A stretch of DNA of 64,000 nucleotides from a virus (IMGVR_UViG_3300047444_000299:64001-128000); one strand, 5' to 3'. Counted from the stretch's first letter, positions 1 to 64,000 are shown. Program-made: numbers and translations. Notes: generated by a model from the sequence alone, not told the origin.

Positions 1-2
1 AA

Positions 3-638
3 ATGGCTATCTCGACAATACCTTTCGGCGGTTTTTACAATTCGATTCATGATTCTGAAATCGACAATACACTAGAGCGGATGTTTTCCGACCGGGATAC
101 TGGCAACGAACGCAATGAGGGGCTAGAACAAGCCTTCTATAGAAAGTGCGATTTTTCCGTGGTTCACCTTGACTATGCGAAAGCCTACGCCGAAGCATTC
201 GCGGATAAATTCGAAATCAAAGCCGAATTTGAATCCATGTCAAGCCCTAAAGAGTACAATTTTACAACTGACCGGATTTTTATCACGATTGCCGATAGTG
301 AGGTGGTCCGGTTGCATTCGCTTGTAAAGGCTGATGAACTCGACAAGGTAGCGAAAGAACGGTTTACCAGTTACGACGGGTTTAGTTCCTCCTATTCGAA
401 CGATGTAGGGGATTGGGGACCGGTTGCCGAATGGGATCACAACCAAATCGGCGCACTGATTCAGGCTTATGTCAATCAAGAATCAGATTCGGAATTTGAT
501 CAATATTCTGAATTGAGTTTGATGGAATCCTTTACAAGCAACGGCGGTTTAGATAGCTCGCTGGATACCGCCAACCCGGAAGCGGCTCGCCTGTACAAGA
601 TCCATGATTATCTGGAAAATCGAAAAGAACGCAAATAA
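3..638 (+). CDS. hypothetical early protein (acidic)
   Basis: 211-aa ORF at the start of the co-oriented early cluster; no recognised motif. Confidence 0.7.
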   Translation: MAISTIPFGGFYNSIHDSEIDNTLERMFSDRDTGNERNEGLEQAFYRKCDFSVVHLDYAKAYAEAFADKFEIKAEFESMSSPKEYNFTTDRIFITIADSEVVRLHSLVKADELDKVAKERFTSYDGFSSSYSNDVGDWGPVAEWDHNQIGALIQAYVNQESDSEFDQYSELSLMESFTSNGGLDSSLDTANPEAARLYKIHDYLENRKERK

Positions 639-651
639 CATCAAATAGGGG

Positions 652-679
652 TTGCATCAATTGCAGCCCCTGTTATACT
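652..679 (+). promoter_or_regulatory. early sigma70-like promoter (class 1)
   Basis: TTGCAT-16 bp-TATACT with extended -10 TG, upstream of ORF 710. Confidence 0.7.
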
Positions 680-709
680 GACCAGACCAACTAAGCAAGG
701 GGCTACAAA

Positions 710-1015
710 ATGAAACAATCCAGCTACGGCGACATAGAAAAATTCGCGGCTGAACAAGCCCAAATCTCGCCCGTACCTTGTGATTTTAAGGTCGGTGACA
801 AAGTGACCTATACCAATGAATATGGGGTAGTCTGGCCGGGTAAGGAAATTATCGGCTTTCGCGCATCGATAGACCCAGACTTTTTACCGGATCGGTTTAT
901 CTATATTGATACCGATGGTTATTGGTTCCCCAAGAAAATTTCCGAACTGAAACATGAATCAACCGGGCCTAATATCCCGGCATGTGACTACACAATCGAT
1001 ATGGATCAACACTAA
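710..1015 (+). CDS. hypothetical early protein
   Basis: 101-aa ORF with AGGGG RBS after promoter cassette. Confidence 0.75.
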   Translation: MKQSSYGDIEKFAAEQAQISPVPCDFKVGDKVTYTNEYGVVWPGKEIIGFRASIDPDFLPDRFIYIDTDGYWFPKKISELKHESTGPNIPACDYTIDMDQH

Positions 1016-1033
1016 AATAAAATCAAATAGGGG

Positions 1034-1061
1034 TTGCATCAAATACAACCCCTGCTATACT
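1034..1061 (+). promoter_or_regulatory. early promoter (class 1)
   Basis: TTGCAT-16-TATACT, extended -10. Confidence 0.7.
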
Positions 1062-1094
1062 TACCCTACACCAACCAAAACAGGGGTTTGAATC

Positions 1095-1313
1095 ATGCAA
1101 CTGCACACCGTCGCCAAGGGCTCTAAAGTCACACTAGATCATCTTTTTGATGCGTTCCGTGCAATGACCCGCGAAGCCAATACGTCTACCCTGATGCATG
1201 GTCGCGTGTTCACCATGTCGCATCCTGTGACGGGTATGTGGTTTGTGTATGCCCACGACGTTGTAACAGGCGCACAACTGGCGTGCGCGCAGTTCGATCA
1301 ATTCGACCTGTAA
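1095..1313 (+). CDS. hypothetical early protein
   Basis: 72-aa ORF with CAGGGG RBS. Confidence 0.7.
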   Translation: MQLHTVAKGSKVTLDHLFDAFRAMTREANTSTLMHGRVFTMSHPVTGMWFVYAHDVVTGAQLACAQFDQFDL

Positions 1314-1331
1314 AAATTTGATGCAAAGGGG

Positions 1332-1359
1332 TTGTATTTGATTCAACCCCTGCTATACT
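1332..1359 (+). promoter_or_regulatory. early promoter (class 1)
   Basis: TTGTAT-16-TATACT, extended -10. Confidence 0.7.
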
Positions 1360-1391
1360 TCCAACACACCAAACGAATCGAGGGTTACAAA

Positions 1392-1709
1392 ATGTCGGAA
1401 TTGATCAAACAACTAGCCGAAGGTCTGGAATTCGCAACCGCTACCCTGAACGCCAACGGTGGTCCGCATGGTCAAAAGATCCTGTCCGCTGACCCCGGCA
1501 AGGTTTGGGTGCGTATCGTCTCCACGGACGTGAATCAGGATGGTTCTGTAAGCGACCGTCGCTATTGCTGGGGCTTTATGGATCAAGAAGGCAATTTGTG
1601 GAAATCGGCGGGTTGGAAAGCCCCGGCAAAGAACAAGCCACGGGGAACGGTTGCCGACCTGTTGGACGCCAAGAAGGTCGAAAACTGGCGTTATGGTGGT
1701 ATCCAGTGA
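1392..1709 (+). CDS. conserved phage hypothetical protein
   Basis: Start MSELIKQ after GAGGG RBS; motif GNLWKSAGWKAPAKNKPRG resembles a widespread small phage protein family (G.I.K.A.WKAPAK..RG). Confidence 0.75.
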   Translation: MSELIKQLAEGLEFATATLNANGGPHGQKILSADPGKVWVRIVSTDVNQDGSVSDRRYCWGFMDQEGNLWKSAGWKAPAKNKPRGTVADLLDAKKVENWRYGGIQ

Positions 1710-1795
1710 GCCGCTGTAGTGACTGTGACGGCGTTTTGTGGTCGGATGAATCCAAACGGTTAGGGTATCACCCCGAATGCCGCCAAGACCCCTAG
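1706..1795 (+). CDS. putative 29-aa zinc-ribbon microprotein
   Basis: GTG overlaps upstream TGA; CSDC...L...ES...G.HPEC pattern; below the ORF-track cutoff in this frame. Confidence 0.4.
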   Translation: MSRCSDCDGVLWSDESKRLGYHPECRQDP

Positions 1796-1838
1796 AGGGG
1801 GATCTAGAGGACCAATTAGAACAACTTCTGACCGACGA

Positions 1839-1860
1839 AAGCCCCGACTAGGGGCTTTTT
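1839..1860 (+). terminator. rho-independent terminator
   Basis: AAGCCCC-gacta-GGGGCTT followed by T tract. Confidence 0.75.
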
Positions 1861-1891
1861 CATTTATTTTAAAATAATTGCATCAAATTGC

Positions 1892-1919
1892 TTGACCTGA
1901 CCCGAAACCATGTCATAAT
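1892..1919 (+). promoter_or_regulatory. early promoter (class 1)
   Basis: TTGACC-16-CATAAT with AT-rich UP element. Confidence 0.7.
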
Positions 1920-1982
1920 GAAACCACACAAGGCGAACGCCTTACCGCATAACCGGGCGGCTCTACCGGTGGGGATTCAATC

Positions 1983-2198
1983 ATGGCTACTCTGATCATC
2001 GGTAACGTTAATCACACAAATGAACACCTAATCAAAGGCATTGCAGGTGATGCCGGTTATGGTGGTTCGGTGCGACTGATAGACGAATGCACGCGCCGAA
2101 TTTGTCTGATGGTAGACAATGAGGATGAACGCGCCGAAGTCGAGCAAATGATAGGCCGGTATGCCCTAGCCGGGTTTGATGTAAAGGTTCAAGACTAA
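1983..2198 (+). CDS. hypothetical early protein
   Basis: 71-aa ORF with GGGGA RBS, followed by terminator. Confidence 0.7.
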   Translation: MATLIIGNVNHTNEHLIKGIAGDAGYGGSVRLIDECTRRICLMVDNEDERAEVEQMIGRYALAGFDVKVQD

Positions 2199-2246
2199 GC
2201 CCTTCGGGGCTTTTTCGTTTATTTTAAAATAATTGCATCAAATGGC

Positions 2247-2274
2247 TTGTATTGCATCAAATTAGGCGTATACT
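2247..2274 (+). promoter_or_regulatory. early promoter (class 1)
   Basis: TTGTAT-16-TATACT; upstream 44 bp nearly identical to 1851-1894. Confidence 0.7.
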
Positions 2275-2319
2275 GACCACAAGCAAAGGCAATCACGCCT
2301 AACCCAAGGGGATGCAAAC

Positions 2320-3141
2320 ATGGCAATCGCAAATTCAGAAGCAAAATACACCTTCATATCGACCGGCGACAAAGTTGCCATGTACACCTTGCGGGTTATG
2401 TGCCTTGATACCGTGCAATGGGGCGCCGAATCGTTCAAAGAAATGAACGATTATTACATTCAAAACCTGTCGAATGATAAGGCAACCGCCGAAGCTAAAG
2501 CGGTGGAAATGTCGGCATTGATGGGCCTGCCGTTCAAAGGCAACGCGGATTTTGAACTGAATGAAATTCGCCGGGTGCGTGATGCCGAAGCCACGGCCAA
2601 ACGTGAAGCCTCAGAACGTGCCTACGCCGAACGCGTGGCGGCATGGGAAGCTGAAAAGGTTGAACAAATTCAAGCCGGTGTTTTCATCCTAGGCAAGCAT
2701 ACCGGGTTAACCGCTGCCGAAGTAGCCGCGACCGATTTGGGTTATCTGTTTTGGGTTGCCCAACAAACCGACGCCACTGGCAAAATGGCGGTATGCGTGG
2801 CAATCGCTGCAAACTACATTAAAGAAACCGGCGTGGAACTTCCCGGCTATGTCGGCACCGTCGATCAACCGATTGAGCTAAGCCTGACCCTGAAACGTGT
2901 GTTTTGGACCCAATCCCAATATCCGACCCTGATGCATATCGCTCAAACCCCGGAAGGTAATGAAATTGTGTTTTTCAGCGTGGCCCAAGGGTTCAAAGAA
3001 ATTGAAGTAGGCCAGCAATTCACCATTACCGGGACCGTTAAAGAACAGCGCGAAGGCTGGGGAGGCGTCAAACAGACCGTTATCGGTAAGCCTAAGCTGC
3101 CGAAGCCAGCCAAACCGGCAAAGGTCAAGAAAGCCCCTTAA
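2320..3141 (+). CDS. hypothetical protein with GKH.G...EV...D..YL.W motif and C-terminal OB-fold-like region
   Basis: 273 aa; LGKHTGLTAAEVAATDLGYLFWV; C-terminal beta-rich ...VGQQFTITGTVKEQRE...KQTVI. Confidence 0.7.
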   Translation: MAIANSEAKYTFISTGDKVAMYTLRVMCLDTVQWGAESFKEMNDYYIQNLSNDKATAEAKAVEMSALMGLPFKGNADFELNEIRRVRDAEATAKREASERAYAERVAAWEAEKVEQIQAGVFILGKHTGLTAAEVAATDLGYLFWVAQQTDATGKMAVCVAIAANYIKETGVELPGYVGTVDQPIELSLTLKRVFWTQSQYPTLMHIAQTPEGNEIVFFSVAQGFKEIEVGQQFTITGTVKEQREGWGGVKQTVIGKPKLPKPAKPAKVKKAP

Positions 3142-3180
3142 CGGGGCTTTACCCGCTATAAATTTATTTGCATCAATCGC

Positions 3181-3209
3181 TTGACATATTGAATTGATGC
3201 TATTAGAAT
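3181..3209 (+). promoter_or_regulatory. early promoter (class 1)
   Basis: TTGACA-17-TAGAAT. Confidence 0.7.
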
Positions 3210-3236
3210 CAACCCATATTCAAAGGAGTTTCAAGA

Positions 3237-3482
3237 ATGCGAAACCTACTCAAAAAGCTGGATCTGGTAACTGATCAACAAATAGCCGAATTCGTGGATT
3301 CGATCCAACATCATCGATCTGATTGGTTCACCATTGTGACCGTTGGGGCTAACGTGAATTCGGTGCCGAACCTGAATTTTCATTGGGGTAAAGTCGCCCC
3401 GGTGGTCGGTAGTGTGGCCGAAGTTGAACACGGTTATTATCAGAAAATCGTCGCGGTTCTGGATAAGAAGGGTTCGCAATAA
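3237..3482 (+). CDS. hypothetical protein
   Basis: 81 aa, AAGGAG RBS. Confidence 0.75.
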   Translation: MRNLLKKLDLVTDQQIAEFVDSIQHHRSDWFTIVTVGANVNSVPNLNFHWGKVAPVVGSVAEVEHGYYQKIVAVLDKKGSQ

Positions 3483-3754
3483 TGAAAATGACATTAGAAC
3501 ACTTCGACAAGATCAAAGCGGCCTGTATGGATGTTTTGAAAGCCAACCCGAACGCGGCTCAAGACTACAAAAACGCCGGGTTGTCTGATAAGCGTTTCAA
3601 TTTTGACGTGTACCGGGCTGCCAAGATTGACGGCAAACCATCGTTACGCTTTACGTGTGACGTGCTGTATCCCTACCTGAATGATACCCATATCGGGACC
3701 GCGCTCAAGCTGATCATGGGCAATTCCGGCCTAGGCAAAGACGGTAAGCCTTAA
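3482..3754 (+). CDS. hypothetical protein
   Basis: 90 aa, TAATG overlap with upstream gene. Confidence 0.75.
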   Translation: MKMTLEHFDKIKAACMDVLKANPNAAQDYKNAGLSDKRFNFDVYRAAKIDGKPSLRFTCDVLYPYLNDTHIGTALKLIMGNSGLGKDGKP

Positions 3755-3792
3755 CCGCTTGACACACCGCCAAACGGTGCTAGGGTTGATTC

Positions 3793-3882
3793 TAAGCGTA
3801 CAGGATGTACGCGGCTTGCGGGAGTCCACAACCGCCAGCCATCCCTAGCCCGCAAGGCCCGGAAGCTTTGCGGGCCTTTTTA
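3793..3882 (+). ncRNA. candidate small non-coding RNA (three stem-loops)
   Basis: Promoter TTGACA-16-TAGGGT at 3759-3786; hairpins 3796-3812 and 3813-3840; terminator hairpin 3848-3875 plus T tract; no credible ORF. Confidence 0.45.
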
Positions 3883-4049
3883 TGGGTTGGATTTGTTGCA
3901 TCAAATAAGGGATTAAAGCAAATGAAATATTGTCATGATTTGTTTTTGCATTGCATCAAAACCTATGGTATATTGATACTACTCGGGACATATACCCCGT
4001 TTTTAGGGTTTGTGGTCTGGGCTGGTATCAAAAATATTTTGATCTAAAC

Positions 4050-4077
4050 TTGATCTATACAGGGAATTTGATAGAAT
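4050..4077 (+). promoter_or_regulatory. early promoter (class 1)
   Basis: TTGATC-16-TAGAAT upstream of ORF 4092. Confidence 0.55.
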
Positions 4078-4091
4078 GAAAGGTAAAGGAT

Positions 4092-4457
4092 ATGAGAGAC
4101 AAAAATTTACGACACGAACTAATCCCAGCCGAAAAACGGTTGGCCCGGATTGATGCAATTGACCGGGAACTAGAACGCCGAAGGGCCGCAAATGAAATTG
4201 ATTTGGTCGAGTATGTTGCAATCAAGCAACCCCTAACAGTCAAGCGGTTTAAAGAGTTTCGGTTAGTTGAACGGGCGATGGGTTGGAACCATTACGAAAA
4301 TATCGATGTACCCGAAAAGGTGCCGATAGTTGTGGAACCCGAACCAACCCCGGAACCCGAACCGGTGGCAATCGGCCAACGCCTGCTAGGTCTAACGGTG
4401 GTCGTTGTGTTGGTGGTCGTGATTAGTTGGGTTTGGTGTTGGTTGTCTAAGCCCTGA
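4092..4457 (+). CDS. hypothetical membrane-anchored protein
   Basis: AAGGA RBS; EP-rich linker; C-terminal hydrophobic helix LLGLTVVVVLVVVISWVWCWL. Confidence 0.7.
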   Translation: MRDKNLRHELIPAEKRLARIDAIDRELERRRAANEIDLVEYVAIKQPLTVKRFKEFRLVERAMGWNHYENIDVPEKVPIVVEPEPTPEPEPVAIGQRLLGLTVVVVLVVVISWVWCWLSKP

Positions 4458-4477
4458 AAAAATTGATGCAAAACCGC

Positions 4478-4505
4478 TTTACAACCCTGTAGGGTTTGAT
4501 ATAAT
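4478..4505 (+). promoter_or_regulatory. early promoter (class 1)
   Basis: TTTACA-16-TATAAT. Confidence 0.7.
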
Positions 4506-4537
4506 CAACTTACTAACTTATAGAAAGGATGTTCAAA

Positions 4538-5056
4538 ATGACTAATTCCACCGTTGCAACCAAACCAGTTAAAGCCAAGAAGACAACCGCGCCTAAACTA
4601 ACAACTGTCGCCCCGGCTACTAACAAGACCCCAGAAGCTGCCAAGCCAGCCCAAGCGGCCAAACGTACCCGTAAACCAGCGGCTGCTAAACCTGTCGTTG
4701 TGGCTGATCCGGTGGCCCCTGTAGCTGTTGTGCCTGTAGCTGCCCCAGTGGTCGCAACCCCTGTTAAAAAAGGCGCGGGCCGTCCGCTGTCGTCGGAAGC
4801 TGCTAAAGTCCGTCGCCGGGTTGTTGGTGCCTTTGTCAAGCTGGCGGCTGCCGGTGAAATTGAAGTAACTGTAAAGGCCACGGCCAAAACCGTTAAACTG
4901 AAAAAGTCAACAGTTTCCAACACAATTCGTTGGGCCGAAGCCGAAGGCATTTTGACCCGAATCGGTTACAAGCTGAAATCTGGCCCCGGTCGTAAAGAAG
5001 TGTTCTATACCATCAATGCCGCCATGCTTGCCGCCGAAGCTGCAAAGGCCGCGTAA
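4538..5056 (+). CDS. basic K/A/P-rich protein with C-terminal winged-helix DNA-binding domain
   Basis: Histone-H1-like low-complexity N-terminus; KKSTVSNTIRWAEAEGILTRIG...GRKEVFYTI is a wHTH-type recognition helix and wing. Confidence 0.7.
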   Translation: MTNSTVATKPVKAKKTTAPKLTTVAPATNKTPEAAKPAQAAKRTRKPAAAKPVVVADPVAPVAVVPVAAPVVATPVKKGAGRPLSSEAAKVRRRVVGAFVKLAAAGEIEVTVKATAKTVKLKKSTVSNTIRWAEAEGILTRIGYKLKSGPGRKEVFYTINAAMLAAEAAKAA

Positions 5057-5068
5057 AGGGGTTGACAA

Positions 5069-5272
5069 ATGACTGTTAAAGAAAAACCGAAAAAGCCTGT
5101 ACAAATTCGTTTGGTTGGGTTAGAGGGTAAAATTATCGGCGCCATCTTTCAAGATGCGAAAGGGTATTTTTACCGCCCCAAACGTAACAGCATCACCGTG
5201 GGGCCGTGGTCGTCAAAATGGGACGGTGACCACTACCCGACACAAAAGGAATGCGAACGAACGCTGTACTAG
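5069..5272 (+). CDS. hypothetical protein
   Basis: 67-aa ORF followed by terminator at 5291-5311. Confidence 0.65.
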   Translation: MTVKEKPKKPVQIRLVGLEGKIIGAIFQDAKGYFYRPKRNSITVGPWSSKWDGDHYPTQKECERTLY

Positions 5273-5326
5273 CCCTAGTTGACCACCCCAGCCCCTTAAC
5301 CGGGGCTTTTTATTTCTTCAAATTGC

Positions 5327-5354
5327 TTGTATTTGATGCAACCCCTGTTATACT
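5327..5354 (+). promoter_or_regulatory. early promoter (class 1)
   Basis: TTGTAT-16-TATACT; about 60 bp nearly identical to the 1332 cassette. Confidence 0.7.
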
Positions 5355-5386
5355 GCTAACACACCAAACGAAATCAGGGGTTTGAC

Positions 5387-5632
5387 ATGAAAGACTTTTC
5401 TTATATCGATCAAGGGTTGTTTACCGCATTCATACCTAACACACCAGAGGCGGAAACCGCATGGCGTGAACTGGCAACGGTAACCGAGGGAACCGGGAAA
5501 GTTCCAACTATTCAGGCGAAACAGTTTATCTATCAATTGAGGAAAGCCGGGTACACCGTAGGGAAAGCCCCGAAAGCCAAGCCCCTGACCACTGATCAAA
5601 TTGATGATATGTTAGCCGAACTGGAATCCTGA
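5387..5632 (+). CDS. hypothetical protein
   Basis: 81 aa, CAGGGG RBS, terminator at 5647-5668. Confidence 0.7.
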   Translation: MKDFSYIDQGLFTAFIPNTPEAETAWRELATVTEGTGKVPTIQAKQFIYQLRKAGYTVGKAPKAKPLTTDQIDDMLAELES

Positions 5633-5687
5633 AAAATCCAGTTGACAAGCCCCGATAAGGGGCTTTTTATTGCCTGCAAAAAAGTAT

Positions 5688-5715
5688 TTGACCTATGTTC
5701 TGATTCGTGTATAGT
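5688..5715 (+). promoter_or_regulatory. early promoter (class 1)
   Basis: TTGACC-16-TATAGT upstream of the kinase. Confidence 0.65.
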
Positions 5716-5746
5716 TCGCGCCATTCTGTTTCTAATGGCTTGCATC

Positions 5747-6403
5747 ATGAATCAAAACACAATCCTAGAACTGTTTCGCTACCATCAAGACCGCAACCTA
5801 ACCGACTACAAAGCCCTAAAGGCTAGTTTCTGGCACGGTATGGAACAAGCCGGGGCTAAGCTACTGGGGGCCGGTTGGTATTCGACTGTATGGGCTATCG
5901 GGGGCCGGGTGTTCAAGATCAATTCAGGATCGAACGGGGGCCGGGATGGTTTTGTCCATTGGGTTGATGGTATCCGGGAATATGGATCTAATCCGCATTT
6001 GCCTAGGGTTGGGGCCGTGGCGGTTGACTATGAACGCTATTGCATCGAATTAGAGCCCCTGACCCCGTTGGGATCTATCGACGCTCGGTTGATGGGTGAT
6101 AGCGGATTACATCTAATCACCGTCGATATGCTGGCGGATTATGTCCGGGGCTTGCCTGATTTGGTCGCGGCTATCGATCTGGCATACGGCATTGTGCAAC
6201 GGGTGAACCCTGAGCATGATTATGGCCCGTTCCCTGATCTGGCGTGCAAGCTGCATTGCCTTGACTTTTCGGACGGGGCCGGGTTTAGCAATTTGATGAA
6301 ACGCGGGGACATTCTTGTATTAAATGACCCGATAGCGTATAGCGCCGAATCAATCGAGCCCTATAACATCAAATTGCGGCAAAGTCTAGGTCTAGCGGCC
6401 TGA
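5747..6403 (+). CDS. Ser/Thr protein kinase, T7 gp0.7-like
   Basis: Gly loop LLGAGWYSTVW, RVFKI lysine, NPHLPRV, ELEPL, catalytic D..N segment (LDFSDGAGFSNLM) and LNDPI; collinear with recalled T7 gp0.7 motifs. Confidence 0.75.
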   Translation: MNQNTILELFRYHQDRNLTDYKALKASFWHGMEQAGAKLLGAGWYSTVWAIGGRVFKINSGSNGGRDGFVHWVDGIREYGSNPHLPRVGAVAVDYERYCIELEPLTPLGSIDARLMGDSGLHLITVDMLADYVRGLPDLVAAIDLAYGIVQRVNPEHDYGPFPDLACKLHCLDFSDGAGFSNLMKRGDILVLNDPIAYSAESIEPYNIKLRQSLGLAA

Positions 6404-6434
6404 ATCGGTTTTGAAAATAATTACATCAAACCCC

Positions 6435-6773
6435 TTGACTCTAACCGGGCAAGGGGCTATAGTTTGATTATGAGGTTGCGGGGTTGTAAACCCGGAGATA
6501 AACAGGGAGGGACGGCGAGATTTGAGTTGGCACGAATTTTGCTATGCATATACCATGCCAGAAAATATTTTGGAATTTGATGCAAATGGGGTTGCATTCT
6601 TTTTGGGGTATGCTATTCTATAGTTACTGGGGAGGCTCAGAGGAAATCACCGGGGGTGGGCGAGATTTGAGTTGGCATGAATTTTGCTTTGCAGGATTCG
6701 TGCCACTTTTCGCGAAAAATTTTCGAAAAAGTTGAAAATAGGGGTTGACAGGGGGTCGGGGACGTGCTATACT
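6435..6773 (+). promoter_or_regulatory. three tandem sigma70-like promoters with no downstream ORF
   Basis: TTGACT-17-TATAGT 6435-6463; TTGCAT-16-TATTCT 6592-6619; TTGACA-17-TATACT 6745-6773. Confidence 0.55.
6514..6688 (+). repeat. 30-bp direct repeat, 2 copies
   Basis: GGCGAGATTTGAGTTGGCAYGAATTTTGCT at 6514-6543 and 6659-6688, one mismatch. Confidence 0.9.
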
Positions 6774-7133
6774 GGGTGTGATGCCCGCGATTTGACCCAG
6801 ACGGGCAGGGGACCACCCTCCCCTCTCGATTTCGCGTTTTTCGAGAATTTTTCTCATTTGGACGTTTTTCGGGCCACCCTCCCCTATCAGATGGGATTTG
6901 TTCCGAAAATTTCTACAGAAGCCCCATGCGGGGCTAGAAGCAAGCTTCTAATCTAGACCTATTCAATCCTTCTATATAGAAGCTATAGATGTACAGGCGA
7001 GCCGTAGGCGAGTCTGTAGCCCTGCAAGGGCTTGATAGAGGCTTGGTTGGGTTTGTATATATTATCGGTTTTGGCGAATAGGCATTCAGGGTATCACACT
7101 TTTCAGCCAACCTAAACACATCCGGCAAAAAGC

Positions 7134-7232
7134 TCGACCAAAACTAGTTCGACCAAAACTAGTTCGACCGAAAAAGACCTCCACCGGCAAACGGTTCGAC
7201 CGATTTTCGACCATCTGGAAAGAAGCTCGACC
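7134..7232 (+). repeat. iteron-like TCGACC cluster (6 copies)
   Basis: TCGACC at 7134, 7149, 7164, 7196, 7207, 7227; first three form a 15-bp tandem TCGACCAAAACTAGT. Confidence 0.85.
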
Positions 7233-7239
7233 GATTCTG

Positions 7240-7268
7240 TTTGGATTCAGATTCGGTTGTGGTATCAT
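7240..7268 (+). promoter_or_regulatory. class 2 promoter (TTCTG-TTTRG type)
   Basis: TTCTG-TTTGGA-17-TATCAT; ATG lies 7 nt after the -10. Confidence 0.6.
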
Positions 7269-7274
7269 AGAAGA

Positions 7275-7865
7275 ATGAAAACAAAATTAGTACAAGGTTA
7301 TGGGATTTACACGAAAGGCGTCTACAAATCTGAGATAGATGGTGATGAGGCTACGGAATATGGAATATGGGCGAGTATGATCAAACGGTGCCGCCCAGAC
7401 GGCAATTTACAATTGAGACAACCTGCATATATAGGCTGCTCAGTTCACCCAGATTTTATCAATTTCCAATGGTTTGCCGAATGGTGCCAATCCCAGATTG
7501 GGTTTGGCCTAAAAGGTTGGGCAATGGATAAAGATATTTTGATCCAAGGTAACAAGGTTTATGGGCCTGATACATGCTGTTTTGTCCCCAGAGAATTGAA
7601 TTTGATGTTAACCCATAAGCGCAAAAATCAGGGCGCGTACCCAACCGGCGTTAGCTATCACAAACAGTCTGGGAAATACAGAACACAGATTCATACCGAC
7701 GGGAAGAATCTGTGTATCGGAAGCTTCAAAACCCCCGAAGAAGCTTCCGAAGCCTATAAGGTGGCGAAGCTGGCTGAAATCCACCGCCAAGCTGACATCT
7801 ATAAGGAACGGATTGACCCCCGCGTTTACGCCGCACTGAAAGCCTATAGATTCGATTCAAAATAA
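7275..7865 (+). mobile_element. free-standing HNH homing endonuclease with C-terminal AP2 domain
   Basis: W.SM..RC, F..F.EW, MDKDIL..GNKVYGPDTCCFVP..LN (HNH-like) then YPTGVSYHKQSGKYRTQI....K...IGSF.TPEEA..AY (AP2). Confidence 0.85.
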
Positions 7866-7879
7866 AAATGTGCATTCTG

Positions 7880-7908
7880 TTTAGGTAGACCGGAAACTGC
7901 GGTATGAT
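7880..7908 (+). promoter_or_regulatory. class 2 promoter
   Basis: TTCTG-TTTAGG-17-TATGAT; 23 bp identical to 18374-18396. Confidence 0.7.
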
Positions 7909-7956
7909 TCACCCATCGAAACAAAACAAATCAACCATCGTGAGAAATAAAGAAGC

Positions 7957-8634
7957 ATGAGCGCAATCAAACAACTGCAATCCCAAGCAAAACAAAACAC
8001 CTTTACCCCAGTTGTAGACCTGAGCATTCGCCATCTGTTGGCTAAAGCCCTGACCGATTCCGGCAAGTTCGAAGCCGTGAATTCCAAAGCAGATACCCGC
8101 CGTGGTTCCCTGTCGGTCAAGCTGCGCGGTTCCCGTATGGTCCGTAACGCCGAAACCATCGAAGCACTGGCCCGTAAAGCTGGCCTGACCGTTAAAGCGC
8201 GTCTGACCAGTTCCGATTTGGCAGAAGCTGGTTTCAAAATCGAACAACTGCAAATCACCAGCGATGTGAAAGCCCCGGCATCGACAACTGTTCAAACCAA
8301 CCAACTGGTAGCTGGTCTGACCAAATCTGCACCGGTTTACAACGGTTCTATTTCGGTTACTGTCGCCGGGGTATCGTGTGGTTATGTTTCTCAGGAAGCC
8401 GCTACCAAGATCAAGGCACTCATTGCCGAAGACCAGAAGCCGAAGATTCAAACTGTCACTATGGTGGACCTGAATACCAACGCCCCGGTGCATGTCATGA
8501 TGCCGAATGCGGTTGCCGAAGCTATCAAAGGCAAGGTTCCAAGCTTCAATTCCGGTGAATGGTCGGTCAAGTCCAGCTCTAGCATTGTGATCGTTCGCCA
8601 CACCAAAACTGGCGGTCATTGGGTTGTTATCTAA
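7957..8634 (+). CDS. hypothetical protein
   Basis: 225 aa with strong phage codon bias; own promoter and terminator (8658-8681). Confidence 0.75.
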   Translation: MSAIKQLQSQAKQNTFTPVVDLSIRHLLAKALTDSGKFEAVNSKADTRRGSLSVKLRGSRMVRNAETIEALARKAGLTVKARLTSSDLAEAGFKIEQLQITSDVKAPASTTVQTNQLVAGLTKSAPVYNGSISVTVAGVSCGYVSQEAATKIKALIAEDQKPKIQTVTMVDLNTNAPVHVMMPNAVAEAIKGKVPSFNSGEWSVKSSSSIVIVRHTKTGGHWVVI

Positions 8635-8690
8635 TCCCAATCTGTAATTGATTCAATAAGGGGGCGAAAGCCTCCTTTTTTTAAGGATAA

Positions 8691-9167
8691 ATGATGCAAT
8701 ACAAAACTGTTAAGGGCAACCTGTTTGATTATCTCAAACCGGGTGATGCAATGGTGCATGGTTGTAACAATCAAGGTGTAATGGGATCTGGTATCGCACT
8801 TGAGGTTAAAGAACGATTCCCCGGTGCCTATAGCACCTATCGAAACAAATACGACCTACACGGCCTAGAGCTGGGTGAAATCATACCATATTTTGATCGA
8901 TCCGGTAAAATCATCATCAACGCGGTGACCCAGAATTTCTATGGCAAAGACGGTAAACGGTATGTCAAATATGATGCTGTAGCCGATTGCTGTTACCACA
9001 TCCGCGAAGGCTTCAAAGTCATGCTAGAACCACCAAAAACCCTGTACTTCCCATTGATTGGGGCCGGGTTAGGTGGTGGTAACTGGAATGTCATATCCGA
9101 AATCATCAAATCAGAATTTGATGGTATGACCGGTACGGAATTGGTTTTGGTTCTGAAAGATGCTTGA
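8691..9167 (+). CDS. macrodomain (ADP-ribose binding/hydrolase) protein, T4 tk.4-like
   Basis: KGNLF, VHGCN..GVMGSGIA..VK.RFP, IINA.TQ, FPLIGAGLGGGNW. Confidence 0.9.
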   Translation: MMQYKTVKGNLFDYLKPGDAMVHGCNNQGVMGSGIALEVKERFPGAYSTYRNKYDLHGLELGEIIPYFDRSGKIIINAVTQNFYGKDGKRYVKYDAVADCCYHIREGFKVMLEPPKTLYFPLIGAGLGGGNWNVISEIIKSEFDGMTGTELVLVLKDA

Positions 9168-9426
9168 CCAACTGAAACGCCTGCAAGAAATCAATGCGGA
9201 GCTAACAGAATTGGTCAAAAGTATGCTGACCGATATCAAGGAATTGCAGGATCAAACCGGCATTACCTTCGACCGATGGAGAGAAACCAGAAAAGAACAA
9301 AATCTGCTTTACATCCGTGACAGAATTGAATATCATCGTTCGCATGGTGAGGGGATGATGGGTGCCAAGGTACTGGCAGTCAAAGACCTTCGCGAACTAC
9401 ATCAACGGGAATTTCGAAACTCATGA
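9160..9426 (+). CDS. hypothetical protein
   Basis: 88 aa, overlaps both neighbours. Confidence 0.65.
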   Translation: MLDQLKRLQEINAELTELVKSMLTDIKELQDQTGITFDRWRETRKEQNLLYIRDRIEYHRSHGEGMMGAKVLAVKDLRELHQREFRNS

Positions 9427-10433
9427 AAAAGACATTGATCGCTGTTTTGATTGCTTCTGTATTCACTACTGGTCTGACCGGTTGCGGTAAGAGCGATAAA
9501 GAACTGAAAATGGAAGCCGATGCTGCGGCCTATCAACAGGCTCAAGCCGAAGCCGTGAAACAGCAACAGCTTGAGTTGGAAGCCCAACAAGCGGCATCGG
9601 CTCAGCAAGCCCAAGACACCCAAGAATTGGCAGATGTAGTTGCCGAACTGAAAAAGGGTGATCCACTCGTTAAAGATGCCTATTACGGCTATAACGAAAA
9701 GGGTGATCGGGTGTTGCATGTGATTCGTGACAACCCACCACAGCAACAACCTCAGACCGGTTATGGTCAACCTCAATACCAGAATGCATCTGGTCAACCG
9801 GTGATCATCAACAACCAACCGGCTCAGCAAGCCTCTAGCGGCGTGTCTGAATCGATTTGGCCGCTGGCCGCTGGTGTTGGGGCGGGTATGTTGCTGGCGC
9901 ACGCTATGAACAGCGGTGGGGGCTATAACAGCTATTCCAGCTATCACCAGCCGTACAGTTCCCGCAATTGGAACAGCGACAACGATTATCGCCGTGAACG
10001 CACTACGGTTGTGAACAACTATCACACCACCACAATCAACAACACCCGGACTGCCTACCGCAATCCGAATGGTCCTGTTGCGCAGAAAATGGCGGCTCAG
10101 GGGTTCCAACCGGTTAAACAAGCCCCGGCTGCACCCGGCTTTGCTCAAACTAAACAACTGGCGAGCCCTACCACACTGGCAAAACCTGTACAACCTGCAC
10201 AGCAACCGGTGGCAAAACCTTTGACCAATCCACAGGTTAATTCCTATTGGAGTCAACCGAAACCAGAACCGGTTAAACCAGCAGCTCCAAGCAATTCGTA
10301 CTGGGGTTCTACCGCGAAGGCTTCACCGTCTCCAGCAGCGGCTAAGACCACCGGTTATAGTTCTGGTTCGAGTTACAAGCCATCAGCTAGTCCGGCTCGG
10401 ACTTTCACAGCCAGCCCTGCACGTCGCCGTTAA
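9423..10433 (+). CDS. putative lipoprotein with disordered Q/P/S-rich tail
   Basis: Signal peptide MKKTLIAVLIASVFTTGLTGC with lipobox; internal hydrophobic IWPLAAGVGAGMLLAHAM. Confidence 0.8.
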   Translation: MKKTLIAVLIASVFTTGLTGCGKSDKELKMEADAAAYQQAQAEAVKQQQLELEAQQAASAQQAQDTQELADVVAELKKGDPLVKDAYYGYNEKGDRVLHVIRDNPPQQQPQTGYGQPQYQNASGQPVIINNQPAQQASSGVSESIWPLAAGVGAGMLLAHAMNSGGGYNSYSSYHQPYSSRNWNSDNDYRRERTTVVNNYHTTTINNTRTAYRNPNGPVAQKMAAQGFQPVKQAPAAPGFAQTKQLASPTTLAKPVQPAQQPVAKPLTNPQVNSYWSQPKPEPVKPAAPSNSYWGSTAKASPSPAAAKTTGYSSGSSYKPSASPARTFTASPARRR

Positions 10434-10447
10434 TTAGGAAAATAGTA

Positions 10448-10909
10448 ATGAAAGTAACATCAAAGCAAGTTAAAGATCATCGTGACATGTTGTTGAACAA
10501 ACTTCGCGACTATGTTCCACAAACCTTTTCCGAGAAGTTTGGTCATGTTGCGTTTGGTTACGGGTTCTTTGCCCTGTTCCCGCTGATGTCCACCCAGTAT
10601 CCAAGTGCGATGTTTCTGGCTAATGTTAGTCTAGGTCTGTTGATGTTTATCCAGTTGTGTGCATTGTGTGTCATGACGTTCACGTTGCAGTTCATGCGAC
10701 AAATGCCGAACGATGTTCGCAAGATGCAATACACCCTGTTGGGTGATGAAAAACACCGGATTCTCAATCTGATCTTTGGCCCGCTGTTGGTGTACACCCT
10801 GTTTGCATGTGGGTTCCCGGTATTTGCCGCCATCATCGGTATATTCTCGGTTAGTCTGTTTGTTGTAAACAGCAAGTACCGTAATCTGTGTAATGTAGGG
10901 ACTGTGTAA
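10448..10909 (+). CDS. hypothetical multi-pass membrane protein
   Basis: About four hydrophobic segments. Confidence 0.7.
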   Translation: MKVTSKQVKDHRDMLLNKLRDYVPQTFSEKFGHVAFGYGFFALFPLMSTQYPSAMFLANVSLGLLMFIQLCALCVMTFTLQFMRQMPNDVRKMQYTLLGDEKHRILNLIFGPLLVYTLFACGFPVFAAIIGIFSVSLFVVNSKYRNLCNVGTV

Positions 10910-11124
10910 TGCACGGTTTATATAAAATTAAGGTGGTTAACGTGCAAAGTATGAACTTGGTGACTGAGTACCATGCTTGCACCCACCCGGCGAAGGGGGA
11001 TTCCCTAGCCATGCCTGATGGTACGGTGTACCGGGTCGATTCTGTTGTACATATGATGAAAAACGACAATAACGGCTCACAGCGTTATATCGGCTTTAGT
11101 CATGTATTACTGACAGTCTTTTAA
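10909..11124 (+). CDS. hypothetical protein
   Basis: TAATG-coupled ORF. Confidence 0.6.
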   Translation: MHGLYKIKVVNVQSMNLVTEYHACTHPAKGDSLAMPDGTVYRVDSVVHMMKNDNNGSQRYIGFSHVLLTVF

Positions 11125-11330
11125 TGATCGAATTCACACCAAACGAAGTACGTCGGATGGCTAAAAACCCCGACGTACTTCGAGCCGTAGCTAACGACCA
11201 TGATTATTGTGGTTTGGAAGCTGATGCATGTGACCCTGTGCTGTATGCCGGGGCGATTAAGTTTCACACAACCCGTTCGCTTGAATTAAATACCGAAGCC
11301 GACCGACTGGATGAACAGTATGGGTGTTAA
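11124..11330 (+). CDS. hypothetical protein
   Basis: TAATG-coupled ORF. Confidence 0.6.
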   Translation: MIEFTPNEVRRMAKNPDVLRAVANDHDYCGLEADACDPVLYAGAIKFHTTRSLELNTEADRLDEQYGC

Positions 11331-11538
11331 ACTAACCAATACCACCAGAGTACAGGTGATGGTCGAAATTTGCGGTATGAGCAACTGGGCAATGGAAGCG
11401 ACTTTGGAATCAGTCCACAAACAAGCCAAACAGGAAGCATTGGGTAGACTTACCAAAGCCCTGTCTGCTCATGATGTACGAATCATCGGTGACATGCGAG
11501 TTCTACACATCGTTTCCGAATCCGACCCAATTAAATAA
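11311..11538 (+). CDS. hypothetical protein
   Basis: Overlapping ORF in the operon. Confidence 0.6.
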   Translation: MNSMGVKLTNTTRVQVMVEICGMSNWAMEATLESVHKQAKQEALGRLTKALSAHDVRIIGDMRVLHIVSESDPIK

Positions 11539-11547
11539 AGGTGATGT

Positions 11548-11805
11548 ATGGACCCAAAATTGATTCTCGCTGACGCAGAAGTAGTCCGACCGAATCCGGT
11601 TGTTATCGGTGGTGGCAATGGTAAGTCAACGCCTTCAATGGCAATGATCGCGGCATTGTTAGGCCAGACCTTCCAACCCGAAAACCACTCAAAACAATAC
11701 CAACCGAAAAACTTACTTTCGATTGACTATGACGCCAAACTGTCGGCAGCAGAAGCCAAGCGATTAAAGCGACAACAACGAAACATCAAAAACGCCTCGG
11801 TATAA
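11548..11805 (+). CDS. hypothetical protein
   Basis: AAGGTG RBS; basic C-terminus; followed by a hairpin and T tract. Confidence 0.65.
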   Translation: MDPKLILADAEVVRPNPVVIGGGNGKSTPSMAMIAALLGQTFQPENHSKQYQPKNLLSIDYDAKLSAAEAKRLKRQQRNIKNASV

Positions 11806-11832
11806 CCGGGGCTTTTTATTTGAGATTAGATT

Positions 11833-12606
11833 ATGCCAAGACCTAAAAATACCGAAAAACCAACCGGATTGTTAGCTGGGTTGCGGATTGTTGACCTAGA
11901 ACCCCCGGTTAAACGTGGTAGAGGACGCCCGAAGGGTGGAACTAACCAAAAACGGGTTAGACGATCCGAAATCCAAATAGCATTGGATGAAATTGGTAAG
12001 AAAGAACCTAATATCACCCAAGCGCTAATTGATACAATCGCTCAGTTCCAGACTGATAATGAACGACTGCGATTCCTAACCAACGAATACGCCCGATCTT
12101 TTGCCGAACGGAGACAATCCACCCGGCTATTAACTAATGCGATCCAACAAATGGCCGAACAGAAAGCACCATCCAAATCAGATAAAATCGGAATCCATAT
12201 TTTCATCCCGGTTGATTTGCATCATGAATTCCAGAACATTCTAGAAGACACCCCGCTTAACCGTAATGAAATCCTGACCAATTTGATTTTGAATTACATC
12301 AAAGCCCACAAAGGATTCTCAAAGACCATCCTACAGGACATTAGCGGCGATTTGGGGCGATTGGAGAAGCAAGAGTACCGGAACACCAAGATTGCAGCGG
12401 AAATGCTTGAGAACGCACCATACGACGCCGTGCGAACCGGTGGTAGTGGGAACGTAGCTAGGAAAGGGATTTTAGAAGAAAGTACAGCAGACGAGGAATA
12501 CGCTAGAAAGGTTGACCAGCCGTATACAGAGGAAGGTGTGACCAAGGCGATGAAGAAATCGAAAGGTCCGACCGTTGATATGTCGGAATTGTTCAAAAAA
12601 GACTAA
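11833..12606 (+). CDS. putative DNA-binding protein (AT-hook plus ribbon-helix-helix-like segment)
   Basis: KRGRGRPKGG AT-hook; IGIHIFIPVDLHHEFQNILEDTPLNRNEILTNLILNYIK. Confidence 0.6.
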   Translation: MPRPKNTEKPTGLLAGLRIVDLEPPVKRGRGRPKGGTNQKRVRRSEIQIALDEIGKKEPNITQALIDTIAQFQTDNERLRFLTNEYARSFAERRQSTRLLTNAIQQMAEQKAPSKSDKIGIHIFIPVDLHHEFQNILEDTPLNRNEILTNLILNYIKAHKGFSKTILQDISGDLGRLEKQEYRNTKIAAEMLENAPYDAVRTGGSGNVARKGILEESTADEEYARKVDQPYTEEGVTKAMKKSKGPTVDMSELFKKD

Positions 12607-12607
12607 T

Positions 12608-12635
12608 AAAAAAGGGAGCCAATGGCTCCCTTTTT
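12608..12635. terminator. bidirectional rho-independent terminator
   Basis: A6-GGGAGCC-AAT-GGCTCCC-T5 between convergent genes. Confidence 0.9.
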
Positions 12636-12643
12636 GTTTTCCA

Positions 12644-12940
12644 TCAATTGATGTTACACACAACCCCGACCAGATCATTCAGAGCCAACGGTTTTGGTGT
12701 AGGAGGTGGATACAATTTATCCAATTCTCTTTTTACCAATGTACCGATTGAAATCTGTAGCATCGAGGCGGTTGCAGCAGCGGACGGTGTAATTGTTTCC
12801 ATGTAATATGTACGCTGGATGGTATAGGGTTCTACATCCATCAGAGTAATATCAATGGCATGGGGATCGACGTTGATATCAACGGTTACAGTCCCCAAAT
12901 CAAAGTTAACACCGGTTACTTTAAATGTATTCATTTCCAA
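12644..12940 (-). CDS. hypothetical protein, last gene of the gp38 operon
   Basis: 98 aa, overlaps the upstream gene by 10 bp. Confidence 0.65.
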   Translation of the reverse strand: MEMNTFKVTGVNFDLGTVTVDINVDPHAIDITLMDVEPYTIQRTYYMETITPSAAATASMLQISIGTLVKRELDKLYPPPTPKPLALNDLVGVVCNIN

Positions 12941-13896
12941 ACAGTTTCCCAGTTTTCATTAACAAGCAGAATATTCTGTAGAATGTTCTTTGTATCAGCG
13001 GAATATTCTTGTAAAGACGCAGATTTAGTTTTACTCGGCCATACCGGTTCAAACTTGATAATGTCTATAATCAATTCTTTGTATTGATATTTATAGAGGT
13101 CGATTCCGATTCCAGCCTTTTGACTGGCATCCTGTTGCGCCCAACCTTCAAAATCTCGGGTATTGAAGAATGATACAAACCCCTTACCCGGTGATCCTAA
13201 GCCCAATTTGATTGGGAAATTCATTTCATCCCGATCCCATAGGCAAGAAAAGTCCAACCACCATGCTAAATTGGGCGCATTCATTGCCACCGGCATTAGA
13301 TCGGTTAGGGGTCTGATTTTCTTCAATTGAACTTCTACCCATAGATCAGATTGCCCGGTAAACTTGACCATCAAATCATGTGGGGTCATATCCCAGATAT
13401 CGGTGTAAATCGCCGGATCATCCATATCATCTAAAATTTCACCGATTAAGATAGAATCCGCGTGCGTCCCAGTAACCACCATCCCACCCCTAGCAGTTAC
13501 TGCTTTCATTGCATCAATCGATAATTCTTCGAATGTTGAAAACTGTTTCAACCATTCTACCACTTTTGGGTCACAGGCTTCATCAACTTGAGCTGAATGA
13601 CTGATTGTAATCTTGTGGCGTGGTTGTGCCAAACTGCATAGGTATGCAGCAAGTAGGGTTGAATCAATACCACCGGAAAACATGATATAGATTTCATCAT
13701 ATTTTGCCAGAATTTCGGTTGCTCTATTGAAACATGCTTGTTTTAAACTAATCGATGATGGCGGCGCAATTGGGGTACTAATACCGGAATATAGCTTACC
13801 CGCTCTTGGGATAGCAAATTCATTCATGGTAACTTGCGTGAGTGCCATTCGAAAATGGTCACCGGAACGCCATCTGCTATGGTATCTGTATGTCAT
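12931..13896 (-). CDS. asparagine-synthetase-like adenine nucleotide alpha-hydrolase (PP-loop), no glutaminase domain
   Basis: IMFSGGIDSTLL PP-loop; VVTGTHADSIL equivalent to AsnB SGEGADELF. Confidence 0.75.
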   Translation of the reverse strand: MTYRYHSRWRSGDHFRMALTQVTMNEFAIPRAGKLYSGISTPIAPPSSISLKQACFNRATEILAKYDEIYIMFSGGIDSTLLAAYLCSLAQPRHKITISHSAQVDEACDPKVVEWLKQFSTFEELSIDAMKAVTARGGMVVTGTHADSILIGEILDDMDDPAIYTDIWDMTPHDLMVKFTGQSDLWVEVQLKKIRPLTDLMPVAMNAPNLAWWLDFSCLWDRDEMNFPIKLGLGSPGKGFVSFFNTRDFEGWAQQDASQKAGIGIDLYKYQYKELIIDIIKFEPVWPSKTKSASLQEYSADTKNILQNILLVNENWETVWK

Positions 13897-13928
13897 TTAT
13901 ATATTCTCATTGTTCATGGTTGGTGGTA

Positions 13929-14789
13929 TCAACCCACCAACCCAGAATAGTTGCCGGTGTTACCGATGTAACTATTTACGTTACCCCAGCCGAGGTATGC
14001 ATATCCGGCAGTTCCACCGGGACCACCGGGCCAAGCACCGGAACATTGGCTACCCTGTCCACCACCGCCACCATCGGAGCCCGCAACACCCCACCAACCA
14101 CCCCAACCACCAGTCCCACCGTAACCATCCCCACCGGAGTTAGTTCCAGATCCACCAGCGGATTGGTAGCCACCGTATCCCATCCCGTTACCGCCACCCC
14201 CACCCCATCCCCATGAACATGATGGGTTATTAGAGGTTCCTGTTTGAACCACTCCACCACCGCCTCCACCACCGCCTCCACCACCGCCATAAACCCATCC
14301 ACCGTTTATATACAATGTGATAGATCCACCGACAATGTTGTTAGTGAATTGAAGTGCATAACCACCGGCAGTACCGGGCGAGCCCCAACCCTGATAACCA
14401 CCGGCACCGCCGATACCACCATAGGCTTGGATAGTTCCGCGAAGTTCGATTGTAAGTTGGGTATAATTAGGCCAGAACCCAACAATACACGCTGGTGTAC
14501 CAGCATTATAAGAATAGAAGTTACCAATCAAGATTAGATAGACTTTAGGTTGTCCTGCATAACCATTGGCGTTGGCTATATTACGAAGGTTACCGTTTTG
14601 TATACCACTGACGGTTAATGTAAATGTGTTTGATTTGCTACGAAGGTTTGCCATCGAAATCTGACCGGACGATATTTGTGCCAGAGTCCGAACCGCACTA
14701 AGGTTTAACGACGTGTTGGCACGGTTATACGCAGCGCCCAATTCGACGTTGACATCAGACATCGCAATTTGACCAGCAGGTGTAGTCAT
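13929..14789 (-). CDS. 38: tail fibre adhesin, T2/S16-type gp38
   Basis: N-terminal attachment motif ISMSDVN.ELG...SL..SAVRTLA...SG.ISM..LR.KS; poly-Gly repeats (GGWVYGGGGGGGGGG, GGYGGTGGWGGWWG); directly follows a fibre with S74 chaperone. Confidence 0.8.
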   Translation of the reverse strand: MTTPAGQIAMSDVNVELGAAYNRANTSLNLSAVRTLAQISSGQISMANLRSKSNTFTLTVSGIQNGNLRNIANANGYAGQPKVYLILIGNFYSYNAGTPACIVGFWPNYTQLTIELRGTIQAYGGIGGAGGYQGWGSPGTAGGYALQFTNNIVGGSITLYINGGWVYGGGGGGGGGGGGVVQTGTSNNPSCSWGWGGGGGNGMGYGGYQSAGGSGTNSGGDGYGGTGGWGGWWGVAGSDGGGGGQGSQCSGAWPGGPGGTAGYAYLGWGNVNSYIGNTGNYSGLVG

Positions 14790-14821
14790 GATTGTTACTC
14801 AATAAGGTGAATATTATATAG

Positions 14822-14829
14822 TATTTATC
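14822..14829 (-). promoter_or_regulatory. T4-type late promoter
   Basis: GATAAATA upstream of gp38, just after terminator 14834-14856. Confidence 0.6.
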
Positions 14830-14862
14830 AAATAAAAAAGGGGCCGAATGGCCCCTTATAAG

Positions 14863-17800
14863 TTACTTGCTAATTGCTGCGATCAATGCCGCAACTTGTT
14901 GTTTTAGAGTTTGGATTTCTTTATCCTGCTCTTTGATTGCTTCCACCAATACCGGCACCAAGCGCTCATATTTCAGAGTCAGGTAGTTTTCACCGGTCAA
15001 CGATTCACCTTTAACATCAGATGTATCGAATGGGGCGCGTTCTACCGCTTGTGGGGTAGTTGCTTGAACATCTTGAGCCAGTAGCCCAATTTCTTGTTTC
15101 TCTGGATCATATCCGAACGAAGCACCCAAGGCGTTAGCGTTATAGGTGTAACCAGTCCAAGCCCGAACAGTGTCCAAGGCGTTAGCGATTGGTTTCAAGT
15201 TCTCTTTCAGACGTTTATCGGAGTAATACGCGATTACGTTACCAGTTGATGCAATATCGTTCGATACATACAGCCCTTTAGATCCGTATACACGTACCCA
15301 AGTTGTATCCTGCATAAAGATACCGCCACCGAAATCTTGGCTGTACCACCCGGTTGCACCAGACGAACGCCACCAGTTGCTATGGGTAGTTGTTCCGGTA
15401 AAAGTATGTGTTCCACTGAATGCCGCTGTACCAGAAGCAGTTAAAGCACCTGCAACAGTCACGTTAGCATTGAATGTCCAGTTTGCACTGGATTGCATCG
15501 CACCGGTTGACAACGCCATGATAAGTGGTCGGTAACTGTTATATGTACCGTATGGGTCACCTGACGCGGTTTGCATCAGATACAGGTTAGTACCATCGTT
15601 ACGCCAGAAACTACCGTAGTTACCTTGAACTTGTCTGTAGCTGTTTGTAGCCGCCGATTGTAGTTCACCGGCAAAAAGGTTGACCGATCTATCAAGTTTT
15701 GCAATGTTTGGATCAATTGAAGCAGCACCAGTAACCGTAATACCGGTTTCACTGGTGATAATAGCCGCATCCCAAGTACCGGTATCCCATCCCGCAAGGC
15801 TGGCCCCGGTGAACCCTAGATTGACATCTTTAACAGTAACAGTTGGGAATGACCAAACCGATGTTGTAGTACCAATCAGAATGCAGTTGTTTGTACCATC
15901 AAATGCGAATCGTACAGTTTGACCCATCGCAGATGTTGGGCCGCCGTTTGTACTTGCCGACACGTTAATCCATGCTGGTGTACCGTTATAGTTATAACCA
16001 CCTACCAGCAACTCAGTATTGGTTTTATCAACACCATAATCGAAAATACCAATACGCATTTTCATCATTGTGTTGTTATACCCAACCGGTAAAACAATTT
16101 TCAGCGTACCAGTGATTGTGCTACCACCACCACCAACAAACTTAGTCAGAACCTGATCATAAACTTTAGCCGACGTACCAGTACGCGAAATCGGACCAGT
16201 TAACAACCCACCAGTGGTTGGGAGTTTAGTCGGATCGGCAATGGTAATGTTCGCAGTACCATCAAAGTTTACACCGTTGATTGTACGGGCAATGTTAAGC
16301 TTAGATGCAGTTGAAGCTAATCCAAGAACGTTAATGTTATAGGTCGAACCATCAACAATAGTCGAAACTGTAATCCAATCCGACCAAACCCCACCACCGG
16401 CTGGGTTAAATTGTCTAAATTCAATAGCCGGGTTACCGGTGTATTGATAGGCCATCTGGAATCTGGCTGATGTGTTCGAAATCGAACCAGTCCAAATTGT
16501 GTTAATATACCAGTAGGTTGACCCGGCATTTGGTGTGTTAATATGATTGGTTACAATCAGGTTAAGCAATGTAGTGTTAGGGTCATCACCAACCAATGCG
16601 GTTGCGGTGTTCTGAGCCATCTGAGCCGCGATTACACCACCAACTTTAACGGTATCTAATGCCATTGCAGCGGTTGAACCAGATGCCCCTAGGAACTTGG
16701 CATCGGCTTCTGCTTTGCTGTAAACATTCAATGTACCACGGGCCGCGTTAGGGTCCGGTAGATCCGATAGGTTCGAAGTCTTTTTCAGGTACGGTGAACC
16801 GTTAACAATGCTTTCCCAAACATATTTCGATCCGTTCCAACCACGATAGATGTAAGTAACCATCAAACCGTTATCAGCAGCGGTATAGGTCAGGTTGGCA
16901 ACCCCACCATCCAGAAGCTGGGTAGAAGTGTTTTGTAGACCGACGTTAACCGGGAATGCGGTCGAGTTGATTACAGCAGTAACGGTGTCACCGACTCTTA
17001 CTTGATCAATTTGCGGCAACAGGATTGTTTGACCAGATGCACCGGTAAGGGTAACAAATGAATTCGCAATCATCGATCCAGTGGACATCGCCGGAACAGC
17101 AGTTGTATCGTTAGTTGTGAATATCGACCATTCACCCTGTTTGAACAGGAACAGGGTTTTGCTACGTTGTTTGATTCTGTATGTTGTGGTGTTTTGTGTC
17201 ACACCGTTCATACGGAAGAAACCACCACCGGACGCGGTAACCACTAAAGATCCTGTTGCTACAGGATCTTGGAACTTAGCAATTACTTCAACCCAATCCC
17301 CATCAGATACCGATGTCGAGATTGGTAGGTTCAATGTTTTAGCAGTACCGTCTAATGTAACAAATACACTCTGGTTAACCAGTGGGGTCAGGGTTTCCAT
17401 TCTACGACCGGAACTGGCTACGCTAACAGCTTTCCATTCACCCGATGACTGATCGAACAGCATCGAAACAATACTACCATTACGGTTAATTACATACGAC
17501 GCAGAACCGTTGATGTTCTTACCGTTACCGTTGATTGTAATGTTAAAGTTTGCCGCGTTGGATACACCATCCGAAACCACAACCCATTGGCCTTGAACCG
17601 GGTTGATTGGTAGAATAACGGTGATCGGAGCTGTAGTTAATTGAACATAGTTGAACGTATTAGGTGCAACGGTTTGGTTTGTACCAATCAGTTGGTATTG
17701 CGGTCTTGCAATACGAACAACCCGCCATGTACCACCCAAGAACACAACCTGAGTTGTATCAGATGAATTGATGGCATAGGTTGACACACCAGAGTTGTTG

Positions 17801-18258
17801 AATGTGTTTGTACCGGCGCTCAGAATAATCGGGTTGGTTGACGCAGTACCTTCATCGATGATAAAGACCACATCACCTTCCTCTGCAATCACCGGTAGGG
17901 TAATCGTTACAGAACTGGAAGCTGTGTTTAACAGCAGGCAATCACCGGGTTCGGCTGTATAAGCACCCGCGATTCTCTGCCATAGGTTGAAGGCGTGGAT
18001 TTCTGTCCATGCATTTAGATCAAATGCCCCGACTGCAATAGCCGATTTGGCTTTGTACAGGCGATCCGAACGCTCCACGATGAATCCTTGTGGGTATGTA
18101 CGGGTTGGATCAAATGTCTGTACGGTGTTCTTAGCCACCAGATACTGGGCGTTGACCGCATCTGTTGGGTTGATCGGGTCACCAACGTTGATGACCTGCA
18201 CGCCGTTGGAATCGACGCCTAATCTGGCTTTGAAAGGTTTTGCTTGTGGTCCGCTCAT
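14863..18258 (-). CDS. long tail fibre protein (gp34-like N-terminus, gp37-like C-terminus with peptidase S74 chaperone)
   Basis: N-terminus PFKARLGVDSNGVQVINVG..DAVN.QYL..NTVQ.FDPTR.Y matches T4 gp34; C-terminus YYSDKRLKENL...LKYERLVPVLVEAIKE is an intramolecular chaperone. Confidence 0.9.
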   Translation of the reverse strand: MSGPQAKPFKARLGVDSNGVQVINVGDPINPTDAVNAQYLVAKNTVQTFDPTRTYPQGFIVERSDRLYKAKSAIAVGAFDLNAWTEIHAFNLWQRIAGAYTAEPGDCLLLNTASSSVTITLPVIAEEGDVVFIIDEGTASTNPIILSAGTNTFNNSGVSTYAINSSDTTQVVFLGGTWRVVRIARPQYQLIGTNQTVAPNTFNYVQLTTAPITVILPINPVQGQWVVVSDGVSNAANFNITINGNGKNINGSASYVINRNGSIVSMLFDQSSGEWKAVSVASSGRRMETLTPLVNQSVFVTLDGTAKTLNLPISTSVSDGDWVEVIAKFQDPVATGSLVVTASGGGFFRMNGVTQNTTTYRIKQRSKTLFLFKQGEWSIFTTNDTTAVPAMSTGSMIANSFVTLTGASGQTILLPQIDQVRVGDTVTAVINSTAFPVNVGLQNTSTQLLDGGVANLTYTAADNGLMVTYIYRGWNGSKYVWESIVNGSPYLKKTSNLSDLPDPNAARGTLNVYSKAEADAKFLGASGSTAAMALDTVKVGGVIAAQMAQNTATALVGDDPNTTLLNLIVTNHINTPNAGSTYWYINTIWTGSISNTSARFQMAYQYTGNPAIEFRQFNPAGGGVWSDWITVSTIVDGSTYNINVLGLASTASKLNIARTINGVNFDGTANITIADPTKLPTTGGLLTGPISRTGTSAKVYDQVLTKFVGGGGSTITGTLKIVLPVGYNNTMMKMRIGIFDYGVDKTNTELLVGGYNYNGTPAWINVSASTNGGPTSAMGQTVRFAFDGTNNCILIGTTTSVWSFPTVTVKDVNLGFTGASLAGWDTGTWDAAIITSETGITVTGAASIDPNIAKLDRSVNLFAGELQSAATNSYRQVQGNYGSFWRNDGTNLYLMQTASGDPYGTYNSYRPLIMALSTGAMQSSANWTFNANVTVAGALTASGTAAFSGTHTFTGTTTHSNWWRSSGATGWYSQDFGGGIFMQDTTWVRVYGSKGLYVSNDIASTGNVIAYYSDKRLKENLKPIANALDTVRAWTGYTYNANALGASFGYDPEKQEIGLLAQDVQATTPQAVERAPFDTSDVKGESLTGENYLTLKYERLVPVLVEAIKEQDKEIQTLKQQVAALIAAISK

Positions 18259-18322
18259 TATTACCTCGGTGTCACTATCGACCGGTTTGTTTAGATGCAG
18301 ACGAAAATCTGCTATGATTATC

Positions 18323-18330
18323 TATTTATA
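18323..18330 (-). promoter_or_regulatory. T4-type late promoter
   Basis: TATAAATA upstream of the long tail fibre gene. Confidence 0.75.
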
Positions 18331-18379
18331 GGGGAAAATTTTGATGGAATCGATTCGAAACAAAATTCCATGAATTCTG

Positions 18380-18408
18380 TTTAGGTAGACCGGAAATCAT
18401 GGTAAAGT
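18380..18408 (+). promoter_or_regulatory. class 2 promoter
   Basis: TTCTG-TTTAGG-17-TAAAGT. Confidence 0.65.
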
Positions 18409-18445
18409 GGCACCAAATGAACGAACCCAAACCAGTATTTAGAAG

Positions 18446-18778
18446 GTGGCGAATTTGAAGAAAACGAAAGCCAAGGCCAAGCCAACAGGCCCGGTAGAAG
18501 ACACAGTGTTCTATACACTGGGTTGGGAGACGGGTGTGGGGGTATTTGTCAGGATGGGTAACAACCCGATGATGCCGCATCAGATGATCATTCGACCGAT
18601 TGCCTGTGTCAGTTCCCAAGATCCGACCAAGCTCTGGAACGACGGCCACCGGGGCGAAATCTCAGTGGGTAGTCGCGACGTGGTACGTTGCTCTGCGGCG
18701 TATGTCTATGGTTGGATCAAAATGCAAGAGACTTTGACTCAATACCGAGCATCAATAAAAGGTAAAAAGAAAGCGTGA
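18446..18778 (+). CDS. hypothetical protein
   Basis: GTG start, 110 aa, GTGA overlap with rnh. Confidence 0.6.
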   Translation: MANLKKTKAKAKPTGPVEDTVFYTLGWETGVGVFVRMGNNPMMPHQMIIRPIACVSSQDPTKLWNDGHRGEISVGSRDVVRCSAAYVYGWIKMQETLTQYRASIKGKKKA

Positions 18779-19677
18779 GTTTAGCGGAATTTCTGGGTGA
18801 AGAAGAACGAAAATCTGGTTTGATGATTGTCGATTTCTCCCAAATCATAATCAGTACAATCAACGCGACATTCCGACCAACCGAAGAACTATCAGTTGAT
18901 TTGATACGTCACGTTGCTTTGAACTCGATTCGTTTCAACGTTCTAACCAATAAAGCCATCTACCCAGATATCGTTCTGGCGTGTGACCGTGGGCCATACT
19001 GGCGTAAAGAGATTGCCGAGTATTACAAGGCCCACCGAAAAGACCAACGAGACAATTCCGGTTGGGATTGGAAAGTGATATTTGAAGCGATGAATCAGGT
19101 TCGTGAAGAACTGCATTTGATCTTTCCTTACAGAACCATCCAGATTGCCGGGATTGAAGCGGATGATATCGCCGGGGTTCTGACCCACCAGCTTTGGCAC
19201 AAATATGATCGAATCCTTTTGGTTTCGTCTGATAGTGACTGGGCGCAGTTGTCCAAGTTCAAGAACGTGAAACAATGGTCACCTATCCAGAAGAAATGGG
19301 TTGAACCGAAGCACGGTTCTGCACACTTGCATTTGATGGAAAAGATCATCAAGGGCGACCCAAAGGATTGTATCGCTAGCATCAAATCGGTTGCAGACCA
19401 TTTGATGAATTTCCGGGATACACGCCAAAAGTCGATCTACCAAAAAGAGCTTGACATATGGATGCACGAACCAGTGGAAAACTGGGGCGATGAATTCACC
19501 ATCAAGCGGTTCCACGAAAACCAGAAAATGCTGGATCTGGGGATGATTCCTCAAGAGATTCAGGACAAAATCATGGCCGCATTTGACGAACCCCGCCCTA
19601 ACGGTGCCGGGATCTTTAACTATTTCATCAAACATCGTTTGAAGGAAATGCTAGGCCGCATCGGAGAGTTTGTATGA
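18775..19677 (+). CDS. rnh: RNase H / 5'-3' exonuclease (T4 type)
   Basis: VDFSQI, DIVLACD, YWRK....YYKA.RK, EADDIA, SSDSD..QL, IIKGD.KD.I; divergent from gp34 as in T4. Confidence 0.93.
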   Translation: MSLAEFLGEEERKSGLMIVDFSQIIISTINATFRPTEELSVDLIRHVALNSIRFNVLTNKAIYPDIVLACDRGPYWRKEIAEYYKAHRKDQRDNSGWDWKVIFEAMNQVREELHLIFPYRTIQIAGIEADDIAGVLTHQLWHKYDRILLVSSDSDWAQLSKFKNVKQWSPIQKKWVEPKHGSAHLHLMEKIIKGDPKDCIASIKSVADHLMNFRDTRQKSIYQKELDIWMHEPVENWGDEFTIKRFHENQKMLDLGMIPQEIQDKIMAAFDEPRPNGAGIFNYFIKHRLKEMLGRIGEFV

Positions 19678-20264
19678 GCTATACACAGTTGGAAGCCGCA
19701 TTTGTTAAACAGCTTGATTGGGCTAATCGCGAACTTCGCACCACCGAACAATGGTGGGATGATGTATCCAACGATCCAGAAAAATTGATTCTCTGGCTCA
19801 AGGATCAATTCTACGGTGAACAAACGGCTGCGGCTCGAATTCGCGGCCTTCTGGATCAATACCCGGACATTACCAAGACCGAAAGAGAATTGGTGACCAT
19901 GATTGCCGACGATGAAGACAAGCACGCCGAATGGGTGAAAGGTCTTCTGATCGCCCGTGGTATTCCGGTTACCTATTTCCGTGAAAAGAGCGTTCGGTAT
20001 TGGGATAAAACCCTACCGAAAGGTGATGCAACCTTCTCCCAGATGTGCGCAATCGGTCACCATGCCGAAGTGATGCGACTGGAAAGGATCAAATTGCTGG
20101 CTCAGGATGGGCGGTTTGATGATATTGCCAGAGTATTTGGTAAGATCCTCCCGGACGAAGAATTCCATACCAAAGCATTCAAGGTGATGTCAACCCCGGA
20201 AGACATCGCAGCCGCGTTGCCTGCCCATCAAGAAGGCATGAACGCCTTGGGTCTGGTAGCGTAA
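19674..20264 (+). CDS. ferritin-like di-iron protein
   Basis: Paired E...ExxH motifs: YGEQTA / DEDKH and HAEVM / DEEFH. Confidence 0.75.
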   Translation: MSYTQLEAAFVKQLDWANRELRTTEQWWDDVSNDPEKLILWLKDQFYGEQTAAARIRGLLDQYPDITKTERELVTMIADDEDKHAEWVKGLLIARGIPVTYFREKSVRYWDKTLPKGDATFSQMCAIGHHAEVMRLERIKLLAQDGRFDDIARVFGKILPDEEFHTKAFKVMSTPEDIAAALPAHQEGMNALGLVA

Positions 20265-20292
20265 GAAAATTTCGAATTCTGGTTTGATTCTG

Positions 20293-20321
20293 TTTAGGTC
20301 AAACCAGAATTGTGATAGAAT
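20293..20321 (+). promoter_or_regulatory. class 2 promoter
   Basis: TTCTG-TTTAGG-17-TAGAAT upstream of rIIA. Confidence 0.7.
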
Positions 20322-20354
20322 TTGCATATCAAAACATAGTGAGTAATTAATTTA

Positions 20355-22496
20355 ATGATTGTAACCCAAGGCAGCAACGCAGTCAGTAACATCGAAGACC
20401 GCCACGCATTCACCATCAAAGCTAACGCAAAAGCATTCAAATTGCTTTCGAGCAACCTGTATAGTAACAAACCACTTGCAATCCTACGTGAAATAGGTTG
20501 TAACGCACTCGATTCCCACCAAGCCGCTGGCAAAGCAGACGTACCTTTCAAACTGGTACTACCGTCTGATATGCACCCGTGGCTGGAAATCATAGACTAC
20601 GGTACTGGTCTAGACGACGATCAGGTGAAAAACATATTCACCACTTATTTCGAATCCACCAAAACCACCAGTAACGATTACATTGGTGCGATGGGTCTTG
20701 GATCGAAATCACCGTTTTCGTATACCGATGCGTTCGAAGTCTATGCCCGTCAGAACGGCGTACAGAACACCTATACCTGTTTCTTAAACAAGTCTGGTGC
20801 GCCTGAGCTGTTCCTATTGGAAACGAATTATGATGATCCTGAAAAGGGTATCAAGTTCGAAGACGGCGTGACCATCAAGGTTCCAATCAAGGCAAACGAT
20901 TACGAACTGTTCCGTAAGGCTGCATTACAAGCCTATCGTTTCTTCCCTGTCAAGCCTTTGGTGGGTGTGACTGGTAAAAACTTCCAGTGGGATGAAGTCA
21001 ATTATGGATTTGAAGGAACCAATTTCAAGGTTCTGAAAGGTTCGAAACAGTGTTTCGCGCTGATGGGTCCGGTTGCCTATCCTCTGGATTTGACCCAATT
21101 CACTACAGACGGTTTCATGAAGCGTCATATGGATGCTGATCTGGGTGGGTTTGTGATCGATTTCGGCATTGGTAAGCTGGATGTCAACGCCGGTCGTGAA
21201 GGTCTGTCGTATGACGAAGACACCATTGAAAACCTAATCGAAGGCGTCAAAAACATTCGTGCTGAAATGGCTGCGAAACTAGAAGCCGAGATTGAAGCTT
21301 GCCCGACGATTTATGATGCAATGCGTTATAATGCAGATAAAGACCCAAAAGGTTTGTTCAAACTGCAATATAAAGCAAAAGGTATTGGTAACGTTCTGTA
21401 CTACCGATTTGTTGATGATAAAAACATGGCTGAATGGCAGTGTAAAGAAATCAATTCCCGGTACAAAGAACGCCTGAAAGATGTCAGGGCGCACGAAATC
21501 ACAATTTCCCCGGCGAGCGGTGGTAATTTTGTTCTGATCGACGTTAAACGCAAGTATCAGAAGAAAATTCGCTGGACTTCCGAAAACATGTCGAATACGA
21601 CTTTCCTACAGGCACTGGATAGCGCCGATGGTAAAGATCAATTTGACGATGTGATTGCGAAACTTGAACTGGATGGTACGCCGTACAAATTCATTTCCGA
21701 TATCGTGGATGAATCGCCGGTAATGACCCGTGGGCCTTCTGATCCAACGGTAGCCGCTGCTCGGGCCAAGATTACCTATTCAGGTTTCTATAAGTACCAG
21801 CAAGCCCGTGGGGTGATTGCTGTAGGCCAGCACACCAATACCAATGGTGTTGAACAGGATAACCCGGATACCCTTTACATCAAATGGGATACCAGCGCTA
21901 AGCGCTATCAGTTTGGTAGTAGCATCGTATCTGGTGACGAAATTTCTCCAGTGATCTGGGGCATTATTGATGGAATCATCAAGGATACAGGCCGACCACT
22001 GGTTATTGCTACACAGAAGGTCTACGACAAGATCCCGGAAGACTGGGAAGACATTTCAGAACTGATCCCGGCGAAGCTGGCTGTTGTAATGTCGAAACAA
22101 TCCTTTGTCGAGTCTCAGCACAAATGGGCTTGCACTGGCTTGAATCTTGAACAAGCTAAATATGATGCAGCGGTGAATGACCCACAGGTCAACCCGATGT
22201 TCAAAGAATATTTTGATGCAATTCGCGGTATCACGTTTGGCACCTCGTATGATTACCTGACCATTCAGTTCATTAAGAATGTGTACGGCGATTCGAAAGC
22301 TGCCAATCCGTTTGGTTTTGTCTCGAAATTCGCAAACCATGTTTTCAACCTGCAAATGTTGAAAACACTGGCTAACCGCCACTATAGCAATTGGCCTGAA
22401 ACAGAATTCAAAGAATCTTTGATTGTGTTTAGCTCGATGGTCAAGTGTGGTATTATAGACGAACAAAAGCTGAAAAGCATTCTGATGAAGAAGTGA
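20355..22496 (+). CDS. rIIA: RIIA lysis inhibition protein
   Basis: F.IKAN.KAF.LLSSNLYSNK.LAILREI.CNA.DSH, DYGTGL, GAMGLGSKSPFSYTD, LDV.AGRE.LSYD. Confidence 0.95.
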   Translation: MIVTQGSNAVSNIEDRHAFTIKANAKAFKLLSSNLYSNKPLAILREIGCNALDSHQAAGKADVPFKLVLPSDMHPWLEIIDYGTGLDDDQVKNIFTTYFESTKTTSNDYIGAMGLGSKSPFSYTDAFEVYARQNGVQNTYTCFLNKSGAPELFLLETNYDDPEKGIKFEDGVTIKVPIKANDYELFRKAALQAYRFFPVKPLVGVTGKNFQWDEVNYGFEGTNFKVLKGSKQCFALMGPVAYPLDLTQFTTDGFMKRHMDADLGGFVIDFGIGKLDVNAGREGLSYDEDTIENLIEGVKNIRAEMAAKLEAEIEACPTIYDAMRYNADKDPKGLFKLQYKAKGIGNVLYYRFVDDKNMAEWQCKEINSRYKERLKDVRAHEITISPASGGNFVLIDVKRKYQKKIRWTSENMSNTTFLQALDSADGKDQFDDVIAKLELDGTPYKFISDIVDESPVMTRGPSDPTVAAARAKITYSGFYKYQQARGVIAVGQHTNTNGVEQDNPDTLYIKWDTSAKRYQFGSSIVSGDEISPVIWGIIDGIIKDTGRPLVIATQKVYDKIPEDWEDISELIPAKLAVVMSKQSFVESQHKWACTGLNLEQAKYDAAVNDPQVNPMFKEYFDAIRGITFGTSYDYLTIQFIKNVYGDSKAANPFGFVSKFANHVFNLQMLKTLANRHYSNWPETEFKESLIVFSSMVKCGIIDEQKLKSILMKK
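22428..22456 (+). promoter_or_regulatory. class 2 promoter inside the rIIA 3' end
   Basis: TG-TTTAGC-17-TATTAT upstream of rIIB. Confidence 0.55.
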
Positions 22497-23362
22497 TGAA
22501 GAAACTAGAACTACGGTTTATTATCAACGAACAAACGATTTACGTTTGGTTGGAAACCGAGAAGGGCCAGAAAATGTCTGGCACCTTCCTCCGCGCAGAA
22601 GATCCACAAGCATTTGAAACATTAGCGAAAGCCCTGAAAGAAGACAACAAAAAGAAAATCAAAGAACTTGTTTCGATGAAATTCGACCTGATCCAAGCTA
22701 TCAATAGTTTCGGTGATGGTAAAGTTGGCTTCACTGATGGCGATCTGTTCTATGTTACCCAAGATGGTGATAAGAACCCAATCGATACCAAGCTGACCGC
22801 GAAAATCAAGGAATTGATTCGTACCGGTGCTGATGCTGGTGTATTGGTTAAGTTCTTGGATAACTTGCTGGATAACCCAAATCCACGCTCGATCAAAGAT
22901 TTCTATGACTTCTTGATCGTAAACAATCTGGCAATGACCGAAGACGGCCATTTCCTAGCATACAAGATCGTTGGGCCTAAGTTCCTAGACCTGTATACCG
23001 GTAAAATGGATAACAGTCCGGGTGCTGTAGTTCAAATGGATCGTAGCAAGGTTAACGACGATCCTAGACAGACTTGCTCGCATGGCCTGCATATCTGTTC
23101 GAAAGATTACCTACCGAACTACGGTGGCTTCTACGGCAGCGGTAACGGCAGTAACAAGATTGTTGTGGTCAAGGTTAACCCGAAGAACGTTGTTGCGTTC
23201 CCATTGGACTACAACAACGCCAAAGCCCGTGTATGTGAATATACGGTAGTTGGTGAGTTTGTTGTTCGGGAAACTCTGAAAGAGCAAATTGCCAAGATCG
23301 AAGCTGGTGTAACAGTCAACATCGAAAGCGTTAAGAAGCTGATTGCGGAAGCAATGGCTTAA
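22496..23362 (+). CDS. rIIB: RIIB protein
   Basis: KFLDNL..NP, MTEDGHFLAYK.V, MDNSPG..V.M.RS.VNDD..QTCS.GLH.CS..Y, VVKVNP.NVV..P.DYNNAK.RVCEY.V. Confidence 0.95.
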   Translation: MKKLELRFIINEQTIYVWLETEKGQKMSGTFLRAEDPQAFETLAKALKEDNKKKIKELVSMKFDLIQAINSFGDGKVGFTDGDLFYVTQDGDKNPIDTKLTAKIKELIRTGADAGVLVKFLDNLLDNPNPRSIKDFYDFLIVNNLAMTEDGHFLAYKIVGPKFLDLYTGKMDNSPGAVVQMDRSKVNDDPRQTCSHGLHICSKDYLPNYGGFYGSGNGSNKIVVVKVNPKNVVAFPLDYNNAKARVCEYTVVGEFVVRETLKEQIAKIEAGVTVNIESVKKLIAEAMA

Positions 23363-23425
23363 TTGATTAATAATGAGTTGGGTGTAACAGCCCAACTCAT
23401 TGAAGTTTAATTGTGAGAGAAATTT

Positions 23426-23737
23426 ATGAGCGTTATTGAAACTGGCAACTACGACCACCTATCCCCTACCGAACTGAAATCGGTGCAAGACGCTGCGAAA
23501 GAAGCGGCTAAATCCCTGATGCGCAGCGATGCCGAAAAAGATGTTCGAAACGGTATCAGTGCGATGGTCAAAGAAGAATTCAATATCAAGAAATCCGACT
23601 TCAACGATCTGGTAAACCGTTACCATCGTCAGGACAAAGAAGCCGTGACCGCCAAACGTGAAAACCAGAACGCATTGTTCGACAAGGTGTTCCCGGATGG
23701 TCCTACCCCACTGAATGATGACGAAGCCGATGAGTAA
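23426..23737 (+). CDS. dsbA: double-stranded DNA binding protein
   Basis: KEEFNIKKSDFNDLV..YH.QD matches T4 DsbA; position upstream of gene 33. Confidence 0.8.
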   Translation: MSVIETGNYDHLSPTELKSVQDAAKEAAKSLMRSDAEKDVRNGISAMVKEEFNIKKSDFNDLVNRYHRQDKEAVTAKRENQNALFDKVFPDGPTPLNDDEADE

Positions 23738-23960
23738 AATCATTCAATTCAGTACAGCGGTTGAAATCCATGCCCGTGATACAGCGTGTAGCTATATCCA
23801 AGCGTGTCTGGAAATCGCAGACCAACAGGAAATTGACGAGGATAAAATCTCGAAATACATTTCCGAATCCCTGAAACAAAAGATCGAAATTGAAGCAGTT
23901 CGAGAAAACACCTTGCGTGGCAATTCGGCTGGTTCAAGCTCCCTAACCGACTTTATTTGA
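23730..23960 (+). CDS. 33: late transcription coactivator gp33
   Basis: SYIQACLE.....I......KYIS..LK.KIE.EA....LR; synteny dsbA-33-59-32. Confidence 0.85.
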   Translation: MSKIIQFSTAVEIHARDTACSYIQACLEIADQQEIDEDKISKYISESLKQKIEIEAVRENTLRGNSAGSSSLTDFI

Positions 23961-23969
23961 TGGTGTACG

Positions 23970-24593
23970 ATGTCCAGTTTGATGCAAATAGATCCAGATT
24001 CGATCCCAACTGGATATCGTAGCGGGTTTGAGGCATACAAACTGTATGTTGCGGTGTCGTCGCATATCACCCAACCAAAATTTGATGCATCCAAATACCG
24101 GTGGAAACGCAAGATCAATCAGGCTCATGGGCCGGATTCGTTTCCAGACAAATACACATTTGATAAAATTGCCAAACGATACCCACGCGAAGAATGGTCC
24201 CTCCTATTTGGTCGGGCTAGCATCAATTCCGGGTGGGTTCGTGACATTCTCAGCGACGATGCAGAACAACGGTATCTAGAATCCCGTGGGTTCATTGAAA
24301 ACGCGGAAAATAAATTTGAGATTCTGTTTAGGTCATACCTGATTTCGTTGCATAATAGAGGTATGAAGTTCGCAGATTCGCTAACCGGCCAAACCCCTTG
24401 GATATTCAATCAGGTTCAACAGAAAGTCTATCCAATTGAGTTTTGTGTTCTGGTTGATTTGATACACCCCTTCCTAGCAACCACAGATTCTATCGTGTAC
24501 GGTGGAATTGCCCAAAAATTAACCAAATACAGTAAATTGTTCTGTATTGACAAAAAGATATTATCGAATGTCGTTAAATCCGCATGTAGTTGA
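23970..24593 (+). CDS. 59: helicase loader gp59
   Basis: FEAYKLY.....H.....FD..KY.W; synteny. Confidence 0.8.
   Translation: MSSLMQIDPDSIPTGYRSGFEAYKLYVAVSSHITQPKFDASKYRWKRKINQAHGPDSFPDKYTFDKIAKRYPREEWSLLFGRASINSGWVRDILSDDAEQRYLESRGFIENAENKFEILFRSYLISLHNRGMKFADSLTGQTPWIFNQVQQKVYPIEFCVLVDLIHPFLATTDSIVYGGIAQKLTKYSKLFCIDKKILSNVVKSACS
24327..24356 (+). promoter_or_regulatory. class 2 promoter inside gene 59
   Basis: TTCTG-TTTAGG-18-CATAAT. Confidence 0.5.
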
Positions 24594-24837
24594 TATTTGC
24601 TTAGGGACTTGTCAAACCCCATTCAGATTTAATCCAACCAAAGTTCACGACTTGTATGCCAAAGAGAGCTTCTTGTATATCGAACTAATGGTCGATGCGA
24701 GATTTCTGGTGCCGTATGAATTCGAATATCTTGAGCTAGATGATCTTTGGAAAGACTTTCGAGCAATATCTGAGATTTTGACCGATATAAATACTACGTC
24801 ACCAGAGCGTGACGAGTTAGTAAAACTAAACAAATAA
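24547..24837 (+). CDS. hypothetical protein between 59 and 32
   Basis: 96-aa ORF overlapping the end of 59; start uncertain. Confidence 0.45.
   Translation: MTKRYYRMSLNPHVVDICLGTCQTPFRFNPTKVHDLYAKESFLYIELMVDARFLVPYEFEYLELDDLWKDFRAISEILTDINTTSPERDELVKLNK
24786..24793 (+). promoter_or_regulatory. T4-type late promoter for gene 32
   Basis: TATAAATA. Confidence 0.65.
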
Positions 24838-24877
24838 TCAAATCAATTAAAATTAATCAAATCGAGTAAAATTAAGA

Positions 24878-25828
24878 ATGTTTAAGCGTAACCAAAAATC
24901 TGCCGCCCAACTTCAAGAACAACTGAAAGAACTGTCCGGTTCGCAGAAGTTTGAAAAAGACCCAAAAGAATGGACCATGACTGTTGATAAAGCAGGCAAC
25001 GGTTCGGCGGTAATTCGGTTCTTGCCTGCAACGGGCGAAGGCGAGGAAGTAATTCCATTCGTCAAAATGTACTCTCACAGTTTCAAAGATCCGAAAACCA
25101 ACAAGTGGTACATCGAAAACTGCCCAACTACCATTGGCAAGCCTTACGATGATTGCCCTGTTTGTTCGGGTAACAGCGAACTGTTCGAGAAAGGCAAAAC
25201 CAACAAAGAAATCAAAGATTACGCAAGTTCTCGCAGCCGTAAACTGTCCTACTGGGCAAACATCGTTGTTGTGAAGGATGAAGCAAATCCCGAGGCTGTT
25301 GGTGGTACTTTCAAATACCGTTTCGGTAAGAAAATTTTCGAGAAAATCGAATCTGCTCTTAACCCGGATCTGGATGAAGAAAGCCCAATTCTGGTAACCG
25401 ACGTTTACGAAGGTGCAAACTTCCTTCTGAAAGCCAAGAAAGTATCCGGCTTCCAGAACTACGACGACTCGCGTTTTGTTAGTCAAACTTCTGAGCTGTT
25501 CGACGGCGACGAAGAAAAGCTGAACAAAGCATGGGCTGCAATGCACCCACTGAAACCGATTGTTGCTGAAAAAGAATTCAAGTCGAAAGCTGAACTTGAT
25601 AAGTCGTATGCCCGTGCTACCGGTGGTACTGCCGCCCGTAAAGAAACCACAGGCGAACGCGAAGTTCGTGAAGCTCGCGAAGAAAGTCCAACCAAAAATT
25701 ACGAGAACCCAAAAGGTTCTGTAGTTGAAGACGACACACTGCCATTCGATACCGAACCAAAAGGTACTGGAACCGTCAGTGACGACATGGACGACATCCA
25801 GAGCTTCTTGGACGGTCTAGACAGCTAA
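24878..25828 (+). CDS. 32: single-stranded DNA binding protein gp32
   Basis: MFKR, GNGSAVIRFLP, H.F......WYIENC.TT.G....CPVC, KRKLSY.ANI.V.KD, acidic C-terminus DDIQSFLDGL. Confidence 0.97.
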   Translation: MFKRNQKSAAQLQEQLKELSGSQKFEKDPKEWTMTVDKAGNGSAVIRFLPATGEGEEVIPFVKMYSHSFKDPKTNKWYIENCPTTIGKPYDDCPVCSGNSELFEKGKTNKEIKDYASSRSRKLSYWANIVVVKDEANPEAVGGTFKYRFGKKIFEKIESALNPDLDEESPILVTDVYEGANFLLKAKKVSGFQNYDDSRFVSQTSELFDGDEEKLNKAWAAMHPLKPIVAEKEFKSKAELDKSYARATGGTAARKETTGEREVREAREESPTKNYENPKGSVVEDDTLPFDTEPKGTGTVSDDMDDIQSFLDGLDS

Positions 25829-25873
25829 TTGTGAATAGGGGCGAAAGCCCCTATCCTTTACGGGAGTTATATT

Positions 25874-26374
25874 TTGATCCAAATGATCTACGCAACAAGC
25901 CTGAATCATTTCATCGGCTTGAATGGTGGTTTGCCGTGGCCCTATATCCAATCGGATATGGCATGGTTCCAACGCAACACCAATGAGAAAGTTATCTTGA
26001 TGGGCCGTAAGACTTGGGAGTCTATTGGCCGACACCTACCCAATCGAATTAATGTGATTATCAGCTCAAAAGAAATTGCAGGTGCAGACCTGACCGTAGC
26101 TGGTGAACCCTATGATGTAATCGCAACTATCCAATCAAAATACCCCGGCAAAGATATTATTATCATCGGTGGTATGCAGGTTTATGTGCAATATGTGATG
26201 TTGTGTGATCGAATTTATTCGTCGTTGATTCAAGCAGAATACGACGGTGATATCAAATTCAGTTGCCGAGCCCTTTGCCAACAAGCCTACAAGTTAGTTA
26301 GCTCTAGTCACTTACCAGAATCCGAGGATACCCCCGGTGTTCTTTACGAAGTTTACGACAAGATTATTCAATGA
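25874..26374 (+). CDS. frd: dihydrofolate reductase
   Basis: IG.NG.LPW....DM.WF, VI.MGRKTWESI...LPNR.N..IS, IIGG. Confidence 0.95.
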   Translation: MIQMIYATSLNHFIGLNGGLPWPYIQSDMAWFQRNTNEKVILMGRKTWESIGRHLPNRINVIISSKEIAGADLTVAGEPYDVIATIQSKYPGKDIIIIGGMQVYVQYVMLCDRIYSSLIQAEYDGDIKFSCRALCQQAYKLVSSSHLPESEDTPGVLYEVYDKIIQ

Positions 26375-27324
26375 CCCCTTATATCCAACTGCTTATCAAA
26401 ATCCTCAATACCGGTGAATCGGTTGTGGATCGTACCGGCGTGGGCACTCTTGCCATTTTCGGTGAACAAATCAAGTTTGACCAAACCGAAGGCTTTCCGG
26501 GTGTAACCACCAAGAAATTGGCGTGGAAGTCTGTTGTATCCGAACTGTTGTGGTTCCTCAAAGGTTCAACCAACGTCAACGAATTACGGGCTTTGCTTCA
26601 CGGTGAAGAACATCGGTTCAATCTGGCTAAGAAAACCATTTGGGATGCGAATTACGAAGCTCAAGGTAAAGCTCTGGGCTATACAGACGGCGAATTAGGT
26701 CCGGTGTATGGTGGTCAGTGGCGGAATCGTAAGGATATCGTAACTACGGACTCCTACGATGAATCAGGGGACGTTTTAGAGACTCAAGGGTACACCAAGA
26801 TAGGTTATGAAACTTATCACGGCTATGACATCTATGAACGCCGTGTAGACCAAGTTAAAAACTTGCTTGAGCGAGCCAAGACCAACCCAGAATGCCGTCG
26901 TCTGATTGTCAGTGCATGGAACCCAGAAGAACAACATCTGATGACCCTGCCACCATGTCACTACGGTTTCCAAATCCGTATTACTGGTGACTACCTCGAT
27001 CTGCTCTGGACACAACGGTCTGTTGATACATTCCTTGGACTGCCATTCAACATTGCATCATATGCACTGTTACAAGCAATCTTTGCACGAATTCTGGGTA
27101 AGAAGCCTAGATACCTGACCGGTCAACTGGGTGATACTCATATCTACCAGAACCACCAACAACAAGTATTGGAACAGGTTAGCCGGTCGCCTTATGAACT
27201 ACCGAAGTTATGGATTAATCCAGACTTACAAACTCTGGAAGACTTCGAGAATGCGAAAGTTGATGATTTCCTGTTGATTGGGTACGAACATCACCCATTG
27301 TTAAGCGCACCGATGGCAGTGTAA
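26371..27324 (+). CDS. td: thymidylate synthase
   Basis: DRTGVGT, ELLWFLKG.TN, LGPVYG.QWR, LPPCH, QRS.D.FLGLPFNIASY, GDTHIY.NH. Confidence 0.97.
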   Translation: MTPYIQLLIKILNTGESVVDRTGVGTLAIFGEQIKFDQTEGFPGVTTKKLAWKSVVSELLWFLKGSTNVNELRALLHGEEHRFNLAKKTIWDANYEAQGKALGYTDGELGPVYGGQWRNRKDIVTTDSYDESGDVLETQGYTKIGYETYHGYDIYERRVDQVKNLLERAKTNPECRRLIVSAWNPEEQHLMTLPPCHYGFQIRITGDYLDLLWTQRSVDTFLGLPFNIASYALLQAIFARILGKKPRYLTGQLGDTHIYQNHQQQVLEQVSRSPYELPKLWINPDLQTLEDFENAKVDDFLLIGYEHHPLLSAPMAV

Positions 27325-27416
27325 AGGGCATTGCCCTGCTATTAACCCAACTAAATAGTAAACCAATTTTGGGAACTTCGATTGGCGGGGTTCCTTGTTT
27401 TTAAGTGATATTTTAA

Positions 27417-28436
27417 ATGCCCGATCTAGTTCGAATTAAGACTAAGCAAGAAAATTATATCATCGATTATCCCCAAGCAGTTGACGCGGCACAGAAGCAA
27501 TTAAGCATTATGTGGTTTGCTAAAGAACTTGGTGTAGAAAAAGATGAAAGTGATATAAGAACAAAATGTACCAGTGGCGAACGCTACGGCATTACCTACC
27601 TCCTTAAAATTTTCAACAAGTATGAATTAATGCTTGGTGGTAATGAATTCTGGGGTGGTAAGATTCAAAGAATGTTCCCACGCGAAGACATCGGCCAAAT
27701 GGCTATTGTGTATGCGATGGTTGAACGTGCTGTCCATGCACCGTTCTACGATTTGATCAATAAAACCCTGAATATTGCCACCGAAGAATTTTATAACGAG
27801 TGGAAAGACGATCCAGTTCTATCTGAGCGAATCAAATTCATTTCCAAGTATGCAGAATTGGAAGGTTACGGTTACAACGACCTGTTGTCGCTGGCTGCAT
27901 TTGCCTTCTTGGAAGGTGCGGTTTTGTTCTCCGCATTCTCATACCTGAAAAGTTTCAACACTGGCGGTTATAACATGATGGCTCACGTAGCCTCTGGTAT
28001 TGACGCAAGTGCAAAAGATGAAAACTTCCACTCGATGTCGGCTGCATGGTTGTTTAACCAGTACCTGTCGGAATTGATTGAAGCCAAACATATCACCCAA
28101 GAAGAAATCGACCAGCTCTATGCTGAAATCGATAAAATCTCGCTTGTTGTGTATGAACATGAAGGTGCCATCAACAAAGAAATCTTTTCGAAAGGTGGTA
28201 ACCGTACCGCAAACTTCGAAGACCAAATGCATTTCGTGCGTAACCGCATTGACGATGTACGAGCCTATTTGAAAACCAAACCAATGTTTGGTGATGAACA
28301 AGGCAAGATTTCGCAGTGGTTCTACGGTGCCCTTAGTACATTCAAATATGCAGACTTCTTTTCGAACTCGCAAGTGCAATATGTACGCAATTGGAACAAA
28401 GGTAAACTGAAATTTAGAATAGAGTTGGCAGCATAA
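27417..28436 (+). CDS. nrdB: ribonucleotide reductase class Ia beta subunit
   Basis: W.A.E..VE.D, E..VHA.FY, LEGAVLFSAFS.L, S.KDENFH iron ligands; ACTAAATA late promoter at 27350-27357. Confidence 0.93.
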   Translation: MPDLVRIKTKQENYIIDYPQAVDAAQKQLSIMWFAKELGVEKDESDIRTKCTSGERYGITYLLKIFNKYELMLGGNEFWGGKIQRMFPREDIGQMAIVYAMVERAVHAPFYDLINKTLNIATEEFYNEWKDDPVLSERIKFISKYAELEGYGYNDLLSLAAFAFLEGAVLFSAFSYLKSFNTGGYNMMAHVASGIDASAKDENFHSMSAAWLFNQYLSELIEAKHITQEEIDQLYAEIDKISLVVYEHEGAINKEIFSKGGNRTANFEDQMHFVRNRIDDVRAYLKTKPMFGDEQGKISQWFYGALSTFKYADFFSNSQVQYVRNWNKGKLKFRIELAA

Positions 28437-30130
28437 TGGCACAGAGTTTCGAGGAATTAAGTCAAGAGCGGAAAGAACTACAAGTGAAGGGTTGGTTGCC
28501 TGAATGGTACACCACCCAAGCATGGCAAATGTTCAAAGCAAAATACGCTGTGTCGGGTGAACAAGCAGTTTACGGACGACACAAAACAATTGCAAAAACC
28601 CTATCGGCTTACATGGTCGGCAACGAAGCATATTGGGAAGAAAAGTTCTTCCAACTGTTGTGGAAAGGATGGTTGTCACCATCAACCCCAGTCCTATCTA
28701 ACTGCGGTACTGATCGTGGTCTGACGGTTTCCTGTTCCGGTCAATATGTCGGTGACTCTGTAGATTCGTTCTATAAAGCAAGACATGAATGGGCGATGTT
28801 GTCCAAGAATGGTTTCGGCTGTTCGGGTGACTTCAGCGATGTTCGTCCGCGTGGTGCAGCCATCAGTAAAGGTGGTACTGCCGAAGGTCCAGTGCCTTGG
28901 ATGATTCGTGCGGCTGATGATGCTTCCCTGATTTCTCAAGGTGGTAACCGTCGCGGTTCGATTGCAACCTATCTGGATATCGAACACCCAGACTTTGATG
29001 AAATGAATGACAAACTTCTGGCCGAGCCGGATGGTTTGAACATTGGTTGGACAATTACAGACGGTTTTGTTGCAAAACTGAAAACCGGTGATGAAGAAGC
29101 CCACCGCCGATTCACCGCTGCGGTTTATACAAAACTGGTAGTTGGTAAAGGTTATTTCTTCTTTATCGACAAAGCAAATCGTCATCGTCCGATGGTTTAC
29201 AAGGATCTTGGACTTGATATCAAGGCTTCCAATCTTTGTACCGAAATTATGTTGCATAGCTCCGAGTCCCTGACTTTCAGTTGTGTACTAAGTTCGATGA
29301 ACGCTTACAAATGGGATGAATGGAAGGATACCACTGCGGTATTTGACTCGACCGTATTCCTTGACTGTGTTGTTTCCGATTTCCTAGAGAAGTCGAAAAA
29401 CATTCCGGGTCTGGAAAAAGTTCGTAAGTTCACCGAGAAAGGTCGGGCCGTTGGTCTGGGCATTCTGGGTTGGGCTTCTTACCTACAAGCGAATCGTATT
29501 CCATACGAATCTCTAGATGCTCATTACATGAACATCGATATGTTCAAGAAGCTGCATGACGACTCGCTGGCGGCGTCCCAATGGATGGCTAAGGAACTTG
29601 GTGAGCCTGAATGGTTAAAAGGCCGTGGCGAGCGTATGACGCACCGTACAGCACAGGCACCAACCAAATCGACATCCGGTTTGATGGGCAATCTGTCCGA
29701 GGCTTGGTTCCCAGAACCGGGCATGGTGTATGAACAAGGTTCGGCTGCCGGTGGGATGCATAAAATCATTCCTGAAATCTACAAGATCATGGTTGAACGC
29801 GGGGTTTATTCGAAAGAAACCTGTGACGATATCGTGGCTCATGTTGGATCTGTACAGCATGTAACTTGGCTAGATGATCATGAGAAAGAAGTTTTCAAAA
29901 CCGCTTTCGAAATTGATCAACATGTATTACTGCGATATGCAACTACCCGTCAACCGTGGCTGTGTCAGGGTCAATCCTTGAACTTCTTCTGGTCGGAAGA
30001 CGGCGACGAAGACCGTATTGCCGAAGTCATGACAGAAGCCTTCTTGCATGAAGACTGCCTGTCGGTTTACTACTTCTATTCAAGAAGTGGCGTAATCGTT
30101 AACAGTGTTTGTAGTGCTTGCGAGGCTTAA
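28436..30130 (+). CDS. nrdA: ribonucleotide reductase class Ia alpha subunit, no ATP cone
   Basis: SPSTPVLSN.G..RGL.VSC, QGG.RRG, SNLCTEI, R.VGLG..G, APT.ST, CQGQSLN, C-terminal CSACEA. Confidence 0.95.
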   Translation: MAQSFEELSQERKELQVKGWLPEWYTTQAWQMFKAKYAVSGEQAVYGRHKTIAKTLSAYMVGNEAYWEEKFFQLLWKGWLSPSTPVLSNCGTDRGLTVSCSGQYVGDSVDSFYKARHEWAMLSKNGFGCSGDFSDVRPRGAAISKGGTAEGPVPWMIRAADDASLISQGGNRRGSIATYLDIEHPDFDEMNDKLLAEPDGLNIGWTITDGFVAKLKTGDEEAHRRFTAAVYTKLVVGKGYFFFIDKANRHRPMVYKDLGLDIKASNLCTEIMLHSSESLTFSCVLSSMNAYKWDEWKDTTAVFDSTVFLDCVVSDFLEKSKNIPGLEKVRKFTEKGRAVGLGILGWASYLQANRIPYESLDAHYMNIDMFKKLHDDSLAASQWMAKELGEPEWLKGRGERMTHRTAQAPTKSTSGLMGNLSEAWFPEPGMVYEQGSAAGGMHKIIPEIYKIMVERGVYSKETCDDIVAHVGSVQHVTWLDDHEKEVFKTAFEIDQHVLLRYATTRQPWLCQGQSLNFFWSEDGDEDRIAEVMTEAFLHEDCLSVYYFYSRSGVIVNSVCSACEA

Positions 30131-30179
30131 ACCAATAAGGGGCCGAAAGGCTCCTTTTTATTTTATTAGTGAGAATTGA

Positions 30180-30569
30180 ATGAAAGTATTTTTAGGCGGA
30201 ACTTGCAACGGTTCCTCATGGCGCGAAACCCTGATTCGTATGTTGAACTGTGATTACTTCAATCCAGTCGTGGACCATTGGTCTGAGGATTGTATGGCCG
30301 AAGAAATTCGACAACGAAGAATCTGTGATTACAACCTGTACGTGATTACTCCCAAAATGACTGGGGTGTTCTCGATTGCGGAAGTAATTGATGATTCGAA
30401 CAAACGACCTTCCAAAACCATTCTATGTGTTCTAGAAGGTGATGGCGGTATTGAGTTTACCCCACATCAATTGAAATCAATGAGTCAGGTTTGCCGCATG
30501 GCTGCTGAAAATGGGGTTGCGGTATTCAACACCCTTGGGGCTGTAGCGAGATTCTTGAATGACAAGTGA
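30180..30569 (+). CDS. nucleoside 2-deoxyribosyltransferase-like protein
   Basis: KVFLGGTCNGS.WR, YFNPVV..W, E......CDY.LYVITP.M.G.FSIAE. Confidence 0.85.
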   Translation: MKVFLGGTCNGSSWRETLIRMLNCDYFNPVVDHWSEDCMAEEIRQRRICDYNLYVITPKMTGVFSIAEVIDDSNKRPSKTILCVLEGDGGIEFTPHQLKSMSQVCRMAAENGVAVFNTLGAVARFLNDK

Positions 30570-31008
30570 AATAAAATGGATCATCGGTGCGGTAATAGCA
30601 CTGATTCTCATCTTTGGTGGCTACAAGCTGTATCACCTCGGCTATGACGAAGCAATGGCTACCATAGACCATGACAACAGAATAGCCACAGACGCGGCGG
30701 TTGCATCTGCTCAAAAAGAGTTGGAATCGGCACAAAAACTAATCCAGACTGGTATCCAGAATGTCCAATCCACAAAAGAGAAAATTGTTTACGTCACTCA
30801 GAAAGCTCAAGCCATTGTGGCGCCTAAGTGCCCCGATGTTGGCCCTGACTTTGCTGGGGTGTATAACCAGTACATCAATACAATACAAAGCAACGCCGAT
30901 ACAAGTAGACACCAGTTTGATGCAAAAATGTCCACTCCATCTGCTAATGCTAATGCCGGAATCAACCCCACTCAGCCCGCTACCCCCATCGGTGGTCGCA
31001 CAAATTGA
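30559..31008 (+). CDS. i-spanin (Rz-like)
   Basis: N-terminal TM helix followed by a periplasmic coiled coil and a CP motif. Confidence 0.75.
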   Translation: MTSEIKWIIGAVIALILIFGGYKLYHLGYDEAMATIDHDNRIATDAAVASAQKELESAQKLIQTGIQNVQSTKEKIVYVTQKAQAIVAPKCPDVGPDFAGVYNQYINTIQSNADTSRHQFDAKMSTPSANANAGINPTQPATPIGGRTN

Positions 31009-31123
31009 TGGGCACAACCTTGCATTGCTGAATGAATGCATAGGCCGTCAATCGATCCTAATTGATGTAATTGATTCAGCAAATCGTGACAGAATTTCTA
31101 AATTGAGTTTAGAATCCCAATAA
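30761..31123 (+). CDS. o-spanin (Rz1-like lipoprotein) overlapping the i-spanin
   Basis: Lipobox LLGC, LMQKCP, Pro-rich segment, C-terminal ECIGRQ; +1 frame overlap. Confidence 0.7.
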   Translation: MSNPQKRKLFTSLRKLKPLWRLSAPMLALTLLGCITSTSIQYKATPIQVDTSLMQKCPLHLLMLMPESTPLSPLPPSVVAQIDGHNLALLNECIGRQSILIDVIDSANRDRISKLSLESQ

Positions 31124-31136
31124 ATTGTGGTATGAT
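31108..31136 (+). promoter_or_regulatory. class 2 promoter
   Basis: G-TTTAGA-17-TATGAT; ATG lies 7 nt after the -10. Confidence 0.6.
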
Positions 31137-31142
31137 TGCCTC

Positions 31143-31259
31143 ATGAAAAACAAAATCCTGTTGTTATCCGCGCTGTACTCGAACAAGATCCAAGCCCTGA
31201 ATGACCTAGCCATGCCTATTTTTGTAGGCGGCGTTCTTCTGGTGTCGTTTGTTCATTGA
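31143..31259 (+). CDS. 38-aa hydrophobic small protein
   Basis: MKNKILLLSALYSNKIQALNDLAMPIFVGGVLLVSFVH; overlaps the cd start. Confidence 0.45.
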   Translation: MKNKILLLSALYSNKIQALNDLAMPIFVGGVLLVSFVH

Positions 31260-31686
31260 GAAATGGGACTACCGATACCTCGAAATGGCAAGACTGGTGG
31301 CATCATGGTCGAAAGATCCGTCCACTAAAATCGGTAGCGTTATCATGGACTCAAACGGAAATCCAGTAAGTCATGGATTTAATGGATTTCCAAGGGGTAT
31401 GGTAGATACCCCGGAACGCTTGAATAATCGAGAATTCAAGTATCGTCACATACTGCATTCCGAAGACAACGCTATGGCGTTCGCGAATGTGAAATATTTT
31501 GATGGATGCACGATTTATATCACCCATCCACCTTGCGTCAATTGCCTATCCAGAATGCGCCAACGGCGTCTGTTCCGGGTGGTTTGCTACGATGGCGGGG
31601 AAGAATTTGCAACACGCTGGCCGACTCAAGATTCCGTGGATTTAGCCAAGGAATTGGGTATCGAACTTATTATCATCAAATCGTGA
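31249..31686 (+). CDS. cd: dCMP deaminase
   Basis: SWSKDPSTKIGSVI, GFNGFPRG, HSEDNA, THPPCVNC zinc motif. Confidence 0.93.
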   Translation: MFIEKWDYRYLEMARLVASWSKDPSTKIGSVIMDSNGNPVSHGFNGFPRGMVDTPERLNNREFKYRHILHSEDNAMAFANVKYFDGCTIYITHPPCVNCLSRMRQRRLFRVVCYDGGEEFATRWPTQDSVDLAKELGIELIIIKS

Positions 31687-31696
31687 GAAAAATAGA

Positions 31697-31999
31697 ATGA
31701 CCAAGACTTACAACATCAACCCGGACCAGAAATTTAGCCGTGAATTCCTTGTGGAACGCCTGTCTGCCGGTGCCGCTTACGTTCGATTCACCAAAGTGTC
31801 CAACGGCGAAGACCGTGTGATGCACTGTACCCGTGACCCTGCCGTAGTTGAACTGATTCTGGGCAAGGCCGATGAATCCTTGAAAACAGAATCAACCCGC
31901 AAAATGACCGATGCGTCTCTGCGTGTGTTCGATCTGGAAAAACGTGAATGGCGTACATTCAACATCGCTACCGTCTACCACGTAGGCGACAAGGCATGA
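31697..31999 (+). CDS. WYL_2 / Sm-like SH3 barrel protein
   Basis: V.FTK..GE.R.M.CT ... RVFD.EK..WR.F. Confidence 0.75.
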   Translation: MTKTYNINPDQKFSREFLVERLSAGAAYVRFTKVSNGEDRVMHCTRDPAVVELILGKADESLKTESTRKMTDASLRVFDLEKREWRTFNIATVYHVGDKA

Positions 32000-32184
32000 G
32001 TGAAAGACTTCCTATAGTCTTCACCCAACACGAAATCGATCAAATGGCTAACAAGCCATTTGACGTTTACGATCATCAACTACGTGCGCGTATGGATGGA
32101 TACCAATCTGTTTTGGATGGTATCGCAGAACGTGACGCTGCACGACAAGCCGCAATTGAAAAATATAAACTGAGAACAGAATGA
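31996..32184 (+). CDS. hypothetical protein
   Basis: ATGA-coupled 62-aa ORF. Confidence 0.6.
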   Translation: MSERLPIVFTQHEIDQMANKPFDVYDHQLRARMDGYQSVLDGIAERDAARQAAIEKYKLRTE

Positions 32185-32495
32185 CCAAGCTCGCTGACCT
32201 GAAAAATGTAACCCTGACCAACAAAACCGTCCTGCTGGATGTATCCCATGTGAAAGCCCAAGGTGACGAAATCACCCAAGGTGGAATCATGATCGGTAAG
32301 GTTCTGCAATCCGAAGTCCCGACCTACGGCTATGTAGTAGGATTCGACCCGGCGATTGAAACCCTGAAAATCGGTGATGTCGTACCGATTGCCCAAGCCG
32401 GTAGCCTTCGCGTGTTCGAATGGCCCGGAAAATCGAAGGATCAAAAGGTTGTTTCGATGCGTTTCGAATTCATCGACGGTGTGATTTCCCTGTAA
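32181..32495 (+). CDS. 31: co-chaperonin GroES-like gp31
   Basis: QGDEITQGGIMIGKVLQSEVP mobile loop matches T4 gp31 ([22 protein letters not shown]). Confidence 0.9.
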   Translation: MTKLADLKNVTLTNKTVLLDVSHVKAQGDEITQGGIMIGKVLQSEVPTYGYVVGFDPAIETLKIGDVVPIAQAGSLRVFEWPGKSKDQKVVSMRFEFIDGVISL

Positions 32496-32518
32496 TCGAA
32501 ATAAATTTTCAAATTCTG

Positions 32519-32639
32519 TTTAGATTCACCGAAAACTGGGGTATAGTGATCTCACTTCCCCAGTGAAGACAAAGCAAAAACGAATTGAAACAAAAAGATT
32601 TGAGAAAGTGTTTGGCACAGAATCAAATCGTGATAGAAT
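32519..32639 (+). promoter_or_regulatory. two tandem class 2 promoters
   Basis: TTCTG-TTTAGA-17-TATAGT (32519-32547) and TG-TTTGGC-17-TAGAAT (32611-32639). Confidence 0.6.
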
Positions 32640-32687
32640 GACCCCATCAGCACAAAGCTGACCTTAACTGAATTAGGAATTGAAAGA

Positions 32688-33212
32688 ATGGCAAAGCTCA
32701 AGGGTAACCACGCAAGCAAGAAATCCCAAGCCACCGCTTACAAAGCGATGATCAAGGCTGGCAAGAACAAGGCTATCAAGCTGGCTCGCCACCTGAAAAA
32801 GCATCCGAACGATGCGCAAGGGGCTGCTGCGGTTAAAGGTGCCCGTGAACACACTGGTCGTACTGCTCCAAAACGTACTGGCGCACGGTTGAACCCGTTC
32901 ATCAGCGAAATCGACAAAATTGCTCTGGCGGAAGTCATGATCCGTGAGAAGCAAGCCGGACGCGACGAACTGAATTTCCAGTCTCGTTCGTTGAACCTGC
33001 TGAGCGGTCGTGTATCGGCCTTCGGCAAGCGCGTTGCACAGCACCTGAGTTTCAGCCGTGCGGTTCGCAACGAAGCTCAGTTCGATAAGAAAGGCAAGTC
33101 CTTTCCGAAACCGAACATGACCAAAGCTGATCGTGACGCGGCGAAAGCCCGTGCGATGGCTAAACAGGCAGAACCGGCCAAGAAATCGAAGGCGCCGCGT
33201 AAAGCTGCGTAA
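32688..33212 (+). CDS. highly basic hypothetical protein
   Basis: 174 aa, K/R/A-rich, strong codon bias; KLARHLKKHPND motif; terminator 33221-33248. Confidence 0.75.
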   Translation: MAKLKGNHASKKSQATAYKAMIKAGKNKAIKLARHLKKHPNDAQGAAAVKGAREHTGRTAPKRTGARLNPFISEIDKIALAEVMIREKQAGRDELNFQSRSLNLLSGRVSAFGKRVAQHLSFSRAVRNEAQFDKKGKSFPKPNMTKADRDAAKARAMAKQAEPAKKSKAPRKAA

Positions 33213-33266
33213 TTGATCTTAAAAGGGAGCCGAAAGGCTCCTTTTTTTGTAACTAAAGGAATTGTC

Positions 33267-33716
33267 ATGAGTAGAAATGGTTTCACTGATCCGAAGCAAG
33301 TTATTGTTGCTCGACTGGATCTAAAAATGCCTCCCGGTAAACTGGCGGCTCAGGTAGCTCATGCCTCAGTTGCGGTTTTGCTGAAACATGGCCGATGGGA
33401 AAACGATTTCCAATGTGGTGATCCTGATGTCCCACGCGATAAATTCGTGTTGCATCCAACCGAAGCAATGGAACATTGGATGAAAATTTCGTTCCCAAAA
33501 GCTGTTTTGGAAGCTAAAGACGAAATGGAAATGGAAATCCTGTACGCCGAAGCTCAAAGAGCTGGCTTGCCATGTTCCAAAGTCATTGATTCTGGTCGTA
33601 CCGTGTATAACGGCGAACACAATCTAACCTGTATCGCTATTGGCCCCGCCGAGCGATCTGAAATTGATAAAATCACAGGCCATTTGCCGCTGTACAAAGG
33701 GGTTTTTCATGGATGA
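33267..33716 (+). CDS. peptidyl-tRNA hydrolase type 2 (Pth2)
   Basis: KQVIV.R.DLKM..GKLAAQ.AHA, K.VL, V.DSGRT, T..AIGP....EID.ITG.L.LY. Confidence 0.93.
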   Translation: MSRNGFTDPKQVIVARLDLKMPPGKLAAQVAHASVAVLLKHGRWENDFQCGDPDVPRDKFVLHPTEAMEHWMKISFPKAVLEAKDEMEMEILYAEAQRAGLPCSKVIDSGRTVYNGEHNLTCIAIGPAERSEIDKITGHLPLYKGVFHG

Positions 33717-33900
33717 TTGGATCGCCGCGTTTTGTATTGTCGGGTTCTTGGGGTTACTTTCATACGGTATCTCTAAAGGCACACATGATGAACAAATCAT
33801 GGTGGACAAATGCACAGAACAGGGTGGGTATCCAACCCATGTGCAAAAGCAAGGGGTAGTATGTCTCAAAGACAATACCCAAATTTCTCTTACCAAATAG
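33709..33900 (+). CDS. small membrane protein
   Basis: N-terminal TM helix, C..QGG...C motif. Confidence 0.6.
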   Translation: MDDWIAAFCIVGFLGLLSYGISKGTHDEQIMVDKCTEQGGYPTHVQKQGVVCLKDNTQISLTK

Positions 33901-33908
33901 GTTAACTG

Positions 33909-34181
33909 ATGTCCGAACAAAATGAAGTTATGCCGGTCAATGAACTGCATATTTCCGTATCTGGTAAATCCCATATCGGCAAAACTGCGGTGATCGAATC
34001 CATCGCACACATCCTGTCAAGCCTTGGCTTGGTGGTTGTATTTGACCCAAATTCGCAGAACATGCGCGAACAGAACAACCAGATGCTTGACCCACAAGAC
34101 GCTCAAGACCGTCTAGCGGCGATTGTATTAAAAGGTAATCTGTTGGTTGTGTTGAATGAGACAAATGCTCGGCCTGCCTAA
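33909..34181 (+). CDS. hypothetical protein
   Basis: 90 aa; ISVSGKSHIGKT resembles a P-loop fragment. Confidence 0.6.
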   Translation: MSEQNEVMPVNELHISVSGKSHIGKTAVIESIAHILSSLGLVVVFDPNSQNMREQNNQMLDPQDAQDRLAAIVLKGNLLVVLNETNARPA

Positions 34182-34377
34182 GCCGATCAACACCAAATTG
34201 AGAGAAATACACGGCAAAACCTTGTATTTCTCTAATCGATCCCTGACCTATAAGGATTCGGAAGGGTTTGATTATGGGCGACATGAAATCGATTGGATGG
34301 TATCCAAAGGGATCGTGTTGCAAACCATCAATTTCCGGCTAATGGTCTACGAATTCACCGTCTCCCCGTACTACTAA
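34156..34377 (+). CDS. hypothetical protein
   Basis: 73-aa ORF in the operon. Confidence 0.55.
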   Translation: MRQMLGLPKPINTKLREIHGKTLYFSNRSLTYKDSEGFDYGRHEIDWMVSKGIVLQTINFRLMVYEFTVSPYY

Positions 34378-34378
34378 T

Positions 34379-34840
34379 ATGAAGAAATCCATTTGGAAGC
34401 CGTGGGAAGACGGTCAGACGCATATCAACGTTTATAGTAAGGGTAAGACCGATCTAGGCCAATGGCTGTCCAATTTCGCTTATAGCCCGTTTAAACATCC
34501 TAAGTATGGATCATTTGATTCAATCGAAGGGTTTTGGTACTGGCTGTCTACCGGAATGCAATACGACAAGCTCCGAACCCTGCATGGTTATCTAGCCAAG
34601 GCTCAGGGTAAGAAATACGCGATCATCGAACACCCGAACTTTGAACAATGCATCAAAACTGCTATTCGTGCAAAGCTGATAGCCAACCCAGATCGTTTAA
34701 GACAGATTATCGACAATCCATTACCCCTGACGCATTACTATGTGTACGGCGACAAGGCTATGCACGCCGGGTATGAATGGATAACAGATTACTATCAAGA
34801 AATACGGCGAGCGTGTATCGCCAAGAACTACAGACCATAA
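34379..34840 (+). CDS. NADAR-like protein (T4 gp30.3-related)
   Basis: LSNFAYSPF...G.FDSIEGFW resembles recalled T4 30.3 LSNFAQWPF...FGGLEGF. Confidence 0.55.
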   Translation: MKKSIWKPWEDGQTHINVYSKGKTDLGQWLSNFAYSPFKHPKYGSFDSIEGFWYWLSTGMQYDKLRTLHGYLAKAQGKKYAIIEHPNFEQCIKTAIRAKLIANPDRLRQIIDNPLPLTHYYVYGDKAMHAGYEWITDYYQEIRRACIAKNYRP

Positions 34841-34843
34841 ATA
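34836..34843 (+). promoter_or_regulatory. T4-type late promoter for endoVII
   Basis: CATAAATA just upstream of the gene 49 homolog, as in T4. Confidence 0.6.
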
Positions 34844-34866
34844 CCTTTATACAATGAAGGTATTTT

Positions 34867-35331
34867 ATGAAATTCCCTAAACAACTGACCCCGACAACCG
34901 CCAAGAAATACAAAGCTCAATTGATCATCGATCAGAAGGGGCTCTGTAGACTGTGTGGGCACCCGTTGCCAATTGACATGTCCAAGATACACCTTGACCA
35001 CGATCATGACACAGGGCATGTCCGAGGGGCTTTGCATTCGAGCTGCAACCGAACAGAAGGGAAGTTGAAGTCTGTGTATAGACGTATGGGCGGTGATCCA
35101 TCAATTTATTTTGAATGGTTGGCGTCATTATCCGTCTATCTGCAACAAGATTCAACCCATAATCCAATACACCCTCAACACGTTTTAGATCAAACTAAAA
35201 AATTCAAGGCTTTGACCAAACCCGAACAGGAATTGCGGTTGAAGTCTTTGGGCGTTGCTTTTGATGAAAAGGCAACAAAAAATGACCTGACGAAGCTCTA
35301 TCAGAAGTATCTGAAAACCTTCACCAAATAA
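34867..35331 (+). CDS. 49: recombination endonuclease VII
   Basis: QKGLC.LC, HLDHDH.TGHVRG.L...CN..EGK, YL.QD....PIHP. Confidence 0.93.
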   Translation: MKFPKQLTPTTAKKYKAQLIIDQKGLCRLCGHPLPIDMSKIHLDHDHDTGHVRGALHSSCNRTEGKLKSVYRRMGGDPSIYFEWLASLSVYLQQDSTHNPIHPQHVLDQTKKFKALTKPEQELRLKSLGVAFDEKATKNDLTKLYQKYLKTFTK

Positions 35332-35342
35332 GGCAGTGTAGA

Positions 35343-36158
35343 ATGGGCAATCAACAAAATCGTAACAAGCGACCAACCAGAGCCGAACGTAGAGACGCGA
35401 AAGCGACAATTGCTGCGTTCAATCAGGGACTAGGTGATGGAATTGATCCAAATCCAACCCCACGCGGTAAAGGTAAAGGCACTAGGCCGAATCCTGCTGT
35501 AATGGTCGGTGTAAAACTCGATTTGACCAAATCCCAAAAGACCGTAGGTAATCTAATCAAATCGCGAGATTTGCTGTTTATCCAAGGGGCTGCGGGTGCT
35601 GGTAAGACTATGGGGATTCTAGCTGAATTTGTATCCCAATTTCTTGCAGACAACACAAAACAAATCATAGTCATTCGAACCCCTGTCGAGGCCGGTTCCG
35701 ATAAAATCGGATTCCTACCGAACGCATTGAGTGACAAGATCGAACCTCACTTTGCATCAGCTAAAGACGCGCTGAATCTGTTGCTTGGGAAAGGTAAGGT
35801 TGAAACTGCTATGGATGATCGTATCCATTTCAAAATCCCGAACTATTGCCTAGGTTCTACTTGGGATAACGCTCTGGTTCTGATTGATGAAGCCCAGCAA
35901 ATTCAACCGATGATCATGAAACTGTTGCTAGAACGTGCTGGTAAAAATACCAAAATCGTTGTAGCTGGTGACCCAACTCAGTTGTATGTAACCGATACAA
36001 CCCGTAACGGCCTGTCCAATGCTCGTTCCAAGTTCATTGACACAGACGGGGTTCCATTCTACCCAACCGTAGATTGGTTTGACTTCCCACTGGAAGACTC
36101 GAAAACCCGCTCTGAATTGGCGTATACCGTTGTACATGCCTATAACACAAAACGTTAA
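35343..36158 (+). CDS. phoH: PhoH-like ATPase
   Basis: GAAGAGKT, I...R.PVE....IGFLP, G.TWDN..V.IDEAQ, LL.R.G...KIV..GDP.Q. Confidence 0.9.
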   Translation: MGNQQNRNKRPTRAERRDAKATIAAFNQGLGDGIDPNPTPRGKGKGTRPNPAVMVGVKLDLTKSQKTVGNLIKSRDLLFIQGAAGAGKTMGILAEFVSQFLADNTKQIIVIRTPVEAGSDKIGFLPNALSDKIEPHFASAKDALNLLLGKGKVETAMDDRIHFKIPNYCLGSTWDNALVLIDEAQQIQPMIMKLLLERAGKNTKIVVAGDPTQLYVTDTTRNGLSNARSKFIDTDGVPFYPTVDWFDFPLEDSKTRSELAYTVVHAYNTKR

Positions 36159-36200
36159 TCCATCAAACGCCCTTCGGGGCGTTTTTTTGTTTCTATTCTG

Positions 36201-36229
36201 TTTAGGCTGACTCGAAACAGTGGTATGAT
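36201..36229 (+). promoter_or_regulatory. class 2 promoter
   Basis: TTCTG-TTTAGG-17-TATGAT upstream of the ligase, after terminator 36167-36188. Confidence 0.7.
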
Positions 36230-36254
36230 AGCCCCATATCACAAAGAGGTCTGA

Positions 36255-37664
36255 ATGACAAACCAATACCCTGATGTCCTGAGTATCATTGAAGCCGTTG
36301 CGAATGTCCCCGGCAAGAATGATAAAGTCGCAATTCTCGAAGCAAACAAAGACAATGAAGACCTAAAGACCGCTGTGTTTCTGGCGCTCAATGGTCTAAT
36401 TTCGTTTTACATCAAAAAGCTTCCTATCGCTACAGAACACCGTGGGGATTATACCCTGCAAGCTGCTCTCAAGCTGCTCCCAATCGTTCTGGCAGGCCGT
36501 CAGAAGACCGGTCACGCTGCGATTGAGTGGGTTAAACACCTGTTGGAATCCTGTTCCGAACGCGATGCCGAAGTGGTTCGACGTGTTCTAGGTCGTGACC
36601 TACGCATGGGTGCATCCGATGGTTCGGCGGATAAGGTCTGGCCGGGTCTGGTCCCATCGTTCAACGTGATGTTGGCGACGGCGTATTCCGACAAAGCTCT
36701 GGCTAAGATCAAATACCCGGCGATTGCCCAGCTCAAAGCCGATGGTAGCCGTACACAAGCGATTGTAGACCTTGATAACCGCACAGCCAGCTTCTGGACC
36801 AGAAACGGTAAGCCTCTTGAGCTTTCCCAAGCATCTATTGATGCAATCGTTGCTACGTTTGATGGAACTGATTGGACCGGTAAGGTTGTCCTAGATGGCG
36901 AGATTGTCTATCGACTCCCAGCAAAAGAAGCTTCACCGTTTGACGACGTACTGGAAACACCCGAAGAACCAGCTATTGCAGATCGTTCGACCGGTAACGG
37001 GATCTATAACAAAGCGGTTAAGGGTACGATTTCCCCAGCCGAGGAAGCCGGACTGCACTTTGTACTATGGGATTTGATTCCATACGATCAGTGGCAAGCT
37101 GGTAAGTCGGCAAACGATTATGAAACTCGTTTGGCTCAGTTGAATGAACTGAAACATACTGTGTTCACGTCGGTCATCGAAACCCATATCGTTAATAACT
37201 TGGCAGAAGCTACAGCGATCTATTCCAAATATATCGCGATGGATCTTGAGGGAATCATTCTCAAGAACTTGAAAGGCTTGTGGACCAATACCCGGTCGAA
37301 AGATCAGGTTAAGTTCAAACAGGTTATGACCGCTGACCTTCTGGTTATCGGCGTCAAGAACGGTAAGGATGGAAAGAAATACGAGGAAATCGCCGGTACA
37401 TTGACCTGTACGACTCAATGTCGTTTGGTTGAAGTTGATGCATCTGGTATGTCTGATGCGGAACGTGAATGGTTCTGGATCAATCGCGAAAAGATCGTTG
37501 TCGATCAAATGATTGTCGAAGTTGAATATAATGGGATTGTAAAGCGCCGTGGCTCGGATGTTTCCAGTCTGTTCCTACCACAGTTCGTGAAAATCCGTGA
37601 TGATAAAACTGTTGCAAATACCTTGGAAGAACTCCAAGCGAAAAAGGCGGAAGTTAGTTTATGA
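36255..37664 (+). CDS. 30: ATP-dependent DNA ligase gp30
   Basis: AQLKADGSR (KxDG), VLDGEIV, WDLIP, EGIILKN, W...RSKDQ.KFK, LFLP.F..IR.DK..AN. Confidence 0.96.
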   Translation: MTNQYPDVLSIIEAVANVPGKNDKVAILEANKDNEDLKTAVFLALNGLISFYIKKLPIATEHRGDYTLQAALKLLPIVLAGRQKTGHAAIEWVKHLLESCSERDAEVVRRVLGRDLRMGASDGSADKVWPGLVPSFNVMLATAYSDKALAKIKYPAIAQLKADGSRTQAIVDLDNRTASFWTRNGKPLELSQASIDAIVATFDGTDWTGKVVLDGEIVYRLPAKEASPFDDVLETPEEPAIADRSTGNGIYNKAVKGTISPAEEAGLHFVLWDLIPYDQWQAGKSANDYETRLAQLNELKHTVFTSVIETHIVNNLAEATAIYSKYIAMDLEGIILKNLKGLWTNTRSKDQVKFKQVMTADLLVIGVKNGKDGKKYEEIAGTLTCTTQCRLVEVDASGMSDAEREWFWINREKIVVDQMIVEVEYNGIVKRRGSDVSSLFLPQFVKIRDDKTVANTLEELQAKKAEVSL

Positions 37665-37918
37665 ATTTATTCAACAGATCGAAGCCTGTAGAACCGGCGC
37701 CGATTCAGAAACCACGGGTAAAAACCCTTTATTTAAAGTTCCGTGGACCAAACAACAAAGTTATTGATATCACCCATAAAGGGTTGTCTCGATTCTCACC
37801 GTTTCAGTACGGTATGCACGGTATCATCACCCATGAATTTTTCATTGGGGATGTTCATTGGTGCTACAGAGAATCGGATGATTTTATCCTCGCCCAATAC
37901 CATATCGAAGTGGAATAA
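37661..37918 (+). CDS. hypothetical protein
   Basis: ATGA-coupled 85-aa ORF. Confidence 0.6.
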   Translation: MNLFNRSKPVEPAPIQKPRVKTLYLKFRGPNNKVIDITHKGLSRFSPFQYGMHGIITHEFFIGDVHWCYRESDDFILAQYHIEVE

Positions 37919-37920
37919 GA

Positions 37921-38361
37921 ATGAGCTTAGTAGATTTTGTACAAGAAACGGTAAACCATATTACCCATCACCAGCAAGATGAACCCCTTAATGCACCGGA
38001 TTTGGTTGAACCTACAACCATTCCAGCCGCTCAAGACACTCAAGACACATACCCAAGCTTCGATGACGCTCGTATGGAAATGCAGCGTCAGGTTGCCAAA
38101 TGGGGGATTCAAGACCATTTGAGCTACACCCCGGATACCGTATTTGATGTTGGTACATCAAACGCCGATGATGCGAAACGGTTCTGTAACCGAAAAGCAA
38201 CATCCGGGTTGGTTTCGTGGACTGATATTTTTGCCGAAGAAGTATTAGAAGCAATCGAAGAAGCCAAAAACGGTGACTTGGAAAAGCTTGATACTGAATT
38301 GGTTCAATGCATCGCAGTTGCTCAATCGTGGCGTGAATCCATCAAAAGGAATAAGCGTTGA
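37921..38361 (+). CDS. MazG-like all-alpha NTP pyrophosphohydrolase
   Basis: RQ..KWG.Q.H, W..I..EE..EA, ELVQ..AVA..W.ESI. Confidence 0.65.
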   Translation: MSLVDFVQETVNHITHHQQDEPLNAPDLVEPTTIPAAQDTQDTYPSFDDARMEMQRQVAKWGIQDHLSYTPDTVFDVGTSNADDAKRFCNRKATSGLVSWTDIFAEEVLEAIEEAKNGDLEKLDTELVQCIAVAQSWRESIKRNKR

Positions 38362-38954
38362 AACCAACTATTTTAGTTGACGTTGATGGAGTATTGGTGG
38401 ACTGGTTTAGCCGGTTCCCATACTTTCTGGAACAGAAAGGAATGCCGCGTGAAAAGGCGATCATGATGTACGCCCATAGCCACTGGCAGACGATTGAAGA
38501 CCTTACAGGGCTCCCCACAGCGGAAGCATCTGTTCTGGTGGACGAGTACAGCCGTTCGAAGTTTATGAAGTACCTGACGCCTTACAAGGACGCTTTGATC
38601 GCAGTCAATCACCTAAAGTATTGGTACGATTTTGTAGCGGTTACGGCTATCTCCAATTCACCTGAAACACTCAAACACAGAACCGAGAACCTTGAGTTTT
38701 GGTTCCCCGGTGCATTCTCCAAAGTGCATTGTGTTGGATTAGATGGAAACAAGCTAGAAATCCTTGCTAAATACGACCCCACGGTCTGGGTTGACGATTC
38801 GCCGGGGTACGTGAAAGAGGGGTTGATGGCAGGCCACCAATGCATTAGACTGGTCCGCGATTCTAGAATGAATCAGATTCCATCATTTATTGCCCATGAT
38901 TGGCAAGAAGTGTCGAATTTGATCCAACAATTGAAACCAATCCGAGTAAAGTAA
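38358..38954 (+). CDS. 30.2: HAD-family 5'(3')-nucleotidase, T4 gp30.2-like
   Basis: KPTIL.D.DGV...W.S..PYF, F..YL.PYKDAL, FVAVTA, NL...FPGAFS.V, DD. Confidence 0.85.
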   Translation: MKPTILVDVDGVLVDWFSRFPYFLEQKGMPREKAIMMYAHSHWQTIEDLTGLPTAEASVLVDEYSRSKFMKYLTPYKDALIAVNHLKYWYDFVAVTAISNSPETLKHRTENLEFWFPGAFSKVHCVGLDGNKLEILAKYDPTVWVDDSPGYVKEGLMAGHQCIRLVRDSRMNQIPSFIAHDWQEVSNLIQQLKPIRVK

Positions 38955-38955
38955 A

Positions 38956-39138
38956 ATGATGAAATTCCGCATCCGCCGTGGTTATTTGGTAGAAATCCCA
39001 GTACATTTTGTTGGGGTCATTACCACAAAGAAAACCAAACGTCAACGTAAATCTATTGCAAAACAAAAGGTTTACAAACGTAAGGTCCGGTTGATGCGGG
39101 ATGAATCATTCGCATTCAAAACACAAGAGGCTTATTAA
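38956..39138 (+). CDS. small basic protein
   Basis: 60-aa K/R-rich ORF. Confidence 0.55.
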   Translation: MMKFRIRRGYLVEIPVHFVGVITTKKTKRQRKSIAKQKVYKRKVRLMRDESFAFKTQEAY

Positions 39139-39266
39139 TGAAACGCATTAGAAACCCGGTTGCAACCTTCATGGAGGATTTCAACCGGCCTGTCACGATG
39201 GTGGACAGAAAGAAAGCCGACCGAAACGGCAAACGTAAGCACCGAAAAACGTGGAGGGACGAGTGA
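39138..39266 (+). CDS. 42-aa basic protein (UvsY.-2-like)
   Basis: MKRIRNPVATFMEDFNRPVTMVDRKKADRNGKRKHRK; TAATG coupling; position upstream of uvsY. Confidence 0.55.
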   Translation: MKRIRNPVATFMEDFNRPVTMVDRKKADRNGKRKHRKTWRDE

Positions 39267-39694
39267 GTACCGAAGAACCAAAAGATAAACTGCAAGATAT
39301 GCAGGCTAAATTGGATGCGGATCTAGTGATAGATCCCAGCCATTTGATGTCGGAAGTTGCGGGTAATATCACGAAACATGCCAGTTATTACCACAAATTA
39401 ACCGCATGGAAGGCAAAGTTGAAAATGGCCGAACTTGATCTATTGGCATTGGTTCGAAATAGATACAACTTCTATGCCGGTAAACATGATGACCCTATCT
39501 ACAGCTATAACTTGGCAGCCGCTGGCATCACCAAGAATGTTGAGGGTGATAGTCAAGTTCTGGATAAAATGAAAGCCAATGCCATGATTCAAATCAAAGT
39601 TGATTTTTATGAAAAGGCTTGCAAGTTGTTTAGTGATCGTGGGTTTGCAATTCAAAACATGATTGCAATTGTGAAATTTGAGAATGGGGTTTGA
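39263..39694 (+). CDS. uvsY: recombination mediator UvsY
   Basis: GGAGG RBS plus GTG; LDADL.ID...L..E, YY.G, Y....D.., F..RGFAI.NMI....FENG. Confidence 0.9.
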   Translation: MSTEEPKDKLQDMQAKLDADLVIDPSHLMSEVAGNITKHASYYHKLTAWKAKLKMAELDLLALVRNRYNFYAGKHDDPIYSYNLAAAGITKNVEGDSQVLDKMKANAMIQIKVDFYEKACKLFSDRGFAIQNMIAIVKFENGV

Positions 39695-39696
39695 GA

Positions 39697-40737
39697 ATGG
39701 GCGGTAACGCATTAAAGGAATATGGAGCAACACGATTAGATCGGGCCGAATACGAAAAGATTGCATCAAAACTGGTCAATGCATTGAATCAAATCATACA
39801 ACAAGCTGGCGTCAGCGGTTATGCAACGGTTATTCGTGCATATCGTAATAAGCCGAGTTTCGGTGATATTGATGTTGTTGTTCCTAGAGAATTACATCAT
39901 GCAGTTTCGGATACAGAATTGTCAATACAGTTACCATATCTCATGAACCTATACCCGGCGTTTGTGTTCAAATCAAACGGCCCGGTAACCAGTTTTGGGA
40001 TTCCATTATCAACTGGTGGTGTGTTCCAAGCTGATTTGATCTATACCCAAGCCGATCATTTCGATTTCGCGGTAGAATACTACTCTTGGAACGATCTTGG
40101 CAACCTGATTGGGCGAATCGCTCACAAATTGGGCCTACGGTTCGGACATGACGGCCTGACGATGCCTTTACGGGATGGTGACAATCTATTTGATACAATC
40201 ATCCTAACCAGAGACTTCAAGACCGCTATCGAGTTCCTAGGGTACAGTAACCGCCAGTACCAGCGTGGATTTGATACAATGGAAGACATATTCAAGTTTA
40301 CCATCAATACCTACATGTTCAATTCCGCGATCTATGACCTTGACAACCGAAACCATACCGCAAGGGTTCGTGACAAAAAACGTCCGACATATACCGCGTT
40401 TCTGGCTTGGTTGAAAGAACACCCGGAAGTAGACAAAGAATTCCCATTCCCGAAAGACAAGACCTTCTGGCATCAAGTCATTTGGAATTATTTCCCGGCT
40501 GCGTTGGATGAATACAGTGCAGCAGTGGCTAGATTGCAACGGGTAAAATTCATCAAGAATAAGTTCAATGGGGATTTGATTCGTGGTATCATCGGGCTGG
40601 AAGGTAAGGAATTGGGTGGTTTCATAACCAAATTCAAAGGACTATTCGAACGTCCGGCTGATTTTGAGCGGTGGATCATCAAAACCGATCAAATTGACAT
40701 CAATTTTGCAATCAAGGCGCTTTATGACGAATCTTGA
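39697..40737 (+). CDS. Pol-beta-superfamily nucleotidyltransferase of unknown substrate
   Basis: MGGNAL, K.SFGDID.VV, FQ.DLI, YY.WNDLGNLIGRIAH..GL.FGH.GL. Confidence 0.75.
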   Translation: MGGNALKEYGATRLDRAEYEKIASKLVNALNQIIQQAGVSGYATVIRAYRNKPSFGDIDVVVPRELHHAVSDTELSIQLPYLMNLYPAFVFKSNGPVTSFGIPLSTGGVFQADLIYTQADHFDFAVEYYSWNDLGNLIGRIAHKLGLRFGHDGLTMPLRDGDNLFDTIILTRDFKTAIEFLGYSNRQYQRGFDTMEDIFKFTINTYMFNSAIYDLDNRNHTARVRDKKRPTYTAFLAWLKEHPEVDKEFPFPKDKTFWHQVIWNYFPAALDEYSAAVARLQRVKFIKNKFNGDLIRGIIGLEGKELGGFITKFKGLFERPADFERWIIKTDQIDINFAIKALYDES

Positions 40738-41005
40738 CAAGAATGAAGTCCATCAAATCATGATGGAAGTACCGGAAAGCTGGCGGTATCGCTGGTGTGG
40801 TGGTGGTGGCCCATGCGGCTGTATGGGATGTTCCAACGTCTCTGGGATGGTTACATCAAAGGGTGTGACCAAAGAACAGTGGGTGGAATGGGTTGCATCA
40901 AATCCTGAGCCCGAACCAGAACCGAATTTGTGGTTGCCGGACGACGACCGAACCCCATTGCAACGGAAGCTGTCGCAGTATTTCGCAGCTAAGGCCATTT
41001 CGTAA
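40724..41005 (+). CDS. hypothetical Cys-rich protein
   Basis: WRYRWC....CGCMGC motif. Confidence 0.65.
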   Translation: MTNLDKNEVHQIMMEVPESWRYRWCGGGGPCGCMGCSNVSGMVTSKGVTKEQWVEWVASNPEPEPEPNLWLPDDDRTPLQRKLSQYFAAKAIS

Positions 41006-41223
41006 TGAAATGGTATGAATGGAAATGGTGGCGACTGGCTAAGGGATTTAGTTCCGGTGGCATGACAGGTGATGGTCATGGAATTTGGATTCCAATTTTC
41101 AATACAAAATTTAAATGGCTATCCGAAAAGGGCCGTAAATTTTGTAGTAACTGCACCCGGACTGTTCCGGCCCCAGTTGATCCATATGAACCACCGCTGT
41201 GTGGGCATTGTCAAGACGTTTAG
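41005..41223 (+). CDS. hypothetical protein with zinc-ribbon motif
   Basis: CSNC...PLCGHC. Confidence 0.55.
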   Translation: MKWYEWKWWRLAKGFSSGGMTGDGHGIWIPIFNTKFKWLSEKGRKFCSNCTRTVPAPVDPYEPPLCGHCQDV

Positions 41224-41228
41224 TTAAT

Positions 41229-41255
41229 AAAAAGGGAGCCAATGGCTCCCTTTTT
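41229..41255. terminator. bidirectional terminator
   Basis: A5-GGGAGCC-AAT-GGCTCCC-T5; 32 bp identical to 12609-12640. Confidence 0.9.
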
Positions 41256-41258
41256 GTT

Positions 41259-41441
41259 TTATTGCGAAAAGACTTCTGAGTTGCGATAAATCTTGCGGTA
41301 CAAAGACCACGCCGCGCTCATTAGAAACGCCTGATATTGTTCACCGTGCGTATCCATGAATGCCTGTTTATTTGAAGCAACCCATTGGTCCATGCCGGGT
41401 GGGCATTGAGCCTCGACATATTCCAGAAACGTTTCCATCAA
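41259..41441 (-). CDS. small protein downstream of uvsW (UvsW.1 position)
   Basis: 60 aa, overlaps the uvsW stop; assigned by position only. Confidence 0.5.
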   Translation of the reverse strand: MMETFLEYVEAQCPPGMDQWVASNKQAFMDTHGEQYQAFLMSAAWSLYRKIYRNSEVFSQ

Positions 41442-42910
41442 ACTTTAACCTCTTTGATATGTAGTTCATGTTCCTCGGCATCATAGAACTTCAATCGTTC
41501 TTCCCCGTGACCGTAGGCATAGTTTTTACGGGATTTCCAACACAGATCATCCACCAAGTCAAACATTCTGGCTTTGGCTTTCGATACATGTTTCCGCAGC
41601 AGTCTTCCCAGACTCTGTAGGGAAATGATCTTACTCTTTGTCGGATGGGCAAAAATCGCGTTGTGGAGGTTATTTATGCTGACACCTGTGCTGAAAACTC
41701 CATATGATGCAATTACGACCGATCCCACCTCATTCTCTAGATTCTTCTTGGCTTCGGTGCGATGATCCTTTGCAGTACCACCAAAGATCAAATAGACCTT
41801 CCGTCCAGTCCCTTCTAATTTCTTGACAATCTGTTTGTACAACTCTTTACCATGTTCTACCCGATTGAATAGAACAATGGTGTTTTCATCTTTGAAATGG
41901 CAGGCCAAATTGGTAATGAACTTGTTCCGGCCTTCATGTTTGATAATGAAATCAATTTCTTCTGGGTAGGTTGACTTCTTAACCGCGTTCCGATCTGCAT
42001 CTGAATATTTCAGAATAAATCCATTCACCGAAATAGCCGATGCCGAACCTTCATCGATCATTTGTCGGGTTGTGATCGGGGCGAATACTTCACCGAACAA
42101 ACCAGTCAATTGCATGATATGGCATTTGGTATCTTTCAGAGTACCGGTTAGCCCAAGCTTGTATTCCGCATTGGTCAACTTTTCGTTGATGGTTTGCAGA
42201 GATTGGCCGGTTGCAAGGTGGACTTCATCGTTCAACAGCATTGTGAACTGTTGCATCCATTCAGCGGATTGCTTTGCAGCAGTTTGCCATGTGGTGATAA
42301 CGATCTTTCTTTGCGGACCTTTCTTGGTTTTTGGATCTAGAACTTGGATTTCATCCTGAGTAAACAGACCGTAATCAATCAAATCATCATTCATCTGAGT
42401 TCGCAGAACATCAGTTGGCACTAGAATCAATACCCGGCCTTCATTCTCATATTCCCAGCGGGTCAATAGAGCAATGATTAAGGACTTACCAGCGGATGTT
42501 GGAAGCTTCAACAGGTTACGTTGGTTATTCAAGGCGTGTAGGATCGAATCGTACTGATACCAGTGTGGTTTGATCAAATTGCCTTTCGCGTAAATCTTTT
42601 TAGTTGCCAACCAGTCATCGAAATCCTGTTTCTGGATTTTCTGAGGGATCAGAGACGGGTCACATTTAACCGAATAGGATTCTTGTTTGCAGTATTTCAG
42701 CAGTTCAATGAATAACCCTTTTGGCAGCAACTGGGTATTGATGTTGTACAACCGAATGTACCCATCCCATACGCCGTAACGAACCTTTGGCGAGAACTGG
42801 GAGCCTTCAACATGGAATTTGAACCTATCGGCTAAATCATATCTCACGGATGGGTCACCGGAGACATGGATAAAGGAGTGGTTGTATTCCTTAATAATCA
42901 CATCGGTCAT
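41438..42910 (-). CDS. uvsW: DNA helicase UvsW
   Basis: W.GYIRL, LPTSAGKSLI, ITTWQT, DEVH.A.G.S, GLTGTL, ASYGVFSTG.SI.NLH, LQS.GR.LR.H..K. Confidence 0.96.
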   Translation of the reverse strand: MTDVIIKEYNHSFIHVSGDPSVRYDLADRFKFHVEGSQFSPKVRYGVWDGYIRLYNINTQLLPKGLFIELLKYCKQESYSVKCDPSLIPQKIQKQDFDDWLATKKIYAKGNLIKPHWYQYDSILHALNNQRNLLKLPTSAGKSLIIALLTRWEYENEGRVLILVPTDVLRTQMNDDLIDYGLFTQDEIQVLDPKTKKGPQRKIVITTWQTAAKQSAEWMQQFTMLLNDEVHLATGQSLQTINEKLTNAEYKLGLTGTLKDTKCHIMQLTGLFGEVFAPITTRQMIDEGSASAISVNGFILKYSDADRNAVKKSTYPEEIDFIIKHEGRNKFITNLACHFKDENTIVLFNRVEHGKELYKQIVKKLEGTGRKVYLIFGGTAKDHRTEAKKNLENEVGSVVIASYGVFSTGVSINNLHNAIFAHPTKSKIISLQSLGRLLRKHVSKAKARMFDLVDDLCWKSRKNYAYGHGEERLKFYDAEEHELHIKEVKV

Positions 42911-42918
42911 TTTTGGGC

Positions 42919-42951
42919 ACTAAATATGGTTGTTAATATCCTTTATTTAGT
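42919..42951. promoter_or_regulatory. pair of face-to-face late promoters
   Basis: ACTAAATA on + (42919-42926, towards inh) and on - (42951-42944, towards uvsW). Confidence 0.6.
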
Positions 42952-42961
42952 GGAGTGAAGA

Positions 42962-43480
42962 ATGACTGAACAAGTCAAAGGCAAACGCGGCCCGAAGCCG
43001 AAAGAAAAGCCTACCCAAGAACCTGTTTCCAAAGCCCCTGTAAGCCCTTCTGTTGACCCTATCGGGGAAGACCTAGGCGATGTATCCAATACAACCCTTA
43101 AACCGGCTGCAATCGAATCAGACGAGCTTGTAGACACATTCAGTACCAAACTACCGGTTGGTAGTAACCTTGATGTGGCGTTAGCAGCGGTTCTTGCCGA
43201 AGTTGATTCGGAAGTAACAGCAGCAGTGCTTGCACAATACGCAACCCAAGCAGATTTTAAACCAACCCTACGGCCATCCAGTGTAGGTGGTGAACCGAAA
43301 GGCCCAATGCCTGTACCAAAAGGTATCTTTGATCTGGTGACTAAAGATCCAGAATGGAAAGATAAGATCGATTCCCATACGGCTAAACATGGCCTGAAAT
43401 CGGTTGCACATTGGCAGGATGTAAACGGCCACGTCAAAGTACGCTGTATGTCTAGTTCTAAATTTGGAGAAGTTTTGTAA
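42962..43480 (+). CDS. inh: inhibitor of prohead protease (Inh)
   Basis: C-terminus P..IF.LV...PEWK........L.S...W...NG.V.VR..SSSKF matches the T4 Inh/Hoc C-domain; divergent from uvsW as in T4. Confidence 0.7.
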   Translation: MTEQVKGKRGPKPKEKPTQEPVSKAPVSPSVDPIGEDLGDVSNTTLKPAAIESDELVDTFSTKLPVGSNLDVALAAVLAEVDSEVTAAVLAQYATQADFKPTLRPSSVGGEPKGPMPVPKGIFDLVTKDPEWKDKIDSHTAKHGLKSVAHWQDVNGHVKVRCMSSSKFGEVL

Positions 43481-43746
43481 TGAATTTTGGTGAAGCATTA
43501 TCGGCATTGAAAGCCGGTGCTAGAGTCTGCCGTGCAGGCTGGAATGGTAAAGGCATGTTCCTGTATCTTGTATCAGGATCGAGATTTACCGTAAGTCGTG
43601 CGCCGTTGCTGGGATTGTTCCCGGAAGGCACAGAGATTGATTACTGCCCACACATTGATATGCGTACAGCCGATGGCAAATGCGCCGTGTGGACCGCAGC
43701 ACAAACCGATATCCTTGCCGATGATTGGCAATTAGTGAATATCTAA
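43480..43746 (+). CDS. DUF2829 / Thoeris anti-defence Tad2-like protein
   Basis: MNFGEAL.ALK.G..V.R.GWNGKGMF.YL ... ID.RTADG....W.A.QTD.LA.DW. Confidence 0.88.
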   Translation: MNFGEALSALKAGARVCRAGWNGKGMFLYLVSGSRFTVSRAPLLGLFPEGTEIDYCPHIDMRTADGKCAVWTAAQTDILADDWQLVNI

Positions 43747-43750
43747 AAAG

Positions 43751-43777
43751 AAAGGGAGCCATTGGCTCCCTTTTTTT
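43751..43777. terminator. bidirectional terminator
   Basis: AAA-GGGAGCC-ATT-GGCTCCC-T7 at a convergent junction. Confidence 0.9.
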
Positions 43778-43783
43778 ATTGTC

Positions 43784-44017
43784 TCAATGTCCGTAGTTGC
43801 AGCCTACAAGCACTTCACGACCATCTACCTGCATACGGAATTCAAAGGTTCCACAACAGCTTACCGCGTTGTCGTAGTCCACTTTCTGGTATGCATCATC
43901 AATGAAACACATCCTGTAACTATCGGAGTATTCCAAATCGTTATCATGGATATTCTCACGCAGTTTTTCCAAACATTGTGGATATCGTTTGAACAGTTCT
44001 TGCATTTCGGTTGTCAT
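43784..44017 (-). CDS. hypothetical protein
   Basis: 77 aa from MTTEMQ; C-terminal CCG..E......G.....GCNYGH. Confidence 0.7.
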   Translation of the reverse strand: MTTEMQELFKRYPQCLEKLRENIHDNDLEYSDSYRMCFIDDAYQKVDYDNAVSCCGTFEFRMQVDGREVLVGCNYGH

Positions 44018-44018
44018 G

Positions 44019-44360
44019 TTACACCGTTGGTTGTGGATTGGTTTCGAGGTTTTTGAACCATTCGATGCAATGATCCAGTAATCGGAGTCTGGCCGCACCG
44101 TATGGGTGTTCTGGGTTCCAGAAATCCCCTATCTGGGCGCGGTTAAATCCGCTATTCGGCGTAAGACCATTCCAACCGGGCACTGGATAGACGTTCAACC
44201 CACTGAAACTATCCCATTCGCGGAAACACAAATATTTCTTGTCAAACCAAACCTCACGAATGATTTGATATTCCGGGTGTTCTTCTACCGCCTGACAGAT
44301 TCCAAACCAATCGGTTTTGGGCCATTCTTTGATCTGTTCCAGTGCTTGCCAAACTTTCAT
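44019..44360 (-). CDS. hypothetical protein
   Basis: 113 aa; W..FSG...YPVP...NP...Y..ARL.LL motif. Confidence 0.7.
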   Translation of the reverse strand: MKVWQALEQIKEWPKTDWFGICQAVEEHPEYQIIREVWFDKKYLCFREWDSFSGLNVYPVPGWNGLTPNSGFNRAQIGDFWNPEHPYGAARLRLLDHCIEWFKNLETNPQPTV

Positions 44361-44596
44361 TCTTCTGTCTCACTCTCAGTTGGTTCTACAGGCAGAACAA
44401 TACATTCGTAATCAGACCACCGATTGTATTCCGGTGTTTCATGATCAGTGGATGTATCATAACCACGCTGTTCCCATTGTTCTACCCACGCTTCACCTCG
44501 GGCAGTACAGGTTGCTTTGTCTGGAACCGGTTCCGTCGAATGGGATAACGATGACCCACTGACCAGAATGTAAACAATCAGCATTTTCGAAAGCAT
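44357..44596 (-). CDS. hypothetical exported protein
   Basis: MLSKMLIVYILVSGSS signal-like N-terminus; two Cys. Confidence 0.6.
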   Translation of the reverse strand: MLSKMLIVYILVSGSSLSHSTEPVPDKATCTARGEAWVEQWEQRGYDTSTDHETPEYNRWSDYECIVLPVEPTESETEE

Positions 44597-44874
44597 TACA
44601 GCCCCTGTTCTTTGAGTTCGGCAATCCATTTGATGTAATGGGCTTTGCATACTTCGAATGTTTCCGACGACGACAACCCATGACCATCAAGTTTTAATGC
44701 AGATGCCAATGCATATCCAGCCGGATCGATGGTTCTAACCATCGCCATAACAGCCGGAACATGTTCACCCTGACCAGCCGCTTCCAAGGCATGGCACATG
44801 AACCGATAACCTTCATATCGAGTGCTGTAAAATTCTTTCTCAATACAAAATTCCAATGATTCTGACAATTTCAT
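44596..44874 (-). CDS. hypothetical protein
   Basis: 92 aa from MKLSESL; FMCHAL motif. Confidence 0.65.
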   Translation of the reverse strand: MKLSESLEFCIEKEFYSTRYEGYRFMCHALEAAGQGEHVPAVMAMVRTIDPAGYALASALKLDGHGLSSSETFEVCKAHYIKWIAELKEQGL

Positions 44875-44954
44875 GATGCATCTACCCCTGTAACTGCTTT
44901 GATAATGACCAGTAAGGCCACGACGATTGCTGAAAGAATGATTGGTTCCCACAT
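44871..44954 (-). CDS. 27-aa single-pass membrane peptide
   Basis: MWEPIILSAIVVALLVIIKAVTGVDAS; GGTGA RBS; ATGA overlap with the next gene. Confidence 0.5.
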   Translation of the reverse strand: MWEPIILSAIVVALLVIIKAVTGVDAS

Positions 44955-44986
44955 GAGAATCACCGTTTTTGTTCTGAATGGTCGCC

Positions 44987-45014
44987 ATCATACCCGAAAC
45001 AGAATTCATGTCAA
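44987..45014 (-). promoter_or_regulatory. early-type sigma70 promoter on the late strand
   Basis: TTCTG-TTGACA-16-TATGAT, immediately after terminator 45032-45060. Confidence 0.65.
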
Positions 45015-45061
45015 CAGAATTTTTAGACAATAAAAAAGGAGCCGAAAGGCTCCTTTTTTTA

Positions 45062-45637
45062 TTACGCAGTTGCTGTGAACGTCAGGGTATGGCTCAGTCC
45101 AGTGGACACGCCATTGTGTGTTGCAGTAACTGTGATAGTACGCACACCGATTGTGGTGAATGCGTGGGATTTGGTACGAGTTTCCGCACCACCGATTTGA
45201 TCAACAATCGAGCTATCGCCCCAGTCAATGGTGTAACCATTAACCAGACCCGGAGTACCACTTGCGGTGATAGTCAGAGCGGCGGTAGACGGTGCTTTAC
45301 CAGTTGCGATGTCCAACGAAATAGCGAAGGTCAGCGGGGTTGCAACGGTCAGGGTATCACCGGAAATGTGTGGCTTACCGTAAACGATAGTAGCACATTG
45401 GGTGATATCTTGAATTGCTGCGAATTTCGAACTTGATTGCGATCTAACCACACAAGATCCGTTGGTATCCATCCAGTATTTGATGGAATTCAGATAGGTT
45501 TGGCGGGAAGCTGGTTTGTAAGTGCCGATGGTACTAGTCCATCCAGCGTTGGTCGTAACGTACTTGAAAATATCATGGGGAACAAGGATTGCCCCAAGAT
45601 GATCAGCACGACCCGGTTTTAGGTTTGGAACGGTCAT
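45062..45637 (-). CDS. Hoc-like head decoration protein (Inh/Hoc domain plus C-terminal PKD/Ig domain)
   Basis: GGAG RBS; N-domain paralogous to Inh at 42962; C-terminal YTIDWGD...SHAF...G..TITVTA PKD signature; TATAAATA at 45684-45677. Confidence 0.65.
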   Translation of the reverse strand: MTVPNLKPGRADHLGAILVPHDIFKYVTTNAGWTSTIGTYKPASRQTYLNSIKYWMDTNGSCVVRSQSSSKFAAIQDITQCATIVYGKPHISGDTLTVATPLTFAISLDIATGKAPSTAALTITASGTPGLVNGYTIDWGDSSIVDQIGGAETRTKSHAFTTIGVRTITVTATHNGVSTGLSHTLTFTATA

Positions 45638-45762
45638 TATATTCTCCAATGATATTTTAGGTACAATACCTTTTATTATTTATATCACATCTTTTAGAAA
45701 CAAAAAAGGGGAACCCTTTCGGATTCCCCCTTTTAATTTGTTTTGAACCAGCTAACGATCTA

Positions 45763-47271
45763 TTACAGACCTTTAACAACTACACGGCGGAAGTATGGGT
45801 TCTTACCGATTGTACGCAGAGGCGAACCGTCGATGATTTGTGCTTCTTGCGGCAGAGCAAACGGGTTAACCGACATGGCATAACGAGTTTTCAGAGCCAT
45901 TACAGGTTGCATGTTCGCTGGGTTCTGTCCACGCAGGGTAGTCAGAGGAACATACGGGCTGTAGTACACACCAGCATCCATTTCAGTTTGGCCTTTGTAT
46001 CCAACTACGAAGTAGTCGAATTGGGCGTACTGGTCGATGAACACTTTGAAACGACCACCTAGAACACCAGCGAATACGCTGTTGTTGGTATCAGTGTTGT
46101 AACCGCTTTGTAGACCTTGCGCACCCAGACTAACCAGAGCGTCGGACATTGCCAGAGCAGAAACTACGTTACGGGAAGCGATAATGAAGTTACCGTTACC
46201 ACGTCCAGTCTGACGACCGATTTCGTTTGCTTCTTTTTCGATTTGGATCAACAGCGCTTTGTACGCTTCACCAGCCCAACGAGCGTTTTTAACGTCGTTA
46301 GCATCGGCTAGGTCGAATACACCAGCGGTAGTTGTACCAGCGGTCATACCAGCAGCACCAGTTTGGGCTTGGGTTAGAACGGTGTTAACTGTTTCGCGGT
46401 TGATTTCAACCAGAATTTCTTGTGCCAGAATACCGTACAGCTCGCTATCAGCATCCAGACCGTGAACAGCGCGCAAGTCTTGTGCAAGTTCAATAGAGTA
46501 TTGAGCTTTCAGTTGACGAGATTTTGCAGTTACAGTTTGTTTGTCGATACGGAACGACATTTCAGCGTATGGGTTACCCGAAGTACCGTTGAAGTTTTCC
46601 ATTGTTTCAGCGATGGAAGTCAACAGACCCGATCCAACTGGAACCAGTTGATTCGATTGAACCAGTGCAGCAAAGTCAGCGGCAGCATCAGTTGCAACAG
46701 TGTGGGAACCAACACCAACGTACTGCATGTATTCGCTCGAAGTGTTAGCCCCGGTGAATTTGATGAAGTCGTTTGGTGCAACAGTAGCAGCAGCAACGAA
46801 TGCTACAGCGTTAGGGATTTGCAGAGCGCCGATTGAAGAACCGTCGCCTAGGCTACCCGACCAGCCAGTTTGTGGTGCTTGACCCGGACGGAACGCTTCG
46901 GTGAAACCAGTTTGACGTGGGTTCGAACCGTATACGGAACGCAGGTAGAAAACTTGTCCAGATGGTTGAGCCAGTGGTTGTACACCAACGATGTCAAACG
47001 CCATCAGTTGTGGCATAACACGGCGAACCAGACCCATAACTACAGGAGCTGTACCAACGATACCACCAGTAGTTGTACCACCGGCTACACCAGCGGCACC
47101 GCCAGTATAATCACCCTGTACTTGGGCTTCGGTCAGATGACCAGTTTCGCGTAGGTCGCGCTCTTGGTTCTCAAGGACTGTTGCAATGATTTCCGATTTT
47201 TTAGCGGTTGCAATTGCAGGCAGTTCTTTGTCTTCCAGAAGGGCTTGCCACTTTTCAGTAAGAGCAGTCAT
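45763..47271 (-). CDS. 23: major capsid protein gp23
   Basis: LVRR.MP.L.AFD..GVQP...P.GQ.F.LR, EM.FRIDK..V.AKSRQLKA.YS.ELAQDLRAVHG.DA..EL, YYSPYVPL, QP....KTRY; TATAAATA at 47333-47326; terminator 45702-45734. Confidence 0.99.
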   Translation of the reverse strand: MTALTEKWQALLEDKELPAIATAKKSEIIATVLENQERDLRETGHLTEAQVQGDYTGGAAGVAGGTTTGGIVGTAPVVMGLVRRVMPQLMAFDIVGVQPLAQPSGQVFYLRSVYGSNPRQTGFTEAFRPGQAPQTGWSGSLGDGSSIGALQIPNAVAFVAAATVAPNDFIKFTGANTSSEYMQYVGVGSHTVATDAAADFAALVQSNQLVPVGSGLLTSIAETMENFNGTSGNPYAEMSFRIDKQTVTAKSRQLKAQYSIELAQDLRAVHGLDADSELYGILAQEILVEINRETVNTVLTQAQTGAAGMTAGTTTAGVFDLADANDVKNARWAGEAYKALLIQIEKEANEIGRQTGRGNGNFIIASRNVVSALAMSDALVSLGAQGLQSGYNTDTNNSVFAGVLGGRFKVFIDQYAQFDYFVVGYKGQTEMDAGVYYSPYVPLTTLRGQNPANMQPVMALKTRYAMSVNPFALPQEAQIIDGSPLRTIGKNPYFRRVVVKGL

Positions 47272-47401
47272 TCTATTCTCCAGAATGGAAATTGTTAAAA
47301 AGGTTTAAAAAGTTTCTGATATATGTATTTATATCGATTGATTTCAATTTTTCGCTAAAAAGTGAAATATTTACAAAATAATTTCACTTTTTATCTATTT
47401 C

Positions 47402-48193
47402 TTAACCTAGACGACGAGCTGCGCCTAGATATGCTTGCATATGCGAACTAACAGCAGGCTTTTCGTCAACAACCGGAGCACTTTCGGTAACTACGTCGGT
47501 TTTATCAGCGGCTGGGGCCGATGGCTTGCTAGCAATTGCTTCTACAATGCGTTTAACTTTTTCGGCATACACATCACTGAAAATCAGATCCGAGGCTAGT
47601 TCACGAACTTTTTCAGCTTGTGATTCGGCTAGGTCGGCTACAGCAGCATCAAGGATTTCTGCTTTCTTACTTTCACTGATTGTTTTGCTCAGTTCGATAA
47701 CTTTTGCTTGAGATTCGGCTAGAGTTTCTTTAACAGTCGCTAGTTCAGCTTCTGCGATACTCAGTACGTCTTTCTGTTCATCGGACAGTTTGATGTTATG
47801 GTTTTCAAACACACCAATCAGTTCCGCCATTAGGGAGCTAAACAGAGCAGCTTTAACGTTGGATTCGACAACTGGTTTGTTGTCGGCAACGAATTCTTCT
47901 GCAAAGTGCTTAACATAGGCGTCAACTTTGGCTTCCATTTCTTCTCTGACCAGAACTTTGTATTCTTCGGCCTTTTCGTTTAGGAAGTTTGTGTGTTCAA
48001 GGGCTTTGGCTTCCAGCTCTGTAACTTTTGCCTCTACCAGTGAGTCAACACCGGCTTTGGTTTGTGCGGCAACAGCGGCATTGAAAACTTCTACGAAGTC
48101 ATCAATCTTACCTGCCGGGGCACCAACACTTTCGAACAGCGCCTTTACTTCATCAGTATTTAGAAGCTCAGCGCCAATAGTTTTGTCAGTCAT
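47402..48193 (-). CDS. 22: prohead core scaffold gp22
   Basis: Acidic coiled coil, F.AAV, VD.Y......E...DN; C-terminal M.AYL.AA.RL; between 21 and 23; TATAAATA at 48228-48221. Confidence 0.9.
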   Translation of the reverse strand: MTDKTIGAELLNTDEVKALFESVGAPAGKIDDFVEVFNAAVAAQTKAGVDSLVEAKVTELEAKALEHTNFLNEKAEEYKVLVREEMEAKVDAYVKHFAEEFVADNKPVVESNVKAALFSSLMAELIGVFENHNIKLSDEQKDVLSIAEAELATVKETLAESQAKVIELSKTISESKKAEILDAAVADLAESQAEKVRELASDLIFSDVYAEKVKRIVEAIASKPSAPAADKTDVVTESAPVVDEKPAVSSHMQAYLGAARRLG

Positions 48194-48252
48194 TAAAGAC
48201 TCTCCAAGAATTGTTTGAAGTATTTATATCAATTGGACTGGGCATTCCAGCC

Positions 48253-49041
48253 TTAACCTAGATATTTTTTAAGTTCTTTTACCGGAACGGACCATTTGCT
48301 GGTATCGCATTCAATAATGAGAACGCCGCCCTTAGTGGACAATTTCATCCCATCTTGACCGGTGGTTGATTCAATGATCATCGGTGTATTTAGTCCTGCC
48401 AAATTACGCAGTCCGTAAGACACCCGATCCCAATCAGTTGTGGCTTTCTGTTTCAGCGGAATGTAAATTTGCCCATTGGACTCATATACCCCAGCCATGA
48501 TAGCGCCCGGTGCCGATTGGTTATGCACGAAATCAAAACCAGCAGTTAGTTGGAATTTAGTAATTTCGGTGTACGCTTTGCCGAACTTGGAACGGGCTTC
48601 ATTAATTTGAACCGCCTTTCCTAAACCACGGGTTGAAACCGTAGGAGTCCAGCCACCCTCGATCAAAGCTCGTACTGTCTGACCCTTTTCGGTGCCTAAC
48701 AGCTTGGCTCTGGCGCAAATGTTGTTCCCATCAACCCATAACTTTTCAATCAAATGACTGGCTTCGCTTAGAAGCACGTTAGGGCGTGGTGGGTGGTCGC
48801 ATTCGCCTAGGGCTTGGTGTCGATCTACATAACGTTCGATGTACTGTTGTACGGCCTCTGACATGACTTGGAAGGGGTATACACGCCCGTTCCCGTTCAA
48901 TGTCTCGGCTTGCATCGCAATACCTTCGACGTATAAATTTTTGTCGCCGCTTTTAGAAACTTCGGTAACCATTTCCACTTTGAAGTCTTCAACTTCCGTG
49001 AACAGGTACTCTTGCGACTCGACGATCAGTTGATCAGTCAT
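48253..49041 (-). CDS. 21: prohead protease gp21
   Basis: LY.EGI.MQAE..NGNGR.YP, ALGE.DHP, .SH.I..LW.DG.N, G..P.VS.RG.G, D.VH..SAP.A; TATAAATA at 49068-49061. Confidence 0.95.
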   Translation of the reverse strand: MTDQLIVESQEYLFTEVEDFKVEMVTEVSKSGDKNLYVEGIAMQAETLNGNGRVYPFQVMSEAVQQYIERYVDRHQALGECDHPPRPNVLLSEASHLIEKLWVDGNNICARAKLLGTEKGQTVRALIEGGWTPTVSTRGLGKAVQINEARSKFGKAYTEITKFQLTAGFDFVHNQSAPGAIMAGVYESNGQIYIPLKQKATTDWDRVSYGLRNLAGLNTPMIIESTTGQDGMKLSTKGGVLIIECDTSKWSVPVKELKKYLG

Positions 49042-49071
49042 GTTAACCTCTATCTGATAGTATTTATATCG

Positions 49072-49506
49072 TTAAATTTCGGAACTATCAGGGTTTGTCG
49101 GTGATCCCGCCTCATCCCCGGCGACCGGAGTTGCATACGTTCCCTGTGCGACAAGTGATTGATACTTCTTAGTGGCTTTGCCAAGCAGTTTGCGCATATC
49201 AAGCGAACCATCTTTTTTGATGTGCGATTCCTTGACGAGTTTCTTCACGACTTTCAGATCCAAGTAATCTTGAACCTTGATGTCGGTGTTTAGAACCCCG
49301 TTGGAATACTTACCCAATACTTGATTGTCTTCATCGTCGTCATTATCACTAATGTCATACGAATCCCCAACTTGCTTAGAAGTCAAATCGAGTTGGGTAA
49401 GAACCATTGCTAGCTCTTTTGGCCCCAACTCATATTTGTATCTGTAACCAGTACCGGTTGCCTCGTACAAAGTCCCAAGGATATCTTGAAGACCTAGTTC
49501 GAACAT
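49072..49506 (-). CDS. prohead core protein gp68-like
   Basis: Position between 67 and 21; weak sequence support. Confidence 0.5.
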   Translation of the reverse strand: MFELGLQDILGTLYEATGTGYRYKYELGPKELAMVLTQLDLTSKQVGDSYDISDNDDDEDNQVLGKYSNGVLNTDIKVQDYLDLKVVKKLVKESHIKKDGSLDMRKLLGKATKKYQSLVAQGTYATPVAGDEAGSPTNPDSSEI

Positions 49507-50048
49507 TACTTGCCCTTAGTCAGACGTGATAGTTCTGGATACTTTTGATGTACTTCTTTTTCCGACCAGCCCTGATCCTGCAACCATGCGGAAATCTTAC
49601 GGCCATCTTCTGGGGTCGCAACTTTAACTTTAACGACCTTGCCATCACCCGGTTCGGAAGCCGCTGCAATTCCTTTGCTTCTAAGTTGCTTAGATGCAGT
49701 TGCTGGGTTCCCAACTTCGAAAGATAGTGTACGCTCGGTCAGATCAGACTTTTTTGAGTCTTTGTCTTCCTTGTCGTCTTTGTCTTCATCGTCTTTTTTA
49801 TCTGACTCGTCTTTCTTGTCGTCCGACTTATCATCTTTTTTATCATCTTTATCATCTTTATCATCGCCGTCTTCTTTGTCTTTCTTGTCGGCAAAAGGGT
49901 TTTCACCCTTTGCTTCTTGGAAAGGTTTCAGAATTTCGGCTTTAACAGTTGCGCCGGATGCCAGAATTGCGGCTTTAACCGCTTCATCGAACTTCACTTG
50001 AAACTCGATAGGATTCTGTTCAAGGGCAGCGGTCAAAATCTCGCTCAT
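49506..50048 (-). CDS. prohead core protein gp67-like, acidic D/K-rich
   Basis: Position after portal; NP.EF...F..A N-terminus; D/K low-complexity tract ending in an LTE protease-type site. Confidence 0.6.
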   Translation of the reverse strand: MSEILTAALEQNPIEFQVKFDEAVKAAILASGATVKAEILKPFQEAKGENPFADKKDKEDGDDKDDKDDKKDDKSDDKKDESDKKDDEDKDDKEDKDSKKSDLTERTLSFEVGNPATASKQLRSKGIAAASEPGDGKVVKVKVATPEDGRKISAWLQDQGWSEKEVHQKYPELSRLTKGK

Positions 50049-50051
50049 GCT

Positions 50052-51674
50052 TTAAACCTCGGGGGTAGTTTGTTGATTAGGTGTTTGTCCACCGGGCATA
50101 CCGTCCGGGGCTGGGGCAAATGGGTCTGTATCAGAGATACCGCCGTTCATTGCCAAGTTACGCTGATCCGCAAGTTTATAAATTGGATCATTTTGTTCTT
50201 CGAGAATTTTCTTACGCTGTTCTTCGATTTCTTCGAGGGACATTTTCAGAATTTCTTGTGCGGCCCATTCATGCGAAACGTATACCCCAATAATGTCACG
50301 AACTTGTGCATAGTTGGTTAGACGCATTTGCATCATTTCGGCTTGCTTACGCTCGGCAAAATAAGAGTCGGCAGCGAATTTGACAAGAATTTCGTTTTTG
50401 TTCGCTTCCCATTCTTCTTCCGTAATGATTTTCTTCAAAATCAAATTGGTACGAAGCGGGTCTAGCAACAGGGTAGAGAATTTCAACAGCAAACGTTTGA
50501 TGAATTTATCAAACTTCAATTCTTCACGGGTGATTTCAGTACCACCGGCTCCAAAGTCGATCATTGCACCCGATTCAGCACGCGAACCCGGAACTTGCAG
50601 GGCGTCATACAGATTCTGTTTGTAGTAATTCAACAGATCCGTTGCGTCCATGCTATTGCCACCCGGTAGGGTATCAATTTCAGTACCTTTACCACCTTCA
50701 CGGCGCGGCAACCACATGTCTTCCAACATGGACTGGGTGTTGTAACCGTTTTTAACTTTACCAGTCGTTGCATCATATGACATTTTGTTCTTGAAACCGG
50801 TCATGATCCCACGAACGTATTGTTCGGCTTTCGCTTTCGGGAGGTTACCAGTATCGATATAGAACACACGACGTTCCGGCGCACGGACGATCATGTAAAT
50901 CAATGCAGCGTCTTCCAACATTTTCAGCATGTTGGCTGGTTTGATTGCTTGGTGAATATATGAAATGATCATTTTGCCATCCGGTGCCAATAGGCCGGAG
51001 TGTGCATAGGTGACCATATCGACCGGCAGGATATAATCCTTACGCATTCCGTATCCAACATGGATAGGGTCGGTCTTGTCTACTGGGCGGTACACAAAGA
51101 AGTCGTGAACACCAGTGACAATTTCATTACCATCAATATTTTGTTTTCTATTTTCTCGAACCTTAACAACTTGCTTTGGTTCCAGAATGCGCAGTTCTTG
51201 AATGCCTTTCTTCGGGTTGTTAGGATCAATTACCTTGAGCATAACTTTCCGACCATCGACGTACCAGTCTCGGAAGTAATCATACCCCTTGTGACGGTAA
51301 TCAAGCATTTTCAGAATCAGCTTGAATTCTTCGGACATTTTTAGCTGGATAGCAACACTGAAATCTGTTCCGTCCAGATTTAAGCAGGCCGGGTCTTCAT
51401 CCATTACAATTGCTTGGTCGCATATATCTGATATACCGGAATGCACTTCATGATTTGAAGCAATGTCGCGATACATATCAATAAGGTCTGGCAGGTTTTT
51501 ATATGACGGTTCAAGGTCTATGCCATGCCCACGCCAGTTTTGAAACGCACCAGTATCCATGACATCATGTTCAATCGCCGCGTCGTCGTTAGCAGGGCCA
51601 ACAATAGACGGAAGCTGAATAGTTTCGTCTTCGAACGGTTTGAACATTTTCTGGATGAATGTAGGTAGTGCCAT
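50052..51674 (-). CDS. 20: portal protein gp20
   Basis: WYVDG, ISY.H.AIKP.N.LKMLEDA..IY...RAPERRVFYIDTGNLP..KAEQY, EDMWLPRREGGKGTEI.TLPGG, ITREELKF.KFI. Confidence 0.98.
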   Translation of the reverse strand: MALPTFIQKMFKPFEDETIQLPSIVGPANDDAAIEHDVMDTGAFQNWRGHGIDLEPSYKNLPDLIDMYRDIASNHEVHSGISDICDQAIVMDEDPACLNLDGTDFSVAIQLKMSEEFKLILKMLDYRHKGYDYFRDWYVDGRKVMLKVIDPNNPKKGIQELRILEPKQVVKVRENRKQNIDGNEIVTGVHDFFVYRPVDKTDPIHVGYGMRKDYILPVDMVTYAHSGLLAPDGKMIISYIHQAIKPANMLKMLEDAALIYMIVRAPERRVFYIDTGNLPKAKAEQYVRGIMTGFKNKMSYDATTGKVKNGYNTQSMLEDMWLPRREGGKGTEIDTLPGGNSMDATDLLNYYKQNLYDALQVPGSRAESGAMIDFGAGGTEITREELKFDKFIKRLLLKFSTLLLDPLRTNLILKKIITEEEWEANKNEILVKFAADSYFAERKQAEMMQMRLTNYAQVRDIIGVYVSHEWAAQEILKMSLEEIEEQRKKILEEQNDPIYKLADQRNLAMNGGISDTDPFAPAPDGMPGGQTPNQQTTPEV

Positions 51675-51721
51675 TTGGTATCCCAATTTAGAATAGGGGG
51701 CCAAATGGCCCCTGTTTCACA

Positions 51722-52222
51722 TTAAACTGAAGAAGAAGGTTCCCACCAGTCGATTGCTAGAGTAACTTCAAACGTTTCAATTTCGTTGTTGGTATCCCAG
51801 TCCAGTTCAATTGCTGCAACTGTAGTTGGGAACATCCCGACAATGAGGTATTGAACAGTCTGATTACCTTTACGGTCGAACTGACGAACATAACCATTTT
51901 TCTTGTAATCTTCCGGTGCGTCACCGTAGATGTTGCGATCTTGCTGGTGAACCATACGGCTCCAGTCAAGAAACTGTTCACGAACAGAATGACCTGTATC
52001 GTTGTAAACAGTAACCGTCCAGTCTTCGAATTCGCGGTCACCACCTAGATTGATTTTACGGTTCTGATATCCAACCGGAACTTTTTCTACCGTAGAAGCT
52101 GGTAGAGAAGTGGCTTTACATTTGAACTTGAAATCACGACCTAGGAATGGAATTTCGACTTCGAATAAGTTCGGACGGGCCGCATCACCAAGGATCGCGC
52201 CAATTTGCATTTCCAATGCCAT
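51722..52222 (-). CDS. 19: tail tube protein gp19
   Basis: ARPNLFEV, F.CKAT.LP, NRKI...GDR.FEDWTVTV.ND, FP......LDWD.NNEIETFEVT; TCTAAATA at 52249-52242. Confidence 0.97.
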   Translation of the reverse strand: MALEMQIGAILGDAARPNLFEVEIPFLGRDFKFKCKATSLPASTVEKVPVGYQNRKINLGGDREFEDWTVTVYNDTGHSVREQFLDWSRMVHQQDRNIYGDAPEDYKKNGYVRQFDRKGNQTVQYLIVGMFPTTVAAIELDWDTNNEIETFEVTLAIDWWEPSSSV

Positions 52223-52278
52223 TGTGTTTGTTTCCTATGTATATTTAGAAGGGGTCTTTTGACCCCCTCATTTAACGA

Positions 52279-54258
52279 TTAGATTGAACCAAGAAGTTCT
52301 TGGAAATTTGCATCCGTGCGCGTGGCGACGAAGCTCAATGTCACGTAGTTGATCGAACGAGCTGGCTTGATCATGATCGCGGCGCGGAATTCGTTGTTAT
52401 CAATCACTTGACCGGTGTTGTTACGTTCCGAACATTCAACGTAGTAGTCATAAACTCCACGCTGCGAACGGATACCTTCTAGGTACGCATTAACTTCGGT
52501 ACGGAACGAATTACGGGTGAATTCGTCGTTGATTTCAAACAGACGGTATTTCGAAGCATCCGAAATAGCTTTTTCCAGCAAGTTGAACAGTCTACGCACG
52601 TTAATGCGGTTGAATGCCGATGGCTTGTTCGTAGCGGTCTTATCACCGTACATGAACGTACCTTCACCTTCCATGCTGATGATCGGGTTAATCTGTGCTT
52701 CATACAGGCGGTCGCGATGTGCTTGTTTCGGTGCGATTGCCAGTTTTACAACAGACTTGATTTGACCACGGGTTAGACCGGCTGGCGAGTACCATGCTTG
52801 AGCAACTTGGTCAGTGTTTGCACATAGACCTGCAATGTCGCCTGAGAGCGGAACCCAGCGGTTTTTATCGTTGTACTTGTCGTACTGGAACTTGTAGTTC
52901 CCGTCAATTGATACAAAGCTTGTGTTGATGTTCAAGTTGTCTGGAACTTCGGCGCCGGACGAGTTTACCCCATTACGCCAAGCAACAATGTTGTCTACCG
53001 CGTTTACAGTCGATTGGTTAACAACCAGTTCGCGTGGTGGCGAAATCAATGCAAGGCAGTCGGCACGGCTTGTGGCTAGATCCGATAGGTATTTCAGAAC
53101 GGTACTTGCAACAGTAATTGGTTCATCGGAAGCCGCACCGCCGATCATCAGGTTAACAAAGATGTTCTCTTTGTCGCCCAACAGATCCCAACCCATTAGG
53201 TAGTCATCTGCACCAACGTTAGCATCCTTACCACCACCGAAGGTCATACCCAGCGATGTACCAACACCATCTGCAACCCAAGAATCGGAAGTTGCATGAA
53301 TGTATTGACTTGGGCCTTTCTCGAAGAATTCATCGAGATAGATGTTTGTCCCGTAAATGTCCTTGTCACCAACTTTTGTAGAAACTACGAAAGTTTCAAC
53401 CGGAACACCGTCGAAGTAAACAACAATACCGTATTGATCGGAAGTTTGTGGGCCATATTCAAACAATCCAGCAACCGACTTAACAGTCTTGGTAATACCC
53501 GATGGGAATACCGACATGTTGCCTGTTCCAGAGTTGTAATCTGTGTGGTTGATGATATCAACACTGATACGGTCGCCGTATGCACCCGGATACTTAGCAA
53601 TAACGCTAGGAATCTGGTTTGTAATCAGCTTGGTAACTGTGTCCGATGTAAACGCGGTATGCAGCGCAGCATCGTTCGGCATGTAAACACCCGAATCGGT
53701 AAGCATAGCAACAGATACAACACCACCTGTACCAGCACCGCTTGCTAACCGAACTTCAACACCGCCTAATTGGTTTGTGGTTTGTCCACTGGCAATCGCG
53801 GCCATAACACCGGCAGAGCTGATGCGTAGCAGTTGCAGTTCACCAATGCTCGACACATCCATTACAGTTGCGGTTGAAATTACTGTCGCACCGGAGTTAA
53901 CAGTTACATCATATGTAGCACCCTTAACATACCCAGTACCACCAGAAATAATCGTGGGGATAACCGCGTTGAAAAGAGGGGTCGAATTTTTTGCAGTTGC
54001 AGTATCTACCACACGCACAAAACGAAGGTCGTTTGCGTAGCGTAGGAAGTTTGCCATACTGAAAAAGGTTGCAGCAGTGTAGTCATTCGGCGCACCAGCA
54101 CGACGAACCAAATCTGGTTCATCAACATATTGACTGATTTGGAATGCTGGCCCCCACTGTGCTTTACCTACGGTCGCACCACGGCCTGTAGCCGCGTTTG
54201 CGATTGTGGTACTAAGATCAATTTCTTTGACCTCATAACCCGGAGATAGCAATGTCAT
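52279..54258 (-). CDS. 18: tail sheath protein gp18
   Basis: LLSPG.E.KE.D, QWGP, YQYDKYND.NRW.PL.GD.AGL, W.SPAG..RG, RINVRRLF, FE.NDEFTR..F, IKPARSINY.TL.F.A; CATAAATA at 54324-54317. Confidence 0.98.
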   Translation of the reverse strand: MTLLSPGYEVKEIDLSTTIANAATGRGATVGKAQWGPAFQISQYVDEPDLVRRAGAPNDYTAATFFSMANFLRYANDLRFVRVVDTATAKNSTPLFNAVIPTIISGGTGYVKGATYDVTVNSGATVISTATVMDVSSIGELQLLRISSAGVMAAIASGQTTNQLGGVEVRLASGAGTGGVVSVAMLTDSGVYMPNDAALHTAFTSDTVTKLITNQIPSVIAKYPGAYGDRISVDIINHTDYNSGTGNMSVFPSGITKTVKSVAGLFEYGPQTSDQYGIVVYFDGVPVETFVVSTKVGDKDIYGTNIYLDEFFEKGPSQYIHATSDSWVADGVGTSLGMTFGGGKDANVGADDYLMGWDLLGDKENIFVNLMIGGAASDEPITVASTVLKYLSDLATSRADCLALISPPRELVVNQSTVNAVDNIVAWRNGVNSSGAEVPDNLNINTSFVSIDGNYKFQYDKYNDKNRWVPLSGDIAGLCANTDQVAQAWYSPAGLTRGQIKSVVKLAIAPKQAHRDRLYEAQINPIISMEGEGTFMYGDKTATNKPSAFNRINVRRLFNLLEKAISDASKYRLFEINDEFTRNSFRTEVNAYLEGIRSQRGVYDYYVECSERNNTGQVIDNNEFRAAIMIKPARSINYVTLSFVATRTDANFQELLGSI

Positions 54259-54345
54259 TGCGATTGTTTCCTCAAAGTGTAAAAAAGTTCTTGGACATAA
54301 TCCAATTATCTAATTCTATTTATGCAAGAGAAAACGCGGTTTCTC

Positions 54346-54702
54346 TTATTTTTTACCGAAACTTGTAAAATTACTTAAAATATCGGTAAGTTGTTTTCTT
54401 AACCCAAAAATACATACCACACCCAATACAATGACAAAGGTAAACCAATTAGGCAGAGTATCGAGAATGTCGAACCCAGCTTTGATATTGTCACGTAGTT
54501 GTGGGATGAATACCCCAACCATTGGAATTAGAAACAACATAAACAGCAAGTCATCTAATAGGCCAAATTTTTCGGTTGGTTCGGGTGGGGTGCAAGTTGG
54601 TGGAGGGGTACAGCTTGGGGCTGCACCTTCATCCGGCTTTTCAGTCTCTGTAGTCATTTTTCGTGCCTGCAATATCCGCAATAGCGTTAAAATCCAATTC
54701 AT
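54346..54702 (-). CDS. putative holin (3TM/GTA-type)
   Basis: DD....L..IP....FIP.....I.AGF..L..LP.WF......V...FG.R motif; two C-terminal TM helices. Confidence 0.6.
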   Translation of the reverse strand: MNWILTLLRILQARKMTTETEKPDEGAAPSCTPPPTCTPPEPTEKFGLLDDLLFMLFLIPMVGVFIPQLRDNIKAGFDILDTLPNWFTFVIVLGVVCIFGLRKQLTDILSNFTSFGKK

Positions 54703-55031
54703 TTTCCACGACCGTATTCTTCTGGCTTAGAGCAGCACTTAGCGAGCGCTAATTTCATTTCGTTTACGGCATCGGTAAGTTGACGCTGACTGGTTTTCAT
54801 TTCGTTAACGAGGTCAGTATTTGCTTTTGTTTGGGCTTCCAATAGGATCATCATCCGGTCTGCCGCCCGTTGATCTGTTACCAGATTGTCAACAGTCGTC
54901 ATAGACTTTTTAATAACCGCTACATCAGAGTTAATCGAAAATACCCACGTACCCATAAAGGCCAATACCAAAATAATCACAGGTAAAATCAATTTGTCCC
55001 AAAGAAAGTTTTGAGTGTTTTCAGTGCTCAT
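54699..55031 (-). CDS. membrane-anchored coiled-coil protein
   Basis: N-terminal TM LILPVIILVLAFMGTWVF, then heptads ending in KCC. Confidence 0.65.
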   Translation of the reverse strand: MSTENTQNFLWDKLILPVIILVLAFMGTWVFSINSDVAVIKKSMTTVDNLVTDQRAADRMMILLEAQTKANTDLVNEMKTSQRQLTDAVNEMKLALAKCCSKPEEYGRGK

Positions 55032-55063
55032 TTTCTTAGTCTCTGCGATTTGGTTTGGGTGAG

Positions 55064-57294
<2,231 letters not shown>

Positions 57295-57302
<8 letters not shown>

Positions 57303-58080
57303 TTGGATATTCTTCCGTGGTTTGAATTACATATGGATCGGTGATGTTCGCAGATTCTGGAATAACTTCATTGGTTACCCGGTAAATCGATGCAGCATCA
57401 TCTAATAGGCTTTCCACTTCACCGACAAAGTTAACAATTGTTTTCTTGATAATATTGGCGGATTGGATTTGTGGGTACAGATATCCGTATAGGTCGAATG
57501 TCAAGTTCCACACAACATGCCTACGATCATCTGCCATCAACCCAATCATTTCTTCCGCTGGCTCACACTCGGTTAGATTGATGTAAATGTCTCGGTCTAC
57601 AACCCCGGCCAACGAATACTCTTTGATCTTGGCGTTAAAGTGCGGTTGGAAATACGGTAGAATCTGTTCGATAATCTGCAACATGTCGTCTTCATATCTG
57701 GTGTAGATACAGACTTCAAACTCAAAGTTATACGGAACAGGCGCCAATTGTTTCTGGTGGACCTTAACCCCATCAACTTCGACAACGTTCATCGAGTATT
57801 GCAGGGTGTTGACTTTCCGTTTTTGATCATATGTCATCTTACGCATGAAGAAACTCATGCGCGGCAAGATGGTTTGCATTTCTGGGAAATTAGGATCTGC
57901 GCCGTTTTTGTTCATGTTCTGCAAATAGGCGACGAACTTTTCTTTCGATTGATACGTGATCGGCACAACCATTGGAACTGTTTTATCCGGGCGAAGGATA
58001 TTCACCTTATTGAACAGGGTTCCCATCAGTACGACGTAGTTTCGTACTGACTTGTTGTATTGGTGGTTATCGGTAAACAT
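57295..58080 (-). CDS. 15: tail sheath terminator gp15
   Basis: YN.S.R.YV..MG.LFN, VPI.Y..KEKF, LPRMSF....M.YD..RK, PVPYN..F, EDD..QI.EQILPYFQP.F. Confidence 0.95.
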
Positions 58081-58823
58081 TAGTAGTTTGCCCCAAATGG
58101 ATCATTTTCATCAAATACTGTAAGCGCACTGCCTTCGGACTCGATCTGATCAGATTCGGAGTAGTCTGGGCGGTCAATGTCGCCATGCGTACCCAATTGA
58201 ATCAATTCATCCAGAATATCCGAAGGAATATCAGTTCCTGTAGGATCTGGGATGGTGGATCTATTGATAAGCGGCATGTCTTCACGGCTATAAGCAAATT
58301 TCTGTGCGGTAATTCTACGGAATGGTAATGTTCCGTTAGGGTGGAACGGGTCATCCGCTTCAACCCAAATGATTTCGAATAGCGAAGGTTGACCAGATGC
58401 GGCGCGAGCATCCCACATAATCAGGTCACCCGGACGTGGGAAGAACCCATTGGTCTGGTGTGCGAACATGTCAGGCTGCACGATTAGATCAATTTCATCG
58501 TTAACCGAAATACCAAACTTCGAATAGAAGTCCTGTTGCCCCTGCCAGCCATTGTAAGACTGTAGGTACATGTTGACTTTATAATAGTCGGTAAACTTGT
58601 TTGTAGAGTCTTCACCAAATATACGATCTAGATTTGGTAGTTCTCGTTTGATGTACCAGAATTCTAACCCGGACATCTGGATTGATTCAGAAACCAGATC
58701 ATTCAACAAATTCGACTCAGATAAGATGGAATTGTGATTGAAATATGGGTTGCGAATGTTATCCAGTGATCTTGGGTCATCAGTTTCAATTGATGCCCAA
58801 GCGTTTTCATTCCATAGCGGCAT
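58080..58823 (-). CDS. 14: neck protein gp14
   Basis: NPYFN, E..L...LV.ESI...G....YI.R, FGED...KF, G..G..DF.SKFG....DE, P.PGDLI, LFEI.WVE..DPF. Confidence 0.95.
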   Translation of the reverse strand: MPLWNENAWASIETDDPRSLDNIRNPYFNHNSILSESNLLNDLVSESIQMSGLEFWYIKRELPNLDRIFGEDSTNKFTDYYKVNMYLQSYNGWQGQQDFYSKFGISVNDEIDLIVQPDMFAHQTNGFFPRPGDLIMWDARAASGQPSLFEIIWVEADDPFHPNGTLPFRRITAQKFAYSREDMPLINRSTIPDPTGTDIPSDILDELIQLGTHGDIDRPDYSESDQIESEGSALTVFDENDPFGANY

Positions 58824-58826
58824 GAA

Positions 58827-59756
58827 TTACTCCATATAAAACGGAAGTGGTTCTTGCAGTAACAGCAGTTCTTTACGAAGTTCGGCAATCTCTGCCTGAG
58901 CCTCGTCATAGATCCCCTGACCGTTTACTGTGATACCGCCCGGTAATGGCTGACCGTTGAATTTCTTCAAATTCGTGCCCCATTGCAGCTTGGTATACGC
59001 GGTCGCCATTTCTTTTAACCAACGGTTGTTATAAATCGATTGATTCATAAACGTCGCGGAATTCGCCGGATCAACAGATGTGCCAGTGATTGTATATGCA
59101 TATGGATTATGGTAATTCTGTTCCGCTCGGGTGACAAACAAGCCAGAAGCGGCATCCGGTTGCGAAATATAGGATTGATCCACGTAAACACCGGAAGCCA
59201 CATAGCATTCGATGATTACCACCTGACCGACTATTAGATTACCTTCACTCAGGATTTTCAATTTTCCCGAATCGGTGTTGAACCAAAAGTTCAAATCTGG
59301 TGTGAAAAATCTTTGAATAAGTTCAAGGTTCTGTTGGAATGCATCATATAGCGCCAATCCATACCCACCACCACTAAACATGCCCCCACCTTGGCTAGCA
59401 GCGCCAAGAGAACCAGACATCATTTTCAGTAGGTCGGCACCGGATTGCCACCCAGCATCGAATACAGAACCATCAGACCATGCCCCACCAACCGACATTG
59501 TGTTTCGGTATACACGGGACACAGCTTGCAATTTGACATCGAGTTGGATCAAACCCGCTGCGACATCATCTTGCGAAATTGTTTTGACCAAATACATCTT
59601 GTTAACACCGTCATAGTGGTAATCAACATAGATGTCTACAGCCCTATCGATTGCTTCAAATAACTGGGGTTCGGTTACGTTAATTGTATTAACCGGGGCG
59701 CCTAGTCGAGAAAGAATGATATTTTTAAGTTGAATAGGATTTGTAGCTGTTGCCAT
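58827..59756 (-). CDS. 13: neck protein gp13
   Basis: LK..IL.RLGAPV..INVT..Q....I.RA......YHYDG, W.K...TA..K.QWG.NL.KF.G..LPGG.T.NG..IY.EA; TATAAATA at 59787-59780. Confidence 0.95.
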   Translation of the reverse strand: MATATNPIQLKNIILSRLGAPVNTINVTEPQLFEAIDRAVDIYVDYHYDGVNKMYLVKTISQDDVAAGLIQLDVKLQAVSRVYRNTMSVGGAWSDGSVFDAGWQSGADLLKMMSGSLGAASQGGGMFSGGGYGLALYDAFQQNLELIQRFFTPDLNFWFNTDSGKLKILSEGNLIVGQVVIIECYVASGVYVDQSYISQPDAASGLFVTRAEQNYHNPYAYTITGTSVDPANSATFMNQSIYNNRWLKEMATAYTKLQWGTNLKKFNGQPLPGGITVNGQGIYDEAQAEIAELRKELLLLQEPLPFYME

Positions 59757-59791
59757 GATTTATCCCCAATTGATACACGTATTTATAAACG

Positions 59792-59817
59792 AAAAAAGGG
59801 GCCATTTGGCCCCTTTT
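59792..59817 (-). terminator. terminator ending the gp10-11-12-oxygenase operon
   Basis: GGGGCC-AAAT-GGCCCC with T tract on the minus strand. Confidence 0.8.
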
Positions 59818-59819
59818 AT

Positions 59820-60296
59820 TTATTCTACAGTCATCCAGATTGCCCAGAGATTGTCTTCCTTAACTTTCGGAACTTCATGCTCATGGGTAATATTGAATGT
59901 GATAGAATCACCCGGTTCTAACATGAACAGTTCACCGTCAATGATGATCTGTTGGTTTTCACCCAACGCAACACATAAGAAGCTTGCTGTGTTCTTGGTT
60001 CCAACCCAGTTGTTCATGCGATCTAGCAGGCCAACACCTTTGTCATACTTCCGAAAGAAAAACAGGAATGTTTTATCCCAGATACCTTTCGGGGTTACAT
60101 CGATGATATTTGCTTTATCAGGGCGAGGGATTTTGTACCACTTCCACGTTTTATACATAGAAGGGTTCTTCATCCCATTTGCACCCATTCTACGACGAAT
60201 GGATGTCGAATCATCCCAAGCGGCGGTATCTTGAATTGCGGTTAGCAACTTCACAGCCTTCTTGGTCAGATGTTTTCTTCTAATTTGAATGCTCAT
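59820..60296 (-). CDS. cupin / 2OG-Fe(II) oxygenase-like fold protein, possibly degenerate
   Basis: F.RKYDKG.G, FLCVAL..NQ.I.IDGE...LEPGD.I.FN....HEV; canonical HxD not evident. Confidence 0.6.
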   Translation of the reverse strand: MSIQIRRKHLTKKAVKLLTAIQDTAAWDDSTSIRRRMGANGMKNPSMYKTWKWYKIPRPDKANIIDVTPKGIWDKTFLFFFRKYDKGVGLLDRMNNWVGTKNTASFLCVALGENQQIIIDGELFMLEPGDSITFNITHEHEVPKVKEDNLWAIWMTVE

Positions 60297-60787
60297 AGGT
60301 AAAGATACAATGCTATATAACGTTTATGGGATACCGGTCTGACCGCATGTACCAGCTTGTTGCCGGTGACATGGATACCAGTGCCGATAGTGTCTGGATA
60401 AAAGGTTTCGTCGCCCGTAGGGCCATCAAAATACGCCGAGAACCCATCACCGTCTGCCACCAGTGGTACAACACAGAAACTCAGGTAGTGATGTGAATCA
60501 ATATGCATCGGGATAAAATCACCCGGCTCATATTTATTTACAATCACTTCCTCAAGGAATTGTCCGCATTTAGGGGCAACCTTGATCAATTTTTCACGAA
60601 TTGATTTGGGAATATCTAAGTTGATCATAGATCGGTATTTAGCAGGCACCTTATCTACAGTACGGAATAAGGTGGTGCCATTAGATCGGTCGGTGAATCT
60701 CTTTGTATCAAATTCATCAAGTTCACCCACAATCTCTTTGCAGAACTCAGGGGTGAACTCTGGAATGTCGATAACGTTTAATGTCAC
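60293..60787 (-). CDS. 2OG-Fe(II) oxygenase
   Basis: VNKYEPGDFIPMHID (HxD) ... HAVRPV..KRY (distal His and Arg). Confidence 0.85.
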   Translation of the reverse strand: MTLNVIDIPEFTPEFCKEIVGELDEFDTKRFTDRSNGTTLFRTVDKVPAKYRSMINLDIPKSIREKLIKVAPKCGQFLEEVIVNKYEPGDFIPMHIDSHHYLSFCVVPLVADGDGFSAYFDGPTGDETFYPDTIGTGIHVTGNKLVHAVRPVSHKRYIALYLYL

Positions 60788-61359
60788 TGATTATACAGTC
60801 CTAGACCTAGTAGGTTCTTCGGCCCCATAGCTTCATGCAACCCACCGTCCAATTTAGCCTCATGTTCGGCGGCTTGTTGTTCGATGGTGATAAAGTCGAA
60901 GTCTGGGTTGTTGATGTACGATTGTTTCAGGATCTTGTTAGCGCGTTTCACGCCGTCGATATAATCGTTCATATCGGCAAGTTCATCATGCAGCAAGCCA
61001 GCCTTATCGGCAAGTTTGGTCACAACATCCCGGATCAAATCTAGTTGAACTTCCAAATGGAATCTGGCATAGATTTTTTCTTTACATTGGTTATTTACCA
61101 TTGTTTCGTAGATTTTAGTCTTAGAAGTGGCAATATCCACAATCTTAAAGCTGTCCTTGACCCCTTCAATCTTTTGGGTCTTTACGTCTATTTCAACTTC
61201 AACGTAACTGTAATGTTCTGTATCCAACCACTCCAGTGGAACAACACCAATTGTATTGATGTAGGCACCGGAAGTAGCGTTAAATTGGACCAGCATTTTA
61301 GACTGTCCGGTTGGAATTACACTATCAAGTGCATTAACTGTGTTAATTGTATCAATCAT
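60784..61359 (-). CDS. hypothetical protein downstream of the short tail fibre
   Basis: 191 aa, tightly coupled in the late operon. Confidence 0.7.
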   Translation of the reverse strand: MIDTINTVNALDSVIPTGQSKMLVQFNATSGAYINTIGVVPLEWLDTEHYSYVEVEIDVKTQKIEGVKDSFKIVDIATSKTKIYETMVNNQCKEKIYARFHLEVQLDLIRDVVTKLADKAGLLHDELADMNDYIDGVKRANKILKQSYINNPDFDFITIEQQAAEHEAKLDGGLHEAMGPKNLLGLGLYNQ

Positions 61360-61368
61360 AATTCACCA

Positions 61369-61899
61369 TTAAGTTGGTAGTGTCCAGAAGTTAAGGTCAC
61401 GCCATCCGCCATTTTCGGTTAGGATCATTGTTCTGCGCACCCATGCGGTTAAGGTCGATGATCCATTCCCCCAACCATGTACATAGTTGTACTGGTCTTC
61501 GAATACGATAACCGAACCAACTGGAACCCCTGTGTATGTACTTACCATCTGAGCTAATGGGCCGGTCCCGCCGTAAATCCAACGCGGTAGGGTTACCGCT
61601 GGTGGGATTGAAGGCTGAATTGTTACGTTCCAGAATTTGACAATGTTTGCGTACACCTGATCCGGGGTAACGTATGCATTGACCGCCCATGATAATATGG
61701 ACTCCGAGTCAGTCGCTTTACGCACCAATCCGGCTACAGTGGTACTAGCATATACCGGGATATACTTCGCCTCTACAATCGCATCCTGCACGTTTGTAGA
61801 GGTGAATCCTTTGGCAACCGCTGCGCCTGTTGTGTTATCAAAAGTGACTTTTGCCCCGGCGTAGGATTCAGAAATCAACTTAGCATTTGTATATGTCAT
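61369..61899 (-). CDS. 12: short tail fibre gp12-like protein, truncated
   Basis: V.FD.T......T.VQ.AI.......AS.T..G..R.AT..E.......AYVTP matches the gp12 N-terminus; only 176 aa; follows gp11. Confidence 0.7.
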   Translation of the reverse strand: MTYTNAKLISESYAGAKVTFDNTTGAAVAKGFTSTNVQDAIVEAKYIPVYASTTVAGLVRKATDSESILSWAVNAYVTPDQVYANIVKFWNVTIQPSIPPAVTLPRWIYGGTGPLAQMVSTYTGVPVGSVIVFEDQYNYVHGWGNGSSTLTAWVRRTMILTENGGWRDLNFWTLPT

Positions 61900-61907
61900 G
61901 TTTCACC

Positions 61908-62513
61908 TTACGCGATGCGTAGCCAGCTATAAAAGGTTCTGGTGTATTTAGTCTCGGAACCTAGAAGCTCCCACCAGCCGTAGCCTAGATATCCCGGCGT
62001 ACCACCGAATGTGGTTGTTGTAGTTGCAATGGTCAGGCCAAGTTGGACGTTGTTATCAACCATGTGAGCGGTGGTATCGACAAAGGTAACGGTCACAGTG
62101 TTTGTAGACGCAACAACCGATGCAAACACCGATGTGACAGCAACCAATACAGCTCGGATTTTTGTCGCGATTTGAGTTGTGGTATCGGTTGACAAAATTG
62201 CAACCGTATAACCCATGATTGACAGGTTGCCGGTGGTTGGTGTACCTGTAACGGTAATCACGCTTACTTGCGAACTACTTGACGTAGGGGCAAGATTCGG
62301 GTTACGCGAACTCAGGGTTACAATCACTTGACCGGGTTGGGTCATTGCACCATGCCAAATTTGATCCAATGCCGCCTGTACGTTTGGTGTTAGTACACCC
62401 ACCGCAATTTGGGCTGCCGTAGCAGCCCCAACTTGAGGGGACAAGGTTTGATCAAAAGCAATGTTTACCGCGTTCTTAGTTGTTACACTAGCGGCTGATC
62501 TATTAATACTCAT
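61908..62513 (-). CDS. 11: baseplate wedge / fibre connector gp11
   Basis: A.V....A....F, Q.A.G...PNV..A...., G.....NP, GYG.W.LLG.., FY.W.R.A; TAATG-coupled to gp10. Confidence 0.88.
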   Translation of the reverse strand: MSINRSAASVTTKNAVNIAFDQTLSPQVGAATAAQIAVGVLTPNVQAALDQIWHGAMTQPGQVIVTLSSRNPNLAPTSSSSQVSVITVTGTPTTGNLSIMGYTVAILSTDTTTQIATKIRAVLVAVTSVFASVVASTNTVTVTFVDTTAHMVDNNVQLGLTIATTTTTFGGTPGYLGYGWWELLGSETKYTRTFYSWLRIA

Positions 62514-64000
62514 TATGCAGTTCGCACCCAAATATATGTTGTAATGGCTGGTGGGATAATCGCAAAGTCAGATGCGGTTTGACCCGATGTGCCATTGAAA
62601 TTAACTGTCGCCAATTCATAAGTTGCCAGTGGCATTAATGTTTGGTCTGGATCTGGTAAACAACCTGTTAGGTTGATTTCACCAGTACCTGATAGAGCTT
62701 CCCGCAGGTATTCACGATCCGATACCATTTCAGGGATATGCGCAAGGCTAAGTTGCACTTGACGCGATCCGATCAAGTTACCAGCAATTTTCGCCGGATT
62801 CCCGTAGTCATCCAGTACCGCCGAGTTAACACCAAACAATGGATCTGGCTGACTGGTATTATCCAATGTGTCATCAAAACCAAAAATGGTTTTACCCTTC
62901 GCATATCTAGCCCATGTACCGAATCCCATATAAAGACTTGGGTTGGCCGGGTTATTCGCGTTCATGTACAGAGAACCAACCGGGTAGATCGATTCGAGCA
63001 ATTGAACAACGTTTGCAAACCGGATGTTGGTTTCAGTACCGGCTACGGGGGCCATGTTCTGTGCAGTTGCAGCAGTTGTATCGGTGTAACGAATCTTGTT
63101 CGAACGGTTGAAAATGAACGATGTATCCAAGAAGGCTGTTGCCACTCGGGATTTAATCCCATCCGGGCTATCCCATTCTAGGATCGAACCAATTTCGTTG
63201 TTGTAATAGATGATCGTAACAATGTCACCATCATTTAAATCAGGGCTGATGGTTATTTGGTTCCAACGACCTAGACTGTCAACACTTAATTTGTAGTCTT
63301 CATTTGCAGCCGGGTTTAACAAAGCTTTACCAGATTCAACTAGAACCGTACCATTAACCAGAACCTGACAAGCAGCCGGGTTGATTTCTTCATCCGCAGG
63401 ACAACCAAAGTCTGTCAGGCTGTATGCCCCACCCACTTTGATTCGTGTACTCTGGCCGGATATCGGTGCAGTTGGGTTTGCAGTAGCAAGCATCTGTACA
63501 TCATAACGAACATACGATACCGGGGAACTTGCAACACCTTTACTGTAACTGATGATGGTGATGATATCGCCAATGACCACGTATGGTACATAGATATCAA
63601 CGCCATTTAATCGACCGACAACACCACCAACTTTAGAACCGTAGTCGGTGCTTGCCAATGTCGAATCATAGGTTAGCAAAGTACCGTTACGATAGACTTG
63701 AACCGCAGCGGCGTTATAGCCAGCGGTGCTAATGTTGGTGAAGAAACCGTCAGTATATTGACCACTGGTAACACGGAAAGATTGAACCACAACACCTGTT
63801 CCCGGTGCTTGCGGAACGGAGTCTAATTTCATGTTATTGATGTAACGCCATGTCGCAGGCGAGGTGTATACAAAAGTTAGATCGCTAAAGTCGGTTGCAA
63901 AATCAACTGGGTTGGTTGAACCGCCGATAGAGTCACCGGACATTGGGTGTACAATACAATCATTGGTGCCCCAAGAGGCGTGTACATCGCGTAATTTGAT
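62513..64000 (-). CDS. 10: baseplate wedge subunit / tail pin gp10, 5' end beyond the window
   Basis: Frame open to the window edge (IKLRDVHASWG...); F..DF.DL..VY..P..W.Y, IYPVG..Y.NA.N..NP..YMGFG.W; C-terminal PP.IT.Y.W.R.A. Confidence 0.93.
   Translation of the reverse strand: MKLRDVHASWGTNDCIVHPMSGDSIGGSTNPVDFATDFSDLTFVYTSPATWRYINNMKLDSVPQAPGTGVVVQSFRVTSGQYTDGFFTNISTAGYNAAAVQVYRNGTLLTYDSTLASTDYGSKVGGVVGRLNGVDIYVPYVVIGDIITIISYSKGVASSPVSYVRYDVQMLATANPTAPISGQSTRIKVGGAYSLTDFGCPADEEINPAACQVLVNGTVLVESGKALLNPAANEDYKLSVDSLGRWNQITISPDLNDGDIVTIIYYNNEIGSILEWDSPDGIKSRVATAFLDTSFIFNRSNKIRYTDTTAATAQNMAPVAGTETNIRFANVVQLLESIYPVGSLYMNANNPANPSLYMGFGTWARYAKGKTIFGFDDTLDNTSQPDPLFGVNSAVLDDYGNPAKIAGNLIGSRQVQLSLAHIPEMVSDREYLREALSGTGEINLTGCLPDPDQTLMPLATYELATVNFNGTSGQTASDFAIIPPAITTYIWVRTA

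Follow-up and report, generated by a model that had tools for sequence, protein, structure and literature searches.

The locus analysed here raises the question of what an enzyme resembling asparagine synthetase would do among the tail fibre genes of a phage, and the original prediction had answered that it may form an amide or isopeptide bond on the adhesin, or on the fibre tip after S74 autocleavage. The window (the whole stretch of 64,000 nucleotides that was analysed) belongs to a complete virus record of 183,070 bp with terminal repeats. Its tail sheath shares 66-67% identity with the sheaths of the Pseudomonas phages Astolliot (genus Otagovirus, P. syringae) and Milchi (P. poae), therefore the virus is assigned to the T4-type Pseudomonas phages. 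Receptor-binding proteins set the host range of phages, and phage engineering targets them more often than any other part; if this adhesin needs a modification made by the enzyme, moving the adhesin by itself would not work, and phages would truly exchange host range by way of the whole cassette. The cassette shows the following genes and signals:

18330-18323, minus strand: T4-type late promoter motif TATAAATA; the fibre start lies about 65 nt further downstream
14863-18258, minus strand: single-chain long tail fibre of 1131 aa with a gp34-like N-terminus
14857-14838, minus strand: terminator-like hairpin with a T-run, directly 3' of the fibre stop codon
13929-14789, minus strand: probable gp38-type polyglycine adhesin of 286 aa
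12931-13896, minus strand: stand-alone PP-loop enzyme of 321 aa, predicted to be an AsnB-type synthetase domain
12644-12934, minus strand: conserved protein of 96 aa
12635-12609: strong bidirectional intrinsic terminator with a 12-bp stem, closing both the cassette and the convergent plus-strand gene

The gene order on the minus strand is S74 fibre, adhesin, enzyme in third position and 96-aa protein. The fibre contains a Gp34_trimer domain (residues 828-913) and a Peptidase_S74 intramolecular chaperone domain (residues 1013-1072). As had been predicted, the enzyme gene lies directly downstream of the gp38-type adhesin gene, with a gap of 32 nt, and its TGA overlaps the ATG of the 96-aa protein (ATGA), which indicates translational coupling of enzyme and 96-aa protein. 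The late promoter motif has nine copies in the window, versus 2.3 expected, most of them in the structural-gene region and ahead of minus-strand ORFs. The proposal of a late operon mostly stands, given the late promoter before the fibre gene; however, the hairpin at 14857-14838 separates the fibre from the adhesin, so that the adhesin, the enzyme and the small ORF may be a transcriptional sub-unit.

The enzyme ORF extends from an ATG at 13896 to a TGA at 12933-12931. The two motifs on which the original prediction was based are present in the protein: the PP-loop SGGIDS corresponds to residues 74-79 and TGTHADSIL to residues 142-150. One database entry for the enzyme begins at M17. The first 16 residues (M-x-Y-R-Y...W) are kept in homologues down to 30% identity, therefore the long start is considered real. 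The N-terminus, MTYRYH, has no Cys at position 2, and the enzyme model aligns with AsnB-type chains from their residue 138-179 (approximately) onward, therefore the N-terminal Ntn glutaminase domain is absent, as had been claimed; on the basis of this model, the description as a glutaminase-less asparagine-synthetase-like enzyme is confirmed. The gene is single-copy in the 183,070-bp genome, and its G+C content is 0.42 versus 0.46 for the window, the cassette being unremarkable in this respect.

The tertiary structure of the enzyme was modelled with AlphaFold2 on 16 homologues (mean pLDDT 91, pTM 0.89) and compared with 48,161 representative PDB chains. The top five matches were AsnB-type synthetase domains, with 212-244 aligned residues and sequence identities of 11-16%, and other PP-loop families gave lower scores:

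7ylz: TsnB9, Z 11.9
9b6c: human ASNS, Z 11.6
1jgt: beta-lactam synthetase, Z 11.4
1q15: carbapenam synthetase, Z 11.2
1ct9: E. coli AsnB, Z 10.5
Various PDB chains: LarE, FAD synthase, GMP synthetase, NAD synthetase, TilS and QueC, Z 4.3-6.7

The fold is nearer to AsnB-type synthetase domains (Z 10.5-11.9) than to the other PP-loop families (Z of 6.7 or less), and Foldseek gave the same order, with AsnB-type domains first. Both the structural ranking and Foldseek bear out the carboxylate-adenylating, amide-forming fold that had been predicted, and support the placement of the modelled enzyme in this AsnB-type class, without a glutaminase domain. Family models gave shorter matches. The Pfam Asn_synthase model (PF00733) reached 13.9 bits, below its gathering threshold of 21, and covered residues 71-100 only; TIGR01536 (asn_synth_AEB) reached 11 bits versus a cut-off of 267; and the LarE, TilS, QatC and AsnB models aligned with PP-loop fragments of about 30-60 residues, far below their cut-offs. 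Scans of Pfam, PHROGs and NCBIfam with the enzyme returned such PP-loop fragments and no family model, and a PDB sequence search likewise gave matches of PP-loop size only. The MnmA model was not among the Pfam and NCBIfam matches, even at E 10, and no MnmA chain was among the 50 structural matches listed, an absence that does not exclude that family. Judging from the model, the AsnB-type fold is clearly preferred over MnmA, and the MnmA label carried in GenBank by both homologues of Pseudomonas phage Cygsa01, described below, is probably wrong.

At E ≤0.001, an exhaustive HMMER search with the enzyme recovered 162 clusters (50% identity), and 14 of these fall under 1e-30; its neighbours in the ESM Atlas are clusters, mostly viral, that lack a Pfam family. 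The distant members have no PHROGs family either; PF00733 reaches E 0.01 in just six of 65 members; and metagenome and genome scans found distant relatives only, with 22-26% identity. The family is large and mostly viral, unmodelled in Pfam, PHROGs and NCBIfam and, probably wrongly, labelled MnmA in GenBank, which holds even if the substrate is a small molecule. Across 65 diverse members, no variation is seen at S74, G75, G76, D78, D147 and K269, and the family consensus reads WSGGIDST ... VTGExxDQLFG, with the Glu of the second motif in 62 of 103 members of the wider family. By order and spacing, the second motif would correspond to S346-G-E348-G-S-D351 of AsnB and K269 (in a Y-K motif) to the lysine of its R-x-K449. 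A weak profile match to residues 342-387 of 1ct9 lies in the second-motif region. The alignment of the family profile to E. coli AsnB with hhalign covered the PP-loop alone (23 columns), hence equivalences beyond it rest on motif order. On this positional basis, SGGIDS, D147 and K269 are putative counterparts of the residues of asparagine synthetase B that bind ATP/PPi, Mg2+ and the acyl-adenylate.

In a tree of 111 family members, the window enzyme, four close relatives and both paralogues of each of a related contig (L003) and Cygsa01 form a clade with full support and a long branch of its own. In this clade the residue equivalent to Glu348 is T, M, V or H, and it is followed by His in seven of the eight members (His145 in the window enzyme); D215, D223, K260, G262 and Y272 are specific to the clade. 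The loss of conservation at the Glu348 equivalent suggests that the chemistry may differ. All eight members, paralogues included, retain the PP-loop, D147 and K269; with the nucleotide and Mg residues present in every copy, the pattern argues for a working adenylating enzyme with altered acceptor chemistry.

The adhesin shows an N-terminal attachment motif, glycine-rich repeats and a GNxxNYSGxVG tail. Its probable assignment to the gp38 type is based on the ESM Atlas, where 28 of 30 feature matches are PF05268 clusters (score 0.96-0.97) and the structure gives a TM of 0.78. The alignment with the gp38 of PDB 9v85 is weak (E 1.7-2.3, with high composition bias), and the Pfam GP38 model did not reach E 0.01 on the adhesin. 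A scan of viral contigs with the full adhesin alignment was swamped by the glycine-run pattern; the N-terminal domain alone worked. K52 is invariant in this domain, and it was discarded as an enzyme-linked lysine since it is present in adhesins without the enzyme too. The glycine-rich proteins of seven further loci (L102 and L107-L112) were considered as controls for an adhesin without enzyme and rejected, as they end in ...GGSGIVxIRYP and form a separate family.

Conservation of the cassette was counted over close relatives with readable context. These are four distinct uncultured phage contigs with five loci (L002-L006, the gene maps of L005 and L006 being identical), and all five show the order fibre, adhesin of 286-290 aa, enzyme and a protein of about 95-110 aa. 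L003 has in addition a second enzyme paralogue with 31% identity. A tblastn search with the enzyme in 50,697 phage records matched Cygsa01 only. The record of this P. syringae myovirus of 166 kb has no family assignment, and its baseplate annotations cite the Ackermannviridae phages Limestone and P46FS4 as nearest matches. After the baseplate genes, Cygsa01 shows a fibre, an adhesin, enzyme paralogue 2, a small protein and enzyme paralogue 1. The fibre (531 aa) has an S74 domain and is 28% identical to the distal part (residues 698-1125) of the window fibre, the adhesin (278 aa) is 44% identical to that of the window, and paralogues 1 and 2 are 42 and 27% identical to the window enzyme, respectively. 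The presence of the cassette in both the lineage of the window and Cygsa01 indicates that the whole set moved between two unrelated phage types with the host group in common; the independent lineages with the full cassette are two or three only. The predicted link of the enzyme to a gp38-type adhesin thus extends past this genome to L002-L006 and Cygsa01 and, judging from gene content and order, is real and more than adjacency in one genome.

Astolliot and Milchi are syntenic with the window through rIIB, rIIA and RNase H, followed by the fibre, whose S74 end is 56% identical over the last 200 aa (approximately). Their adhesins, of 183-197 aa, are not glycine-rich and have only the N-terminal motif in common with the window adhesin, and the tblastn search of the 50,697 phage records did not find the enzyme in either phage. 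Both keep the S74 end and the attachment motif without the enzyme, so what the enzyme accompanies is the polyglycine domain of the adhesin, and neither S74 cleavage nor the attachment motif. The connection with S74 autocleavage drawn in the original prediction is not supported.

Adhesin neighbours were also found among distant members of the family. In L070, L009, L051 and L077, whose enzymes show 23-25% identity, a gp38-type adhesin is located zero to three genes upstream on the same strand, and in L058 a 384-aa glycine-rich protein with a C-terminus that is not gp38-like is located upstream of the enzyme. These five loci occupy at least four separate tree positions. By a rough estimate, a random T4-like gene would lie within 3 kb downstream of an adhesin about 1-2% of the time, and the five cases observed compare with about one expected among roughly 60 lineages. 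A point against the adhesin reading is that fibre cassettes adjoin hyperplastic regions, in which unrelated genes accumulate.

Most of the wider family is not beside adhesins, and its contexts are non-structural and small-molecule-like. A cupin of about 200-280 aa lies within 1.5 kb of the enzyme in 30 of 104 loci, among them loci in Lewinella, Bacteroidia, Bernardetia and Xanthomonadaceae genomes; once it adjoins a GDP-mannose-dehydratase-like gene and once it is near an ABC ATPase. No cupin partner was found in the window. Other neighbour sets of distant members contain a desaturase-like protein and a GNAT protein, ThyX, a radical-SAM enzyme and an exported DctP binding protein, or a DNA polymerase, and many loci carry two to four enzyme paralogues. 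Neighbours of about 206-245 aa in distant loci were considered as class-I glutaminases and ruled out by Pfam. Among the close relatives, L003 and L005 show a 251-aa ORF right behind the cassette, whose product in L003 has a signal peptide and belongs to the SBP_bac_3 amino-acid-binding proteins; the convergent 257-aa ORF of the window (11833-12606) was compared with this L003 protein and is unrelated. The cupin, desaturase/GNAT, DctP and SBP_bac_3 neighbours and the paralogue arrays fit small-molecule chemistry.

In its confident model (pLDDT 86), the 96-aa protein has three strands and one long helix, followed by a tail that is rich in proline and has a PPPxPKP stretch. The protein has no known family in PHROGs and the other libraries scanned, no match in the phage tblastn search and no fold match (E of at least 0.0075 in the viral Foldseek search, Z of at most 4.9 with VIA). 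Its homologue in Cygsa01 has 90 aa and was recognized with E 2e-7.

From these data, the following role is proposed for the enzyme. It would adenylate a carboxylate, converting ATP to AMP and PPi, and the acyl group would then be passed to ammonia or an amine, the enzyme having no glutaminase of its own. The enzyme would act late in infection, jointly with the 96-aa protein, and form an amide bond on the polyglycine adhesin or for it; this bond might be a side-chain or C-terminal amidation, an internal lactam or isopeptide, or a small acid joined to an amine of the adhesin, and the receptor-binding tip would thereby be tuned or stabilised. We favour this reading, tentatively and at a confidence that stops somewhat short of even, because of the fold, the catalytic residues, the recurrence of the cassette, the ATGA coupling, the adhesin swap in Astolliot and Milchi and the adhesin neighbours of distant members. 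The more specific version, in which the 96-aa partner recruits the AsnB-type enzyme to tailor the gp38-type adhesin and the trio is mobile between phage families as a host-range cassette, is possible but rather doubtful. Points against an adhesin modification are that most gp38-type adhesins have no such enzyme and that the wider family is found mostly in small-molecule-type contexts.

Those contexts lead to another explanation, in which the enzyme is an amide synthetase for a small molecule (a free organic or amino acid, a nucleotide-sugar or an envelope precursor) with an auxiliary-metabolic or receptor-masking function, and travels with receptor-binding genes. The cupin partner in phage and bacterial loci, with its GDP-mannose-dehydratase-like and ABC ATPase neighbours, the desaturase-like/GNAT, DctP and radical-SAM contexts, the SBP_bac_3 gene behind the L003 cassette with a same-sized ORF in L005, and the arrays of two to four paralogues are in its favour. 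However, the clade of the window is on a long separate branch with the cupin partner lost and the second motif changed, the enzyme lies inside a predicted late fibre cassette closed by terminators, and the order of this cassette is kept in two unrelated phage types; we therefore regard a small-molecule substrate as a real possibility, on the unlikely side. The position of the gene is also that of tail-fibre assembly genes, and co-inheritance with the adhesin and a 96-aa protein without an enzyme-like fold would suit a pair of chaperones, ATP-driven or not, which fold or mount the adhesin without covalent change. Such assembly factors are improbable, given that the PP-loop, D147 and K269 are kept in eight of eight clade members, duplicates included; to our knowledge, no chaperone of AsnB-type synthetase fold has been described.

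More improbable still is a ligation in which the enzyme adenylates the new C-terminal carboxylate produced by S74 autocleavage and joins the fibre to the adhesin. The S74 domain and an adhesin N-terminal domain with the invariant K52 are both present, and the fold is suited to carboxylate activation, but the S74 end and the adhesin motif, including the lysine, are found in Astolliot and Milchi without the enzyme, and HTVC008M has the motif with the enzyme absent in its 6-kb flanks. The remaining two explanations have the least probability, and both are very remote. One is a PP-loop enzyme of the MnmA, TilS or QueC kind that modifies tRNA or nucleic acid, to which the weak partial matches to TilS, LarE and QatC models and the MnmA annotation of the Cygsa01 copies would point; these matches span about 30-60 PP-loop residues far under the curated cut-offs, TilS, QueC and LarE structures score Z 4.3-6.7 versus 10.5-11.9 for AsnB-type domains, and residues 1-321 align nearly full-length with the synthetase domain, with no added RNA-binding domain evident. 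The other is a plain asparagine synthetase that uses ammonia and free aspartate, in agreement with AsnB and human ASNS being among the closest folds; against it are the scores of the Pfam (13.9 bits versus 21) and TIGR (11 versus 267) models, the identity of 11-16% to AsnB-type structures, the loss of the Glu348 equivalent in the clade of the window and the location of the gene in a fibre cassette. Between a modification of the adhesin and its rivals the question is testable, as a cultured host-phage pair exists: Cygsa01 on P. syringae JD03.

Literature searches found no paper linking an asparagine-synthetase-like enzyme with a phage tail-fibre adhesin, and the source paper of Cygsa01 does not discuss the enzyme or cassette genes. 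The fold and its type of chemistry were already known; the family itself is uncatalogued, and, as far as these searches show, no earlier description places it in a mobile host-recognition cassette. Among known systems, AsnB (1ct9) and ASNS (9b6c) share with the phage enzyme the PP-loop SGGxDS, a conserved C-terminal lysine and, at Z 10.5-11.6 with 212-213 residues aligned, the general fold; the TG-x-x-x-D second motif of the phage enzyme lines up, by order, with S346-G-E-G-S-D351 of AsnB. The phage enzyme differs from them in having no Ntn domain, in its 11-16% identity and a score below the PF00733 cut-off, in the replacement of the Glu348 equivalent, followed by His145, and in the position of its gene in a tail-fibre cassette. 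Beta-lactam synthetase (1jgt), carbapenam synthetase (1q15) and the hydroxyamidotransferase TsnB9 (7ylz) match the fold as well or better (Z 11.2-11.9). In beta-lactam and carbapenam synthetases, the AsnB scaffold adenylates a carboxylate and the amide is formed without glutamine hydrolysis. Unlike the phage enzyme, these three proteins keep the N-terminal domain in a dead or repurposed form, have about 500 residues and act on small-molecule substrates in biosynthetic clusters, whereas no biosynthetic cluster is found at the phage enzyme.

The T2/S16-type gp38 system (PF05268) also shows a glycine-rich adhesin gene directly after the fibre gene; the fibre described here ends in an S74 intramolecular chaperone domain, and the enzyme matched Cygsa01 only in the 50,697 phage records, T-even coliphages included. 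We know of no described gp38 system reported with an AsnB-like enzyme or a 96-aa protein. Cap9-CdnD (9nto) and QatC resemble the proposed role in that a PP-loop enzyme attaches a small acid to a protein, according to the PDB title ("NDG modification" on CdnD), and could be an analogy for a decoration of the adhesin; however, their fold is distant (Z 4.9), they belong to a separate QueC-like PP-loop family, and they are part of bacterial defence and not virion genes. Lasso-peptide cyclases of the McjC type are AsnB-like enzymes that adenylate a side-chain carboxylate of a peptide and close an isopeptide bond. The four genes of the phage cassette include no leader peptidase (B protein) or short precursor peptide, and an RRE-like fold was not detected in the 96-aa protein (no match above Z 5). 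These cyclases are a precedent for a peptide or protein as the substrate of an AsnB-like enzyme.

In Pseudomonas phage Cygsa01 (PP179332.1; locus L001), the two homologues of the enzyme, listed below, are both labelled 'tRNA-specific 2-thiouridylase MnmA' in GenBank.

L001:6799-7707, enzyme homologue Cygsa01_00010
L001:7992-8948, enzyme homologue Cygsa01_00008

The fold and family results favour an AsnB-type synthetase domain instead, so the label is probably a misannotation caused by the PP-loop. In the same locus, a simple ORF caller shows a 1606-aa open frame absent from the annotation (L001:9051-13871, minus strand of the locus), which lies between tRNA-Ala and the next annotated CDS and overlaps that annotated tRNA; this frame could be genuine, or could simply reflect the 57% G+C.

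Single loci carry arrays of two to four paralogues of the AsnB-like family, frequently back to back (L045 and L052), with four copies in L045 and three in each of L052, L046, L015, L022, L035 and L083. Aquatic T4-like phages show a conserved block, defined as the class B loci (about 13 contigs), in which an FA_desaturase-like protein of approximately 250 aa, an ORF of approximately 65 aa and the AsnB-like enzyme are followed by a GNAT acetyltransferase (for example, L030:6752-7504 and 8605-9078). In L077 the block follows a gp38-type adhesin at a distance of a few genes, and in L058 it follows a 384-aa glycine-rich protein without the gp38-type C-terminus. A recurrent partner in the wider enzyme family is a Cupin_2 protein of about 200-280 aa, located at most 1.5 kb away in 30 of 104 loci, which belong to phages and to Bacteroidota, Planctomycetota and Pseudomonadota genomes (L070:10801-11445, L088:6740-7444, L091:10930-11625, L094:8806-9429, L089:10867-11718 and others); no Cupin_2 partner was found in the window.

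Three further features of the window are listed below.

13088-13095, minus strand, second exact TATAAATA late-promoter motif, within the enzyme ORF
11833-12606, convergent 257-aa ORF behind the cassette
19674-20264, plus strand, 196-aa ferritin-like protein, flanked by the genes for RNase H and rIIA

The internal motif precedes the 96-aa ORF by about 150 nt, and could drive a separate late transcript for this gene or be due to chance. Two close relatives instead carry an unrelated 251-aa ORF that follows the cassette immediately and shares its strand (L003:11309-12064 and L005:11260-12015). The copy scanned, that of L003, encodes an amino-acid-binding protein of the SBP_bac_3 type, and its signal peptide is clear. 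The ferritin-like protein matches Rubrerythrin (E 5e-6) and, below the cut-off, MiaE-like (E 4e-5).

The cultured relatives Astolliot (L113:8069-9746) and Milchi (L114:8041-9182) show, at the syntenic position, two or three tandem proteins of 183-197 aa. These proteins share the N-terminal motif of the adhesin, MTLPxSGxIxxGQV...GQISxSDLxGKS, and keep it without the polyglycine domain, which suggests that tip proteins are exchangeable on one common attachment motif.
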